From the NCBI GenBank assembly GCA_027923505.1, contig BROI01000014.1, forward strand, positions 682,001 to 746,000: a DNA stretch of 64,000 nt, written 5' to 3'. Source of the stretch: Mayamaea pseudoterrestris (lineage: Eukaryota). Positions 1 through 64,000 of the stretch are shown here, piece by piece. The notes beneath the pieces are model-generated. The model was not told the DNA's origin, ran no database searches, and worked only from the letters and a program-made list of their open reading frames with translations. A program made the position numbers and the translations under genes. Position 1 is the first letter of the stretch. Each line of letters opens with the position of its first letter.

Positions 1-624
1 ATTGATGAAGTCGATCATCTTAATATTCAAAAGCAAGGAACACAAGGTCTCCTCGATCCGGACGACGACGGTGGCTGCACCGTAGCCGTTAGAACCCAAG
101 CGAAGTTGCTTTTGATTGTCGAATGTGCCGCACCATTTGATGATGCTCCTGCCATGCGCGTGGCATTTACAACTGATGGTGGCGAGTACCATGAGTATCC
201 ATTGCGCCTTCCTATCGTCGCAACTTGCTTCATGGAACCTGTTTCCCTTGAGCCTCAGCCATTTATGCAGCGATGGAAGAGTCTAGAGGGTCAGGATCGC
301 GAGTGTCAAGAGGTCATAAAGGCGCCGCCAAATGCTCCTCCCATTGACGAAGAGTACATGGAACGAATCTCGGCAATTGTCACGGACGGACTAAAATTCG
401 GGCGTTGTCCTGGTTGCGATCCAACACCCTGGACCGTCTCGGGAGCTGCGACATTTCGGACTGTGGCAAAAGATGCGAATGGCAACAACATTAATGTCGG
501 CTGTTTGGTTCGCGTTGAAGCCAATCCGCAGGCTGGAGCATTCCGAGTCACAACACGAACCCTGCATCCGTTATGCTCCAAAGCGATTAAGAACGTTGCA
601 CTTGTGAGCATAAAACTGGCTTAA
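1..624 (+). CDS. 3' part of AP-2 adaptor complex alpha subunit (alpha-adaptin appendage/platform domain); 5'-truncated by window
   Basis: Frame open from base 1 to TAA 622-624; LRLPIVATCFMEP..FMQRWKSL and GCLVRVEANPQAGAFRVTTRT match the alpha-adaptin ear platform pattern. Confidence 0.8.
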   Translation: MDEVDHLNIQKQGTQGLLDPDDDGGCTVAVRTQAKLLLIVECAAPFDDAPAMRVAFTTDGGEYHEYPLRLPIVATCFMEPVSLEPQPFMQRWKSLEGQDRECQEVIKAPPNAPPIDEEYMERISAIVTDGLKFGRCPGCDPTPWTVSGAATFRTVAKDANGNNINVGCLVRVEANPQAGAFRVTTRTLHPLCSKAIKNVALVSIKLA

Positions 625-681
625 GGACGCAAGTGTCGCATGTAGCATTTAAGTCGCATGCTATATTGTACCAATGTTAGT

Positions 682-3120
682 CTATGCGTTATGTAATATG
701 CTGGAGGCTTGAGCTAGAGACGCACGAAGACCCCAGTAGTTCAGTTGCAGAGCTGACTCTGTCATCTCCACATTGTGTATACGATTCTTCAGAGCTTTTA
801 ATGTATTTGTCATCTCGGCATCAAAGTCACTTTGCGTGGCAAAGTCGCCGTAGCCTTTACTGTCGACAAGCCGCTTTATTTCAGGCGGCAGACTTTCAAA
901 TGGATATGTTGCCTTCGTGCCACGCACTTTGTTTTTCGACAAAAGGCTTTCGATCTTCTCCCATAATAACGGTTCGTCGTACCAAATACAGTTGCCACCC
1001 TCGTCAAAATCCCTCGTGTCCGAAAGAGGCGGTTTCTCGCCCTTCCGGCACATCCAAACCCTTTCCTTAACTGCGCTTACGAAGCTGATAGTAAGACCCA
1101 TGCGTTCAGCTCGCCCGACTCTCCCACAGCGATGAATGTAGACCTCCGGTGTATCCGGTAGAGTCATGTTGATGACAAACGGCAGACCCTGAATGTCAAT
1201 TCCGCGAGCTGCAACGTCTGTCGCGAGGAGAATGCGTACAGTCCTCAATTTGAATTTCTCAAGACTTTCCTTCCGCTCCTGCATCCTCCGCATACCCGCC
1301 AGCACCGCAAAGCTGTACTTTTCAACGTATCCTTTTCCATCGGTTTGGCTCAAGCTTTTCAAGTACTTTTCGGTTTGATTACAATCTAAATTTGTTCGAC
1401 AGAATACCAACACTTGGTCCATGTCAAACCTATCAATCGTCTCGAGAAGTAAACGCATCTTCACCTGCTTAATCTTTTCGCTGTTAGCTTCTTCATCATC
1501 AAGCCCATCAAAAGAGACCGGCGCTTCCAAGTTCCCGCCTCGATGGACGCTGTCTGTTTGCAGCAGATGCGCACTAGAGTCAAATGCAGACGGATGAACT
1601 TCAATTACAAAATGATGAACTGTCTCGGGAAGAATACTGTCATTTTGTTTTAACTTTATCCACGTTGGCCGGTGACAGAGGGTGCCAGCCAGTTCTTGCA
1701 CCTGCTTACTTTCAAGAGTTGCCGAGAAGAAGCACACTTGGAGACGTTCAAATCGGGAAGTAATTTGGTTGCTGGCGACGAGTAACCTTCCATAGATGGA
1801 CTTGATGCCTTTGATCGACTCTTTATTGCTAATTAGCTCGTCTGCTTCATCTAATACCAGGATACGCCCGTTCGATGTCTGGATTGTTCCCTTTTTCACA
1901 TAAGACGCCATGATAGGCGGAGTGCCGACGATGATATCTACCAGTCCTTCCTTAAGCAGATCAATTGTGACTCTCGGATTGATCCCGCCCACAAGCAGTG
2001 CAGCTTTTAATTTAGGTTCGGCGACTCTGTCACACAATGCATCAAAGACTCGAAAAGTCTGCTCAGCCATGTCTCTAGTTGGTTCGATGACGATGGCTAC
2101 AGGACCAGTGTTTTCAGTTGCTGAAGCATGTGCGTCACGAGGATTTTGCACAACACTATCGTCGGAGAGGGACGCAAGAGCTTCATGCGTCGACGGCAAA
2201 GAATGTGACATGCTATCAGAAGCAAATTTGAAGCTGCATTGACAGTTCTTGAGGCAAACTGAGGGGAACAATGCTGCTTCTTCATTTGTTAGAGATAGCT
2301 TCATTGAAAATGCTACTCCAAGTGGCTCCCCGTTCTTGCTGAACGAAACTTCCGCTGTTTCGTCATCAGTGTACAACAGGTGACATCCTATGACATCGTC
2401 TTTTCCATATAGTTTACTGGTAGCCGCTTCCACAGCTTTTCGATCAGCTACTACCGGTAGTGATGGGGTTGTAATCTCGATTCCCAACATTTCTCCGCTG
2501 GTGGCGTCTACCATGGCTGCGTCCTCCACAGTCGATAATTCTTCTTCGACTGGATATGGCTCGTACTTTCCGTGAAAAACTTTAAATCCAGTAGATCCGT
2601 ATCCCCAGCCTTCATTATCCGTTCCGAGCAGCAACGATGCGTCAGAAGTTGCCCAACCCACTCGAAGAGTTCCTTCGTCACCGAGCATTTTGCATTCGAA
2701 CGAGAGCACCTTCCGTGAAGACTTTGAAGTGACACCCAAAGTTGCCCGACATCCGGCCCATTTATTCGTATCTCGGTTTTGAATGACAAGACCTTCGCTC
2801 TCTGGTTTAACTGCCACCAGCTTGTCCCGATCAAGTGCTGACATGCGCCATTTAGATGGCTGCGATTCCACCTTGGCCTTTTTCGTCACCTTGAACTTGC
2901 TTGCTTGCTCTTTAATTTCGGCGCACAATTGCACGACCGGCAAAGCAAAGGCTGCAGTTTTCCCAGAGCCTGTTTCTGCCGAAGCCATGACATCGCCTCC
3001 GCCCAAAATCAAGGGAATCGCCTCGTCCTGAATCGCAGTCGGCAGAAGCCACTCAAAATCTTCTTCGACCGTCTGCACAAGCTCATCCAGTAATCCCAAC
3101 GAAGCCCAACCTCCTGACAT
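682..3120 (-). CDS. DDX1: DEAD-box RNA helicase DDX1 (SPRY-domain insertion)
   Basis: 812-aa ORF: PTAIQDEAIPLILGGGDVMASAETGSGKT, SPRY-like insert (RVGWAT..LGTD..GWGYG), PTRD, DEAD, SAT, ARGID, HRCGRVGR. Confidence 0.93.
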   Translation of the reverse strand: MSGGWASLGLLDELVQTVEEDFEWLLPTAIQDEAIPLILGGGDVMASAETGSGKTAAFALPVVQLCAEIKEQASKFKVTKKAKVESQPSKWRMSALDRDKLVAVKPESEGLVIQNRDTNKWAGCRATLGVTSKSSRKVLSFECKMLGDEGTLRVGWATSDASLLLGTDNEGWGYGSTGFKVFHGKYEPYPVEEELSTVEDAAMVDATSGEMLGIEITTPSLPVVADRKAVEAATSKLYGKDDVIGCHLLYTDDETAEVSFSKNGEPLGVAFSMKLSLTNEEAALFPSVCLKNCQCSFKFASDSMSHSLPSTHEALASLSDDSVVQNPRDAHASATENTGPVAIVIEPTRDMAEQTFRVFDALCDRVAEPKLKAALLVGGINPRVTIDLLKEGLVDIIVGTPPIMASYVKKGTIQTSNGRILVLDEADELISNKESIKGIKSIYGRLLVASNQITSRFERLQVCFFSATLESKQVQELAGTLCHRPTWIKLKQNDSILPETVHHFVIEVHPSAFDSSAHLLQTDSVHRGGNLEAPVSFDGLDDEEANSEKIKQVKMRLLLETIDRFDMDQVLVFCRTNLDCNQTEKYLKSLSQTDGKGYVEKYSFAVLAGMRRMQERKESLEKFKLRTVRILLATDVAARGIDIQGLPFVINMTLPDTPEVYIHRCGRVGRAERMGLTISFVSAVKERVWMCRKGEKPPLSDTRDFDEGGNCIWYDEPLLWEKIESLLSKNKVRGTKATYPFESLPPEIKRLVDSKGYGDFATQSDFDAEMTNTLKALKNRIHNVEMTESALQLNYWGLRASLAQASSILHNA

Positions 3121-4994
3121 GTTGAGGTACTTTATAATATGTGTCGCTTAACTTTGAATGCTTGAGCGGGCACAAGTATACTGTTATTGGTGGTCGAGTG
3201 TTTGCAATCGAGGAAGGATGCATAATCGCCATGTCGTAGAAGTACCGCTACGACGCGAGCTTTCGCGCGAAACGCATCTTGCTCTTACATCGAGCCGCAT
3301 GTTCCTTTCCCGTGTTTATCAAACCACCATTTTGACGATCATAAAGCATGCAACCTATGTATAATCGTCAAGTCTAGCGTAGCTTCCTCTGGCTCATGAG
3401 TCCTCGTTGGACGCAGCCATCAAAACATCCGTATATACGTTTGTCCTCTCCAATTTCTAGCTGGCATTAGGCTTATTTCGCAGCGCATACATGCATTTCG
3501 AGCTAAACCATGGAGATCGACCGTGAGCAGTCGCGTAGCCGCCTACATAGGAATCGACATTGGGTGGCCCTCCGATGCCTCCAAGCGGACCTCTTGCGCG
3601 ATCGCCAATGCCGTCTTTCATCGGCATAACAAGACACACAAGAAGCTGTGTCAGCTAGAGGTCACATTTTCGTTGACGACGTCAAGCGTATGCATACTAC
3701 ATACTTTACGGTAAGCTAGAACTCTGCGCGAAGGAAGGAGCGCAAAGCTCGCGGCATTGGAGCAGCCTCGATGTTTGGTTGGCTCGTCCCAGTTCCTAAT
3801 GGGAAGTTGACGAATGATCCATGGAAATCTGGCCAAGCAGGTGCCAAGATGGGTGGTCGCCGAAAAAGCTCGTAAAATCCCATGGTGACGGGACGTTGGT
3901 AACGATGCGAAAGGGCCGGAGGCAAAAAAAGATCGACCTCTCGCAAGGCTTCGTTCGGTTTCTCCGTGTGACTTCAACTCCAGATGTACTATGACAGTAA
4001 AAGTAGCAACACAATGTGTCTTTAGTATTGCCTAACATGCGTGGACCGATTTGATTGGTCAGTAAGGCGGCGATTCAAAAATTCATTCGGGAGCGCCTGG
4101 GAGTATCCTGGCAAGGCCTGCGCTGACGATCGTCATGCAGTTTCTCATCTTCATGCCACAAATCCACAAATTAAAAAAGTTGGGAAAAAATGTAAGTGGC
4201 GAAATGGAGTAAGAGGAGGATGGTTTGTGATTCCTCCTGTCCGCTAGAGTTGCACATTCGGTAGTGGAGTCTCTTGAGTATGTGAGGGAAAAGGTTTCGC
4301 GTCTGAAGGTCCTTTTGCTGCCGAGATTCGACTCTCGTTCCGATGTTCGATTGTTCGTTCCGTTTTAATCGAACCCTTTGCGGTGACCTGGCGTATCGGA
4401 GCCAAAAAAGCCGACTGGAACCTGCTTTATCGCCACAAGTCTCGTAAAGGAGCATGTTTATTAGTTGCGTCGAACGCATTGATTGCAAGTCATTGGCGTG
4501 GTTCTGCTCGGGTCTTCGCGCACTTTACGGAACATGTGTGTCGCCCATTGCGTCCTGGGAGCACCTGCGACATGACGGAATGTCTTCGCTACGGCCATTT
4601 GGAGTGGCTAGCAGCGAAAGCGCCCCCAAGGTGGCATGCTGCGTCGATTGCTTGCTTGGGTTGGTGTCAGCCATCCGAACACTGGATCTTTGGTGTGCAT
4701 GCCAACGAAAAAGGCGACCTCTTGGACCTCATTCGAACTCTTTCGAGGCACGCCAGTGGCTGGTTGGTCCGGAACACACTCGACGCCAGAACACAGTTGC
4801 TTGCTATCATACATGCAAAGCGCTTGCTTGAAGACTTTCATTGAGCTGCTGCCTTGTTGAGTTTTCGTTTCTCGACTGCGTGCCGATTGCCGATCCCTCC
4901 ATTCGATTATTCTTTGCGACGAGGCCCTTTTGCCATGAACCTTTTTCTCATACCTTTTGCTCTTCCCATCTTGCCTCAGATTTATGATATTACG

Positions 4995-6428
4995 ATGTTC
5001 AAGTCAATTACTTTGTTCTGCGCCCTTTGCTGTATTGGCTGTTCCAATGCACTTTTAACCAACCCCATGACGGCGTCGACGACGACCAAGTCACCGACGA
5101 TCAAGCCGACGATCAACCCCATTGGGTAAGTCTTTCGCTGGCTCTCTCGATGCGGCGTTACAATTCGCATTGCTAACATCAACGTCCCCTCCATTTGCAG
5201 CGTTCCCGACCGCGCCTATGTCACGAACGACATTAAGACACCCGACCCGATTCCCATTGAAGGGCAGGAGGGAGCACTCGAGCTCATGCGATCAGGCCGC
5301 CTTTATCGCTACAATGTCGCCCCTGGCGAGGACAGTGTCGTTTCTCTATGTGAAAAGGAGATTGTCGCATACACGGGTCACAAGTACTGCGTTGCCTTAA
5401 ATTCTTGTGGATCGGCGCTCATGCTTTTGCTCAAGACGACCGGCCTTCCAGTTGGTGGCAAGGTTATTAGCAACGCGTTTACCTTTGGAGCAGTTCCAAG
5501 TGCGATTGAGCACGCTGGTGGCAAGGCCGTTTACGTTGAATCGACAATGGACATGATTATTGACACTGAGGATTTGGAAAAGAAGCTCAAGAGCAACCCT
5601 GACTGCAAACACGTCCTTATTTCGCACATGCGTGGAAAGGTTGCCGACATGGACACGATTAAGCACCTATGTGACAAGTACGATGCCATTCTCCTCGAAG
5701 ATTGCGCTCACTCATTGGGCGTTCAATACAAGAACAAACACTCTGGTCACCACGGAATTGCATGCGCCATTAGCGCTCAGTCGTACAAGATGATCAACTC
5801 TGGCGAGGGTGGTTTCCTTTTGACGGACGACGCTGACATTGCCGCCCAAACAGCCGTGTACGCTGGTGCTTACGAGGGACTTTCGGCCAAGCACGCCACT
5901 GTGCCGCCCAAGGAGGCTTTCAAGGATTACCCAGTCACCATTCCAAACTACTCACTCCGCATGAGCAACCTTGCCGCCGCCGTCATTCGTCCGCAAATCA
6001 AGACTCTGGACGAGCGAATCGCCAAATACAATGCACGATATGTCGCCCTGGTCAATGATTTGGAGAACCGCGTCGGCGATCACATGTACATTCCTCAGTT
6101 GGACTCGGGCGTCTCGCTCATGGTGCATGACTCTGTTCAGTTTTGCCTCGACGCCAAGTTTACACCCACGATGCTGCAAGAGTTTTTGGACGAGTGCAGC
6201 GACCATGGCCTTCCCGTTGAGAACTTTGGCCACAAAACAAATGCCCGAAATTTTGTCAACTGGGGATTTGCGCCGGCCGAGGACCCACTCCCCAAGACGG
6301 CGACCATGTTGTCGCGCGCATGTGACGTTAGAATGCCTTTGATGTGGGAGGATGAGGATTTTGAAGACATGGCCAACGTCCTTGTCGAAAGCATTGAAAA
6401 GGTCCTTGGCGACCATGGCATGCTCTAG
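4995..6428 (+). CDS. PLP-dependent DegT/DnrJ/EryC1/StrS-family aminotransferase with N-terminal signal/transit peptide; exons 4995-5125, 5201-6428
   Basis: GTAAGT..TTGCAG intron 5126-5200 joins frames; motifs ALNSCGSAL, LLEDCAHSLG, SAQSYK (PLP lysine) INSGEGG. Confidence 0.85.
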
Positions 6429-6979
6429 AGTAAACGCTTGCCGTTATTTACATGGAAACGATACATGCATTGGGAAATTGATGATGCGACGTGTATCTGG
6501 TGGGCTTTCGTAGCATGCGCATGACTGACGGAGACAAGATTGGCAAGGCACTCGAGCGACGCACTTGGAAATCGTTGCCCATTCGACAAGTTCAACTTAA
6601 ACTTATAGTATAACAAACTGTTTACTGCTGTTAGCTGTTATATCTTAACTACTAATCCCTAGTTCTTCTACCGATTCTGTTTCTGGTGCTGCGCATCGAC
6701 GTCGCCTTGGCACCACCCTATTTTTTCTATCTTGATATCAAACATCGTTGACTCCCACATCCGCGTGTTTGCGCCCATTTGATATCATTAGAGAAGCCTA
6801 CGAGATTTAACTGATTTATCATGCTGCTTTAACCTTCACTACCTTGCCAATAATACGAGCGAGGCGAAAAGCGAAACAGACGTCCTTAGCTTCTGTCGCT
6901 TCGGTTCTAAACTTTGGAAACGGCAGGCGTCGCTGCGCGAACAAGGACCACAACAAAACAGTATTCGGGATCAACCACC

Positions 6980-7707
6980 ATGTCTTTAATTGGCCTTGCT
7001 CTAATTGGAAGAACGAATGAACCTATCTATTTGTGCGATTGTGCGCGAATCGTTAGAGATAAAGATTTGGAGTTGTCGCAAGCCGTGGACGAGACGGCAT
7101 CATCATCAGCAACAAAAGCAGTGTCACAACATTCATCCGACGACTCGGTAGGAGTAAACGATCCATTTGGAATTGCAGCCTTAACACGAGATGCCGGTAT
7201 GCGAGAGAGTCTAGGTTTTGAGCATCGGCTTATGATTCACTCTGCCCTGGATCAATTGGAAGAGTCGGTCAATACAACATCCGTTGGCTTGCCAGTCCTT
7301 GCCCGAAACGCAGGAGCCGGTGGATTTCTTGGCGTCCTGTCTAGAATCGACGAGGACAAGTCGGTGTTTGGCTACATTACAGCTACAAACATCAAGCTTC
7401 TTCTCTTGACGGAATCATCGGCGAAGGAAGCAGATATACGGACGTTACTGTCGGACGTTCATGAGCTTTATGTGCGAGTAAGTAGTTGTCTCGGCAACTG
7501 GTGACGACAGATAAAACTCTCTATTGAAGTGAAAATGGCCAGGCAATCTCACAAAAACATTCCTTCTCCTGCGCTTGCTTCTTTGTCCCCTTGCAGTATT
7601 GCTTGAACCCTCTCCGCGACATGAACTCCGACATTAGCAGCAAAGAGTTCGATAAAAGAATCTCCCAGACGGTGCGATTATACGAATCGAAACGAAAGTT
7701 TAATTAA
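6980..7707 (+). CDS. Sedlin/TRAPPC2-like trafficking protein; exons 6980-7477, 7597-7707
   Basis: ALIGRTNEPIYL N-terminus, HSALD, VFGYITATNIKLLL, HELYVR|YCLNP after GTAAGT..GCAG intron. Confidence 0.75.
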
Positions 7708-7733
7708 CAATTGGTATAATATATTGCAAAGTC

Positions 7734-9413
7734 TTACTGTTCGTCTGCATTTACCAATAGTTGTTGCACTTTAACTCGCTCCAAGCGTTCTTCAATCGCA
7801 TGCGACAATTGCCGCTGCGCCGCGTCATTATCGTTCAAAGGAGCGGATTTGACCTTGCCCATGGCCACCACTGCGCAATCCTGCGAGTGTTCATAGCCAT
7901 CATCAACTGACCAAACGTTCTCGCCAACTTCCATCATGTCCAAATCGTCATCGGAAAAGAGCAAGTCATCATCCGGAGTAATATCCAGCAAATTTTCTTT
8001 TCTAACATCAACTGGTCCCAGCGTGCAAACTGGAACATCCAAGCCATACGTCGGATCAGAGTTGAAGGAGCAATCCACTTCGTCGCTAGTCTCCACATCA
8101 TTTTCAAGATATTGGCAGCCTTCCAAAGATACAGCTACGGAATCCAAGTCTTGCGCCAAATTGCGCCCAATCACCGACTCGGTAGATGGCGGCGTCGATG
8201 GAGACAAGGAAGGACTTACTTCAACAATCGTACCCGATACATGCTCGCAACGAAAAGGCGCTTTATGCGGTGGAGTGAGGCATTGTACACCAATTGACTC
8301 TGATTCCGACACTTCACCGTCCCAACGAGGAATAAAGCATTGATCACGCTCGCCGGGTTCGCCGCTCATGGAATGGGCACTCTCATTTGATCCAAGTTCC
8401 TCATCAAATATTGCTTCAATAATGCGGTCGAGCGGAAGTGTGCTACGGATCGACTGCGAGTCATCAAGAGAATCGGACGTCAAATCAGAAACCGACCACG
8501 TAACCGACGGGCTTCGAACATTCGTGTCGGTAACCATCCATCCAGGTTCAAGACCGTTGTTTGACTCCTCGTCGTGTAATTCCTGAAAGAACTGGCGGTG
8601 TTTGGTGTGGAGTTTAAACATTCCAAGTTTACCATCCGATTTGTCACGAGCCGCTGCACGCCGACGAATACACATGAGGTATGCAAGTCCGACAGTGATG
8701 GCGAATGAAACTGCGGCAGATGCCAGGGCGGCCCTGACTACAACGCTTGAGCTGGCGGCCGACTTTTGTTCCGCATTGTTCTCGTCCGAATCGGTGGTGA
8801 GAATGACGAGATTATCCCCAATAGGCTGTAGCAGCTCTGCTCGCGTAATATGCATTGTTGTTTGACTTTGTAAAGAAGCCGGCTCGTTCAAGGCACCGCC
8901 AATGACAAAATACGCCATTTGTTCCACCTCATCAACGTCCGTTCTTCTATCAAAAAGTATAGACGTGGTCCCTCGAAAGACACGGCACTCGGTGGAGTTT
9001 CCTTGGCGCGACGAACAGTCTCCTTCTAGAGTAGATGCATGTCAGAAAGGAAGACCAATTGCTTGACAGTCAACACCCGTTCGCACAAGCTTACCTTTCT
9101 TACTCGCTTCAACGCCCTTGAAAACTTGTACCGCATATTTCGGCCTGTCAAACGCATCACATTCGTCCAGCATATCGACGAGCTCAGAAGCAATGGCTCG
9201 CTCAACCCCTTCCAGATCCAGATTGCTATCAGCATGCCATTCAATAAGGTAGAGATAAGTAATATCAAGCCTTACACCGTAATTCTTGCGATGAGAGACG
9301 CTGCACTCCGACGATACTATTGTTTCATATGGTCGAGCTATAGGTGTCGTGTTAACAATGGTGCAAGATGCAGCAAGCAAAAAGACAAGCACTTGCCAAG
9401 GTCCCATGGTCAT
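7734..9413 (-). CDS. Hypothetical single-pass membrane protein (signal peptide, Cys-containing ectodomain, acidic tail); intron 9026-9094
   Basis: ORFs 9042-9413 and 7734-8927 join in frame through a GTAAGC..CTAG intron; hydrophobic N-terminus and TM segment AALASAAVSFAITVGLAYLMCI followed by RRR. Confidence 0.65.
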
Positions 9414-9547
9414 GACTTCTCAAAAATGAATGTAACGCAGAAGAGGGACGATTCTCCTCAAAATTGCTGCCCGCCGACTTTGAATGGAACTGATTTTCAT
9501 GTATGATGCAGTGAACGGATCGTGTGACAGCGAAAAATTAAATTTTT

Positions 9548-9837
9548 TCAAATGCATATTTCGCAAAATGATCCTTCACACATACATACACATCAACCGT
9601 AACAATGACTGCGCATGCTGTCGTCTCATCGTCCATACAATGTCATCAAGCCGTCTCATCTCCACAAGATCGTCGCCTTGCTCCTTCCATCGTCAAATGC
9701 ATATTTCGCAAAATGATCCTTCACACATACATCCACATCAACCGTAACAATGACTGCGCATACTGTCGTCTCATCGTCCATACAATGTCATCAAGCCATC
9801 TCATCCTCTACAAGCTCGTCGCCTTGCTCCTTCCATC
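9548..9837. repeat. Tandem duplication, two ~145-bp copies (9548-9691, 9693-9837)
   Basis: tcaaatgcatatttcgcaaaatgatccttcacacatac...gtcgccttgctccttccatc occurs twice with a few substitutions and small indels. Confidence 0.95.
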
Positions 9838-10687
9838 CGATTCCAAACTTTTCGCGAAAGACTACCTCCTCAATTGAAAGGCGTGGAGTCTTTGGTTCAT
9901 TCTCTGGTGTTTCGGACCATTCGTAACCAGTGGCAGCAATCATTGGGATGCTGTACCGATCCGGAATGTCAAGAATCTCCTTGACTCGCCGTGGATCAAT
10001 GCCTTCCATGAGCGCAGTCGCCAAATTATGCGAAGTTGCGGCCAGGACGAATTGCTGCACCAAAATGGATGTATTCTTTGACGCCCACACGGATATAGGC
10101 TCAATGGACGGCATCGGCTTTGCCAAGGAGAAGGCATCCATTGCAAGTTGTTTCATCAATGTCGCTGCGTGTCCTTCACCAAGCATGAACGCGGTTGAGA
10201 GTGGTAATGTTGCCATGTACGCAGGATGCCGCTGTCCCCATTCCCTTTCCAATTGGGCAATCCGAGAGATACGTTTACCAGCTTCCAGATCCGATAGAAA
10301 GACTGCCAAAAGGCTACAATCTCTGCACCGATACTGATTGCCGGGGCCAATCATGGCTTTCTGACTTAGTTGCTCTTTGATCGCCTGGTCGGAAACCATG
10401 ACGATTTGAGTTGGTTGAAGATTAAAGCTAGACGGAGATCTCTGCATATAAATTACGATAACAAGAGGTTAAATTCACATATCTTTGTCAAGCTCGAGGG
10501 TCGAGCGATGAGTCACAACTCGTCCGCGTATAAATATATCATTGTCCGAGGCATCATGACTCACTATTGTTGTCGCCAAAATATCACCCAGAACACTCTC
10601 GGGTATTAGTTTGTTTGGCTCGAAGCGCTTGCAGCTCACGCGAGCAGCGGCGAGGGCACGAAAGGCGTCGGAAGCGAGCATCGTCAT
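9791..10687 (-). CDS. Nitroreductase-family flavoprotein; exons 10565-10687, 9791-10441
   Basis: ARVSCKRF, then RSPSSFNLQP after GTGAGT..GCAG intron 10442-10564; LAATSHNLATALMEGID..IATGY. Confidence 0.85.
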
Positions 10688-10850
10688 GGTCAATTCTTGC
10701 GTTGTGGACGCGCCGCGCCGTCGCGCGCGTTTTTATCGGACCGGTACTAACTGATGACGCCAACAACACAATGTTCGACTGCAAGCAATGGAAGCGGGAT
10801 CTACTCGATGATTGAAACAGTTGCAAAGTCAAAACAACTTACAGATTCTA

Positions 10851-12568
10851 ATGCTTGATAGATCCATAGCATTGGCAAGATTTGCACCGACGCTGCGAGG
10901 TGCCAAACGGAAATTGGCTTCTGCAACATGCCGAACTTTGTCGTCGCAAATACTCCCTCCGATCATTGCACTTGAAGAGGCAGTTATCGGCTATCCAGAT
11001 GCCAAAACGAGGAGCTTGGGACCGTTCCATCTTTCAATTGCACATCCTTCGACGGGCGGTCATGTGCTGCTCGGAAAGAATGGATCGGGCAAGAGCCTCG
11101 TGGCATACACATTGGCGAGTCTTGCACTTGACGACGACGAATCGGCATACCTCCGTTCTGGCTCATTTTATACCGAAAGTAATTGGCACAAACGAGCAGT
11201 TGCAAAAGTTTCCTTTCAGTCTCATGAGGAGTTGCTTGCACGAGGCGGTACTGTGTCAAAGACGATATCCGATGGGGGCAACTTGTCCAAGGCTGCCAAG
11301 TTTCTCGTTGTTCGATTTGGTCTCTACCATCATTTGCATCGACAAGTCAACACGTGAGTTATGCAAAATATGTAGTTAGTTTTGTATGCATCAAATGACT
11401 TGTACGACTCAACCCAATCTGTTACTGTAGCCTATCGACAGGTGAGATTCGCAAGGTCTTGCTCATTCGAGCATTAGCGACTAGACCTCGGCTCCTCATT
11501 CTCGACAATGCGTTTGACGGCCTCGACATTGAGACGAGAGAGACTCTCAAAGACTTGGTCTCTCGCACCATTCAAGGGTTTCGTCCAGATATTCTAGTGC
11601 AGGCTGTGTCAGCCAAGGCAACCGCGCATACCCAAGTCTTACTCATGACGCATAGAGCGGAAGAGATTGTAAATGACATTCAGCATGTGACAATACTCAA
11701 CGATGACGGAAGTCTCAAGACGAAAGCCAGAAATAGAAGTAGCGGAGAGTCGCTGTTGAACCAAGCAATGGGAGTTGACGCTGAACCAATCTCACTGCCT
11801 AGTATATCAGAGATTCGGTCGTTCTGGGGCAAAGAACTGGAGTCTATCCCTGACACAACTGCCTTTATCCGTGTCAATGGGCTACAACTGGAAAAAGGCG
11901 ATGCAGTGCTACTCCGAAGCTTGAACTGGTCGGTGAAGCGGGGCGAGCGATGGTTGATCGCTGGAAGGAACGGTGCTGGCAAATCAACGCTCGGCCGTCT
12001 ATTGGCTATGCAGGACAATTTTATATCGAACGAACGTTTTTCGGTTCTTTCAAATAAAATCTCATGCGACAATCACCGAATTGGCGTAGGTTGGTGTTCG
12101 ACTGAGCTTCATCTCCAATTGACGCTTGAAAACAATGGACGAACTGTTCATAATGTGTTTGAACATGCAGGATCGACATCCATCGACACGTCAAATACGA
12201 TTCTTGCTTGGCTTGGATTCAACGATACGTCGTTCTCAACGCGTCTCTTTTCTAGCCTTTCTCAAGGACAGCAAAAACTTGTTTTGATTGGTTCGGCCAT
12301 TGCCAGCCGTCCCCACATTTTGGTCCTTGATGAAATTACGCAGGGTTTAGATTCCGTGCACCGAAAACGAGTGCTCTGCCTCTTGGAGCTAATTTGTGAA
12401 GCGACGCACGTTACTTTAGTGTATATTACACACCACCTTGAAGAGATATTGCCAAGCATAACTCATATCTTGCATCTCGTTCGAGGCGAAGCGGTGTACA
12501 ATGGACCCGTACAAGCATATGATGCGTCTGCTGCCAAGTCATTCGAACAATCAAAAGACGCTATATAA
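10851..12568 (+). CDS. Soluble twin-domain ABC ATPase, ModF-like; intron 11354-11430
   Basis: Two Walker A motifs (GKNGSGKS, GRNGAGKST), signatures LSTGE and LSQGQ, Walker B LILDN and LVLDE, H-loops; no TM domains. Confidence 0.85.
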
Positions 12569-12631
12569 TATACTGTAACTCAAACATGTAAACCTTATGG
12601 ACGTTTAATGGTAAAATGAGCTGGCAGTTGG

Positions 12632-13471
12632 CTACCGTCTACTGCCGTCGCGTCGTTCAAGTGTGTCGGTCAACTTCAGTTGTGTCTCATCGGCAGGTTC
12701 CGAAAAAACATCAATTGCAGATATATAGTCCGCTCTTTCTTTGGTCGAATATGATCCAATGTTCAGTAGTTGCGCCAGTGGCGACTCGGCGAAATACGTG
12801 TCTACTACCCAGCAGATCGTTGCAAGCGGCAAAATGTCGGTGAACGGCAGAATCTCTTCCGCAAACTCCAACCCAAACAGTATATTGCTGCTATAGAGTG
12901 ATCGAAGAAGCAGTCCAGCGATTGGCGCCCACAGAACATCTGTAGCCTCGCCAAGTATCGGAATCAAAGCTGACGACGACCCGATCGAGTCAATGACAAT
13001 GCAAATTACAAGCTTGCCAAAGTCAGGTTGGATGATTCGATCTGTGACCAAATCAGGCATTTTCCGAAAAGTTTTCTCCCGCTTAAAGACCTTGTCCGAT
13101 ATGAAAGACCCAATGTTACCAATTTGTCGAGCCGCCAAAGTCGCTATGATTCCAAACACAATCGTTGCCACCACTTGCCCGACGACCAAGGAGACGAGCT
13201 TTGTCAACAAGCTGCTCCAAAAAACATTCGATACGACAACTGTATCCACAAGCTGAGATCCATCAAAATATTCAATCCCCGTCGTTAAGGAAGTCCAATC
13301 ATCAACCAAGGAAAGCGTCGTCCGACGAGGTGGAGATGATGTCACAACTTGCAATGTCTGCCTTTGTCGCATCAAGTGACAGTCATGTTTTGGGACGATG
13401 AAACAATTGCCAATGCTCGTGGTAAAAATCAATGATACTGCTGCTCGTATTAGATCTGTCGTTCTCTTCAT
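12632..13471 (-). CDS. Hypothetical membrane protein, probably plastid-targeted
   Basis: 279-aa ORF; signal peptide ending GNC-F followed by S/T/R-rich transit-like region; hydrophobic C-terminal half with EEILPFTDILPLATICW. Confidence 0.7.
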   Translation of the reverse strand: MKRTTDLIRAAVSLIFTTSIGNCFIVPKHDCHLMRQRQTLQVVTSSPPRRTTLSLVDDWTSLTTGIEYFDGSQLVDTVVVSNVFWSSLLTKLVSLVVGQVVATIVFGIIATLAARQIGNIGSFISDKVFKREKTFRKMPDLVTDRIIQPDFGKLVICIVIDSIGSSSALIPILGEATDVLWAPIAGLLLRSLYSSNILFGLEFAEEILPFTDILPLATICWVVDTYFAESPLAQLLNIGSYSTKERADYISAIDVFSEPADETQLKLTDTLERRDGSRR

Positions 13472-13720
13472 GATATAGTTTGCCTATAGCTGGGTGTCAA
13501 TAGGATGTTGTGATGGCAACATATACAATGCCCTAACAGTAAGTCATCGCGCAGCTTGGGTCGTTCGTTTTGTTCCGCAGCGGAGTGCCGGAGAGACTTT
13601 GAAAGCTGAGGTGCAGATGAGTACCGTATCCACAACCCTAATCATTTCCTTCATGCCTCGCAAGCCAACCATTTTTCACTCACAAAAATCCAAATCGTTC
13701 TGTCAAAATTGCAAGCCATC

Positions 13721-14879
13721 ATGACCACTAAGAAGCGAGGAAAGCCCGATCAGCCTACGTCAAACCAAGCACCAGTCGCCAAAGAAGATGAGGTGGAGGT
13801 GAAGACCAAGGAAGAGGTAATTGCAGCTGCGCCAGCAACGTCCTTTTCAAGCGATGGCCGCTACCGAAACAAGCAGCGTTGCCTCGTCCTTTGCACGCGC
13901 GGCGTGACGGCTCGGTATCGGCATTTGCTCGAAGACTTGCGAACGCTCATTCCCCATCACAAGAAGGAATCCAAGCTTGATCCTGGTGATGCCGGAATCG
14001 GTCGCGCCGTTGCTGACGTTGCCGAAATGCGAAGCTGCAACACTGTGTTGCTGCTGGAATGTCGCAAGCGGCAGGATGCCTACATGTGGATTGGGCGCGT
14101 CGGAGGACAATCCCCGGGGCCTTCCATCAAGTTTCACGTTTCAAACATTCATACCATGGATGAGCTTCGACTTTCTGGTAACTGCATGCGCAACAGTCGT
14201 CCAGTTCTTTCCTTTGACGAGTCATTCAATCGACTGGGGCACCTCAAGCTCATGAAGGAACTGTTCGTCGACGTGTTTGGGACGCCTCGCGGTCATCCAA
14301 ACAGCAAACCATTCGTTGATCGCGTCATGGCCTTTTACTATGCTGACAAGAGGGTAAGTTTGCAAATTAGTGTTGCACTTTTGCTGTAAATGTCTATGAT
14401 TACGACAATGATGAGCGTATGTCAGACCGAAAGGAGTGAGAAAACAACATCATTTAAGACTACGATGGAATGAGACAAGCTTTTGATGAAATACTGTATT
14501 GACATTACATGCATGTGCTCATACATGTCGTTCTCTTTACCAGATCTGGGTCCGCAACTATCAAATCATCGAGCAAACGCCAACCACTGCCTTGGAAGCG
14601 AGTCAAGCCAAGAAAGAATCCGGTCTGGCTCAAGCAACGTCACTCGTTGAGATTGGCCCTCGCTTTGTCTTAAATCCTATTCGCATCTTTCGAGGCTCTT
14701 TCGGAGGCCAGACTCTCTTTCAGAACCCAGATTTTGTATCTCCAAACACGATTCGTGCCATGGAGAAACGAAACAAGGGCATGAGCTACGAGGAACGAAA
14801 AATGGCGGAGCAGAACCGCAAGGAGCGCAAGTCACAAATAGTTGTGCCTGAAGATCCACTCGGAGATGTCTTCCGTTAA
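13721..14879 (+). CDS. BRX1: Ribosome biogenesis protein BRX1 (Brix domain); exons 13721-14353, 14544-14879
   Basis: NKQRCLVLCTRGVTARYRHL, GPSIKFHVSNIHTMDEL, KSKPF-like NSKPFVDRV, IWVRNYQI, LVEIGPRFVLNPIRIF. Confidence 0.93.
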
Positions 14880-15420
14880 TATAGGCATTAAGAACGTTGT
14901 TTTCTAATAGCTTTATCTTTAGCTGTCGTTCATGCTCGTGAAATCTTTGTAGAACAATGCTTGCTGCCACATTGACATTCAGCGATGCAGTACCTTGCCC
15001 ATACTGAGGTATTCTGATAAAGCCATCGCATGACTGCATTTGCTTTTCGTTCAATCCATGCCCTTCGTTCCCCATCACGAGCGCAGTCGCTGTCGGATGA
15101 TCCGTCAAAAACGCATCAATCGGCTTGGCATCCTTGTGGATTTCGACGCCAAGCAGTCGAACGCTACGTGTCCGAAGGTACTCCACGCAATCCGACCATT
15201 TGTGTAATCGTGTTATCACAAATGTACCTTCTTTTATACAAGGCTTTAGTTGTTGTGGAACATCTGAACCATCAGGATCGCTGTCGAACTTGGGTTGGCC
15301 AACCATCAAGCACTGGGTGACGCCAAATGCCGCGGCCGTCATGAGCAGTGAGCGTACATTGTTTCGCTTTTGAATGTTGTATATCACTAGGTAGAGCGGG
15401 GCAGAGTAATCTTGTTCCAT
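14677..15420 (-). CDS. SpoU/TrmH-family RNA 2'-O-methyltransferase (C-terminal extent uncertain)
   Basis: NIQKRNNVRSLLMTAAAFG, LVMGNEGHGL, IPQYGQGTASLNVNVAASI SPOUT motifs. Confidence 0.85.
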   Translation of the reverse strand: MEQDYSAPLYLVIYNIQKRNNVRSLLMTAAAFGVTQCLMVGQPKFDSDPDGSDVPQQLKPCIKEGTFVITRLHKWSDCVEYLRTRSVRLLGVEIHKDAKPIDAFLTDHPTATALVMGNEGHGLNEKQMQSCDGFIRIPQYGQGTASLNVNVAASIVLQRFHEHERQLKIKLLENNVLNAYINGRHLRVDLQAQLFVTCAPCGSAPPFFVPRSSCPCFVSPWHESCLEIQNLGSERESGLRKSLERCE

Positions 15421-15870
15421 GTCTCTGAATATGGTCTGGAATGTGACTTGTGAGGTTGTGAGCGACCAAGTTTCGAATCAAAAATTGAAGTTAACCCGCG
15501 CCTTAATGTTTTGCAGTAATTGGATAGCTACATTTGCCAAGAAGCTCCGGTACGAGTAACTCCTATAACAGTCAGCAAAGATCAAGCTTCTCACGAAGTA
15601 TCTCTTCAATTCAAGCTGGAACCGGCGTCGACAGTTTGAATTTGATCACGGTTTCGCACCCCCTTGGAGGTAAGCAAGCAGGATGATGCGAGGCTCAGTG
15701 AAAATCCAAGACGCTGCAAATTTACTGACAAGAATTTGAAGCTCTTCACCGGTGGAGGAATTCGTTGTTCTTGGTTCACTGTCGATATCCGTGAGATGCC
15801 GGCAGCCAATGCCACGGCACTAGGCCAGTGCTGTTCACGTGAGTTGCCGGCACGACAACAACAAAAGCTC

Positions 15871-17490
15871 TCAGGCCAAGAATTTCCAGTCGAGTAGGTC
15901 AATTGGACCATTTTTATCAATCAGCTTCCAAAACGAGGTGAGACCTCGCATGGCTTGGAGTGCAATGAGTGCCAGCCAAACGTGCGTCAGTCGGTCCGCG
16001 TCGTTAGGCAAGAACTCCAATCCGTAAAAGGTCAAGGCAGCTGTCACACCCGACACAAACATGGCTCTGGCCTGATAGGGAAACTCGGATGCGCCTTGCA
16101 AAACTCCATCCGCCGAAAACACCAAAGCATTTAATGGTTGGGCAAGTATAATTAGAGGGAGAATTTCACTGAGCGAGGTACGGACGTCCACATCCCCAGT
16201 GAAGACCGAGTAGAGCAGCCCCGTCTCTTTTCCGCCCAAAAGAACCCCTGCTAGACACAAGCCAAGAATCAAGCTGTAGCAAAAGACAGTTTTGGTAACG
16301 TCTACAACCGCGCGTCTGTCCTTGCGACCGAGCGCGTCCGCCACAAGGCCTTGTGATGCAGCGGCCAAAGAGTCACAGAAAAAGCTACACAGCAGCCAAA
16401 GCTGTATTCCAATCTGATGTGCCGCTATGGAGGCAGCTCCAGCCGTTTCATCTCTGGCGGCCAGAGCGGCAGCGGCCGATAATGACAGCTGGAGCACAAG
16501 CGTTCTCAGTAGCACGGATCCTGATGCCACAAGCAGTGGTTTCACATCCTCCCATGCCGGCACCGACAATAAGGGCACAATGTCAAGCTTCTTTTTCGGT
16601 CCCTGAGATGGCAGTTTGCCGGACAAGACGGCAAGAAATATGCCGGCAGATAACCATTCGGCGCTTGTCGTGGCAATGGCCGCTCCCATTGGCCCAAATC
16701 CGAGAAATACAATCATAAGCAAATCCAGTAATAGGTTTAGTAGATTGGCTGCAATCAAGATAGCTATAGGAGTCTTGGTGTCAAGGTAGCCCCGCAGGAC
16801 GCCGGTCGATGCTTCCATGCTTAGAACGGCTGGTGCTGCCAGCGCTCGCACCGCCAGAAACTGTAGGGCGTACGAGTTTGCAACTTCTCCAGTGGCACCA
16901 GTGCCCATGATTCGAAGTAGAGGTTGCTGAAACAAGAGCAAGATTGTCGTCACGAGGAACCCCAGCAATATTGCGAGCGACAGCGCCTGTCCTCCGACGG
17001 CTCGCGCTTGCTCTGATTGATTTGCCGCTCGCGCTCTGGCAACGAGCGGAGTCGTGGCCGTGCACAAAAAGTTTCCCAAATAGAAGGAAAATGTCAGCAA
17101 AGCCGCCGCCGAGCCCATGCCGGCTAATGCGTCGGCACCCTGCGAGTAGCGACCAACCAGTGCAGTGTCAACTAGCGTCATGAATGGATCAATGAGCAAA
17201 GCCCCAGCGGCTGGAATGGCAAGCTGAATAATTTCTTGTCCGACGGTAAGCTTGTTTTGTTGATTCTGATCTAGGTTCTCCGTTTCTGGAGCAATGAGCT
17301 GGTCGAACTCGTCGGCCTCTCGCGTCATTTTTCTGGTTGTTTTGTTGCTAGAAGTGTGGGTTGACAATGGATAAATTTGGCGTGCAGCTCTCGGGACTAC
17401 AGCTAATTGCTGTCGAAAGCTCTGACCTTCTGTTAAACTTGACAATGCTGTAATGAGGAATAAATTTGTTATTCTCTTGCTCACTTTCAT
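15871..17490 (-). CDS. MATE (DinF/DTX-like) efflux transporter with N-terminal targeting sequence
   Basis: LAIPAAGALLIDPFMTLVDTALVG, GVLRGYLDTKTP, GAAIAT, AAHQI, QPLNALVFSADGVLQG; many TM helices. Confidence 0.9.
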   Translation of the reverse strand: MKVSKRITNLFLITALSSLTEGQSFRQQLAVVPRAARQIYPLSTHTSSNKTTRKMTREADEFDQLIAPETENLDQNQQNKLTVGQEIIQLAIPAAGALLIDPFMTLVDTALVGRYSQGADALAGMGSAAALLTFSFYLGNFLCTATTPLVARARAANQSEQARAVGGQALSLAILLGFLVTTILLLFQQPLLRIMGTGATGEVANSYALQFLAVRALAAPAVLSMEASTGVLRGYLDTKTPIAILIAANLLNLLLDLLMIVFLGFGPMGAAIATTSAEWLSAGIFLAVLSGKLPSQGPKKKLDIVPLLSVPAWEDVKPLLVASGSVLLRTLVLQLSLSAAAALAARDETAGAASIAAHQIGIQLWLLCSFFCDSLAAASQGLVADALGRKDRRAVVDVTKTVFCYSLILGLCLAGVLLGGKETGLLYSVFTGDVDVRTSLSEILPLIILAQPLNALVFSADGVLQGASEFPYQARAMFVSGVTAALTFYGLEFLPNDADRLTHVWLALIALQAMRGLTSFWKLIDKNGPIDLLDWKFLA

Positions 17491-17689
17491 GGCTCGACAG
17501 CGGACGAGAGAAGCGTGCCACCTATCCTGCCGTGATTTCCCAATTCAATGTCTTTATATAAAGAGACGAAGCGTAAGTGCATCTCTGTCAAGCTACAGCG
17601 ACTTTAGTTGCACTTTTATCAAGAGCCATGTGGTATGATAACGATGGCGATGGAGAGGTTTACGCTTGACTTTGAGCCATCGAAAGGCC

Positions 17690-17899
17690 GAAACAAAAGC
17701 CAATGAAAAGTACGTCCCAAGGCAATACTGTGAAACGAGTGCCAGTGAAAACTGCGTCATCAGGCAATACTGTGAAACGAGTGCCAGTGAAAACTGCATA
17801 AAAAGGCTATAGTATGAAACGAGTGCCAGTGAAAACTGCGTCATAAGGCATAAGTATGAAACGAGTGCTAGTGAAAACTACGTCATCAGGCTATAGAAT
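17690..17899. repeat. Minisatellite, 5 x 42 bp (consensus gaaacgagtgccagtgaaaactgcgtcatcaggcaatactgt)
   Basis: Units start at 17690, 17732, 17774, 17816, 17858. Confidence 0.95.
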
Positions 17900-18198
17900 G
17901 AACCGAAACGGACGATTACGCCGCGCGCTCTTTGCTTGCCTTGACGCTCCATCGTCAACTTCACACAACAAATCACTGCTGTCAAACCTGTCGAAATACA
18001 CGACTTTTCAGGCTGAATCGAAGCAAGACAAACTTAAGAATCATTTTTGCTTGCTTACGGTGGAATAGACACGCTTGTTGTTGGTGAAGAGAAGAACCTG
18101 ATTTCTGCTGGCTTGGCCACATTCGATCGCGCTCAGCTTAGAGAGTGAAGTCAAGCAACTGTAAAAGGAAAGAACTCTTCGTCACTTCATCTACAAGA

Positions 18199-19467
18199 AT
18201 GGACGTTTCTGAAGTTGTCGTTGATCATTCCATCGTTCAGCAGCAGCGGTACGCAATGGCGGCGACGCATCCCAATCACCACAACATGATGATGCTTGAC
18301 AGTCGGAATCACGCACCCGATGCCACTCCAACCATTCCAAACCCTGTTCTTGAGCCAGTCCATAACGTTTGTCAACGATTGCTTGGACTACGAGGGAGTC
18401 CACCTGGAACGCTAGCAAGCTTGGCGGAGCATGAAATCAAAATGCTTTGCCTGCGCGCGAGACCAATATTGCTTGAGCAAAGCATGCTGCTCGAACTAGA
18501 AGCTCCTATCAAGATTTGCGGAGATATTCATGGGCAGTATACCGATCTGTTGCGACTCTTGGAGTATGGTGGTTTTCCGCCAGAGGTGCGTTGCTGAATG
18601 TGAACGGCATCATGGCAGCTGGAGCCTTACACGAATATACATCATGTTACTTACCCTTTCCTAAATCCAATGTCACTTCTTCTACTACTGCAGTCCAACT
18701 ATGTCTTCCTTGGTGACTACGTTGACAGAGGCAAACAGTCAATCGAAACGATCTGCTTGCTACTTTGCTACAAGATTTTGTACCCAGAAAACTTTTTTAT
18801 ACTACGTGGCAATCATGAAAGTGCAGGGATCAACCGCATTTATGGGTTCTATGACGAATGCAAGCGAAGGTACTCTATCAAGCTATGGAAGGTGTTTTCG
18901 GACGTTTTCAATTGCTTGCCGGCGGCGGCGCTTATTGACGAAAAGATTCTTTGCATGCATGGTGGCCTGTCGCCAGATCTACATACCCTGCAAGCGATTG
19001 CTGAACTTGAGCGGCCGTGCGACGTACCAGATTCGGGCTTGCTGTGCGATTTGTTGTGGTCAGATCCATCAGCAGCAATTTCGGGATGGGGCGACAATGA
19101 TCGAGGCGTATCCTACGTGTTTGGGGCCGACGTTGTAGCGTTGTTTCTTGAGCATCATGATCTTGATCTCCTGGTACGAGCCCACCAAGTCGTTGAGGAC
19201 GGGTATGAGTTCTTTGCAGGTCGCAGGCTGGTGACACTTTTTAGTGCGCCAAACTATTGTGGGGAGTTTGACAATGCGGGAGCGATGATTTCGGTCGATG
19301 AAGACTTGATGTGTTCCTTCCAGATTTTGAAACCTGCTTCACGTTCCACTCGGCTAGCGAAGAATTTACCGGTGTCATTCCCTCATCAACAAGGAGCTGA
19401 TCAGGTTCGTAGCGCTTCCATGGACACAACTCCCCGACCACCGACGCAACGCATGGAGACTCCGTGA
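18199..19467 (+). CDS. PP1: Ser/Thr protein phosphatase type 1 catalytic subunit; intron 18586-18693
   Basis: [53 protein letters not shown]. Confidence 0.95.
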
Positions 19468-19569
19468 GATACAAGTACTAACACATAGCCATTATGTGCA
19501 CAAAATGACCATTATCATGCGTCATATGCGTAAAAGAACCGTATCGTTGTGACATTGTAACGCTGACAA

Positions 19570-21027
19570 TCAAGCAATCGTCTCGTGACGGTTGGAAAGC
19601 TCCTGCTCGCCGCCTTGACTGACAACCTCCTCTGGATCATGTCGTTCAACTTGAGAGGAGCCGTGCAACACTTCGTACGTCGCCGATGACTGTTCCTCGT
19701 CGTTATTGCCAACGTTCACCAGAACAAAGCCTGATAGCACGCAAAGTGCTCCCATAATAGATGACCCCGACATGACGCTGCTTGACTGGTCCGTCACAAA
19801 AATATCTGAGAGAAACGCCAACGGAATCGTCAAGCCCAAACCAACTGTGGCGACAGTCGCGTTCGTGAGGATTACGGAGCGTAGCCACAGGTAGTCCGAA
19901 ATGACATTGTCAAACAGGCCTTTGACACACAGGAACCCAAGGACGACAAGCGTCAGTTGACTTGACGTTGATGTCGCTTGGTACAAGGCAATGGGGCTCA
20001 GACCAATCATGCAAATGAGGCCAATGTAGCCAAGCAAGATTTGCATGCTGTACAATCGTTCATCGTGCGGGCAAAGTATTCGGGTTTGCACAGCATATGC
20101 CCCATAGCCAATGGCCGAAATCAAACCTAAAGCATCTCCCCATAGTGATGATTGGTTCCAATTTAGTGACTGCGTATCGTCGTCGAGTGAGCCTAGAAGG
20201 CGCGCCAAGCAGTAGCGAGTCATGGCATGATGCTGCGGTGTAGGCTGGAATCCAGTCACGTTTGTAACAGCATTTATATCTTCAGAGTAGCCGACGCTGT
20301 TGCTGGCGACATGAGAAGAATCGCCAAACGTCGTCAAGACACTCCCAGTGACACCGAGCAAAACACCTGACAGTTTCATGTAATTAAAGTTTTCGTCTCG
20401 CACGAGAACGGCAAAGCCAAACGTAAAGAGTGATCCAGTCGACGCTAGCACTGTACTGCTGGTAATGGTTGTGTACGCCAGACTTGTATTGTATGTCCAA
20501 TTTGCCAAGAACCATATGGGTGCAATCTTGGCAGCGGCGTTGAAATGATCTTGATGTGTCCAGTGATGTTGATTGTGCGAGTCTTGCTCTTGCAAGGACA
20601 ACGACTGAGGATCTGCTTGATACAGATCGTGCTCGAGGATGATAGCAGTATCTGCTGTATGTATTGACTGCGGCTTCATTTGCTGCGAGAGCGAATTGTT
20701 TGCAGTAGCAGCATGATCCCATTCATCTGATGATCCGCCACCATTAAGAATGGACGAATCATATGCATTCTCCGACGAAGGTTCTGGCACTGACTCTGGT
20801 ATTCTTATTGCTGTGTCTTGTTTATTGGAAATCCATTCTATGAATTGGTGCGTCGGCAGCCAAAGTGAAAAGAGCGAAACGCCAATATAGGTGAGTAGAA
20901 ATGGACTGTCGAACTGATATCGATCACTGTAGAGATACTGCGTCAAAATGGAGGATGCCGACCACAGAATCGCCACAAGGACAATGAAGGTTAATCCAAG
21001 AACGTAGGAGGGCGAGAGTGGATGCAT
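19570..21027 (-). CDS. DMT/EamA transporter, SLC35F5-like
   Basis: LWSASS, FDSPFLLTY, WFLANWTYNTSLAYTT, GDALGLISAIGYGAY, NVISDYLW, TVGLGLTIPLA. Confidence 0.85.
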   Translation of the reverse strand: MHPLSPSYVLGLTFIVLVAILWSASSILTQYLYSDRYQFDSPFLLTYIGVSLFSLWLPTHQFIEWISNKQDTAIRIPESVPEPSSENAYDSSILNGGGSSDEWDHAATANNSLSQQMKPQSIHTADTAIILEHDLYQADPQSLSLQEQDSHNQHHWTHQDHFNAAAKIAPIWFLANWTYNTSLAYTTITSSTVLASTGSLFTFGFAVLVRDENFNYMKLSGVLLGVTGSVLTTFGDSSHVASNSVGYSEDINAVTNVTGFQPTPQHHAMTRYCLARLLGSLDDDTQSLNWNQSSLWGDALGLISAIGYGAYAVQTRILCPHDERLYSMQILLGYIGLICMIGLSPIALYQATSTSSQLTLVVLGFLCVKGLFDNVISDYLWLRSVILTNATVATVGLGLTIPLAFLSDIFVTDQSSSVMSGSSIMGALCVLSGFVLVNVGNNDEEQSSATYEVLHGSSQVERHDPEEVVSQGGEQELSNRHETIA

Positions 21028-21229
21028 AATAGCTAATGCAGCAAAAGGGAGACAGGAATTGCATCAGTTAGATGGTCATGCTCATGAATGAACAAAGCCA
21101 TGTTCGCGGCGACCGCGCCGAGCAACTGTCGGACCGGTTCTGAAACGTTCGTCATCGTCGCCATGACGAATCTGAGACGACATAATTCGAAAGCTTGCCT
21201 GCCTTACTCTTCAACCTACAACCGCCAAT

Positions 21230-22279
21230 ATGAAAGTCTCCGAGACATTGATAGATTTGTCCAAACTATGCAAGTCTAAAACTCAAAAAAGCGATTCTTC
21301 CACAACAACAACGACGACTACGGCGCTTCGAATTCTCGACACGCGCTGCTTATGCGGAGAAGGTATTCTTTACGATGATCAAACCAACACGATCATGTTT
21401 GTCGACATTGAGGGAAAATGCTTTCATATTCTAGCGTTATCCAGTGACAAGGAGAAGAGTGAGGCCCTTCATACAGTCTACGCTTTGCCGAAAATGATGG
21501 GCAGTTATGCCATGCTAGCGAAACGTAACGACGAAACATCGCTTCCGCTACTTTGTGCATGGGAGGATGGCTTTCAAATTTACGACGTTGCCACCGATAC
21601 GGAACTATCGCCCATGAGTATGGGACCTGACGTTAATCCAGCCAAGAATGGAAGTCGACTCAACGATGGTCGGGTCGATCCGACTGGCAAACGTTTCATT
21701 TGCGGAGGCTACTACGGCGAAATGGATCACGTTAGAATGCAAGTCTTTAAGTTGGAGCAGCGCGAGTCGGATGGTAGAATGACTCATGTACCAATCATTG
21801 ACGACATTCGAGTCGCAAACGCTTTGTGTTGGTCCCTTGATGGAAATCGCATGTACTTTACCGACTCGCCAACCAAGGCCATTGTGTCGTATGCCTACGA
21901 CAAGGATGCAGGCACCATCTCGGATAGACAACTTTTGAGAAACCATGAGCCTTCCGTCAGCCACAGCGTACCGGATGGTGCCTGCGTCGACTCGGAAGGC
22001 TACATTTGGAATGCCATTTACAACTGGGGCGAAGTCAATGCAACTGGTGTCGTACATCGCATCCATCCGGACAGCGGCGAGGTCGTGTACACTGTCGAGC
22101 TGCCGGACGGCTCATCACAGGTAACATGCTGCTGTTTTGGAGGCGAGCAGCTCGATATCTTGTTCATCACGACGGCTGCCAAGACGAAGCAAGATCTGCA
22201 GCCTCATGCCGGCGGAATTTATGCCGTCAGATTGCCGTTTACCGGGCGCAAAGAAAACAGACTAGACTTTTCTTACTAA
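21230..22279 (+). CDS. SMP-30/gluconolactonase/regucalcin family protein
   Basis: CGEG, RLNDGRVDPTG, ANALCWSLDG..YFTDS, PDGACVDSEGYIWNA, VTCCCFGG..LDILFITTA. Confidence 0.92.
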   Translation: MKVSETLIDLSKLCKSKTQKSDSSTTTTTTTALRILDTRCLCGEGILYDDQTNTIMFVDIEGKCFHILALSSDKEKSEALHTVYALPKMMGSYAMLAKRNDETSLPLLCAWEDGFQIYDVATDTELSPMSMGPDVNPAKNGSRLNDGRVDPTGKRFICGGYYGEMDHVRMQVFKLEQRESDGRMTHVPIIDDIRVANALCWSLDGNRMYFTDSPTKAIVSYAYDKDAGTISDRQLLRNHEPSVSHSVPDGACVDSEGYIWNAIYNWGEVNATGVVHRIHPDSGEVVYTVELPDGSSQVTCCCFGGEQLDILFITTAAKTKQDLQPHAGGIYAVRLPFTGRKENRLDFSY

Positions 22280-22332
22280 TGGAAACTAGGAAACGTTAGT
22301 ACATAAATCTCAAGTTGATATTAGCAACGATC

Positions 22333-24543
22333 TTACGACCGCGAAATAACGCTATTGAATGCTTCTTGACTCAGACGCATTCGTCCAGATTCCTGCATGC
22401 GCTTCTTGCCTTTCTTTTGCTTTTCCAGTAGCTTCATTTTCCGTGTCATGTCGCCACCTCCCACTGTTTTGCCGCTTTTGGTCAATACATCCTTGCGATA
22501 TGCCTTGATTCGTTCGCTCGCGACAATTTTTCCGCCAGCTACTCCTTGTATTACAGTGACGAATTGATGCCGCGGCAGCACTTGTTGCAGCTTTTTACAG
22601 ACCGATCGTGCTTCTCCTTGAACATTGTCGTGGTGACACACAAATGCGAGTGGCTCAACAACTTCGCCGTTTAGTAAGATATCAACTTTGCCTAGTTTGG
22701 CTTCCTGAAGCGGTGGATCAGCTTCTGACGTATCCAGCGATCCGTATCCAGCCGTCGCATTCTTCAGCAGGTCATGAAAGTCAGTGACGCATTCAGCCCA
22801 CGGAAGGCGCGCAGTGAAAAGCCACTTGTCTTCGTCGATAGATTTAGTCGCCAGCTCGGTTCCGCGTTTGCGAGTGATGAGGTCCATCACTGCGCCAGCA
22901 TCCTCGACGCGAGCAACAATGCGTGCAGTGACTACAGGTTCCATAACTTTGCACTTGATACCAGGTTCGGGCCAATCTTTCAAATCCTCCACAACGACGG
23001 TGTAGCTTTCTTGAAGGTTGTTCTTCTGGCCGGGAAGATAGGTGATAGTATAAGGTACCTTTGGCGGCGTTACTACAGCGTCGATTCCAAACTCATCCAT
23101 CAGTCGCTGCCGAAAGACTTCCACATGTAATAGTCCCTGAAAACCGACACGAAGACCTGGTCCAAGGAATGGCCCGCCACCTTCGCCGCTTCCGACGGAT
23201 GCAGTCTTTTGGACAGCTAGGCCTGTATCATTGAGCGCGAGCCGTTCGACTGCGCTGCATAACTCTTCAAACCCATCAGCTTCAGCGGGATGCACGGAAG
23301 CATATAAAGCAGACCTGTTACTCTCGCTCGCCAGCTTTGCTGACGGTGGCAAAAGCATGGGCTTGCTAATTTGATTGGTGTAGACAAGTACCGTTCCAGG
23401 CATTGCCTGCCGTGGATCTCGTAAACCAAAGCGTACATAGCCCCACTGGCCCCTTCGAAGAATCGATGTCCGATGCGAGTGGGGCAACACAATGCCGACT
23501 TCTTGAACCGAAAATGACTGGGTCTGCGAGTCTGAACCGTCGGCAACAATCGAAATCCGATCCGACTCCTTCAGTTGCCCAGACAAGATTTGCACCAAAC
23601 AATTGACACCCCTCGAGTCATACCACGAGTCCACCACTTGTGCTCGCATCATTACATCATCATCCGCATCATCCGCAAGTGGCCGTGGTGACGGAACCTG
23701 CTCGCAGATTGCGTCGAGCAATTCCTTAATGCCGCGCCGATGCCTTGCGCTTGTCAGAAGAATAGAATCAGGATCTTCCCAGTTGAGCCACTCAGAGACT
23801 GTGAGTGCGACATTTACTGGTCGAGCCGAGTCCAAATCAATCTTTGTCAAAGCAATTAGCAAGTGTGGCGGTTGCTCTGATGTAGCTTCTAAATGCTTGA
23901 CCTTGTCGTAGACACTCCAGGTCTGCGCCTGAATGCCTTGGGCGGCATCCAAAAGCAGGACGGCGCCTTGAGCAAACTGCAAAGATCGCGTCACCTCTAA
24001 ACCAAAGTCTGCATGACCCGGTGTGTCATAGAGATGTAGCAGTAGAACACCGTTAGGTCCTTTTGCCGATGGATGAGGGTAAAGCATCGAAGCAGTCGAC
24101 GCCTTAACTGTAATTCCGCGCTGTCTTTCAACGGCAAGGGTATCTAGTAATTCAATCTTTTCCTTTGAAGCAGCCGCAATGATGTCTTTATCTTCGATAA
24201 TTTCTTCTCCCGTCGACGCCTTTAATGCAAATTGCTGCGCTGCGAGTCCCTGGTTGCCAGTCAATTCCAAAATGCGAGAACTCAAACTCGATTTTCCATG
24301 ATCAATGTGCGCAATCAAGCAAAAGTTGCGGACATCACAAAGTGGTATTGTGTCTAATAAATGCTCGTGAGTTACTATGGAGATAAATTCAGGACGCTGT
24401 TGCAGTTGCTGCGATGATGAAGATAAAGTCCTTTTCCGACTGAGAAAAGGCGTTTGTTGTGGTAAAGGCACGACAGTGCATTGCTGCAGTCGCCATCTAC
24501 ACCGTCCTCTGTAGCAGCCATTAACAAGCAGAAGTCTCTTCAT
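22333..24543 (-). CDS. GUF1: Translation factor GUF1/LepA (EF-4), likely mitochondrial
   Basis: RNFCLIAHIDHGKSSL, ERQRGITVK, DTPGH, GFQGLLHVEVF, RKDV..GGDMTRKMKLLEKQKKGKKRM; Arg-rich presequence. Confidence 0.93.
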   Translation of the reverse strand: MKRLLLVNGCYRGRCRWRLQQCTVVPLPQQTPFLSRKRTLSSSSQQLQQRPEFISIVTHEHLLDTIPLCDVRNFCLIAHIDHGKSSLSSRILELTGNQGLAAQQFALKASTGEEIIEDKDIIAAASKEKIELLDTLAVERQRGITVKASTASMLYPHPSAKGPNGVLLLHLYDTPGHADFGLEVTRSLQFAQGAVLLLDAAQGIQAQTWSVYDKVKHLEATSEQPPHLLIALTKIDLDSARPVNVALTVSEWLNWEDPDSILLTSARHRRGIKELLDAICEQVPSPRPLADDADDDVMMRAQVVDSWYDSRGVNCLVQILSGQLKESDRISIVADGSDSQTQSFSVQEVGIVLPHSHRTSILRRGQWGYVRFGLRDPRQAMPGTVLVYTNQISKPMLLPPSAKLASESNRSALYASVHPAEADGFEELCSAVERLALNDTGLAVQKTASVGSGEGGGPFLGPGLRVGFQGLLHVEVFRQRLMDEFGIDAVVTPPKVPYTITYLPGQKNNLQESYTVVVEDLKDWPEPGIKCKVMEPVVTARIVARVEDAGAVMDLITRKRGTELATKSIDEDKWLFTARLPWAECVTDFHDLLKNATAGYGSLDTSEADPPLQEAKLGKVDILLNGEVVEPLAFVCHHDNVQGEARSVCKKLQQVLPRHQFVTVIQGVAGGKIVASERIKAYRKDVLTKSGKTVGGGDMTRKMKLLEKQKKGKKRMQESGRMRLSQEAFNSVISRS

Positions 24544-24772
24544 ACGAGTAAGGGCCGTCTTATGTTGGTTGTGCTAGCTATTATATGTGTGCGTGAGATG
24601 TTAAAATGCCATGGTCGAAATTTTAAAAAGCGACGGCGCAGGTGCGAGGTGAAGCTTCAGCGCAAAAGGTCGTACCGCAACTGAAAACGAGCTATGAACC
24701 GTGCAGCCAGAAGATTCATCTGCTAACGTATTATATAGCATACAACTATTGTAATCCATACAAGAAAAGTAA

Positions 24773-27700
24773 CTAGTAGCTACCTTGCGGTTGAAAGGTT
24801 TCAATAGCCTTCTCATCGCTAGTCATTAGCTCAACAGCCTTTGTAGCAATGGCATCGGCAGCATACATGCGGATTCGTTCGCTCGTTGCTGGCAGTCGCA
24901 TCTCAAAATACTCGTGTTTCCCAAGATTTTGGCGCCTTGCGGCTTGTAAGGCATCCTTGATTGCGAAAAAGACGGACGTGCCCAGGAAAAAAGGCGGTTC
25001 ACCAACTGCCTTGCTCGAGTGCACGGCAAGTGGATTCTCAGTGTCGTCCAACAACGAAACATTAAAGATTTCCGGAATGTCGTTGAAAGCTGGAATCTTG
25101 TAAGTGCCTGGACCACGCGTAAATACCTCGCCCCGCGGTCGGACCCAGGGATGATCATCGTCGGCATGAATAAAATCTTCAGTGGTGCACCAACCCATGC
25201 CCTGCACAAACGCGCCCTCAATTTGACCAATGTCGATTGCTGGATTTATGCTCGATCCAACATCAACTAATACATCTGTTCGCAGCGTACGGTGGTTGCC
25301 ACTGAGCAAATCAATCTCGCACTCCGTAACGCAAACGCCCTGCATGTGAACCAGCAAGGTGAGGGATATGTACAAGGTTGACCAGGCAAAATAGGCGTGG
25401 TCTTCGTTCTCGCAACACAATTACAAGCGAATTTACTTACTTGGGTAAAATAGTTGAAAGGATGACCTTTCCAAGAGTTGTCTGGCAAGTCATCAGGCCA
25501 GTCGTCGGGCTTGTCCTTTAGCCAGTCAAAGCCACAGCGTTCGCCACTCAACGCATAAAAGCCGTGCGCAGTCAGATCGATGCGAGCAAGATGAGCCTCT
25601 TTAGCGACTTCCTTCAATGTAGCCTCAGGTCCCAACTTCTCGCGAACTGGTTGCAGTCGCTTCAATATCTGACGACAGGCATCAACCGTCGCCATGCCAT
25701 ATTGGTCGGTGCTCATAGATGCGGCAGTGGGTATAGCATTTGCCACCTTGTCAGAGCTACTGTCGTTCACGTATACCTGGGATATTGGAATGCCGAATGC
25801 TTGTGCAGCGACTTGACACACCTTCGTGTGCAAGCCCTGTCCCATTTCGGTTCCGCCATGCGATATTAGAACTGATCCGTCTTTGTACAAATGGACCAAA
25901 GCACCACCCTGATTCATATATTTTGCCGTAAAAGCTATACCAAACTTCGTCGGCAAAATCGACAAGCCTCTCTTAACCCAGCGATGCTTGGCGTTATACT
26001 CGCTGATTAGGACGCGTCGACGAGGGACATCAAGGCTGCTATATAGACGGTCCCACATGGAAGGGACGTGCCATGCACCGCTGTCGGACTCACCAAGTAT
26101 CATGCCAAAATGTACAACATCGCCCGGCTTGTACATGTTGAAGCGACGCATTTTGTCACCCGAGACGCCGCACACAGTTGCGAAGTGATCCAAAATATGC
26201 TCGGCAATGACCATACCCTGAGGCCCGCCGAATCCTCGGTACGCAGTGTGCGGAGCTTGCACAGTTTTGCAGACTACGCCTCCACAACGAAAATGTGGAA
26301 AGTTGTAAACGCCGTCGCAATGGAACAAAGCACGATCCAACACAGGACCACTCAAGTCAAAGGCAAAACCACCATTGACATACAGCATCATGTCCACTGC
26401 CAACAACTGGACACCCTCTGTAGTAACATGTGCACTCGCTTTATATTCGGACTGAAATGCGTGGCGTTGACCCGTAGTTTTCATGTCGACGCTACGAGAC
26501 AGTGTGAGCCTCACAGGCTGATTTAGCGTTCTGGCAGCAACAGCTGCGGCAGCGCTTGCAAAGACACTCCGCGTCTCCTTTCCGCCAAAACCACCTCCCA
26601 TTCGCTTCATTCTCACTACAACTCTATGCATCTGCAATCCAGTTGCGGCCGCGCAACAAATTTGCGTCTTATTGACAGCTTGCGTCGAGCAGTAGATTGT
26701 AAGGTTTGTGTCGGAATCAGACGGGACGACCAAGCTTGAGTTCGGTTCAAGATAAAAATGTTCCTGTGGACCTGACCTTATTAAGCCCGATATCGTGACA
26801 ATGTCACCAACTTTCAGGGGACCGGCCGTATTAGGAGTTACTGTTAGTTCATCAATAAGCGTCGCATCTCCCTTTATCATTGAATGACGAGAATTTTCAT
26901 AGAAGCTGTTCGCTTGAATCGCATCGTCAATTGTAACAATAATCTTTTCGATCGGAGGTGATCCATACTTAACTTCCACTGTCCGAGCTGCTAGTTCCGC
27001 GGCCTCCAATGTTTCAGCAACCGCAATACCAAGAACCTCGTTCACTGCACGCACTGTTTCGCCAATTGGCAGAAAGACCATCTCATCAGCTACGATCGGA
27101 CCGAAAGAGTTGCTCCCTCCCAACGCAACAAGGTCCTCGTGCGAGATAATGCCCCGTACTCCAGGTAAAGACAAACCAGTACTTTTGTTGATTGACTCGA
27201 AGATGGCGCCGCACTGAGAAGACAAAATTAACGCTGCATGCAGCGTGCCTGGTGGCAGTGGAATGTCGTCTGTGTAGTCAGCCTCTCCCGTGCAATGGAG
27301 AGCACCGCTGGCATGACTCGATGCTTTACCGACGGCAGCCGCAGCTGGTACTATTCTCTCAGACTCGCCAAGAGGGTACAGCTTGTCTTCGAGGCCGCTC
27401 ACAACCTTTGGTGCAGGGTAACTTTGAACGCCAGCAAAGCTTGGTTTTGGTTCTGCAAGCCAATTCCGAGCGCCCGACGCTTGGTCGTCATCGATTATTG
27501 GCGCGGGAGGCAGTTCAAATGAAATACTAGAATAAGCCGATGGGTCACCTTTTATAATCGCAACGTCCTCTTCAAGGTCACTCAACACCAAAAGAAAAAA
27601 CTTATGCAAAAATGAAATTGCAAGTGCCGTACGATAGGCTGCCTGGCCGCCCGGTACTGCGCAAGGAAGACTCGTTTCTTTGGCCAATATCTTCGCTGCC

Positions 27701-29531
27701 ATTTCGAAAGTTACCGCAGAAAACTCGGCTCCTTTAAGTGTACCCATCGTTTGCGTTGCCATAATTGTTGTAGTCGCCATGCCGCCAAAAGAAATCGCCA
27801 CATCGTCAATCAAATACTTTCCCTTCGCGATCGCAATCCTCATTCGCATGCCCGACGTAACAATGCTGATATCGTCCTCTCGACGTCGAGCTTGTTTAAA
27901 AGGGTGAAGGTATTCAAAGTGCGTCTGAAGTACAGGAACTTCAATGCGCTCCACTAACTCCGTTGCTTTCAAGTCGACAGAGCGATACCCGAGGAAAAAG
28001 TCCTTCACGTCAACCCGTCGCCGTGTGATAGAAACCCCATCATCATTGATGGAACAGATAATTAGAGTGGCACCCATAGCTGCAAGCATCGGATTCATAT
28101 CGGATATAGGACTAGCAGTTACGAGATTTCCCGCAAGGCATGCCACATTACGAATCTGACTTGAAGCAAACCAACGAAGCATGTCATGGATTGGCCCTAA
28201 ACTTCGCTTGTAACGTGATTGCGTATCTGCCAACTCTCCACAGCGATGTTGAATAACACTCAATGTACAGCAAGAGCCAATAAGTAATTTCGAATCGACA
28301 ATATCAACACCGAATAACTCGCTAATCGACTCGGATGGACAAATGAGTCGCGGGTATGCCTTGTGCTTAAATTTTTGTTCAATTCCGACTTCCGTGTTGC
28401 CGACAACAATCTTGCATGGTCCAGTAGGCGAATTCTCAAAATCTTTGAGTAGCCCAACCATCTCAAGCAGCGAGATTGGTTTAAACCAAGTTCCTCCTGC
28501 TTGGAACGCAGTCTTGTCGACCACCACAAGTGGTTTTGCGAGCTCACCGAACTTGTTTCTTAAGTCGTCGGGAAACATTCGATTAGGCTGATCCAGCCAG
28601 TCCATATCATCCAAGAAAGTTTCTTGATATGCCGCCATCTTATCCTTCGAAGAAGACACCACTAGCTTATCATGCTCGTTGCAATCTTGTGTGCAAGCAT
28701 CGCGCTCGGGACATTCGCGACAGGCGACGCCGCAAGGACCACGCACAACTTCCTCACCATCCTTGCAAAGTGAGCGTGCTGCATCCCAAATTGGTCTGTA
28801 ACCAGTACATCGGCAAAGATTACCGTCCAAATGCTCCTCCAAATGAGCAACGCTTGGGTTATTGGACAGCAACGTGTAGAGACTGACAATAATGCCAGGC
28901 GTACAGAAACCGCACTGTGAACCATGCATATCCACAATGGCTTTCTGCACCGGATGGAGCTTGTTTCCTCTGACAGTCCCAATTCCTTCCACCGTCGTAA
29001 CGTGACATCCATCGGCTGCAAGAACTGGCATGAGGCAGGCATTCACGGCAAAGTGTCTGTGAGGTTTAACAAGCAAGCATATAGTTCATGTCAGAAGGAT
29101 CAGCCGACGATCAGATGAACACTGGACCACCGTTCCTTTCGTTTACTCACTTGACATCATTGGTCAACATATCCAGCTTGGAAATTTGAACCGTGCAAGC
29201 TCCGCATCCACCTTCGTTGCAACCAAGCTTTGTTCCAGTCAAGCGCATCACATCTCGCAGAAACGAGATCAACGACTGATTTGGCCTAGCTTGCGCCGCC
29301 AACGTCTCATTGACTCGAGATCCATTCACAAATAGAATGGGAGTGGTTCGATATCCTAATAAAGGAAATGAGTGTCAAGTCAGAACATGGTGCATGGCGG
29401 AACGAATTCGGTCGTGCAAAAGGAGTCAATCAATTGCATCCATCGCAACTCTTACCTTTCTTTTCATATAGTCCCAGTTGTTCAAAATCTTCATTCTCGT
29501 AAAAGAGATTGCTCTTGGGATGCGGCGCCAT
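24773..29531 (-). CDS. XDH: Xanthine dehydrogenase; exons 29456-29531, 29151-29355, 25441-29056, 24773-25339
   Basis: 2Fe-2S motifs [16 protein letters not shown] and [26 protein letters not shown] domain; Moco motifs [40 protein letters not shown]; three GT-AG introns restore frame. Confidence 0.95.
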
Positions 29532-30223
29532 GCTCCGTTCTTGCCATCAAACATCTGAACAGTATCAACTCATCCAGCAACAACTTCGAGTTTTGATCGC
29601 AGCGAAAATCTGTGTCGTGGGAATGTCGGACCACGACTAAAAAAGGACGATGATGATGAAGGACGATCAACTGCCCGGGAGTTGGAAAGCAAGCGAGAGC
29701 AAATAAGTGCGAATGTCCTTTTTCATAATAGCTTCTTATAGCAAGATGGCGAGTTAAATTGGTCAATAGCAATAAAGGACTAACCTAGCCTGCAGACTGC
29801 ATGCAAGGTTCGAGCATGCTTTTCATGATACGGCGACCTGAGGTCATGCGTTGCATGTGGCTACTGGTACACGGAAAAGTTCAAACTATAGCTTTCATCA
29901 GAAGGCAAAGGAATTGTCTCAAAGCCTCTATCTTTACATAGGTTCACTCTGCCTATGCTAGGCTTCGTTTCGGTATCAATACCATAGCAAATCTTGACAC
30001 CCCCATGTCACTTCCACCGAAATGTGCGCCTACACTTTACTCCACAGTAAACCACTCGTTCAATTGCACCCGATGACACCGCGCAGCGATCCACACGCTG
30101 CAACAAACGAACCCAAATAAACCGCATTGCGCCAACCCTACTTGCATTCTTCGAAAGAAAGACAAACCCAACAAGACCCAACAAAAAGAGTCGCTCGTCA
30201 CGGCAAGAGAACAAAAGCAATCA

Positions 30224-31645
30224 ATGGCGTTTGACCGACCTCTGGAATCGGATCGAGTCGACGATTTGTCGTTTCTCTCGGTGCTAGCTCGCGCTCCCGT
30301 AATTGGCTCCATCATGTGGTACCTCGGAGGCCAAATGGCGCGCGACGAGGAAGAAAAGGAGCTCAAGCAGCAGCGAGACTTGGAGCGTCTCCTCAAGGGG
30401 CCTCCGGAAACGCGGACTCCTCCACCAGGGACGCCGCCGCAGCTGCAGCGTGTCAGCAAGTCGTCCTTGCGCAAATCGGATACTTTGAGCGACTGCGCCA
30501 ATGCGCTGGATGAAATGACAATGAACGAGAAACCATTAAAGCGACAACGAAAGAATATTAGCTGGTCGGACGAGGGTGGAAAGGATCTTGTGGAATTTAT
30601 TGGTCAGGTAAGAAGGCTATTGGTGGAATGAGCGAATCCGTGGTCGTTTTCCGTGGCTGCTTGCGCAACGAGTTGAGCTGCTGTGATTACAAATTTTGGA
30701 TATTTGTTGAGAGTTTCCTCTTGGCTATCGAAATTACTTGATTGCGGATCGATTTGCCGAGTACTTCTGCTAGACCAAGGCAAAGAAGGCATGGGTTTCC
30801 CATGGTCACAAAGAAGGACGGCCCGTCGACGCGCACTTCAACTCGCCACGTCGCATTCGTGTCTCATCCAGTCACGGGCATGTTCTTTGCCACTTGTGGA
30901 TGGAGGTTACGATTGCTTGCGACCTCCCGTTGTTCGTCCTTGTTCGTTGGAGCTGCAGCGTCGATTGAACTTGTTGACACGCTGCTTGACATCCATTCGA
31001 CACCCTGTTGCATTGGAGGAAGAGTCTTTTTGCATCCAAGTGCCACCAGTTTCATTGCTCTTCGAGGTTACATTCAGGCATCTGACACCATTTCTATTCA
31101 TTTTTTGCCACATGGGGAACCAACAGATTAAAAGCTGCAGCAATGTCCCTGCATCGGACAGCACAACTTCCGATTCGGCTGCAAGTGTCAAACCGACGAT
31201 GATGCCACGGTCGACATCAATCGGGCATCGAATGATGGAATCACATCAGGATGAGCCAGAGGCAGTCTTTTTACCACTGGCTTTGCATAAGCGAGTGGAA
31301 CAAATGAGCGCCGAGCCGAGATATTTGCCACGTGGACTTGAAAAGGCGCACAATGGGATTCGCGTGCCTCGCATGCCAACATATGCGATTGAGCCGGCAG
31401 GTTCGTCTGGCAGCGCGGAAGGTGTTGAAAGTCCACAGTGGGGATGGTTTCTTCGAACGACGCCTCCAACACCTCAAATGTACAGTCGGTTTCACCAAAA
31501 GAGCGACACTTCGATGGCGTCGCAGAATTCGAACGACAGTTCTTCGACTAGCACGGTTCCTGGATCGCATCCGAACCCGGTGTTTCAAGGCATGCATGAT
31601 CGACACAAGGCGGCGCCAATGGGCTGGTCCAGTGTGCCCTTGTAA
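30224..31645 (+). CDS. Hypothetical low-complexity protein; probable exons 30224-30607 and 31127-31645
   Basis: CAG|GTAAGA donor at 30608 and AACAG acceptor at 31126 join in frame; contains KNISWSD and SPQWGWF motifs. Confidence 0.55.
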
Positions 31646-31962
31646 TGATCTACCGGTAGCGTATTGCAGACTCGAATGGCGCAGTCCCTTTTTCTTATGC
31701 TTTTATCAAACGTTTTTCGTTTGGGCTCATTATATTGCGTCGCTATTGTATCGCTGTCGCATAATATTCCAATTTATTATAATTAAAGTTTACTTGATGT
31801 ACACGTTATTGCTCAATGTGATGAAGCAGTGCTCAGTTGTATACTGTGTACTCGACACCACGCAACTGCTGGAAAGCAATGCGTTAGCAAACGACATGGG
31901 TAGAGTACGTTTTAAGGCGATTACTCTAGAACATATAGCATAACGAAGCACGAAAAGATTGA

Positions 31963-34371
31963 TTAAAGCTCATCGCCTGGTTCATCATCGTCATCGCCCA
32001 CAGTGCCTGCTTCGCGCTTGATGTCTTTCTTGTCCAGATCTTCATTCTCTTCGTCACCTTCATTTTCCACAGGCGACTTGTATTCCTCCCACTGTTCCGG
32101 TTCGAGGACAGGAATGCCATACTTCTTTTCCAAATGATCCCAAAGCTTCTGCTTGTTGCTCCGATACTTCCAAACGATGAACCGGGCGTTACGCTCGTCG
32201 CCGTCAGCAATACTACCAGGAATTGCATGCTTGTAATAGTTCAATAGCTTTGTCGTATCACGGTCAAAGACGCGTTCCTCCCAGTACGAGCGAATAAGAA
32301 AACCGCCGATGATCAAGACTGCTAGACCGGTCCAAAAGTAGAAGTAGAACTTTGCAGATCTCGCCGATTTCGTTGCTTGAACGACAGACACGCTGCATGA
32401 CGAGCAAATGGATTTGTTGAGCGCATGGAAGTCGCGATCATACTTCAAAATGTAACAGTGCACAACGTACCGGTCTCCAACCAAGTTGGAGGTGAGCATC
32501 CCTGTGACACCCACACTCAACTCCAGTGTGATACTTTCACATGCCACTCGCGTTTCTTCACCTTCGCCTCCTTCCATCTTGACCAGAGGCTGCATGACAT
32601 CGGCGACACGCTTCCATTCGCCATCACGAGTCCACCTTTGCAGAATTTCCACGCGGAGATTCAGTGCAGCTTCTTCGCGCGTTGGAATGTGAGCCGCACT
32701 TTCATTCTCCTTGATGGCTTTGATGAAATCTTCGTCCGACAAACTTGCCGGTCCAGTTCGATGCACAACACATTCAGACGCTACAAGCTCAATTGGATAA
32801 GGTCCAGCAGGAATACGCCGATCAAAGTCAAAGATTGTCTTGATCGGTTCCCATTTCGATTCGTCGTCCCCATGATAGTTGATCCGCACGCCGACTGCGC
32901 AAGGTGAAACATTCTGGATGCGAACACCGAGCTCTGCTTTTGTTTTGCCGCCCTTGTCCATTAGAACAGATTGTCGTCCATGCGTGACGGCACCCAAAAT
33001 GGCCGTCCCCATGGCAACTGCGTCAGATTTCGTACTAATAAAGGGTACCTCGGACCACTCCGTCTGCACCTTTTGAATCTTGTCCCAAGCTGATTTGATC
33101 TTGTCTTGCTGCTCTCGAGATCCATACGACACTAACGCTGCTGGTCCATCCGCTTCTGGGGCGACCGAATCTATAGCCTTTTCTAATTCCGTGGAACACT
33201 GCTCCATGCGACTCATTGGATCCTTGTCTTGGTACGATACATTTGCCAGAACCTTAAAGTTTCCGAATATACACGTTGTCAACGATCGCTGAACATGCGA
33301 CACTTGAATCGCCGTCGCTTCAAAGCCATCATCAGTCACTCCAAAAAGGATGACAAGAACTTGTTCATTCTGCGGAGCGTTATCGTCTATAGCCCTCCGC
33401 TTCTTCCATTCCTTGCCCAAAGCTTCCCGAACTACTTGCAGCCGTTCCAGCAATGAGTTTGGCTTACCATCCGCTGCAAGTTGCAAAGCTCCAGCAAGTG
33501 CACAGACGCTGCGCTGGAAAAAGACTCCAGTGTTTGACGTGGCATCATAGAGTGCCTCAATACTTGCGTCGTGTGACGCCCAAGCTGGAATTGCCACTGC
33601 GCATGGGTAATCAAAAATCTCTTCGTCGGCTAAATCAGTCTTATTCTTTGTCGCCGTGTACATTTGCGCTTGATGGAGCAGCATTTGCACCGCCTCCTCT
33701 GGCAGGACTGCAACTGCCTTTTTGCCTTGCTGCAATCGAACCTTGTAAACGACGCGGTCAAAGTCGTCACCCTTTGGGTCTGATCCATCCAATGTACTAT
33801 TGACAAGTTCTACTCCTGTTTCATCTGCTCCGCACGATGGCTTGTCGTAGAATCTAGGAGCATCCTCCAAGCGACGCAATCCGAGCCAGCGAAAGGGAGA
33901 CTCCAAGGTGACACTGTCCTTGTCGCTGGCCTTGCACAAAGTGTCAGTTTGAAGAGCCGTATATGGCCTTGAATTTGACAAGTATTTACGCAATGTCTTG
34001 TGCGACGACTCTGATATTTTTAGAGAAACTCCAGCCTTCATTTTCCCAACCAATCGAGGAAGAATAGATTCGGATGGATCAACTGGTTTCGGAGGAAAGG
34101 TTGCAAGCGTTGGTTCTGGTGCAAACAAATCGACTGCAACAATTGGAAGATGCGACAGATATTTAACTTGCTTTAGAGAAATCATTTGCTGCTTATCCAA
34201 TAAATCAGCTCCAAGGACAGCCGCCGACGGAGGAGGCGCTCCGTGTCCGGCATCGGCTCCTTTCGGCGGAGGGCCAGCTCCGCGCTGACCCATGTTGGCC
34301 TGATGCGCCATGGCCATGGCGCCCATGCCTCCGCCTCCCATGCCGCCTCCGGAATGAGCTGCTAACGACAT
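31963..34371 (-). CDS. Divergent Hsp70/actin-fold-like protein with C-terminal TM helix and KY..LW..LEKKYG domain; probable in-frame intron 32393-32470
   Basis: PEEAVQMLL, AVAIPAW, DAVAMGTAI, QNVSPCAVG, IFDFDRRIP resemble degenerate Hsp70 motifs; TM FYFYFWTGLAVLIIGGFLI. Confidence 0.6.
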   Translation of the reverse strand: MSLAAHSGGGMGGGGMGAMAMAHQANMGQRGAGPPPKGADAGHGAPPPSAAVLGADLLDKQQMISLKQVKYLSHLPIVAVDLFAPEPTLATFPPKPVDPSESILPRLVGKMKAGVSLKISESSHKTLRKYLSNSRPYTALQTDTLCKASDKDSVTLESPFRWLGLRRLEDAPRFYDKPSCGADETGVELVNSTLDGSDPKGDDFDRVVYKVRLQQGKKAVAVLPEEAVQMLLHQAQMYTATKNKTDLADEEIFDYPCAVAIPAWASHDASIEALYDATSNTGVFFQRSVCALAGALQLAADGKPNSLLERLQVVREALGKEWKKRRAIDDNAPQNEQVLVILFGVTDDGFEATAIQVSHVQRSLTTCIFGNFKVLANVSYQDKDPMSRMEQCSTELEKAIDSVAPEADGPAALVSYGSREQQDKIKSAWDKIQKVQTEWSEVPFISTKSDAVAMGTAILGAVTHGRQSVLMDKGGKTKAELGVRIQNVSPCAVGVRINYHGDDESKWEPIKTIFDFDRRIPAGPYPIELVASECVVHRTGPASLSDEDFIKAIKENESAAHIPTREEAALNLRVEILQRWTRDGEWKRVADVMQPLVKMEGGEGEETRVACESITLELSVGVTGMLTSNLVGDRYVVHCYILKYDRDFHALNKSICSSCSVSVVQATKSARSAKFYFYFWTGLAVLIIGGFLIRSYWEERVFDRDTTKLLNYYKHAIPGSIADGDERNARFIVWKYRSNKQKLWDHLEKKYGIPVLEPEQWEEYKSPVENEGDEENEDLDKKDIKREAGTVGDDDDEPGDEL

Positions 34372-34774
34372 GATTGTATGCTGTTAATTTCACTGTTAGT
34401 TAGTTTATCGATGGCGATTGGTAGCAGCAGCTGCGAAAAGGATGGATCGCGAATCTTCGCAGTTGAGGTGTGACGGGAAACGCTTTGCGAGAAAACGCGT
34501 GGAGCACGAGAGAGAATGACGTCACACACATCAGCTATCATACAAGTACTCGTGCGTAATCCCGCTATGGCGCGGCGGAAAGGTGCATGGATACAGTACA
34601 CGTTTACAAATACTTTCAGTTAACACTTATCTATCAATTGATGCCTTGACAAAAGGCAACGAAGTAGCAAAGACGCAAACCGAGAGTGGAAGAGCCCGCC
34701 CCGGTACAAGTAGCATCATGCCACTTGACACCCATAGACTATAACGACATATACACGGCGATACCAGCGACAGC

Positions 34775-35161
34775 TCAAGGTGCTTCCTTGACTACTTGTC
34801 CAGCGGTCTTTTTCTCATCCGGACCATTAAAGAACTCACGAAGCGCCGCTATCGCTTCCTCAACCGCGTATAACACATAGTGCGTTTCGTTTTGTCCTTC
34901 CTCCGCCCACCACTTTTTGGGCATGACTGGCAGTTTGGCCGGCGAATCATCGTCTTTTGGTGCCGCTATAAAGGTGGGCTGAAGATTGTTTGTCTTGTGG
35001 CAGCAGGGACAGCTTGCCGATTTGCAGGAATGCACATCGACGGACGCGCAGAAAAATTCGCCCGGGTGCTTCCAAGTGTCATCGTCAGGGACTGGTTCAG
35101 CTAGGTCGTCATTCACATGATGAAGAGCTGAACATGCTTCCAATGCCGAAGCCATCGCCAT
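34775..35161 (-). CDS. Small hypothetical protein with VHxCxSAxCxxC motif
   Basis: 128-aa ATG ORF, DVHSCKSASCPCC followed by PTFI. Confidence 0.55.
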   Translation of the reverse strand: MAMASALEACSALHHVNDDLAEPVPDDDTWKHPGEFFCASVDVHSCKSASCPCCHKTNNLQPTFIAAPKDDDSPAKLPVMPKKWWAEEGQNETHYVLYAVEEAIAALREFFNGPDEKKTAGQVVKEAP

Positions 35162-35488
35162 GCTCCAAAGGTTTTAGATGCCTTTGTCGATATCACTGCC
35201 TCGAGTCTCAAAGTGAGACGAGGATTTGGTAATTTTTACGTGTCATACGAAGAACCACTTTTTCAGATTTCAATTTAGAGACTTTGGATATGCGAAAGAG
35301 ACACTCGAATGTGTAAGTTGGGAGATGCCACCTCGCCTAAAATGGGACGACGCTCGCGGGAGATTTCTGTTGAAATGCCGCGATCCGTATTGACTGTGAG
35401 ACAGAATGATGTTTTGCCGCGACTTCATTTTAACCGCATCAATCGCATGTTCTTTGGAGCTGTACACGACAGATCAGCACTAACCAAG

Positions 35489-36511
35489 ATGGTTCCACGA
35501 AGTAGAGCAGGAGCCTGGCTGACAGCTCTTCGTTGCCTGCCGCTTTCGATTGCATGGGCTACTGGATCGCACCAGCGACCACGAGACGGAGGAAGTCGCA
35601 CGAGCCATCGTTTTGCTGCGTGCGAGCAAAGTAATTCCGAGCAACCGCTTCGAACGTTCCAAACGTCGGTCGACAAGTACTATCAGAAGCATTCTGAGCT
35701 ACCACTGCCAAAAGAAAGTCATGTTGTGCTTCCAATGTTTAGCAACAACAAGTCAAGGCGACGGGGAGTCTTGGTGATTGGCGACGTTCATGGTTGCTTT
35801 GAGGAGTTATTGGAGTTGCACGAAAAGGCCGTTATGCGTAATGATGGAATGCCATTTCAATACGTCATTTTGGTTGGTGATATGGTCAATAAAGGTCCTT
35901 ATTCGACGAGAGTTGTCCGTCATGTCAGGTCCTTGGCGTCTGAAGGGTGGAGATCCGTCCGAGGAAATCACGACAGTGGTGCGTTGCTAGCTGCTGTCGG
36001 AGAGGCGTCACGACGAGACCAGAAGAAATATCAATGGATTTTTGATGCAGACGAGCCGCTATCGGATAATGATGTGGAGTGGATGGCGGAGCTGCCGTAT
36101 ACGATACGGATACGAGGCAGTTTGCTTGAACGCGAGGACGACATTGTCGTAGTTCATGCAGGCTTTGTGCCTGGCAAGGAAATCGAATCCCAGCTCGTAT
36201 CAGACATGATCACTATTCGTAATGTCAAACTTGAAAGGGAGACGCTTGACAAGCCTATTTTTTACAGCAGAGCCGACAAGAAATCTTCCGACGCGCATCC
36301 TTGGGCATCAGTCTGGCGCGGAGAAGAATTCGTCATTTTTGGGCATGATGCCGCCAGAGGTCTACAAGAGCACGAAAAAGCGCTTGGCCTTGATACTGGA
36401 GCTTGTTACGGCAAGCTTCTTACTGGCATTATTCTCCCTCAGGAAGTTCTTGTGCATGTCCATTCGTCTAAAGTTTACTGCCCAATAAACAACAACAAGA
36501 CTAACGAATGA
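35489..36511 (+). CDS. Calcineurin-like metallophosphoesterase (ApaH/PrpE-like)
   Basis: IGDVHGC, VGDMVNKGP, VRGNHD, VVHAG, IFGHD, GLDTGACYG; start codon uncertain. Confidence 0.88.
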   Translation: MVPRSRAGAWLTALRCLPLSIAWATGSHQRPRDGGSRTSHRFAACEQSNSEQPLRTFQTSVDKYYQKHSELPLPKESHVVLPMFSNNKSRRRGVLVIGDVHGCFEELLELHEKAVMRNDGMPFQYVILVGDMVNKGPYSTRVVRHVRSLASEGWRSVRGNHDSGALLAAVGEASRRDQKKYQWIFDADEPLSDNDVEWMAELPYTIRIRGSLLEREDDIVVVHAGFVPGKEIESQLVSDMITIRNVKLERETLDKPIFYSRADKKSSDAHPWASVWRGEEFVIFGHDAARGLQEHEKALGLDTGACYGKLLTGIILPQEVLVHVHSSKVYCPINNNKTNE

Positions 36512-36669
36512 TTTGCGGTTTCACACACGAACAAACGTATATGATAAACATGAGTAGATATAGACATTCACATACAGAAATGCATTACACCAAACTAAGA
36601 CTATCAACCGAAAGTCACATTCATCTGACATAAATGCTAAGACAGAAAAGCCGATAGACTCAATGTAAT

Positions 36670-37785
36670 CTATTCCTCGCCATCACCTTCAGCGTCCAAC
36701 TCCTTCAACATCTGAGGGTCAACGTCTTCATCCATAATCTCCGAGCAAAAGTAAATGACCTGCTTGCGCCCAATCTCAAGCATCGCTCGTGGCCCCATTG
36801 CGTAGTGATGACCTTCATCCAATTTTGGGTTAATGTCCGACGATTTCATCTTCAAAATGTAGTCGCGCTTTTCGAACAAGTCAAGTGCAGCGTCGACATC
36901 AGGTGACTGCGTTCCTTTTCCTCCATTGGCTTGGGAGCTCTGCGTGACCATGCGCTTCTTTTTGGAACCAGGGTCGAGCGGTTCACTCGGAATATTATCA
37001 TCGAGTGAGTGAAGCAAAGCAAACAAGTCTTGATCTGGAATCCAACGAGAACCGTCCGCTCGCGGGGATCCCTGACAGCTGTGTAAATAGTAGAGCAGCA
37101 TGCGTTAAGCGAGTTTGTTGCCGAAGATGCGCGAGCTCAAGCGCCGAAATGACACTTACTAGATGAGACTGAGTACAATCATCAAGAGCCCGTTCAGTTT
37201 GGCAACTTCGTCATGTACCGACAGAAGTCGCTTATGATTTGCTCCTTGCTGATCAGAGAGTGGATTGACTAGATAGTATCGATTCTCATATTTCGCCGGA
37301 AGATCCTTCATCTTCTCCATGAATGCCGGAATTTTCTTCAGTTCAAATCCAAAGATGTTGTTCAGTCGAATCTGCGCTTGCTCATAAATGGCACTGGAGA
37401 GTGTACCATCAACGCCAGCTTCCTTGGCGCACTTGACGCGGTCAATAGATTCATGGGCGAGCGCTTTAAAGAGAACCGTCCGTGTTAAGTCGGCAATCGT
37501 TTGCTCACGCTTTTCTTCCGTCAAATCGAAGAGCTTGGCTTGTTCACTCGACTTGACAGCTTTGATTGCCTGACTCGCTTCCGGAAATTGCGAGCTGAGA
37601 CCAAATTGGCTGCTGCTACATGGCTCATCATCAGGCGCCTCTGTCATGTCTTGATCGTCGTCATCGTCATCATCCGAATCCATTTGCCGTTCATTGATAC
37701 GCTTGCGGTTCTTGCGCGCAGCGACTGGAATGACTGGTTTCACATCTTCGTCTTCAGAGTCTTCGAGAGTGTTACGTCGCACCAT
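36670..37785 (-). CDS. MAGE-domain protein, NSE3-like (SMC5/6 complex); intron 37079-37159
   Basis: LTRTVLFK, LNNIFGFELK, YYLVNPL, GLLMIVLSLIY, YAMGPRAMLEIG. Confidence 0.8.
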
Positions 37786-38036
37786 GGTTGCTGTGTTAAA
37801 TGAGGACCTTGAGGGATCGATGGACGCAGCGACAATTTTTGTGTCCGTGGACGAAGGTTCATCGCCGCGCCACCTGCGACTCCCCTCCGATCGCTCCTCG
37901 GTCGCGCGCAGACTGTGAAACGATGCGACATCATGGCGACCTACTTTTCACCACACGCACAGCATCGCGCAGAACAAGAACAAATCCTTGCGACCAAATC
38001 CATGTCTGTGGTCGACTTTGGACGATAACTACCACA

Positions 38037-39020
38037 ATGTCTCGCCTAAAAACTCTGTTACTGTACATATCAGGAACAATCGCATCCGTTCCATGGCAAG
38101 AAAGCCGTCAAAACGTTGTCCAGGAAGCTCGCTACGTCGATCTGCCGCCCAACGTCTTTGCATCCAGTGGTCGACTCTTGGCCGTGGAGCAAGTAGTCCC
38201 ACTGAGCGCTTTGGATGATCCATCCTACAGTTTTGTCATTGCTTTTCATACAAAGGAAGGGATTGTTGTCGTGGCCTCCCGACCAAAGTCTCCGTATCTT
38301 TTCGAAACGGCGAAGAATTCAACCACCAATTCGTCGGTTACATCAATTGATTTAGACCATGGCGCACCAAAAACTCTATTGCACAAGGCGGGCAAGATTG
38401 ACAGCTTGCCAAGAGTTTTTGATCCACCATTTGCATACTTGTCTCAAAATCTCATGGCAATAACCGCCGGGAATGCGGTCGATTCACAGATTGTTCGCCT
38501 GCTTCTTCAAAAGGCGGCAGAGTCTAGCCGACCATCACTGACACGCTTGATGGCGCGATCCTTTGCTCGATCACTTGCCGATCAGCTGCAACAACGGTCT
38601 CAGCAAGCAGGAAAGGGCCGCTTACTGGCGTCGACAGCTATTTTGATGGACGATCAGGAGCTGTGGCGAGTTGATCCGACTGGTCAGTTCTTCCAGTGTC
38701 AAGTTGCAGTCGCTGGGCGTGCAGCTGACAAAATACACGACGAGCTATTAAAGAAACTATCGAATGATGCCATGATGGACGGAAAGTATATGTCGAGGCG
38801 GCAGCTGCACGACGCTGTAAATGACCTTTCAATCAACGAATGTCTCCTGCTGGCAATACGAACGATTCAGACGGTATTTCCTTCCGACAAATCAACGAAT
38901 ACCTTGTATCTGACGGGTCTTTCTACGACAATTGGCAGCAATGGCCAGCCTTCCCAACTGGTGAAGCACAGTCATACAAACCTAATGGCGCTAGTCGAAG
39001 GAGTGGCGATCAATGCTTGA
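38037..39020 (+). CDS. Divergent 20S proteasome alpha-type subunit with N-terminal hydrophobic extension
   Basis: YVDLPPNVFASSGRLLAVE resembles the alpha-subunit YD..FSPxGRLxQVE motif; LWRVDPTGQF..AVAGR. Confidence 0.7.
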   Translation: MSRLKTLLLYISGTIASVPWQESRQNVVQEARYVDLPPNVFASSGRLLAVEQVVPLSALDDPSYSFVIAFHTKEGIVVVASRPKSPYLFETAKNSTTNSSVTSIDLDHGAPKTLLHKAGKIDSLPRVFDPPFAYLSQNLMAITAGNAVDSQIVRLLLQKAAESSRPSLTRLMARSFARSLADQLQQRSQQAGKGRLLASTAILMDDQELWRVDPTGQFFQCQVAVAGRAADKIHDELLKKLSNDAMMDGKYMSRRQLHDAVNDLSINECLLLAIRTIQTVFPSDKSTNTLYLTGLSTTIGSNGQPSQLVKHSHTNLMALVEGVAINA

Positions 39021-39113
39021 CTTCGCCGCAAAAGTAACCACGAAAACAACGATGTATCTGTCGAAAGTGGATTATCTGCTAATCGCTTATTTTGTAACAT
39101 GTTTTAAACTGCT

Positions 39114-39587
39114 TTATTGAAGTGCCTCTGGCGTACATTCGGGAAAGAATGCCTTCTTGAACGCGAGCCTTTTGAAGCAAGTAGCCAAGCAAGTCTCCCC
39201 GTTGTTCTTCATGTCGTAATCCATTGAAATGGCGCCGTCTCCGTCCAAGTCGCATTTCTTCATCATTTTGTCGACGGAACCAAGCATAGAAATGATGCCT
39301 CGAGAATACCAAGGGAGGGCATCAATCGCGCTCTGCAGCTCAGATCGTTCCAGTAGTCCATTCTGATTCGTGTCGAGGTACTGGCCAGCACATTTAACAA
39401 TGAATGGTCGACTGGGGCAAGCCTCATCCCTTTCGTTCTCAGCCACAAACACTGCGTCAACATCAACGTCAGGATTAGCGCATTGACCAGGACCAGAGGC
39501 TGCGCATTCCTTCGCGCCTACCAGTCTTACCAGCAAGCATAGGCTGAGAAGCGCGATTATTGCATGGATATGAAGAGACTTCATCAT
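39114..39587 (-). CDS. Secreted EF-hand, Cys-rich protein
   Basis: Signal peptide; EF-hand loops DTNQNGLLERSE and DLDGDGAISMD; CLATCFK. Confidence 0.8.
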   Translation of the reverse strand: MMKSLHIHAIIALLSLCLLVRLVGAKECAASGPGQCANPDVDVDAVFVAENERDEACPSRPFIVKCAGQYLDTNQNGLLERSELQSAIDALPWYSRGIISMLGSVDKMMKKCDLDGDGAISMDYDMKNNGETCLATCFKRLAFKKAFFPECTPEALQ

Positions 39588-40284
39588 GATTCTCCTGATT
39601 TGAGTGGCCGATTCAACTGTACCGGTAGTTGTGAGGTGCCGCTCATGCATCGATCGCCATCGTCGACTCATCGATATTCGATCGTCACACAGTGACGGTT
39701 TCGATGCAGAAGCAGCGGCTGGCTCCTAGAGTGATCGTGTTAAACTGCTATAGCCAATTCAGTACTAATTGAGAAAGTTTTAATCGTGTTTCTCTTTTAC
39801 CTCAATGATGTACTTAACGCTTAACAGCTAGGTTGATCAAAATCCGAACCATAGCACTCCCAGTTGAAGTTTGATCACCGCGCCACAAAGTGCTGCAAAA
39901 TCGACGACGTCGACAAAATATCGCGTATCGCACGCCCTTTTGAGCCACGAGGAAGCAGTACTTATTGTATTCCAAGCCAAAAAAAGCCAGGGCGGATAAG
40001 ACAAGGGTACTTAATCGCACGGCAAGCATAATGGATGTTGGCTAGCTTAGCATTGACTGCGAACGAACAATAAATACCGGTAGGCTATCGAGTGAGCTAA
40101 GTGGTCTACTCCGTTCTACCGGTAGTTCCGCTGCAAGCATAGGTTCGCGTATATGACAGACAAATAATGAACAATCAACTCTTTATGAACGAGTAGCTTC
40201 GTGCAAAGTCCTCGCTCAAAGTTCCCTATCGCTTCAACGGGAACACACATCATGACCGGGACTGCCAGCTGGCAGACATTTCCG

Positions 40285-41620
40285 TCATTCTGATTCATCG
40301 GGAGGAGGTGGCGGGTTTGAACGGGGTGGCACAAAAGACGCGACATCCGCTTGGCCTTGAAGTGGGATTTGTTGCAGAAGCATCTCATAAACACCTCGCA
40401 TCAGTTCCTGGCGTTGATGCTGCTCGGTATCTGGTTGCGCAACTTGAGGCTGCAACTGCTGCGGCTGCTGTAGTTGCTGAAGGGCCAACAGCTGACGTTG
40501 GAGCGGCGAAGCGGGCTGAGGTTGATTGAGCAGCTGCGTCAACTGAAGTAAAAGCAAAGAATCTTGTGGGTTTAATTGTGCGAGTCGCTGGGCCGCAAGT
40601 TGTTGCTGCTGCTGCTGCTGCTGCTGCAGTTGAGCCCTCGCAACAGCTTGCTGTAACAGAGGATGAGACTGATGCAAAAGCGGGTTGGAATGCTGATCCA
40701 TCCCACCAAGACTCGCCAATGCTGCTTGCGTATTTCTCAACTGCAACAGAGACGCATTGTTGTTTAGCATTTGGTTCGAATGCGGCAGCAAGTGTTGCAG
40801 ATGTGATTGATGCAGATTCCCCCTTTGCTCCAAGCTCATGCGGTGGTAGAAATCTTGTTCCTTGCTCTCTGTTGCGGCGGTCACTTGTGCTTGTTCAGCT
40901 TGTTCCCTCCTTCGGCCAGCGGCGGTAACGCTCCTCATGTTTGCCAGGCGAGCCTTGTTTTCTCTCTGGAAATTCTCGTTTCCAAAGTACATAACACTGT
41001 CGCGATGCTGAGGCGGTGACAAAGTCGGCTCGACTCCTGCATTATTCACTTGCCGAAAGCCCCAGCGATAGAGTTTCCGCGTAAATGAGCTAAACTTGGC
41101 TTGGCGGAAGAATAACGTGAGCCACCCACTGACCAGCTCGGTTTTACTTCGAATAACGAACGCGAGTCCATTGTTGACCCAGCCGATTGGCATTTCCTCG
41201 GGCCGCTTGCCGGTACTTGCAGCAAGCCTTTCTGCATGCATCAGCATAAGCATTAACTGAGACGAACGAAGGGAAAAGTGAGCGCTGGATGCTTCTAATA
41301 AAGCGTCAAGGCGACATATCATAAGAACCTACCTTCTCGGGAAACGACAATGTTGTGTTGTGTTCACGGACATATGTCGGCAAGTCCGCATTATCAAGTT
41401 CGCTGAACGCATGAGTATCTGCCAGTGGAGATGCCGATTGATTTTCTTCATCGGCTTTTGGTGGTATCAACGTTTCGGCTTCCCTGTCTTTCGTCTCCGA
41501 TCGTTCTGGCGAATGTACAATCGACGAAGAATTGCTGTGAGCTCCTTCCTCTACTGAACCTTCCTCCTCCGCGGTTAACTCTTGCTCAAAAATAGCCTGT
41601 GGTTTAATTTCTTTGTTCAT
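40285..41620 (-). CDS. Heat-shock-factor-type transcription factor with Q-rich tail; intron 41257-41332
   Basis: SFPEK|LMLML, IGWVNNGLAFVI, FFRQAKFSSFTRKLYRWGFRQ, NENFQR; polyQ. Confidence 0.9.
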
Positions 41621-42393
41621 CTTGTCGCAGTCGGTTTCAAAAAGGGTTGACTGGACAAAATGTTACTTTTTAGTTGCTCTACGGCAGAACAATGACACTT
41701 CACTCCAGCTTTTCGAATGCGCTGCCGTGTGATTCGTGGAATGGGTGATAAGGAGGACGCGTTATAGATTACTTCGTTATAAGTTGATGGTGCAATGGCG
41801 AATGGAGTTCTCGCTTGTATCACAACTCGCGGCAAGAGTTGCGATCAACTATCCAGTTGATAGAAACGTACCACGCGCACACCATCGTACGGTGTTCCAT
41901 TTACGATGTTTTCGCCACCGAAAGCCATCTGTTTGGCGTCGAGGCTTTAGATGACGAGCGCTTACGTTACTCACATCGAATTATAACTTGTATCACTGGA
42001 CAAAGGCAATTGCTTACAATCGTCCCGCTTCATAACTATTTTCTGCCACGCCTCTTCGAAAGCGCCACGTTGGTCGGATGGCTGTTCCACAACTCCTGCT
42101 GGCTTATCAGCGACGCGAATGTTCCTCTAAAAGAAGCAACACTGAGAAAACTTGATCATCTTGACAATTTTTGTTACTCATTTTCTGACGGTTGGCGTCA
42201 ACAAAATGTCAATCAAGTGAAGATTGATTACAGCCCTCCTTGCGTGTCCCAAAACACGAACTTTTGCTGACGTGACCGTAATTTCGAATTCCATTCGACG
42301 CCCACTCTATCCGTGAATTCAAATGACGCGGGATTGATGATCTACTTTTGACAGCCAAAACGAGGTTGCACAGATACAATTGGTAGTGTCTCT

Positions 42394-44189
42394 TTACCCT
42401 TTAATCTCCATCTCCAGTATCACAGGGCAATGATCGCTCCCGATGTGATCGGCTGCCATATAAGAATCCCTCACTATCACATTGGATGCCTCGTCGAAAA
42501 AGGTGGGATGGCAGATGAAGTAGTCTAGGCGCAGCCCCTTGTTAGGCTCGCGATTCCCAGCTCGCTGCGACCAGTAGCTGTAATGTCCTGGAGTAAATGT
42601 TGTTTTGTAGAAGAGTAAGATAGCAATTTTTCATAGTTCAATCCAACGCACTCTCACGTACGTACCTTTGGCCATCGGATGTAGTCGGCGAAAAGCATCA
42701 ATCCAACCAGAATCTAGCATTCGTTGAAATGATGCGCGCTCTTCAGGGGTGACGCCTGCTTGCTTGGGAAGATGCTTGGCCCCGTCATTCCAAACTTCGA
42801 GGTGCGTATGAGCCACATTGAGATCGCCCAACCACATGAGTGGAACGCCACGCTCCTTTTGCAACCGTTCCATCGTCGCAAGCAAGTCAGTATCCCATTC
42901 ACCAATTCTGTATTGAAGACGTTTCAAATCTTGACCACTGTTGGGGACGTAAACATTGCATATTGAGAATAAAGGAAACTCGACATAAATAAGACGGCCT
43001 TCCGTGTCGTGCTTGGCATGTCCCATTTCAAGTGCAACCTTGACTGGCGCGACGAGATTCGTAATGCCACTCGCTTGCTCCTCCTTTGGTTTACCCGCTG
43101 TAGCCCCACCGAAAAAGGAATCCAGCGTCTTTTGCTTTTTGGCCGTATTCCCTCGTCGCTTGATAAAAACGGCCGTTCCCGAGTAACCCTTCTTCTCAGT
43201 GCTACAGGAGTAATACGCATCATAGCCCTCGTCCACCAGCAAATGCCCACGAATCTTTAGTTTCGGGTCATCCAAATGCATTTCCTGTAGCTTGGTTTCC
43301 TGAAGGCAGAGTACATCGAGATCGTACTTGTTTACCAGCTCGGCCAACGAGTTGGGATGGTTCTTCAAAAGCGCTCGAAGACCCGCCACGTTCCATGACG
43401 CAATCTTGAATGCTGCGAAATGAAAGTTTGACAGTGAGACAAACGTTTTGAGTACAAATACGACTTTGCAACAAATGAGTAAGCAGTAATGATCGACGTA
43501 CTGTGTGATCCATTCGCCCGAGCCTTGTCCGCGTCCCAAAGTTTTGGTAACTCATCGCGCTCCGTGAGGACCTGATGCGCCACCTTTTTGACCTTGACAC
43601 GGGGAGACTCTGCAGTTGAATCAATCTCCGTCGTGGCAGTTGCTTTTGTAGTAACTTTCTTTCTAGTTTTGACTGGTGTATCGGTGGCAACTGCATCATC
43701 CGTGTCAACAGCATTCTTGACAATTTCCTTGTTCGCATTGCGAGAGGGTTTGGCTGCGCCGGTCACACTATCCGCAACGGCAGTCTCCTTGATGATCATC
43801 TTGCGAGGCGCCCTTTTCTTGGCCGGTTCATCCGTAACCTTCGTTTCGGCAACGATATCTTTCTTGGTCGGTGCTCGTTTTCGCTTGCTTGCAACGTCCA
43901 CTGGCGTCACTTTGGTAGCAGCAGCAACAGCAGCATCAGTCTGCTCGTCAATTGACTTTTTCTTCAGGGATGGCGCCATGCTGTCTGTAAAATGACGCGT
44001 GCTGATGCGGCTCTGACTTTGGAACGACGAACGACAAGGATGCTGGAGGAGCAGTGCGCGAACAACGAATGAATGAGCGCGACGAGGTCGAGCTATCGAG
44101 AGCAAGACGTTAATGGTCAGAGTAAGCTTCAACAATTTGAGCCGATGAATGATTGGATGTTTAGGTACCAGCGTTTGCTTCGTCGACAT
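42394..44189 (-). CDS. AP endonuclease, ExoIII/APE1 family; introns 43413-43501 and 42588-42665
   Basis: KIASWNVAGLRA, LCLQETK, KKGYSG, EGR, YVPNSG, GDLNVAH, YSYWSQR..GLRLDYF, GSDHCPV; long K/A/T-rich N-terminal extension; start uncertain. Confidence 0.9.
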
Positions 44190-44240
44190 CAAAAGCGCTT
44201 TGGCTAGGAATGGCGATTTTGACGAGTGCGCTTGTGGCAG

Positions 44241-44268
44241 CGCGGCGCGGCGCGGCGCGGCGGCGCGG
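44241..44268. repeat. (CGCGG)n microsatellite in the divergent APE/HflX intergenic region
   Basis: cgcggcgcggcgcggcgcggcggcgcgg. Confidence 0.8.
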
Positions 44269-44450
44269 AATTGCGACACCTAAAAAAAATGTCGTAGCGG
44301 TTCACCAGTCCCGTGCGTCCATGCAGTCACGCAATCACCTCCACCAAGCCGCCAGCACACAACGCGGAACACCGAAACAATCACGCAAACTACTACTGCC
44401 GAGTCGCTCTTGATCGCTCTTGCGGTGCCACGGGACTATAGTCTAGCAAC

Positions 44451-46352
44451 ATGACAATAAGAAGAGAGAACAGCAAAGCGAATGGAGTTGCTACAATATT
44501 GCTGGTGGCTTGGGGCGCGACGGCCGTCGAAGCGTTTCGCTCGATTGGAGTTGATTATCAGACACGACGGCAAGGTGCATACTCATTGTCTGTCCGCCAC
44601 ATGACTCCAAATCCAGCATCTCGAGATTTGTTCGCTGACGAAGAGTCAGCCCTTGGATTTCTAGACTCTACGTTTGATGCTGCTGCAGCACCTCTTTCAT
44701 TCTATGACATTGACGACGAAGACGAATCCGAGCAATCTTCATTTGCCGACTTTGACGCAAGATTGGAACTGAACGAGGATGAAGATTCAAGATCCATGTT
44801 TGATGGATTTGAACGTGAGGAATCAGAAATATTGGACGAGCGAGAGTCCCGACTTTACGAGCATTCCAAAACGATTGAGCGATGCGTACTGGTCGGCGTG
44901 GAGGACGTGACAGCAAAGAGAAGGAGTCGTTATATGCAGCAAGCACTTGATGAATCCAAAAGTGGCTATAGCAATGCCGAGAATATTTTGGAGAAGGAGT
45001 TGTACTTTACTCTTGATGAAAGTTTGTCGGAAATGAGAGAGCTTATCAAAACAGCCGGTATGGAAGTGGCCGGCGAGGTTACGCAGCGTTTAAACGATAT
45101 CAATCCGAAGTTTTACGTCAATACAGGCAAGGTGGAGGAAGCAAAGGAAATGCTACTGAAAATGAACTGCAAAACAATTGTTTTTGACGCCGAGCTTTCG
45201 CCTGGACAGCAAAAGTCGTTAGAGAATGCCTTTAACAAGAAGCTGATCCAGAATGATTTTTTGGTGTCGGAACAAGAGATTAAAGTCATTGATCGGACTG
45301 CTCTCATTCTCGATATCTTTGCACAGCATGCCAAAACCAAGGAAGGCAAGCTGCAGGTTGATTTGGCCCTGCACGAATATCGCAAGCCGCGGTTGACAAA
45401 AATGTGGACGCATTTGGAGCGACAGTCGGGGGCAGGTGGCGTCGGACTTCGTGGACCGGGAGAATTGCAGCTTGAGATTGATAAGCGTCTTATTCGGGAC
45501 CGCATTAATACGTTAAAAACCAAGATTAATGAGATTGGAAAGCAGCGCACTATGCGGCGCCGTGGCCGTGAGCGCTTGGGATTGCCACTGCTCAGTTTGG
45601 TCGGGTACACAAACTCTGGTAAATCCACCCTGCTGAATTACTTGACTCGTGCCGGTGTCATGGCAGAGTCGATGCTGTTTGCGACGCTTGATCCAACGAC
45701 ACGCAAGGTGAAATTGCCTGGATACAAGACGCATCCAGAGGTACTTCTCACGGACACGGTTGGATTTATTCAAAAGCTCCCTACGCACCTGGTTGCGGCC
45801 TTTCGTGCGACTCTTGAGGAAGTCAAAGACTCTGACATACTGGTGCATGTTATTGACGTGTCAAATCCTTCTTGGGAAAAGCAGGAAGCGTCGGTTCGTT
45901 CGGTGCTGGCCGACATGGGTTGCGGAAACAAGCCGATCGTTCGCGTTTTGAACAAGATTGATCTCTTGGACCGCAACAAGGCTGAGTATTTAAGGCTTGG
46001 TGCTTCTCAGATTGAACATACAGTTGCAGTTTCAGCATTGAGTGGCGATGGTTTGGCGGACTTGGTTGCTTGTGTAGAAGACGCTTTGGCTGAGCTTTTG
46101 GTGTCCATAGAAGTACTGATTCCGTACGCCAAGGGAGACGAGCTCAATACGCTCCACGAGCAGGGCAATGTTGACCTCGTTGAATACCAAGAGGCTGGGA
46201 CCTACGTGCGAGCATTGGTGCCCCAAGCCATTGCTAATCGGTTAGAGCAATACAGCTTGCTCGAAAGCGCGAGGATAGAGGAGACGCAAGATGACCATGA
46301 GACTGATTGGGTTGGTATTGGTCGAGGACGACACACTGCGACAGTCGATTGA
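44451..46352 (+). CDS. hflX: GTPase HflX, probably plastid-targeted
   Basis: [68 protein letters not shown]; signal peptide ending VEA-F. Confidence 0.93.
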
Positions 46353-46471
46353 TGTTTTCAATAGACGAAGATAATAACGCCAGCAGTAGCAATACAGAAG
46401 TGCATACATATTATTCTATCGCATCGCTTGTATTAGCGTGTTCTGACGTACCATTAATGTGATATTGCCAA

Positions 46472-47782
46472 TTAAACATCTTTGCTAATGTCAAGCCCAT
46501 TGTACTTTCCATAAACATCAAGCTTTACACATGGCCACGTCGATGATAGGTTTATTGCCAAGTGATCCACTTTGTCGTACAAGCCCAATGCTCCTCCAGT
46601 GTGCCAAAAAAGAATATTCTTCTCACAGTAATTTTCTGGTCGACGCTCCATCTCGAGCATAAAGTTGTATAGAGCTTTACCTGAGTAGACAGGATCCAGC
46701 ACGATCCCAGTTGCCTGAGCGAACGATGCCGTAAACTCTAGTTCGTCCAGAGTAGCCACGGCGTATCCGTCACCCTTGCCTTGATGTATCGTCAAGTGGT
46801 TGCGGACAAAATCTTCAGTTGTCATTTGCTCCGGCGGCACGAATCCCATTTCATCAGCAATACCAGCAATAAAGGCATAGAAATAGTTTGGATCGTCGCA
46901 AACGCCTACGGCATGGACTTGCGGAGCATTGCGTTCGAACGACTTGAAAGCCAGCGCAATCCCGATGGCAATTCCACAAGCTGTACCTCCACTTCCGCAG
47001 GCAAATACGATGTGGTCCAACGATGGTTGCGATTCAATGGCGTTCCACTGCTGTACAAGCTCGTCGACTGCCTGAATGTAACCCCACGAGCCTAATCCAT
47101 TGCTTCCTCCCACTGGAATTTTGTAGGGACGTTTTCCTTGCTGCTCCAGATGCGCAGCCACTCGCTCAAGCAGCTGCATCGATCCTAGTCGTCCATATTC
47201 TCCCGCTGTGCATGTGTAAATGGCGCTGCCAACCATGCGATCCATGAGCAAGTTGCCAATGAAACCAATGTCGTCTCGATCTTCATTGTTGGCAAAATTT
47301 TTCGTCACTTTCTTCTTGACAGTCCGCAGAATCAAATGCGGCTCCAAGCCCACCATGCGCGCCGCCGCTGCTGTTGCCCGACAGTGATTGCTTTGCTCGC
47401 CTCCAATGGTCAAAATCGAGTCGCATTTTCGAGACAATGCATCCGCCAAGAGAAACTCGAGCTTGCGAATCTTGTTGCCTCCAAGCTCGACGCCGCCAGT
47501 GGCATCGTCGCGTTTGATAAATAGAGTTGTATTGAGAGATTGGAGCTTGCTGATGAATGAATTTGATTGCGATGAAGAGTAGAGTAACTGGTAGAGTGGA
47601 GTCGGAAGATTGGCCAACTTTAAGCGTCCATTCCTTGGGTTATTGGCCAGGGCCGTCTTGGCCCATAATGGAGGTTTGTATGGAAATGACTTTGTCGGCA
47701 GCGACATGGATCGGACAGCAATTAAGTTTGGAAGGCAGCAATATAGTAATCGTTTCGGATGAGAGCGAGCAATGAGCATCAT
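46472..47782 (-). CDS. D-cysteine desulfhydrase / ACC-deaminase family PLP enzyme
   Basis: LPTPL, IKRDD..GGNKIRKLEF, GGEQSNHCR, IPVGGSN, ACGSGGT, LDPVYSGKA, HTGG; start uncertain. Confidence 0.9.
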   Translation of the reverse strand: MMLIARSHPKRLLYCCLPNLIAVRSMSLPTKSFPYKPPLWAKTALANNPRNGRLKLANLPTPLYQLLYSSSQSNSFISKLQSLNTTLFIKRDDATGGVELGGNKIRKLEFLLADALSRKCDSILTIGGEQSNHCRATAAAARMVGLEPHLILRTVKKKVTKNFANNEDRDDIGFIGNLLMDRMVGSAIYTCTAGEYGRLGSMQLLERVAAHLEQQGKRPYKIPVGGSNGLGSWGYIQAVDELVQQWNAIESQPSLDHIVFACGSGGTACGIAIGIALAFKSFERNAPQVHAVGVCDDPNYFYAFIAGIADEMGFVPPEQMTTEDFVRNHLTIHQGKGDGYAVATLDELEFTASFAQATGIVLDPVYSGKALYNFMLEMERRPENYCEKNILFWHTGGALGLYDKVDHLAINLSSTWPCVKLDVYGKYNGLDISKDV

Positions 47783-48153
47783 GTTGGTCGGGAAGAAAGT
47801 AGTGATGGGCGCGCCAGTTCCAGCGTCCGTTTCTAAGATCATCCTGTTACGCGTCGCTGCGGGACTAAGTGTCGCACCGTTGATTGATGGACGACCATCA
47901 CCGCGGGGCGGGGAGGTGGTAGGATCAATGGTTTTACAATGTCTGCAACGACTTTTCCCTCCGACATGCCAACAGCAGACTATACAAATTGACTGCCCGG
48001 GCAACCACATATGGGTCATTGGAGTAACTTCATCGCCAATACAGTCGCACCAAGTTACACCCATTAATGTCGTGAAGCATGTCCGGATATATCCTACCAC
48101 AATAAACCGTCCTTCCGCCTCATTTTTAATCCTCTCTCATTCTGTATTCCGGA

Positions 48154-49836
48154 ATGGACGGGCTCCCAACTCACTTTGGTCGCGGAGGCGGCCAAAATTA
48201 TGGACGAGGATCTAGTGGGCGTGGATTTCGTGGAAGAGGATCTCAGAGGGGTGGTGGTCGCCCCTTTCCAGGGCGTCATGGAGGCGGACAACGTGGCGGT
48301 CGACAGCAACAGCCATACCATCAAAATCAGCAGCAGTACCAACGACGGCCTCCATTCGAGAACACGGATAACATTGAGGAGATTGGATCTCTTCCATCCA
48401 ACGACGTTCCATGTGTGACGATTGCTGTGGAAGGATGCTGCCATGGGCAACTGGACGCAATCTACCATCGGATCCAAAGGCACGAGCAAGATACTGGCCA
48501 AACGGTCGACTTGCTGCTTTGCTGCGGAGACTTTCAGTCGCTTCGAAACTTGGCAGATTTCCATTCCCTCGCCGTGCCACCAAAGTACAGGGCGCTGGGC
48601 GACTTTCATGCGTACTACTCGGGAGCAAAGCAAGCTCCAAAACTCACCATTTTTGTCGGTGGCAATCATGAAGCGTCGCAAGCATTGCAGGAGCTGCCCT
48701 ACGGCGGATGGGTTGCGCCGAATATATACTACCTGGGATGGGCTGGCATTGTGAACTTTAAGGGATTGCGCATTGGAGGTATCAGCGGCATTTACAAGTC
48801 TCACGACTACTGCAAGGGCCACTACGAGGTTCCTCCGTTCGACCGAGACACGCTCCGCAGCGTCTATCACGTGCGGAACGTGGACGTACATCGAATGCTA
48901 AGCTTGTCAGCCACAAGTAAGCGACTGGATGTTTGCATGAGTCACGATTGGCCGCTGGGTGTCGAGCAGCACGGTGACACAGACAAGCTACTCCGCACCA
49001 AGCCCTTCTTCCGGCAGGAAGTGGAGCGAAACGAACTTGGCAGTCCACCCAATCGGGAGATTCTGAATCACTTGAAGCCTCGTTATTGGTTTAGTGCACA
49101 CTTGCATGTCAAGTTTCATGCGACGGTCCATCATGGTAGAAGCAACACAAAAGAAAAAGCGTCGAACACATTGCTGGTGCCGTCGCAGGCCATGATTCCC
49201 AAAGCGTCAGACGAATCACCAACGACACAATTTGTCGCAGCCGAATCAATTGACCCATGTTTAGGACCTGATCTTTCGGAGCAAATGACGCGCTTTCTTT
49301 CACTCGACAAGTGTCTGCCCCGACGACCATATTTATCTATCGTACACGTTCCAGTTGTAAAGAATTGCTCTGGTCAGCCGCAGCTTGAATATGACGTCGA
49401 GTGGTTGGCCTTGTTAGTAAAAACGCACGAGCTTACCAGGGCTGATGCTGGGCGCGTTGTTATTTCTGACAATCCGTGCTCGGTAACGCCGCACGAGATG
49501 GAACAAGTTCGTCAACGCATTGGACCTTCGTTAACCATACCGAAAGAGTGTGAGCTGACAGTACCACCGCACCTTGGTCCAGTCAGCCCGTTGCCTCATC
49601 GTCTACCACCTCCGCTACCGCGGCAAGGAAATCCCCAGACTGATCGATTTTTGAATATGCTGGGACTATCGCACATTGTGACTGTGCCTTGTGCTAATGT
49701 GGATGTGAACGAAGGAGCAAGCATCGAGGATGAGAACGAGATTGATCTTAATGCTGGTGACGATGACGACAATGGTCGTTCGACCGATTTGGATGAGGGC
49801 GATGATTCAAAACGGCCAAGGTTAGGATCAGCTTAG
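48154..49836 (+). CDS. DBR1: RNA lariat debranching enzyme
   Basis: [69 protein letters not shown]-rich N-terminus. Confidence 0.95.
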
Positions 49837-50329
49837 AGCTTGTTTTCGCTATCGAGTACATATTTTTAGCGTGCACTGGTGGCATGAATGGCTTCGATTT
49901 CAATGACCCCTAGGTTCAGTGAATAGAAAGTTTCTCGTGTCCGTGTGTCCGTCGATGACGCTTTTAACTGTAAACTGCGACAATGGAACATTAACATGAC
50001 GAAACGCTATGGATGCTAAACGTCAATAAGAATTCTTTGGTCATTGCATCCGCCAAGGTAGTTGTCAATCATCAATGAACCACACTTACACCTCCACCCA
50101 GACGGCCATATACAGCCTAATATTGGTTAGATGGCAATAAAACAAAGACAATTAGAAAGTGGTTTGAATAAAGAGATAACAATATATGACGCATTTTGTC
50201 AGTGTTAATTAAAAGTTACAGCCCATGCAATGGCACACCTTCAATTTGTGACCATGCTGCCTTCATTCAGATCGCCATAGATTGAGTCAAATAATTAATT
50301 TGTATAAGATTCACAAAGTCTCCTGGATT

Positions 50330-50752
50330 GCTTGTCACCAAGGACAGCCAAAGCGTCGACCACCACACCTTTGTGGTTCTCTCCTAGCACTCAACCTAGC
50401 AGCTTGCCATCAATTGTGCCATCTAGTGACCCAAACGCTAAGCCTAGTGTGTCACCTAGTGCAGGACCCAGTCTCCTCTCCAGTGCCGCACCAGGCTTGT
50501 TCCCCCTGTGGTTCCAAGTTTGTTTCCCAGCACTTAACCTAGCAGCTTGCCATCAAGTGACCCAATCGCCAAGCCCAGTGCGTCACCTAGTGCTGGACCC
50601 AATCTCCTGGATAGTCAACTTGTCACCAAAGACAGCTGGAGCATCAACCACCACATCTTTGTGGTTGTTAACCTAGCAGCTTGCCATCAAGTGTGCCATC
50701 AATTGACCCACACGCCAAGCCCAGTGCGTCACCTAGTGCTCGTACCAATTAC
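50330..50752 (+). repeat. Degenerate repeats flanking the satellite; PSxxPS mucin-like coding relic
   Basis: aacctagcagcttgccatcaa occurs three times (~50393, ~50536, ~50670); gccaagcccagtgcgtcacctagtgc-like motif occurs three times; translates as PSTQPSSLPSIVPSSDPNAKPSVSPS with frameshifts. Confidence 0.7.
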
Positions 50753-53700
50753 CCTGTAGGTGCCCAAAATACACCAGAATGGTGCCAGCATCATTATTCC
50801 GGCTGCGCTACAAGATGGTAGGCTTGGCTGGTGTCTCAGGGGATGGCAATGTATTTGGTGACAACTTGTCACCAGTCTCAGCCCACAGATGCCATGACAT
50901 TCAAACGCCCCTACAGCAAGCCCTTTGGGTGCCCAAAATACACCAGAATGGTGCCAACATCATTATTCAGGCTGCGCTACAAGATGGTAGGCTTGGCTGG
51001 TGTCTCAGGGGATGTCAATGTATTTGGTAAAAACTTGTCACCAGTCTCAGCCCGCAGATGCCGTGACATTCAAACGGCCCTACAGCAAGCCCTGTCGGTG
51101 CCCAAAATACACCAGAATGGTGCCAACATCATTATTCAGGCTGCGCTACAAGATGGTAGGCTTGGCTGGTGTCTCAGGGGATGGCAATGTATTTGGTGAC
51201 AACTTGTCACCAGTCTCAGCCCGCAGATGCCGTGACATTCAAACACCCCTACAGCAAGCCCTGTGGGTGCCCAAAAATACACCAGAATGGTGCCAACAAC
51301 ATTATTCAGGCTGCGCTACAAGATGGTAGGCTTGGCTGGTGTCTCAGGGGATGGCAATGTATTTGGTGACAACTGTACCAGCTCACCAGCTACATTCAAC
51401 GGCACCACCACCCCTGAGTGCCCAAAAACACCAATGGTGCCAACATCATTTTCTAGTGGACATTTCATGTATAAAACAACGCCCAAACACCTACAGCAAG
51501 CCCTGTAGGTGCCCAAAATACACCAGAATGGTGCCAACATCATTGTTCAGGCTGCGCTACAAGATGATAGGCTTGGCTGGTGTCTCAGGGGATGGCAATG
51601 TATTTGGTGACAACTTGTCACCAGTCTCAGCCCACAGATGCCCACCACAGAGGCCCATGCACATTCAAACGCCCCTACAGCAAGCCCTGCCCCAGAGACC
51701 CACCACCCTGTGGGTGCCCAAAATACACCATAATGGTGCCAACATCATTATTCAGGCTGCGCTACAAGATGGTAGGCTCAGCTGGTGTCTCAGGGGATGG
51801 CAATGTTCTTGGTGACAACTTGTCACCAGTCTCAGCCCGCAGATGCCGTGACATTCAAACGCCCCTACAGCAAGCCCTGTGGGTGCCCAAAATACACCAG
51901 AATGGTGCCAACATTATTGTTCAGGCTGCGCTACAAGATGATAGGCTTGGCTGGTGTCTCAGGGGATGGCAATGTATTTGGTGACAACTTGTCACCAGTC
52001 TCAGCCCACAGATGCCATGACATTCAGACACTCCTACAGCAGGCCCTGTAGGTGCCCAAAACACACCAGAATGGTGCCAACATCATTATTCCTGCTGCGC
52101 TACAAGACGGTAGGCGTGGCTGGTGTCTCAGGGGATGGCAATGTATTTGGTGACAACTTGTCACCAGTCTCAGCCCGCAGATGCCATCACATTCAGACAC
52201 TCCTACAGCAGGCCCTGTAGGTGCCCAAAACACACCAGAATGGTGCTAACATCATGATTCCTGCTGCGCTACAAGACGGTAGGTGTGGCTGGTGTCTCAG
52301 GGGATGGCAATGTATTTGGTGACAACTTGTCACCAGTGTCTGCCCGCAGATGCCATGACATTCAAATGCCCCTACACCAAGCCCTGTGGGTGCCCAAAAT
52401 ACACAAGAATGGTGCCAACACCATTATCCAGGCTGCGCTACAAGATGGTAGGCTTGGCTGGTGTCTCAGGGGATGGCAATGTATTTGGTGACAACTTGTC
52501 ACCAGTCTCTGCCCACAGATGCCCTGACATTCAAACGCCCCTACACCAAGCCCTGTGGGTGCCCAAAATACACTAGAATGGTGCCAACATCATTATTCAG
52601 GCTGCGCTACAAGATGGTAGGCTTGGCTGGTGTCTCAGGGGATGGCAATGTATTTGGTGACAACTTGTCACCAGTCTCAGCCCCCAGGTGCCATGACATT
52701 CAAACGCCCCTACAGCAAGCCCTGTGGGTGTCCAAAATACACCAGAATGGTGCCAACATCATTATTCAGGCTGCGCTACAAGATGGTAGGCTTGGCTGGT
52801 GTCTCAGGGGATGGCAATGTATTTGGTGACAACTTGTCACCAGTCTCAGCCCGCAGATGCCGTGACATTCAAACGGCCCTACAGCAAGCCCTGTGGGTGG
52901 CCAAAATACACCAGAATGGTGCCAACATCATTATTCAGGCTGAGCTACAAGATGGTAGGCTTGGCTGGTGTCTCAGGGGATGGCAATGTATTTGGTGACA
53001 ACTTGTCACCAGTCTCAGCCCGCAGATGCCGTGACATTCAAAACACCCCTACAGCAAGCCCTGTGGGTGCCCAAAATACACCAGAATGGTGCCAACATCA
53101 TTATTCAGGCTGCGCTACAAGACGGTAGGCGTGGCTGGTGTCTCAGGGGATGGCAATGTATTTGGTGACAACTTGTCACCAGTCTCAGCCCGCAGATGCC
53201 ATCACATTCAGACACTCCTACAGCAGGCCCTGTAGGTGCCCAAAACACACCAGAATGGTGCTAACATCATGATTCCTGCTGCGCTACAAGACGGTAGGTG
53301 TGGCTGGTGTCTCAGGGGATGGCAATGTATTTGGTGACAACTTGTCACCAGTGTCTGCCCGCAGATGCCATGACATTCAAATGCCCCTACACCAAGCCCT
53401 GTGGGTGCCCAAAATACACAAGAATGGTGCCAACACCATTATCCAGGCTGCGCTACAAGATGGTAGGCTTGGCTGGTGTCTCAGGGGATGGCAATGTATT
53501 TGGTGACAACTTGTCACCAGTCTCTGCCCACAGATGCCCTGACATTCAAACGCCCCTACACCAAGCCCTGTGGGTGCCCAAAATACACTAGAATGGTGCC
53601 AACATCATTATTCAGGCTGCGCTACAAGATGGTAGGCTTGGCTGGTGTCTCAGGGGATGGCAATGTATTTGGTGACAACTTGTCACCAGTCTCAGCCCCC

Positions 53701-55776
53701 AGGTGCCATGACATTCAAACGCCCCTACAGCAAGCCCTGTGGGTGTCCAAAATACACCAGAATGGTGCCAACATCATTATTCAGGCTGCGCTACAAGATG
53801 GTAGGCTTGGCTGGTGTCTCAGGGGATGGCAATATATTTGGTGACAACTTGTCACCAGTCTCAACCCGCAGATGCCGTGACATTCAAACGGCCCTACAGC
53901 AAGCCCTGTGGGTGGCCAAAATACACCAGAATGGTGCCAACATCATTATTCAGGCTGAGCTACAAGATGGTAGGCTTGGCTGGTGTCTCAGGGGATGGCA
54001 ATGTATTTGGTGACAACTTGTCACCAGTCTCAGCCTGCAGATGCCGTGACATTCAAAACACCCCTACAGCAAGCCCTGTGGGTGCCCAAAATACACCAGA
54101 ATGGTGCCAACATCATTATTCAGGCTGCGCTACAAGATGGTAGGCTTGGCTGGTGTCTCAGGGGATGGCAATGTATTTGGTGACAACTTGTCACCAGTCT
54201 CAGCCCGCAGATGCCGTGACATTCAAACGGCCCTACAGCAAACCCTGTGGGTGCTCAAAATACACCAGAATGGTGCCAACATCATTATTCAGGCTGCGCT
54301 ACAAGATGGTAGGCTTGGCTGGTGTCTCAGGGGATGGCAATGTATTTGGTGACAACTTGTCACCAGTCTCAGCCCGCAGATGCCGTGACATTCAAACGCC
54401 CCTACAGCAAGCCCTGTGGGTGCCCAAAATACACGAGAATGGTGCTAACATCATGATTCAGGCTGCGCTACAAAATGGTAGGCTTGGCTGGTGTCTCAGG
54501 GGATGGCAATGTATTTGGTGACAACTTGTCACCAGTCTCAGCCCGCAGATGCCATAACATTCAGACACACCTACAGCAGGCCCTGTAGGTGCCCAAATTA
54601 CATCAGAATGGTGCCAACATCATTATTCAGGCTGCACTAAAAAATGGTAGGCTTGGCTGGTGTCTCAGGGGTTGGCAATGTATTGTGTGACAACTTGTCA
54701 CCAGTCTCAGCCCACAGATGCCGTGACATTCAAACGCCCCTACATCAAGCCCTGTGGGTGCCCAAAATACACCAGAATGGTGCCAACATTATTATTCAGG
54801 CTGCGCTACAAGATGGTAGGCTTGGCTGGTGTCTCAGGGGATGACAATGTATTTGGTGACAACTTGTCACCAGTCTCAGCCTGCAGATGCCGTGACATTC
54901 AAACGCCCCTACAGCAAGCCTTGTGGGTGCCCAAAATACACCAGAATGGTGCCAACATCATTATTCAGGCTGCGCTACAAGATGGTAGGCTTGGCTGGTG
55001 TCTCAGGGATGGCAATGTAATTGGTGACAACTTGTCACCAGTCTCAGCCCGCAGATGCCATGACATTCAAACGCCCCTACAGCAAAGCCCTGTAGGTGCC
55101 CAAAATACACCAGAATGGTGCCAACATCATTATTCAGGCTGCGCTACAAGATGGTAGGCTTGGCTGGTGTCTCAGGGGATGGCAATGTATTTGGTGACAA
55201 CTTGTCACCAGTCTCTGCCCGCAGATGCTGTGACATTCAAACGCCCCTACAGCAAGCCCTGTGGGTGCCCAAAATACACCAGAATGGTGCCAACATCATT
55301 ATACAGGCTGCGCTACAAGGTGGTAGGCTTGGCTGGTGTCTCAGGGGATGACAATGTATTTGGTGACAACTTGTCACCAGTCTCAGCCTGCAGATGCCGT
55401 GACATTCAAATGCCCCTACAGCAAGCCTTGTGGGTGCCCAAAATACACCAGAATGGTGCCAACATCATTATTCAGGCTACGCTACAAGATGGTAGGCTTG
55501 GCTGGTGTCTCAGGGGATGGCAATGTATTTGGTGACAACTTGTCACCAGTCTCAGCCCACAGATGCCGTGACATTCAAACGCCCCTACAGCAAAGTCCTG
55601 TAGGTGCCCAAATTACACCAGAATGGTGCCAACATCATTATTCAGGCTGCGCTACAAGATGGTAGGCTTGGCAGGTGTCTCAGGGGATGGCAATGTATTT
55701 GGTGACAACTTGTCACCAGTCTCTGCCCGCAGATGCCGTGACATTCAAACACCCCTACAGCAAGCCCTGTGGGTGC
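50752..55776. repeat. Tandem satellite array, ~29 copies of a 169-bp monomer with higher-order repeats
   Basis: Monomer gtgcccaaaatacaccagaatggtgccaacatc...tggtgacaacttgtcacca...cctacagcaagccctgtgg recurs at 50760, 50929, 51098, 51267, 51509, 51714 ... 55604; last copy truncated at 55776. Confidence 0.98.
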
Positions 55777-56065
55777 TCCGGCTCAGGGCGGATGCTTCGA
55801 GGAGACTGCCTTGGGGACACTCATAAGATACCCTTATGAGTACACTGTGATCGATAGTCACGTCATCAGTGGTGCGGGAGAGAAGAATGGGAACAGCTAC
55901 CGACAACGGGCAGACCACATGCCAATGTTGATCGGGTTGCCTCCCATTCCTTTGGTTAGCTTGCCGACCTTGTTGTTGTCTAGCAAGCTCTCTGTTGTTT
56001 GTTCTTGCCTTTGTTGCTCGAACCGCGTTTTCTTTGCTCCCTATTTCTCTCGTTTTCTCTCGATC

Positions 56066-59000
56066 ATGACGCTCGTCCGTTTCCCTGGAGCTCTCAAAGA
56101 GTTTGGGGGCGCTTCGCCTGCTTTCCGTTTGCCGATCCAAACCAAAGCCTCGACTACGTGGCTTGCGAAGGAGACGCCCAAGAAAGAGGAGAGAGCTGCA
56201 GCTATGGCGTTGCAGATTGACGGTTGGACGGAAGGGCAGGCGGTCCTGACAAAAGAGGAGGTATACGCCCTGAACAAGGAGATGACCATGCAGGAAGGCC
56301 TCGACGGCGATGGAAAGCACTTGTGGCTCGGAACCCCTACTCGCCTCAAGATGTTGGCAACGGAAAACATTGGAGGAATCTTGACTTTATCCTCGCTTCG
56401 CAAGCAGTTTTCGGGAGCCGGAGAGCCCGAGGCTGATGGATCGACCCTTGGACACGAGCAATTGGCAATCATTTGCTCAGCCATGCCGTCAGGCACAGCG
56501 CTTGGACAGAAATACATTCTAGAAGATACAAAGCTCGGCCATTTGGTTACCAATGGACCAGAGATGGAACCTGAGGGGCTCTCGGATGCAGACGATCCGT
56601 TTGCGCCGACACTGGCGCTATCACCCAGCGGCTTCGACGCGCCTCCAGCAGTGAATCCCATCCTTGCAAGCCTCTCGCGTCAAACACGGGCGCCTTTGCA
56701 AGCAACACGCGAGGAGTGGTTCGAGGAGATCAAAATGGACATGGCTATTTTCCCACGCGGTGACAAGCTTCTACAGCCAGTCATGCTGTGCATCCACGAG
56801 GACGAATTGCCCGACGAGGCGTCGTTTGAGCATGAAATGATTGGTGGTCGGGGACACTGGCAAGGACCGCCTACTTATCAGTATGGCGAGACACCGGTAT
56901 CGGCGTACGCAACAGAACAGGAGCTACAGGAGTCGACGACAAAGATTGTACCATTCGGACGATGCTTCTTTCTTCCTCCAAATCATGGCATGCCCGTCGG
57001 TTTGCCATTCGACCCATCGGTTTGCGCGACAGCCGGACAGTTGAAAGCCCACTGCGTGGCCTTTACAGGTGTACCAGGGGAAGTATACGACTGGATGGAC
57101 GACAATCTCCTCCTCACTGTATGGCTCAAGGGATGCCGCGAGAGCGCAAACGAGATGAAGACGGAAACGTGGCTCATGTCGCAAGCGACATCGACGTGGG
57201 ACGCCTGGAAGCAGAAAACTTCTTTGCTTGCCCAACAAACATTCCATCACCCAGAGCTCATGATTCGCTCGCGTATCTTGTGGGACCACTTGGTGCACAC
57301 ATTGGAACCTAACTGGCGAGACAAGCTCCTTTTGCTGGGCCAGAACGCACAGACGATATTCCGCAACTCGCCGTTAATCGCAAAGTTTCACGAGCCGCGC
57401 ATGGAAAACATGTGGTACCTCGCAGGTCTATTGAATATTAAAACGTCCAATTGGTGTAAACAATTTGAGATCAATTTTCTCCACCAAGGATTACCAACCT
57501 GGCTGGACCGCTTTGCTCGAGTGGACATTTCGGCCACTACATCAGCAGCTGACTTGGCCAAGCTTCGGATTGTTACAAAGGCAGCCCACATGGAAAACAA
57601 CACGCCCGGCTCTGCAGCAACGACGCGATCGAGAATCCCAATCGGAGACTTAGTTGCACATGTTTTTAACGACCGATTTGGAGCGGGTGTTGGATCTCCT
57701 CTGCAGCTGAAACAGTCCGACCCAGACAGAAACCCACCGTCCTGGTATGACGACGAACGCAAAAAGAGAGCAGAAGGCCAGCCAGGAACAGCTAAAACCC
57801 TGTTCCATGCGCAAAGCTATCATAACAGCAGTGGCGATGGTGATTCTGTAGAATACGTGGGCTCTAAGCGTCCACCAATTGCCAACAGCGGATGAAACTG
57901 CCTCAGCGAAACAATACACGAGCGGTGGCCTTCAAGCAAATCACTTGCTTACCATTGACAAGTAACGACACAAATGGAAAGCACATGACAGACAGCATGG
58001 CTACCAAGGCGCCGATGGACCATACTTCCACGAGACGGGAAGACTCAAAGCATCTTCGCGCGACCCATACGTAAAGGGCGCCCTGCTCAATTCAGTTACC
58101 CAACTCGCTCACTTGGGAGCCTTTGCTGTTCCACCGGCCGTTTGCATGGGTCCACCTTCCATCGAAGGCGTTCCAGTAGTGTTTCCAGACTACTCAATGA
58201 TGCTTCCGGGGCTCGTGAGTAAGCAATATTGCGCCAATGTGATCCATTCTCGCAACCACCCGGCCGATATCCATCAGGCGGGAAACTTTCTACAGACCGA
58301 ATACGAGGCTACTTTACGATCCTCTTTTACTACTTACTTCCGGCCTCTCTTCGAGGGCGACACATTCTACACAAAGGGTGAAATACTCAAAGCGCTGCAG
58401 TCTGGAGTCGTCTCCGCGGGTACAAGTTTCCAAGCCACGCCTGCGGGCATTGGCGCGGGCATCACACCCTACCACTTTCTGCCGACCATTCTTGGCAATA
58501 CATTTCGTCTACCCATGGATGGCATCATCTGCAATAAAATGGTTCAATTGATCAAGAACATGGGCTGGTGGCTGCACGTCGTTTTCCATTTTCCGAGTCG
58601 CTTCCGTCACTTACAGCAATTAAACGATGAACTCTCTCCCTTCATGGTCTCGGCTCCTCTGGCAGGACAGTTACACTGGCTCATTGAACATCTCTCCAAG
58701 AGTCAGTCCCAACAAGCATGGGACAGAATGCCGGCTCGCCATCGAGTGGCAGCGACCAACGCCGTCATGGTCAGTCTCAGCAGCCTCATTCAAATATTCC
58801 TTGATTGGGCGGTAACGCACACTATGGAACAGCACTGCCTTCCAGTTTTCCTCTGGGAAGAACCTTCGCGTTCAGATCTGTGTGTTTTCGAAACAACCAT
58901 TCGCGTACGGGACTATGCGACTCTACAAACAGTTCTCCACGACTGGCGAAAGGAATGCACCAGCTCATTCAATGCCACAGTCTTCACAGCCCACACGTTA

Positions 59001-59516
59001 CCAATAAATGCGTTCTACAGTCGGGCTATATTGCCGGATATTCAACCAGCTCGGCCTTTACAGCAGCCAGCAAACCCTCCGACGCGACCGGATCGAGTCG
59101 GTGCTCTCGGCAATCCTCACCAGAATCCATCTCAGCAACAGCAGCCGTCACAGCAGCCGCAAAGACAACTGCAGCCCAATGTTGGTACGTATCGCCGAGC
59201 GCCAGTGCCGTTAATTCGTTTTGTCGACATACCAGAACCCTCCGTTCGCAATGTCAAGGACACATTGGGGTCTTGGACACGTGCTCAAATTTCGGCGCCC
59301 ATCCTGCAAGGGAAACAAGTGTGCTTCCCTTTCATTATAGCGGGCATGCAAGGCTGCAACTCAGCCAATTGTCAGCGCTGCGAAATAGACATTCGGCAAA
59401 CACAACAGCCATGGACTCGCGAAAACTTGCTGCCATTGACCAATTTTCTAAATCGCGGCCCAGTCAAAGCAAAGTTCCAGCCGACCGCCGAATACACACG
59501 CATTACATCTTCCTGA
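56066..59516 (+). pseudogene. ORF1 (gag-like) of the element, split into 56066-57895 and ~57852-59516 by a frameshift and TAA at 57963-57965
   Basis: Long ORFs in the expected position; C-terminal Q/P linker then CFPF-x7-C-x4-C-x2-C finger; downstream frame open from 57852 apart from one TAA. Confidence 0.6.
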
Positions 59517-62500
59517 CTACCATTGCCAAGGATCATCAACTCGCGCCCGCCAGTCAGCGCGCCAGACAGCAGGCCGCCACTAGAGCTGCATTCTGCACTT
59601 GCAGCTCCGGTGGAACGCATCACCGCAGTCACCTTCACAGTTTCAACAAGCGCACCTACGCGTGACACCGCTACGACAGCGCAAACCGTCCACACCGAAC
59701 AAGTCATCACTGCTCCAACAAGTTCATTGTTGCGGAAGCTGCTACCGCCATTTCCAGACCAGACAGCACCCCAACAACGCACATTGCGAAGGCAACCTCC
59801 ACACTCGAAGGCACTGTGGCCAACGCCTGAAAATTACAATCAGTACTTTGCCACAGTGGTAGCGCCCGTCTGGCCTTACCTGGACACAGAAGATTCGCAG
59901 GCACTACAGGCGGCAAATCCTCAGAATAATCACCCTCTGTACGGATCGGCCAGTATGCTGCAGTTGGACGACCTCGTTTGGTCACGTCGCCGGCGCGGAT
60001 GGGGAAAGGAAACCGAAAATCTCCAGACAGAGCATGACTGCCCATCCATATTCCACATTGTACACATTGTGTGGGATTACCTACGGGTGTCACTGCGGCG
60101 ACTGATGGCCGTCACCCTCCGCGATACAACGCATGAATACGCGACTCTAAGACTTCGAGCGGCCACCACTCCAGTTCACCACCTCCGCCTCGAACGCCAT
60201 TACCCAGCGCTGGACCTCACACCAATTTGCCCCACTCGGGTTCTAGACATGGGCGCAGCTTTATTGCGATGTGATTTCAACTATGGTGACCTGCTCCGCT
60301 GGCTCGGCGGAGAGTACACGCAACAAAACCAGGATCGCTCCCTACTCCGCGACGTGATTACGGCGGTGCGCAGTAAGGGCATTCCCAGCGCTTACCCTCC
60401 CATTGCATTTGACGAGGCTCTGCAAGCCGTCGACGAGGGAGTGCCGGGCATCAGTAAATTCCGCTGCCCGATCCGCGACGTTGCGAGGCGAGAAAAAGAA
60501 AACAATCGAGGGCTGGAGCACTGCTGGGATGAAGTCATGGAAAAATACAGGAAGGAAGAAAAATTGTCCTATCATATTATGTTTCCTCGCTTCCTCTGGA
60601 AGTACATTCCTGGGCTCTTCCTGGCACTAATCTCCTACATCCCGCCGAAACCAGGAAGGGTGGGCGATGAGGGTCGCCTCATCAACGACCCATCAACCCC
60701 ATTGTACCCCGGTGACAGAGGCAACGTCAACAGCCAGATTCCAAAGCTCAAAACTGTGGATCACGACGAGCGTCAAAATCCTAAGGTCTACTATGGTTCA
60801 GTCATTCACCGCCTGGTAAAATTGATTTACAATCTCCGCCTCGATCATCCCGAGGAGGAGCTCTACATTGCGGCAGATGACATCTCGGCGGCGTTCCGTT
60901 GGCTCCACTACCACCCAGACATCGCAGTTGCCTTTGCCACAGTATTAGACACTTGGTTGGTGATACCAGTCGGTATGATCTTTGGCGGACGATTCTCCCC
61001 TGGATGGTACATGATCCTCGGGGAACTCCGTGGCCATATAGCGGCCACACTCGACATTGGCAGTGCCACCACTGATTTGTCGGACAACATACACCTCAGC
61101 CCAGCTATCACTCCACAAGAGCAAGCCACTATTGTTGCAGCCGTGCGATATTGCTATAATACAGGCACATCGGCAATCCTCGGTCCTGACTACAAGTATG
61201 GTTTCTCAAGCTTCGTTGATGACCAGGGTGTCGTGGCGACTCGGGCCAATATTCGAGAGGCCATTCACCGCAGCGTCATTGCGGCTTGAGTGGTCTTTGG
61301 TGAACCAAACCCAAAGCATCGCTCTCCTTGCATCAACGACAGAAAATGGAAGTGCGCTGTGTCCCATCAATTAACGTATCTTGGCCTTGATTGGGACACA
61401 TGTCGCATGACGGTTGGTTGGCCAGACGCCAAGCAGCGCAAGCTCGCCATTATGCTCGAGCAAATGAATAGTGAATGGCTACAAAACAAGCAATACAAAC
61501 AAGTCATCATCTCTGCAGCAGACAAGTCATCCTTGGTGGGCCTCATGCGGCATGGAGCTTTTGTAGCGGACCTTGCAGATTTCCTCGCCATTCGCGTTCA
61601 ACAATCACTCTCTGATGCCGCTCGACAGGCAGATGCGCAAGCAAAACGCTTGGACACCAAGAAAAGACGAGTTAACGATACCAAGAAACTGAGCACACGT
61701 GCTTGGTGGCGTAAAGGACGGATCTCACTGTCAAAGGAAGTGCTCGATGATCTGCGGATGCTGTATCCAACGCTCAACAATCCAAAATGGCAGCACGTCT
61801 GGCACAAACCCATTGGCCTCATGGTGGCTCGGGTTCCAACCAACACAATGAAAAGTGACGCCAGCACCACGGGTATTGGAGGTTGGAACCTTACCTTGCT
61901 GTTTATGTGGCGACTAAACGATGACGACTTGGCGAGCTGCAAGTTTAACATGCGCAAGTTCAACACAAATGTCACCCGGCGGCCTCAAACGACGGATGAA
62001 TACCATATCAATATCTTGGAATTTGTCGCCATTGTTATCAATGTCGTCTTGGCGCTGGGAACCCTTGCCCATGATGATACCATGCGGCACAGCCAACACA
62101 TTTTCAACGTCTTGGCCGACAACACCTCGGCTCTCTCCTGGATGCGGCATGCGGCGAGTTGCAAAGCTACAGAAATCAGGCGACTGGCACGCTTCTTTCA
62201 CGCAATTACAACTTACCAACCTCTTGCTCTCCGCATTCAGGCAAACCACATTCCAGGAAAGGACAATGTGGAGGCAGACCGCCTCTCTCGCTTCACGCCG
62301 TCGACTCTCTCGTGGGCATCCGTTATCTGTCCGGACACGCAGGCATTGGCAGCTTGCAAAGTTTACCTAGTGGAGCGCGAGCTGCTTTCCACAATCTCGT
62401 CCGTGATCAATGGGAGCGCGAGCGAGGCGACATACGGTCCAGAAACGATCGCGCGTTTGATCAAAGAGCCTCGCATTTTGGCAGATGGAGCCTCCAGGCA

Positions 62501-62558
62501 GGATTCACAGACCAGTCTTTTGCGGAAATCGCATCGGGGCAAGAAATCGCGGTCTTAG
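59517..62558 (+). pseudogene. Reverse transcriptase + RNase H (pol) with one in-frame TGA at 61287-61289
   Basis: RT: ADDISAAF, PVGMIFGGRFSP, FVDD, TYLGLDWD; RNase H: SDAS..GIGG, HINILEF, ADNTSA, HIPGKDNVEADRLSR; ORFs 59523-61289 and 61290-62558 share a frame. Confidence 0.9.
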
Positions 62559-63613
62559 CAGGCTACTTGTTTGCAGTTGCCTCTGGCGAGACGTCCTTGG
62601 AGATTGACAAAAACAAGCTAAAAGGAAAGGCAAACGCACAACAAGATCCATTGATGGTGAAGACATTAGTGGGTTACCTAAACGCCGCGCACTCTCTCCT
62701 CGAGTTGTTCCTCAATCGCAAGTTTTCCATTCACAACCCCAACAGAGAGGGTTATCACCCCATGCTAGCAGACATCCTTGCTAGTAGGCGCAAGTGGCAG
62801 AAGGCACGAGAAAAGCGCGAGCCTTTCACCAACAAAATGTTTGAGCATTTATATGCCTCTTTGAAACAGGCAACAGCTCAAAACGTCACTGTGAATCTCG
62901 ATCTACAGGCCGCAGTTTTTGATTGGACTTGCCTTGGCGCCTTTACTGGTTCACGTGCCAATGAATACGCTCAAACTACAGCACGAAGAGGTTGCTTCAG
63001 CAAGGTTCCTGCCAATAAGGACGCCGGCGAGTGGGCACACCAGCCATTGGCTTTCATTGACTTGGACTTCATGTTCTACACAGCCGACAGTGTACTACTC
63101 CCACATGACAAGCTGCTAAAACATCCAGCCGCAGCCGCCAAATTGCACTTGCGTTTTCGCTACGACAAAAGTCAAAACAACTTTTCCATTCGAAAGTTTA
63201 AACGGTCTGGGCATCCCTTCATTTGCCCTATAGCAGCTAGCGTCTCCATCATCGGACGCGCGCGCTGCCTCCATAACAAATCGTCAAAAGAACCTTTGGG
63301 CGTCTTTCGCACTTCTGGCACGGGAAGCTACGACTATCTACAGTCACGCGATATTATCAAGGTGATGCGCGAAGCAGTGGTTGGAGCATACCCCGACCCA
63401 CAGCATTTCCTTCGCCAGAATGTGACTCGCATTGTGGCTCACTCTAACAGAGTCACAGCTGCCGTTGCCTTGCAGAATGCAGGTCTTGATATTCAAGAGA
63501 TTGCATTCAGGTTGCGCTGGTCTGCACCATCAGTTCAACATTACCTTCGAGAAAGCTCCCAGGAAGTCGGGCGCCTGACGCTCAAGGCTATCCAGGGAGC
63601 AGTTTTAATTTGA
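62159..63613 (+). CDS. Tyrosine recombinase (phage-integrase family) of the retrotransposon
   Basis: Catalytic set: GSRANEY (R), RYDKS (K), HSNR (HxxR), LRWS (W), VQHY (Y); uninterrupted; overlaps pol in the -1 frame; true start unknown. Confidence 0.9.
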   Translation: MQSYRNQATGTLLSRNYNLPTSCSPHSGKPHSRKGQCGGRPPLSLHAVDSLVGIRYLSGHAGIGSLQSLPSGARAAFHNLVRDQWERERGDIRSRNDRAFDQRASHFGRWSLQAGFTDQSFAEIASGQEIAVLAGYLFAVASGETSLEIDKNKLKGKANAQQDPLMVKTLVGYLNAAHSLLELFLNRKFSIHNPNREGYHPMLADILASRRKWQKAREKREPFTNKMFEHLYASLKQATAQNVTVNLDLQAAVFDWTCLGAFTGSRANEYAQTTARRGCFSKVPANKDAGEWAHQPLAFIDLDFMFYTADSVLLPHDKLLKHPAAAAKLHLRFRYDKSQNNFSIRKFKRSGHPFICPIAASVSIIGRARCLHNKSSKEPLGVFRTSGTGSYDYLQSRDIIKVMREAVVGAYPDPQHFLRQNVTRIVAHSNRVTAAVALQNAGLDIQEIAFRLRWSAPSVQHYLRESSQEVGRLTLKAIQGAVLI

Positions 63614-64000
63614 GTGTCGCTCACGACCTCGTCTACTAGCAGACGTTACAATCTTCTGCAACTTTGAGATTACTAGGTTACGAGACTGTAGCTAAAGGTT
63701 TGCATCCGAGTCGCCGGCCTTTGGTCTGGCTGCTTGTGCGCTCCTCGTCTTTAGCTAGCTCCTCCTTATCAGGGGCAATCTCCAGGGTCTTTCCACAGAT
63801 CCAGAGTCTTCTCGTTCTCCTTCTCTTTCCTTCTTCCGCGGTTCTCGCCACACGGCCTCTTTGTTTGTTTGTGTGGCGTGACTGCCCCCAGCAAGCTGTT
63901 GTTCGTGTGGGTTGTGGCGAATCCTCCTCACAGGATTCGCTCCAGTCATCATTGATGACGTGGTTGTTGCTCCAGGGACCCGGAGTTTGCACTCCGAGTC

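Follow-up and report, generated by a model that had tools for sequence, protein, structure and literature searches.

An apparently degenerate Ngaro-type tyrosine-recombinase retrotransposon joined flush to a 169-bp satellite array in Mayamaea pseudoterrestris

Introduction

Among the retroelements that encode a tyrosine recombinase (YR), DIRS-1 of Dictyostelium is concentrated at centromeres and also integrates into existing copies of itself. DIRS1-like elements carry inverted terminal repeats, an internal complementary region and a methyltransferase domain. The Ngaro elements of the stramenopile Cafeteria burkhardae have split repeats in the layout A1-[ORFs]-B1A2B2, and solo AB repeats of these elements occur (PMC8547959). 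As described there, 91% of the type 1 Ngaros lie inside endogenous virophages (EMALEs), and the authors propose that a Gag-like ORF may steer this preference (PMC8547959). For diatoms, ‘LTR/Ngaro’ appears in a Chaetoceros preprint, solely as RepeatMasker output, and our literature searches returned no diatom YR retroelement in a satellite and no described Mayamaea satellite.

Here we analysed a window of 64,000 nucleotides from Mayamaea pseudoterrestris (positions 682,001 to 746,000 of contig BROI01000014.1, assembly GCA_027923505.1), in which a satellite array adjoins a YR retrotransposon. A sequence-only reading of this stretch had proposed a candidate satellite-targeting element, or a single unit made of satellite and retroelement.

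The window element shares with DIRS-1 and the DIRS1-like elements that it is a YR retroelement with overlapping ORFs and no integrase, but its relatives carry direct split repeats rather than inverted ones. A DIRS1-like identity was considered and rejected: the two ends of the window copy match in inverted orientation only over a stretch of 22/27 nt (E = 0.007, in a tiny search), and the repeats of the relatives are direct and split. Pfam, a weak test here, found no methyltransferase domain in the proteins of the element.

The element is most likely a Ngaro-type YR retrotransposon copy, as judged by its gene order, its protein folds and its terminal layout. Its gene order (upstream ORF, RT/RNase H, YR) is that of the Cafeteria Ngaros, its YR likewise has H-x-x-R and a catalytic tyrosine, both hosts are stramenopiles, and the solo AB repeats described in Cafeteria correspond to an A-to-B read joint found here (PMC8547959). 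The two differ in size, with 8.2–9.8 kb for the relatives of the window element (from contig period) against ~6–7 kb in Cafeteria, and in the response to Pfam: PF00078, PF17919 and PF00589 match the Cafeteria Ngaros, whereas no model reaches threshold here, the YR giving E = 0.017 and the RT and RNase H nothing (PMC8547959). The upstream ORF is ~1100 codons in the relatives of the window element, with one in-frame stop before pol. The target preference of the Cafeteria type 1 elements was drawn from 80 mapped copies, compared to a single junction here (PMC8547959).

Results

The satellite array

The array has the following extent:

50752..55776, no strand assigned: 169-bp satellite array, ~30 monomers (TRF, monomer map)

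TRF reported a period of 169 with 3.8 copies (95% matches) at 50752–51385 and again with 24.1 copies (93% matches, score 7091) at 51706–55776, and the patch at 51385–51706 is rearranged in the monomer map. A 1015-bp block of six monomers is duplicated within the array (52044–53058 = 53059–54073, 99.3% identity). The monomer carries a 17-nt palindrome, GGTGACAACTTGTCACC, which occurs without mismatch in 26 monomers and with a single mismatch in 1 other, with an expectation of 0 from 100 shuffles. No other 17-mer of the monomer is conserved as well: the palindrome is exact in 25–26 of the 27 aligned monomers against a median of 17/27. The left edge of the array (50752) corresponds to monomer base 1, and the right edge (55776) to monomer base 12.

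Summed contig depth, which is not a copy number, indicates a very high abundance of the satellite elsewhere in the sequencing runs. The contig of the window also carries an annotated, diverged variant of the satellite at a distance of 10 locus tags from the RT gene; this variant is not encoded within the window, and its position is compatible with satellite flanking the element on both sides. The repeat table of the M. pseudoterrestris genome paper gives zero satellites (PMC9724779), and a literature search on diatom satellite and centromere repeats returned no report of such a satellite for this species. Scans of the region for tRNAs and against Rfam gave no matches, and the genes to the left of the array (DBR1, a PLP enzyme and an HflX-type GTPase) are all ordinary.

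Inspection by eye of the left flank (~50316–50751) showed roughly three degenerate repeats of ~130–140 bp, with a short motif in common with the monomer. BLAST of this flank against the monomer returned weak matches of 13–29 nt only.

The junction and the terminal repeats

Two terminal segments of the element fall within the window:

55777..56002, + strand: A1, the 5′ terminal repeat (first 30 nt are the A-start motif of the relatives; end placed from the read joint)
63906..64000, + strand: start of B1 (the read joint lands at 63909; alignment to the B starts of relatives)

The last bases of the array are ...ccctgtgggtgc (55776) and the first bases of the element are tccggctcaggg (55777), with zero nucleotides between them. 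The last monomer is cut after its 12th base (GGGTGC/CCAAAA, the slash marking the cut). With up to 8 substitutions allowed, a scan of the window and the 79 fetched loci gave 14 occurrences of the 30-nt A-start motif; the motif stands directly after the end of a B repeat in 11 loci and after unrelated flank in two others (L010, L019). The match in the window starts exactly at 55777, and because this base coincides with base 1 of the terminal motif, 55776/55777 is a biological end rather than a chance break. The earlier claim that satellite and element meet without intervening DNA is therefore upheld, and the meeting point is the true terminus of the element.

The in-phase continuation of the monomer past the cut reads CCAAAATACACC.... 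Two resemblances between satellite and element, namely that of the B-end palindrome of the relatives, GGTGATCAGCAATCACC, to the satellite palindrome (both GGTGA...TCACC) and that of CTCAGGGGATGG in the monomer to the start of A, are short and lie away from the cut, and were set aside. Element and satellite have no sequence in common, and the proposal that they form one unit found no support, nor did the idea that the YR remodels the array.

In contigs of two sequencing runs (X1, X2), 56002 is connected to 63909 by 15 C-rich letters, the shorter side of the joint being only 30 letters long. No RNA run appeared among the matches listed, which carries no weight. The relatives have a similar C-rich tract directly before B2, and a joint of this kind is expected of an A2-B2 boundary or of a solo AB form. 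The bin at 55840–56142, which overlaps A1, has a summed contig depth (not a copy number) far above that of the interior. The start of B1 matches the B starts of four relatives (L004, L007, L016, L017) moderately, with 51% mean column identity.

The layout of the element is probably that of Ngaro, A1-[ORFs]-B1A2B2: the window copy displays A1 and the start of B1, and the end of B1, A2, B2 and the 3′ junction would fall beyond base 64000. The read joint supports the presence of A2 and B2, within the limit of its 30-letter side. B1-A2-B2 is present in the relatives L004/L005, L007, L016, L017, L039 and L059, and A1 adjoins foreign flank in L010 and L019. By analogy with the 388–433 bp B+A units of the relatives, the element probably ends ~0.5 kb past base 64000. 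Within the window, no direct repeat was found between the two ends of the element. In L010, where both flanks are visible (ending in CGCTTTT and resuming with TCTCGCG), no duplication of at least 3 nt was found. The contigs L009, L033, L045, L060 and L068 were scored as circular, but such scores can arise from split repeats alone, which close an assembly graph into a cycle, and were not taken as evidence of circles or of tandem arrays.

Upstream ORFs, reverse transcriptase and RNase H

The interior of the element upstream of the YR contains the following features, the motif names being our own reading:

56066..57895, + strand: ORF1, 609 codons, in the gag position (ORF list; no domain recognised)
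57966..59516, + strand: ORF2, reading frame open from 57966, first start codon 58113 (translation)
59517..62558, + strand: pol frame, ~230 codons without assigned function, then RT, then RNase H (translation)
60870-60896, 60960-61004 and 61212-61226, + strand: RT motif A, motif B region and FVDD
61854-61874, 62010-62024, 62115-62132 and 62247-62291, + strand: RNase H motifs DAS, E, ADN and H..N..AD

Pfam searches with five ORFs gave nothing at E ≤ 0.01, and at E ≤ 10 only Phage_integrase (E = 0.017), under its cutoff. An Atlas search with ORF1 reached a best score of 0.78, under the usable level of Atlas itself. Since Pfam is empty and the Atlas scores are too low, ‘gag’ is a positional guess for ORF1. 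The relatives have a single upstream ORF, to whose N-terminal half ORF1 corresponds through weak colinear matches (E = 0.006–0.7) and to whose C-terminal half ORF2 corresponds (residues 725–1175 of L009, E = 1e-10). The relatives have this ORF uninterrupted in 7/7 cases (1059–1183 codons), whereas it is split in the window copy. The stop of ORF2 (TGA, 59514–59516) is in frame with pol, and the relatives have an in-frame stop at the same place. A further TGA lies inside the RT (61287–61289), at a position occupied by R in three paralogs (P0064, P0070, P0103). With this nonsense codon and the split upstream ORF, the window copy looks dead or degenerate.

The D-D, FVDD and D-E-D-H/N/D columns are invariant among 29 relatives of the RT and RNase H. 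A fold model of one of these (P0068, 45% identical to the window RT) gave 148 PDB matches at E ≤ 1e-3, with retroviral, Ty3 and caulimovirus RTs at the top; the RTs of CaMV, XMRV, foamy virus, Ty3, MMLV and HIV match over ~600 columns. A profile of the 29 relatives searched against PDB sequences gave no RT match, and single-sequence PDB searches with the RT and YR ORFs returned noise only. The modelled fold and the invariant catalytic columns show that the RT and RNase H upstream of the YR are real and of LTR-retroelement type.

What had been described as a full gag-RT-RNaseH-YR cassette thus holds for the RT, RNase H and YR; the gag is not recognisable by Pfam or Atlas, and the cassette is not full, with a nonsense TGA inside the RT and a 3′ end that runs past the window.

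The tyrosine recombinase

The YR is encoded in a frame different from that of pol:

62159..63613, + strand: YR ORF, overlapping pol by 400 nt, no ATG before 62654
62954 (R266), 63167 (K337), 63440 (H428), 63449 (R431), 63518 (W454) and 63542 (Y462), + strand: YR catalytic residues (alignment columns)

In 30 aligned sequences R266, K337, H428, R431 and Y462 are invariant, and W454 is present in at least 90%. The search found 62 YR relatives, the metagenomic recombinases being 35–60% identical to that of the window, and a family profile matches Cre (E = 3e-4). The AF2 model of the YR (pLDDT 77.5) gave 26 PDB matches at E ≤ 1e-3 in Foldseek, the best being Cre (TM 0.59–0.64 on the target), aligned across both domains; XerH, XerA and Tn1549 Int also match. 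The two-domain fold and the catalytic residues are common to the YR, Cre and simple tyrosine recombinases at an identity of ~12%, but the YR has an N-terminal extension of ~160 residues compared to Cre, of which residues 1–41 are modelled at low confidence (pLDDT < 50). Catalytic residues, Cre profile match and fold bear out the identification of the element as a YR retroelement. At E ≤ 1e-30 a profile search with the YR returned 488 clusters, a number that rises to 2692 at E ≤ 1e-3.

Relatives and their flanks

The 40 longest loci include 30 with the order RT-RNase H-YR, the remaining 10 lacking sufficient upstream sequence or carrying internal deletions; no contrary gene order was seen among them. 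The readable flanks of the metagenomic relatives consist of host genes, Copia elements and uncharacterised unique sequence, and are mutually different: host genes followed by a Copia element flank L010 and L012, and a Copia element flanks L019. Satellite arrays were found in 0/79 of the fetched loci, which weighs little because short-read metagenome contigs would break at satellites and their recombinases are only 35–60% identical to that of the window. Within M. pseudoterrestris, five paralogous gene models are present on four other contigs, those with MPSEU_000769100, MPSEU_000718000, MPSEU_000509400/500 and MPSEU_000431100, and are known here as proteins only. A protein search with a translated satellite ORF gave no satellite-derived gene model near their locus tags, a weak negative because it turned up only one such model in the NCBI annotation at all.

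Discussion

Origin of the junction

We consider it likely that the junction records an ordinary insertion of a now degenerate Ngaro-type copy, retained in a tolerant repeat region, with no demonstrated sequence specificity. Non-specific retention is the most likely reading as a default and not as a result. Under the accepted model for this class, the transcript of the element would have been reverse-transcribed, its split repeats would have allowed a closed circular DNA to form, and the YR would then have performed strand exchange between the B/A junction on this circle and a site in the chromosome. Such an exchange would add no bases and leave no target-site duplication, and the flush join at 55776/55777 fits this model. 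After insertion the copy would have decayed, acquiring the nonsense codon in the RT and the split in the upstream ORF. Its location beside a satellite may then reflect survival, as in a gene-dense 30-Mb genome insertions would persist mainly in repeat tracts.

The integration of YR elements can be site-selective. This, together with the flush join at the exact first base of the element, would favour a YR with a recognition site in the 169-bp monomer, inserting always between GGGTGC and CCAAAA. On this reading, satellite arrays would collect copies as endogenous virophages collect the Cafeteria type 1 Ngaros, and since the 91% of those elements found there (PMC8547959) set a precedent for Ngaro target preference in another stramenopile, the idea is not absurd. 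Further arguments for it are the annotated satellite variant on this contig, 10 locus tags distant, and the depth of the bin overlapping A1, which is far above that of the interior and points to many more termini although it is not a copy number. However, the case is built on a single junction of one defective copy, and the cut site has no clear similarity by eye to the B/A junction of the relatives (GATTG/TCCGGC). The conserved palindrome lies ~60 nt from the cut and not at it, the flanks of the relatives are mutually different and non-satellite, and the lack of satellite-derived models near the five paralogs on four contigs adds a weak argument to the same effect, one such model existing overall. 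Satellite targeting is on balance unlikely. Its wider form, in which the Mayamaea lineage is specific for the 169-bp satellite, the arrays serve as landing pads and the extra A and B termini are scattered solo repeats, is a decidedly speculative proposition that we doubt.

A different order of events, in which the element came first, next to unique DNA or a short repeat, and the array only later grew up to it, so that the element marks the edge of the array, seems to us rather improbable. From monomer base 1 on the left to base 12 on the right, the array comprises nearly an integral number of units; it is still changing, as the 1015-bp block copied at 99.3% identity attests, and the degenerate repeats seen by eye in the left flank, though weak in BLAST, would suit such growth. 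Against this, the abundance of the satellite elsewhere by summed contig depth suggests that arrays pre-exist and are spread, a variant lies further along the same contig, and nothing within the window gives the order of events.

That a collapsed or chimeric assembly set the satellite beside the element is very improbable: satellites are hard to assemble and no contig bridging 55776/55777 was found among the matches listed (there being 67918 further pieces), but the break coincides to the base with a conserved terminus, as a random misjoin would not, and the published assembly, given as 41 gapless contigs, also counts against it (PMC9724779).

Significance

As seen in the window, the locus is an ordinary case of a dead retrotransposon copy beside a repeat tract. 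The 169-bp satellite is of interest in itself for its strongly conserved palindrome and its high abundance by summed contig depth. The YR belongs to a large family that has no name as yet. The matches of the YR and RT searches carry no recorded Pfam domain, and because of this, standard annotation pipelines will miss or mislabel the family in diatom genomes; its terminal motifs and layout make it easy to find. If targeting of the satellite were true, this would be the first YR retroelement specific for a satellite, and it would offer a natural tool and a model for site-specific integration of retroelements into satellites.

Element terminus and class

Features of the satellite array and the adjoining element in the window
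50752-51385 and 51706-55776, 169-bp tandem repeat (TRF, 93-95% matches)
51385-51706, rearranged patch inside the satellite array (monomer mapping)
52044-53058, six-monomer block, with a tandem copy at 53059-54073 (7 mismatches in 1015 nt, 99.3% identity)
59514-59516, in-frame TGA between the upstream ORF and pol, at a site shared by relatives
61287-61289, TGA inside the reverse transcriptase (RT), arginine in three paralogs

The satellite array stops at 55776, 12 nt into a monomer, and no similarity to the rest of the window was found for the sequence from 55777 on. The first 30 nt of the A repeat form a conserved motif in relatives of the element, which occurs 14 times in the metagenome loci and the window (≤8 substitutions), the window match starting exactly at 55777. 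Since this motif adjoins unrelated DNA in two loci (L010, L019), it marks the 5' end of the element, and the 55776/55777 junction is therefore a true terminus, confirming that the satellite-element join noticed in the sequence-only reading is real.

At the other end, B1-A2-B2 is found 3' of the tyrosine recombinase (YR) in relatives, an arrangement matching the Ngaro layout described in PMC8547959, and the element is probably of Ngaro type. Window positions 63906-64000 are moderately alignable to the B start of the relatives. Contigs of two sequencing runs join 56002 to 63909 via 15 C-rich letters, and a similar C-rich tract lies immediately 5' of B2 in relatives; this joint has the form that would be expected of an A2-B2 junction or a solo AB repeat, with A2 and B2 themselves lying past the window. 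In five loci (L009, L033, L045, L060, L068) the contig has overlapping ends or carries a head-to-tail pair of copies, the period being 8.2-9.8 kb. Tandem or circular forms may account for this, as may simply the cyclic graph that split repeats generate in short-read assembly.

Coding capacity of the element

Pfam was run on the five ORFs of the element, giving no domain at E≤0.01 and Phage_integrase alone at E≤10 (E 0.017); the element is almost invisible to Pfam. The last ORF has 62 relatives, and in an alignment of 30, R266, K337, H428, R431 and Y462 are invariant and W454 is near-invariant. The family profile matched Cre (E 3e-4), as did both domains of the AlphaFold model (pLDDT 77.5). These catalytic residues and profile and fold matches bear out the earlier assignment to the YR retroelements. 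This large, unannotated family comprises 488 clusters matched by the same profile at E≤1e-30. In the YR ORF, the conserved N-terminal stretch (62159-62653) lacks an ATG and overlaps pol in a different frame, the first ATG of the YR frame being not before 62654. This overlap is common to most relatives, and RNase H and YR are fused in some of their gene models (P0005, P0120, P0121).

RT-like and RNase H-like motifs, assigned by inspection of the translation, lie in the long frame upstream of YR and are invariant across 29 relatives. A sequence profile of these 29 gave no RT match among solved structures; the model of one relative, P0068 (pLDDT 79.8), matches the RTs of CaMV, XMRV, foamy virus, Ty3, MMLV and HIV. 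Among 79 metagenome loci retrieved with the YR alignment, the order RT-RNase H-YR held for 30 out of the longest 40; the remaining 10 are either too short on the upstream side or internally deleted. Another RT relative, P0112, bears the label of a Plesiomonas shigelloides MAG protein and probably reflects contamination of a bacterial bin by eukaryotic sequence.

Position of the stop before pol in metagenome loci of relatives
L009, 8832
L068, 3891
L045, 3569
L060, 3299
L073, 3323
L079, 5152
L038, 1760
L036, 7476
L046, 2327
L051, 547
L033, 63

In diverged relatives too, an upstream ORF of ~1100 codons is divided from pol by one in-frame stop (TGA or TAG), whose position is shared. The motif ...TP[S/A/G]T.W precedes it in eight of them (L045, L038/L036, L046, L051; L068, L060, L073, L079), and the context in the window is UGA CUA. 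The conservation of this stop points to read-through, and pol looks to be expressed in this way, as in gammaretroviruses. The TGA at 59514-59516 is not damage; that at 61287-61289 is a nonsense mutation, and run X2 contigs across the latter stretch showed no difference. The upstream ORF is undivided in 7 of 7 relatives (1059-1183 codons), and is broken in the window into two pieces in different frames, ORF1 (56066-57895) and ORF2 (57966-59516).

Relationship of the element to the satellite

It had been proposed that the element targets a fixed position in the satellite monomer, a hypothesis with low prior odds. No satellite array was found in any of the 79 loci; where their flanks can be read, these hold host genes, Copia elements or unique sequence that is uncharacterised. 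Such flanks carry little weight, as satellites interrupt short-read contigs and the recombinases are distant from that of the element. Five paralogous gene models, compared as proteins, lie on four other contigs. Summed contig depth, which is not copy number, was ~25-fold the interior value in run X1 for the bin overlapping A1 (55840-56142), and climbed once more over the final two bins (63415-64000), which include the B1 start; termini may therefore be much more numerous than interiors. A translated satellite ORF search matched one annotated model, MPSEU_000710100, a diverged satellite variant on the same contig, 10 locus tags from the RT gene. Since it is not encoded in the window, satellite-like DNA probably also lies past the element.

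The satellite and its genomic setting

The M. pseudoterrestris genome comprises 30.6 Mb in 41 gapless contigs, with 19% repeats, mostly Copia, an unclassified share of 7.36% and 'Satellites 0' in the repeat table; this satellite and YR elements are both absent from the main text (PMC9724779). One annotated model, MPSEU_000709100, is a 100% protein match to the window. The genes left of the array are ordinary (a lariat-debranching enzyme, a PLP enzyme, an HflX-type GTPase and others), and a 42-bp tandem repeat lies at 17699-17906 (5 copies, 83% matches). In the stretch separating the DBR1-like gene from the array (50316-50751), ~3 degenerate repeats of ~130-140 bp are visible by eye, sharing a short CTTGTCACCA motif with the satellite monomer. 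BLAST of the monomer against this stretch gave weak matches of 13-29 nt only, and the repeats may be old satellite relatives.

Mapping one monomer back onto the window gave ~30 units. No 17-mer of the unit is better conserved than a 17-nt palindrome, which has perfect copies in 26 monomers and a copy with a single mismatch in 1 more, with none expected by chance. The block duplication at 52044-54073 is a recent higher-order amplification, and indicates that the array is still changing by unequal exchange. Summed contig depth of the satellite in runs X1-X3 was thousands of times that of the element interior, depth again not being copy number. In run X4, labelled as another organism, contigs at window 55607 carry telomere-like AACCCTAACCC immediately 5' of a satellite variant; some arrays may lie in subtelomeric regions. 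As a nucleosome-sized, dyad-bearing diatom satellite, this repeat merits attention as a candidate for a centromeric or subtelomeric role.
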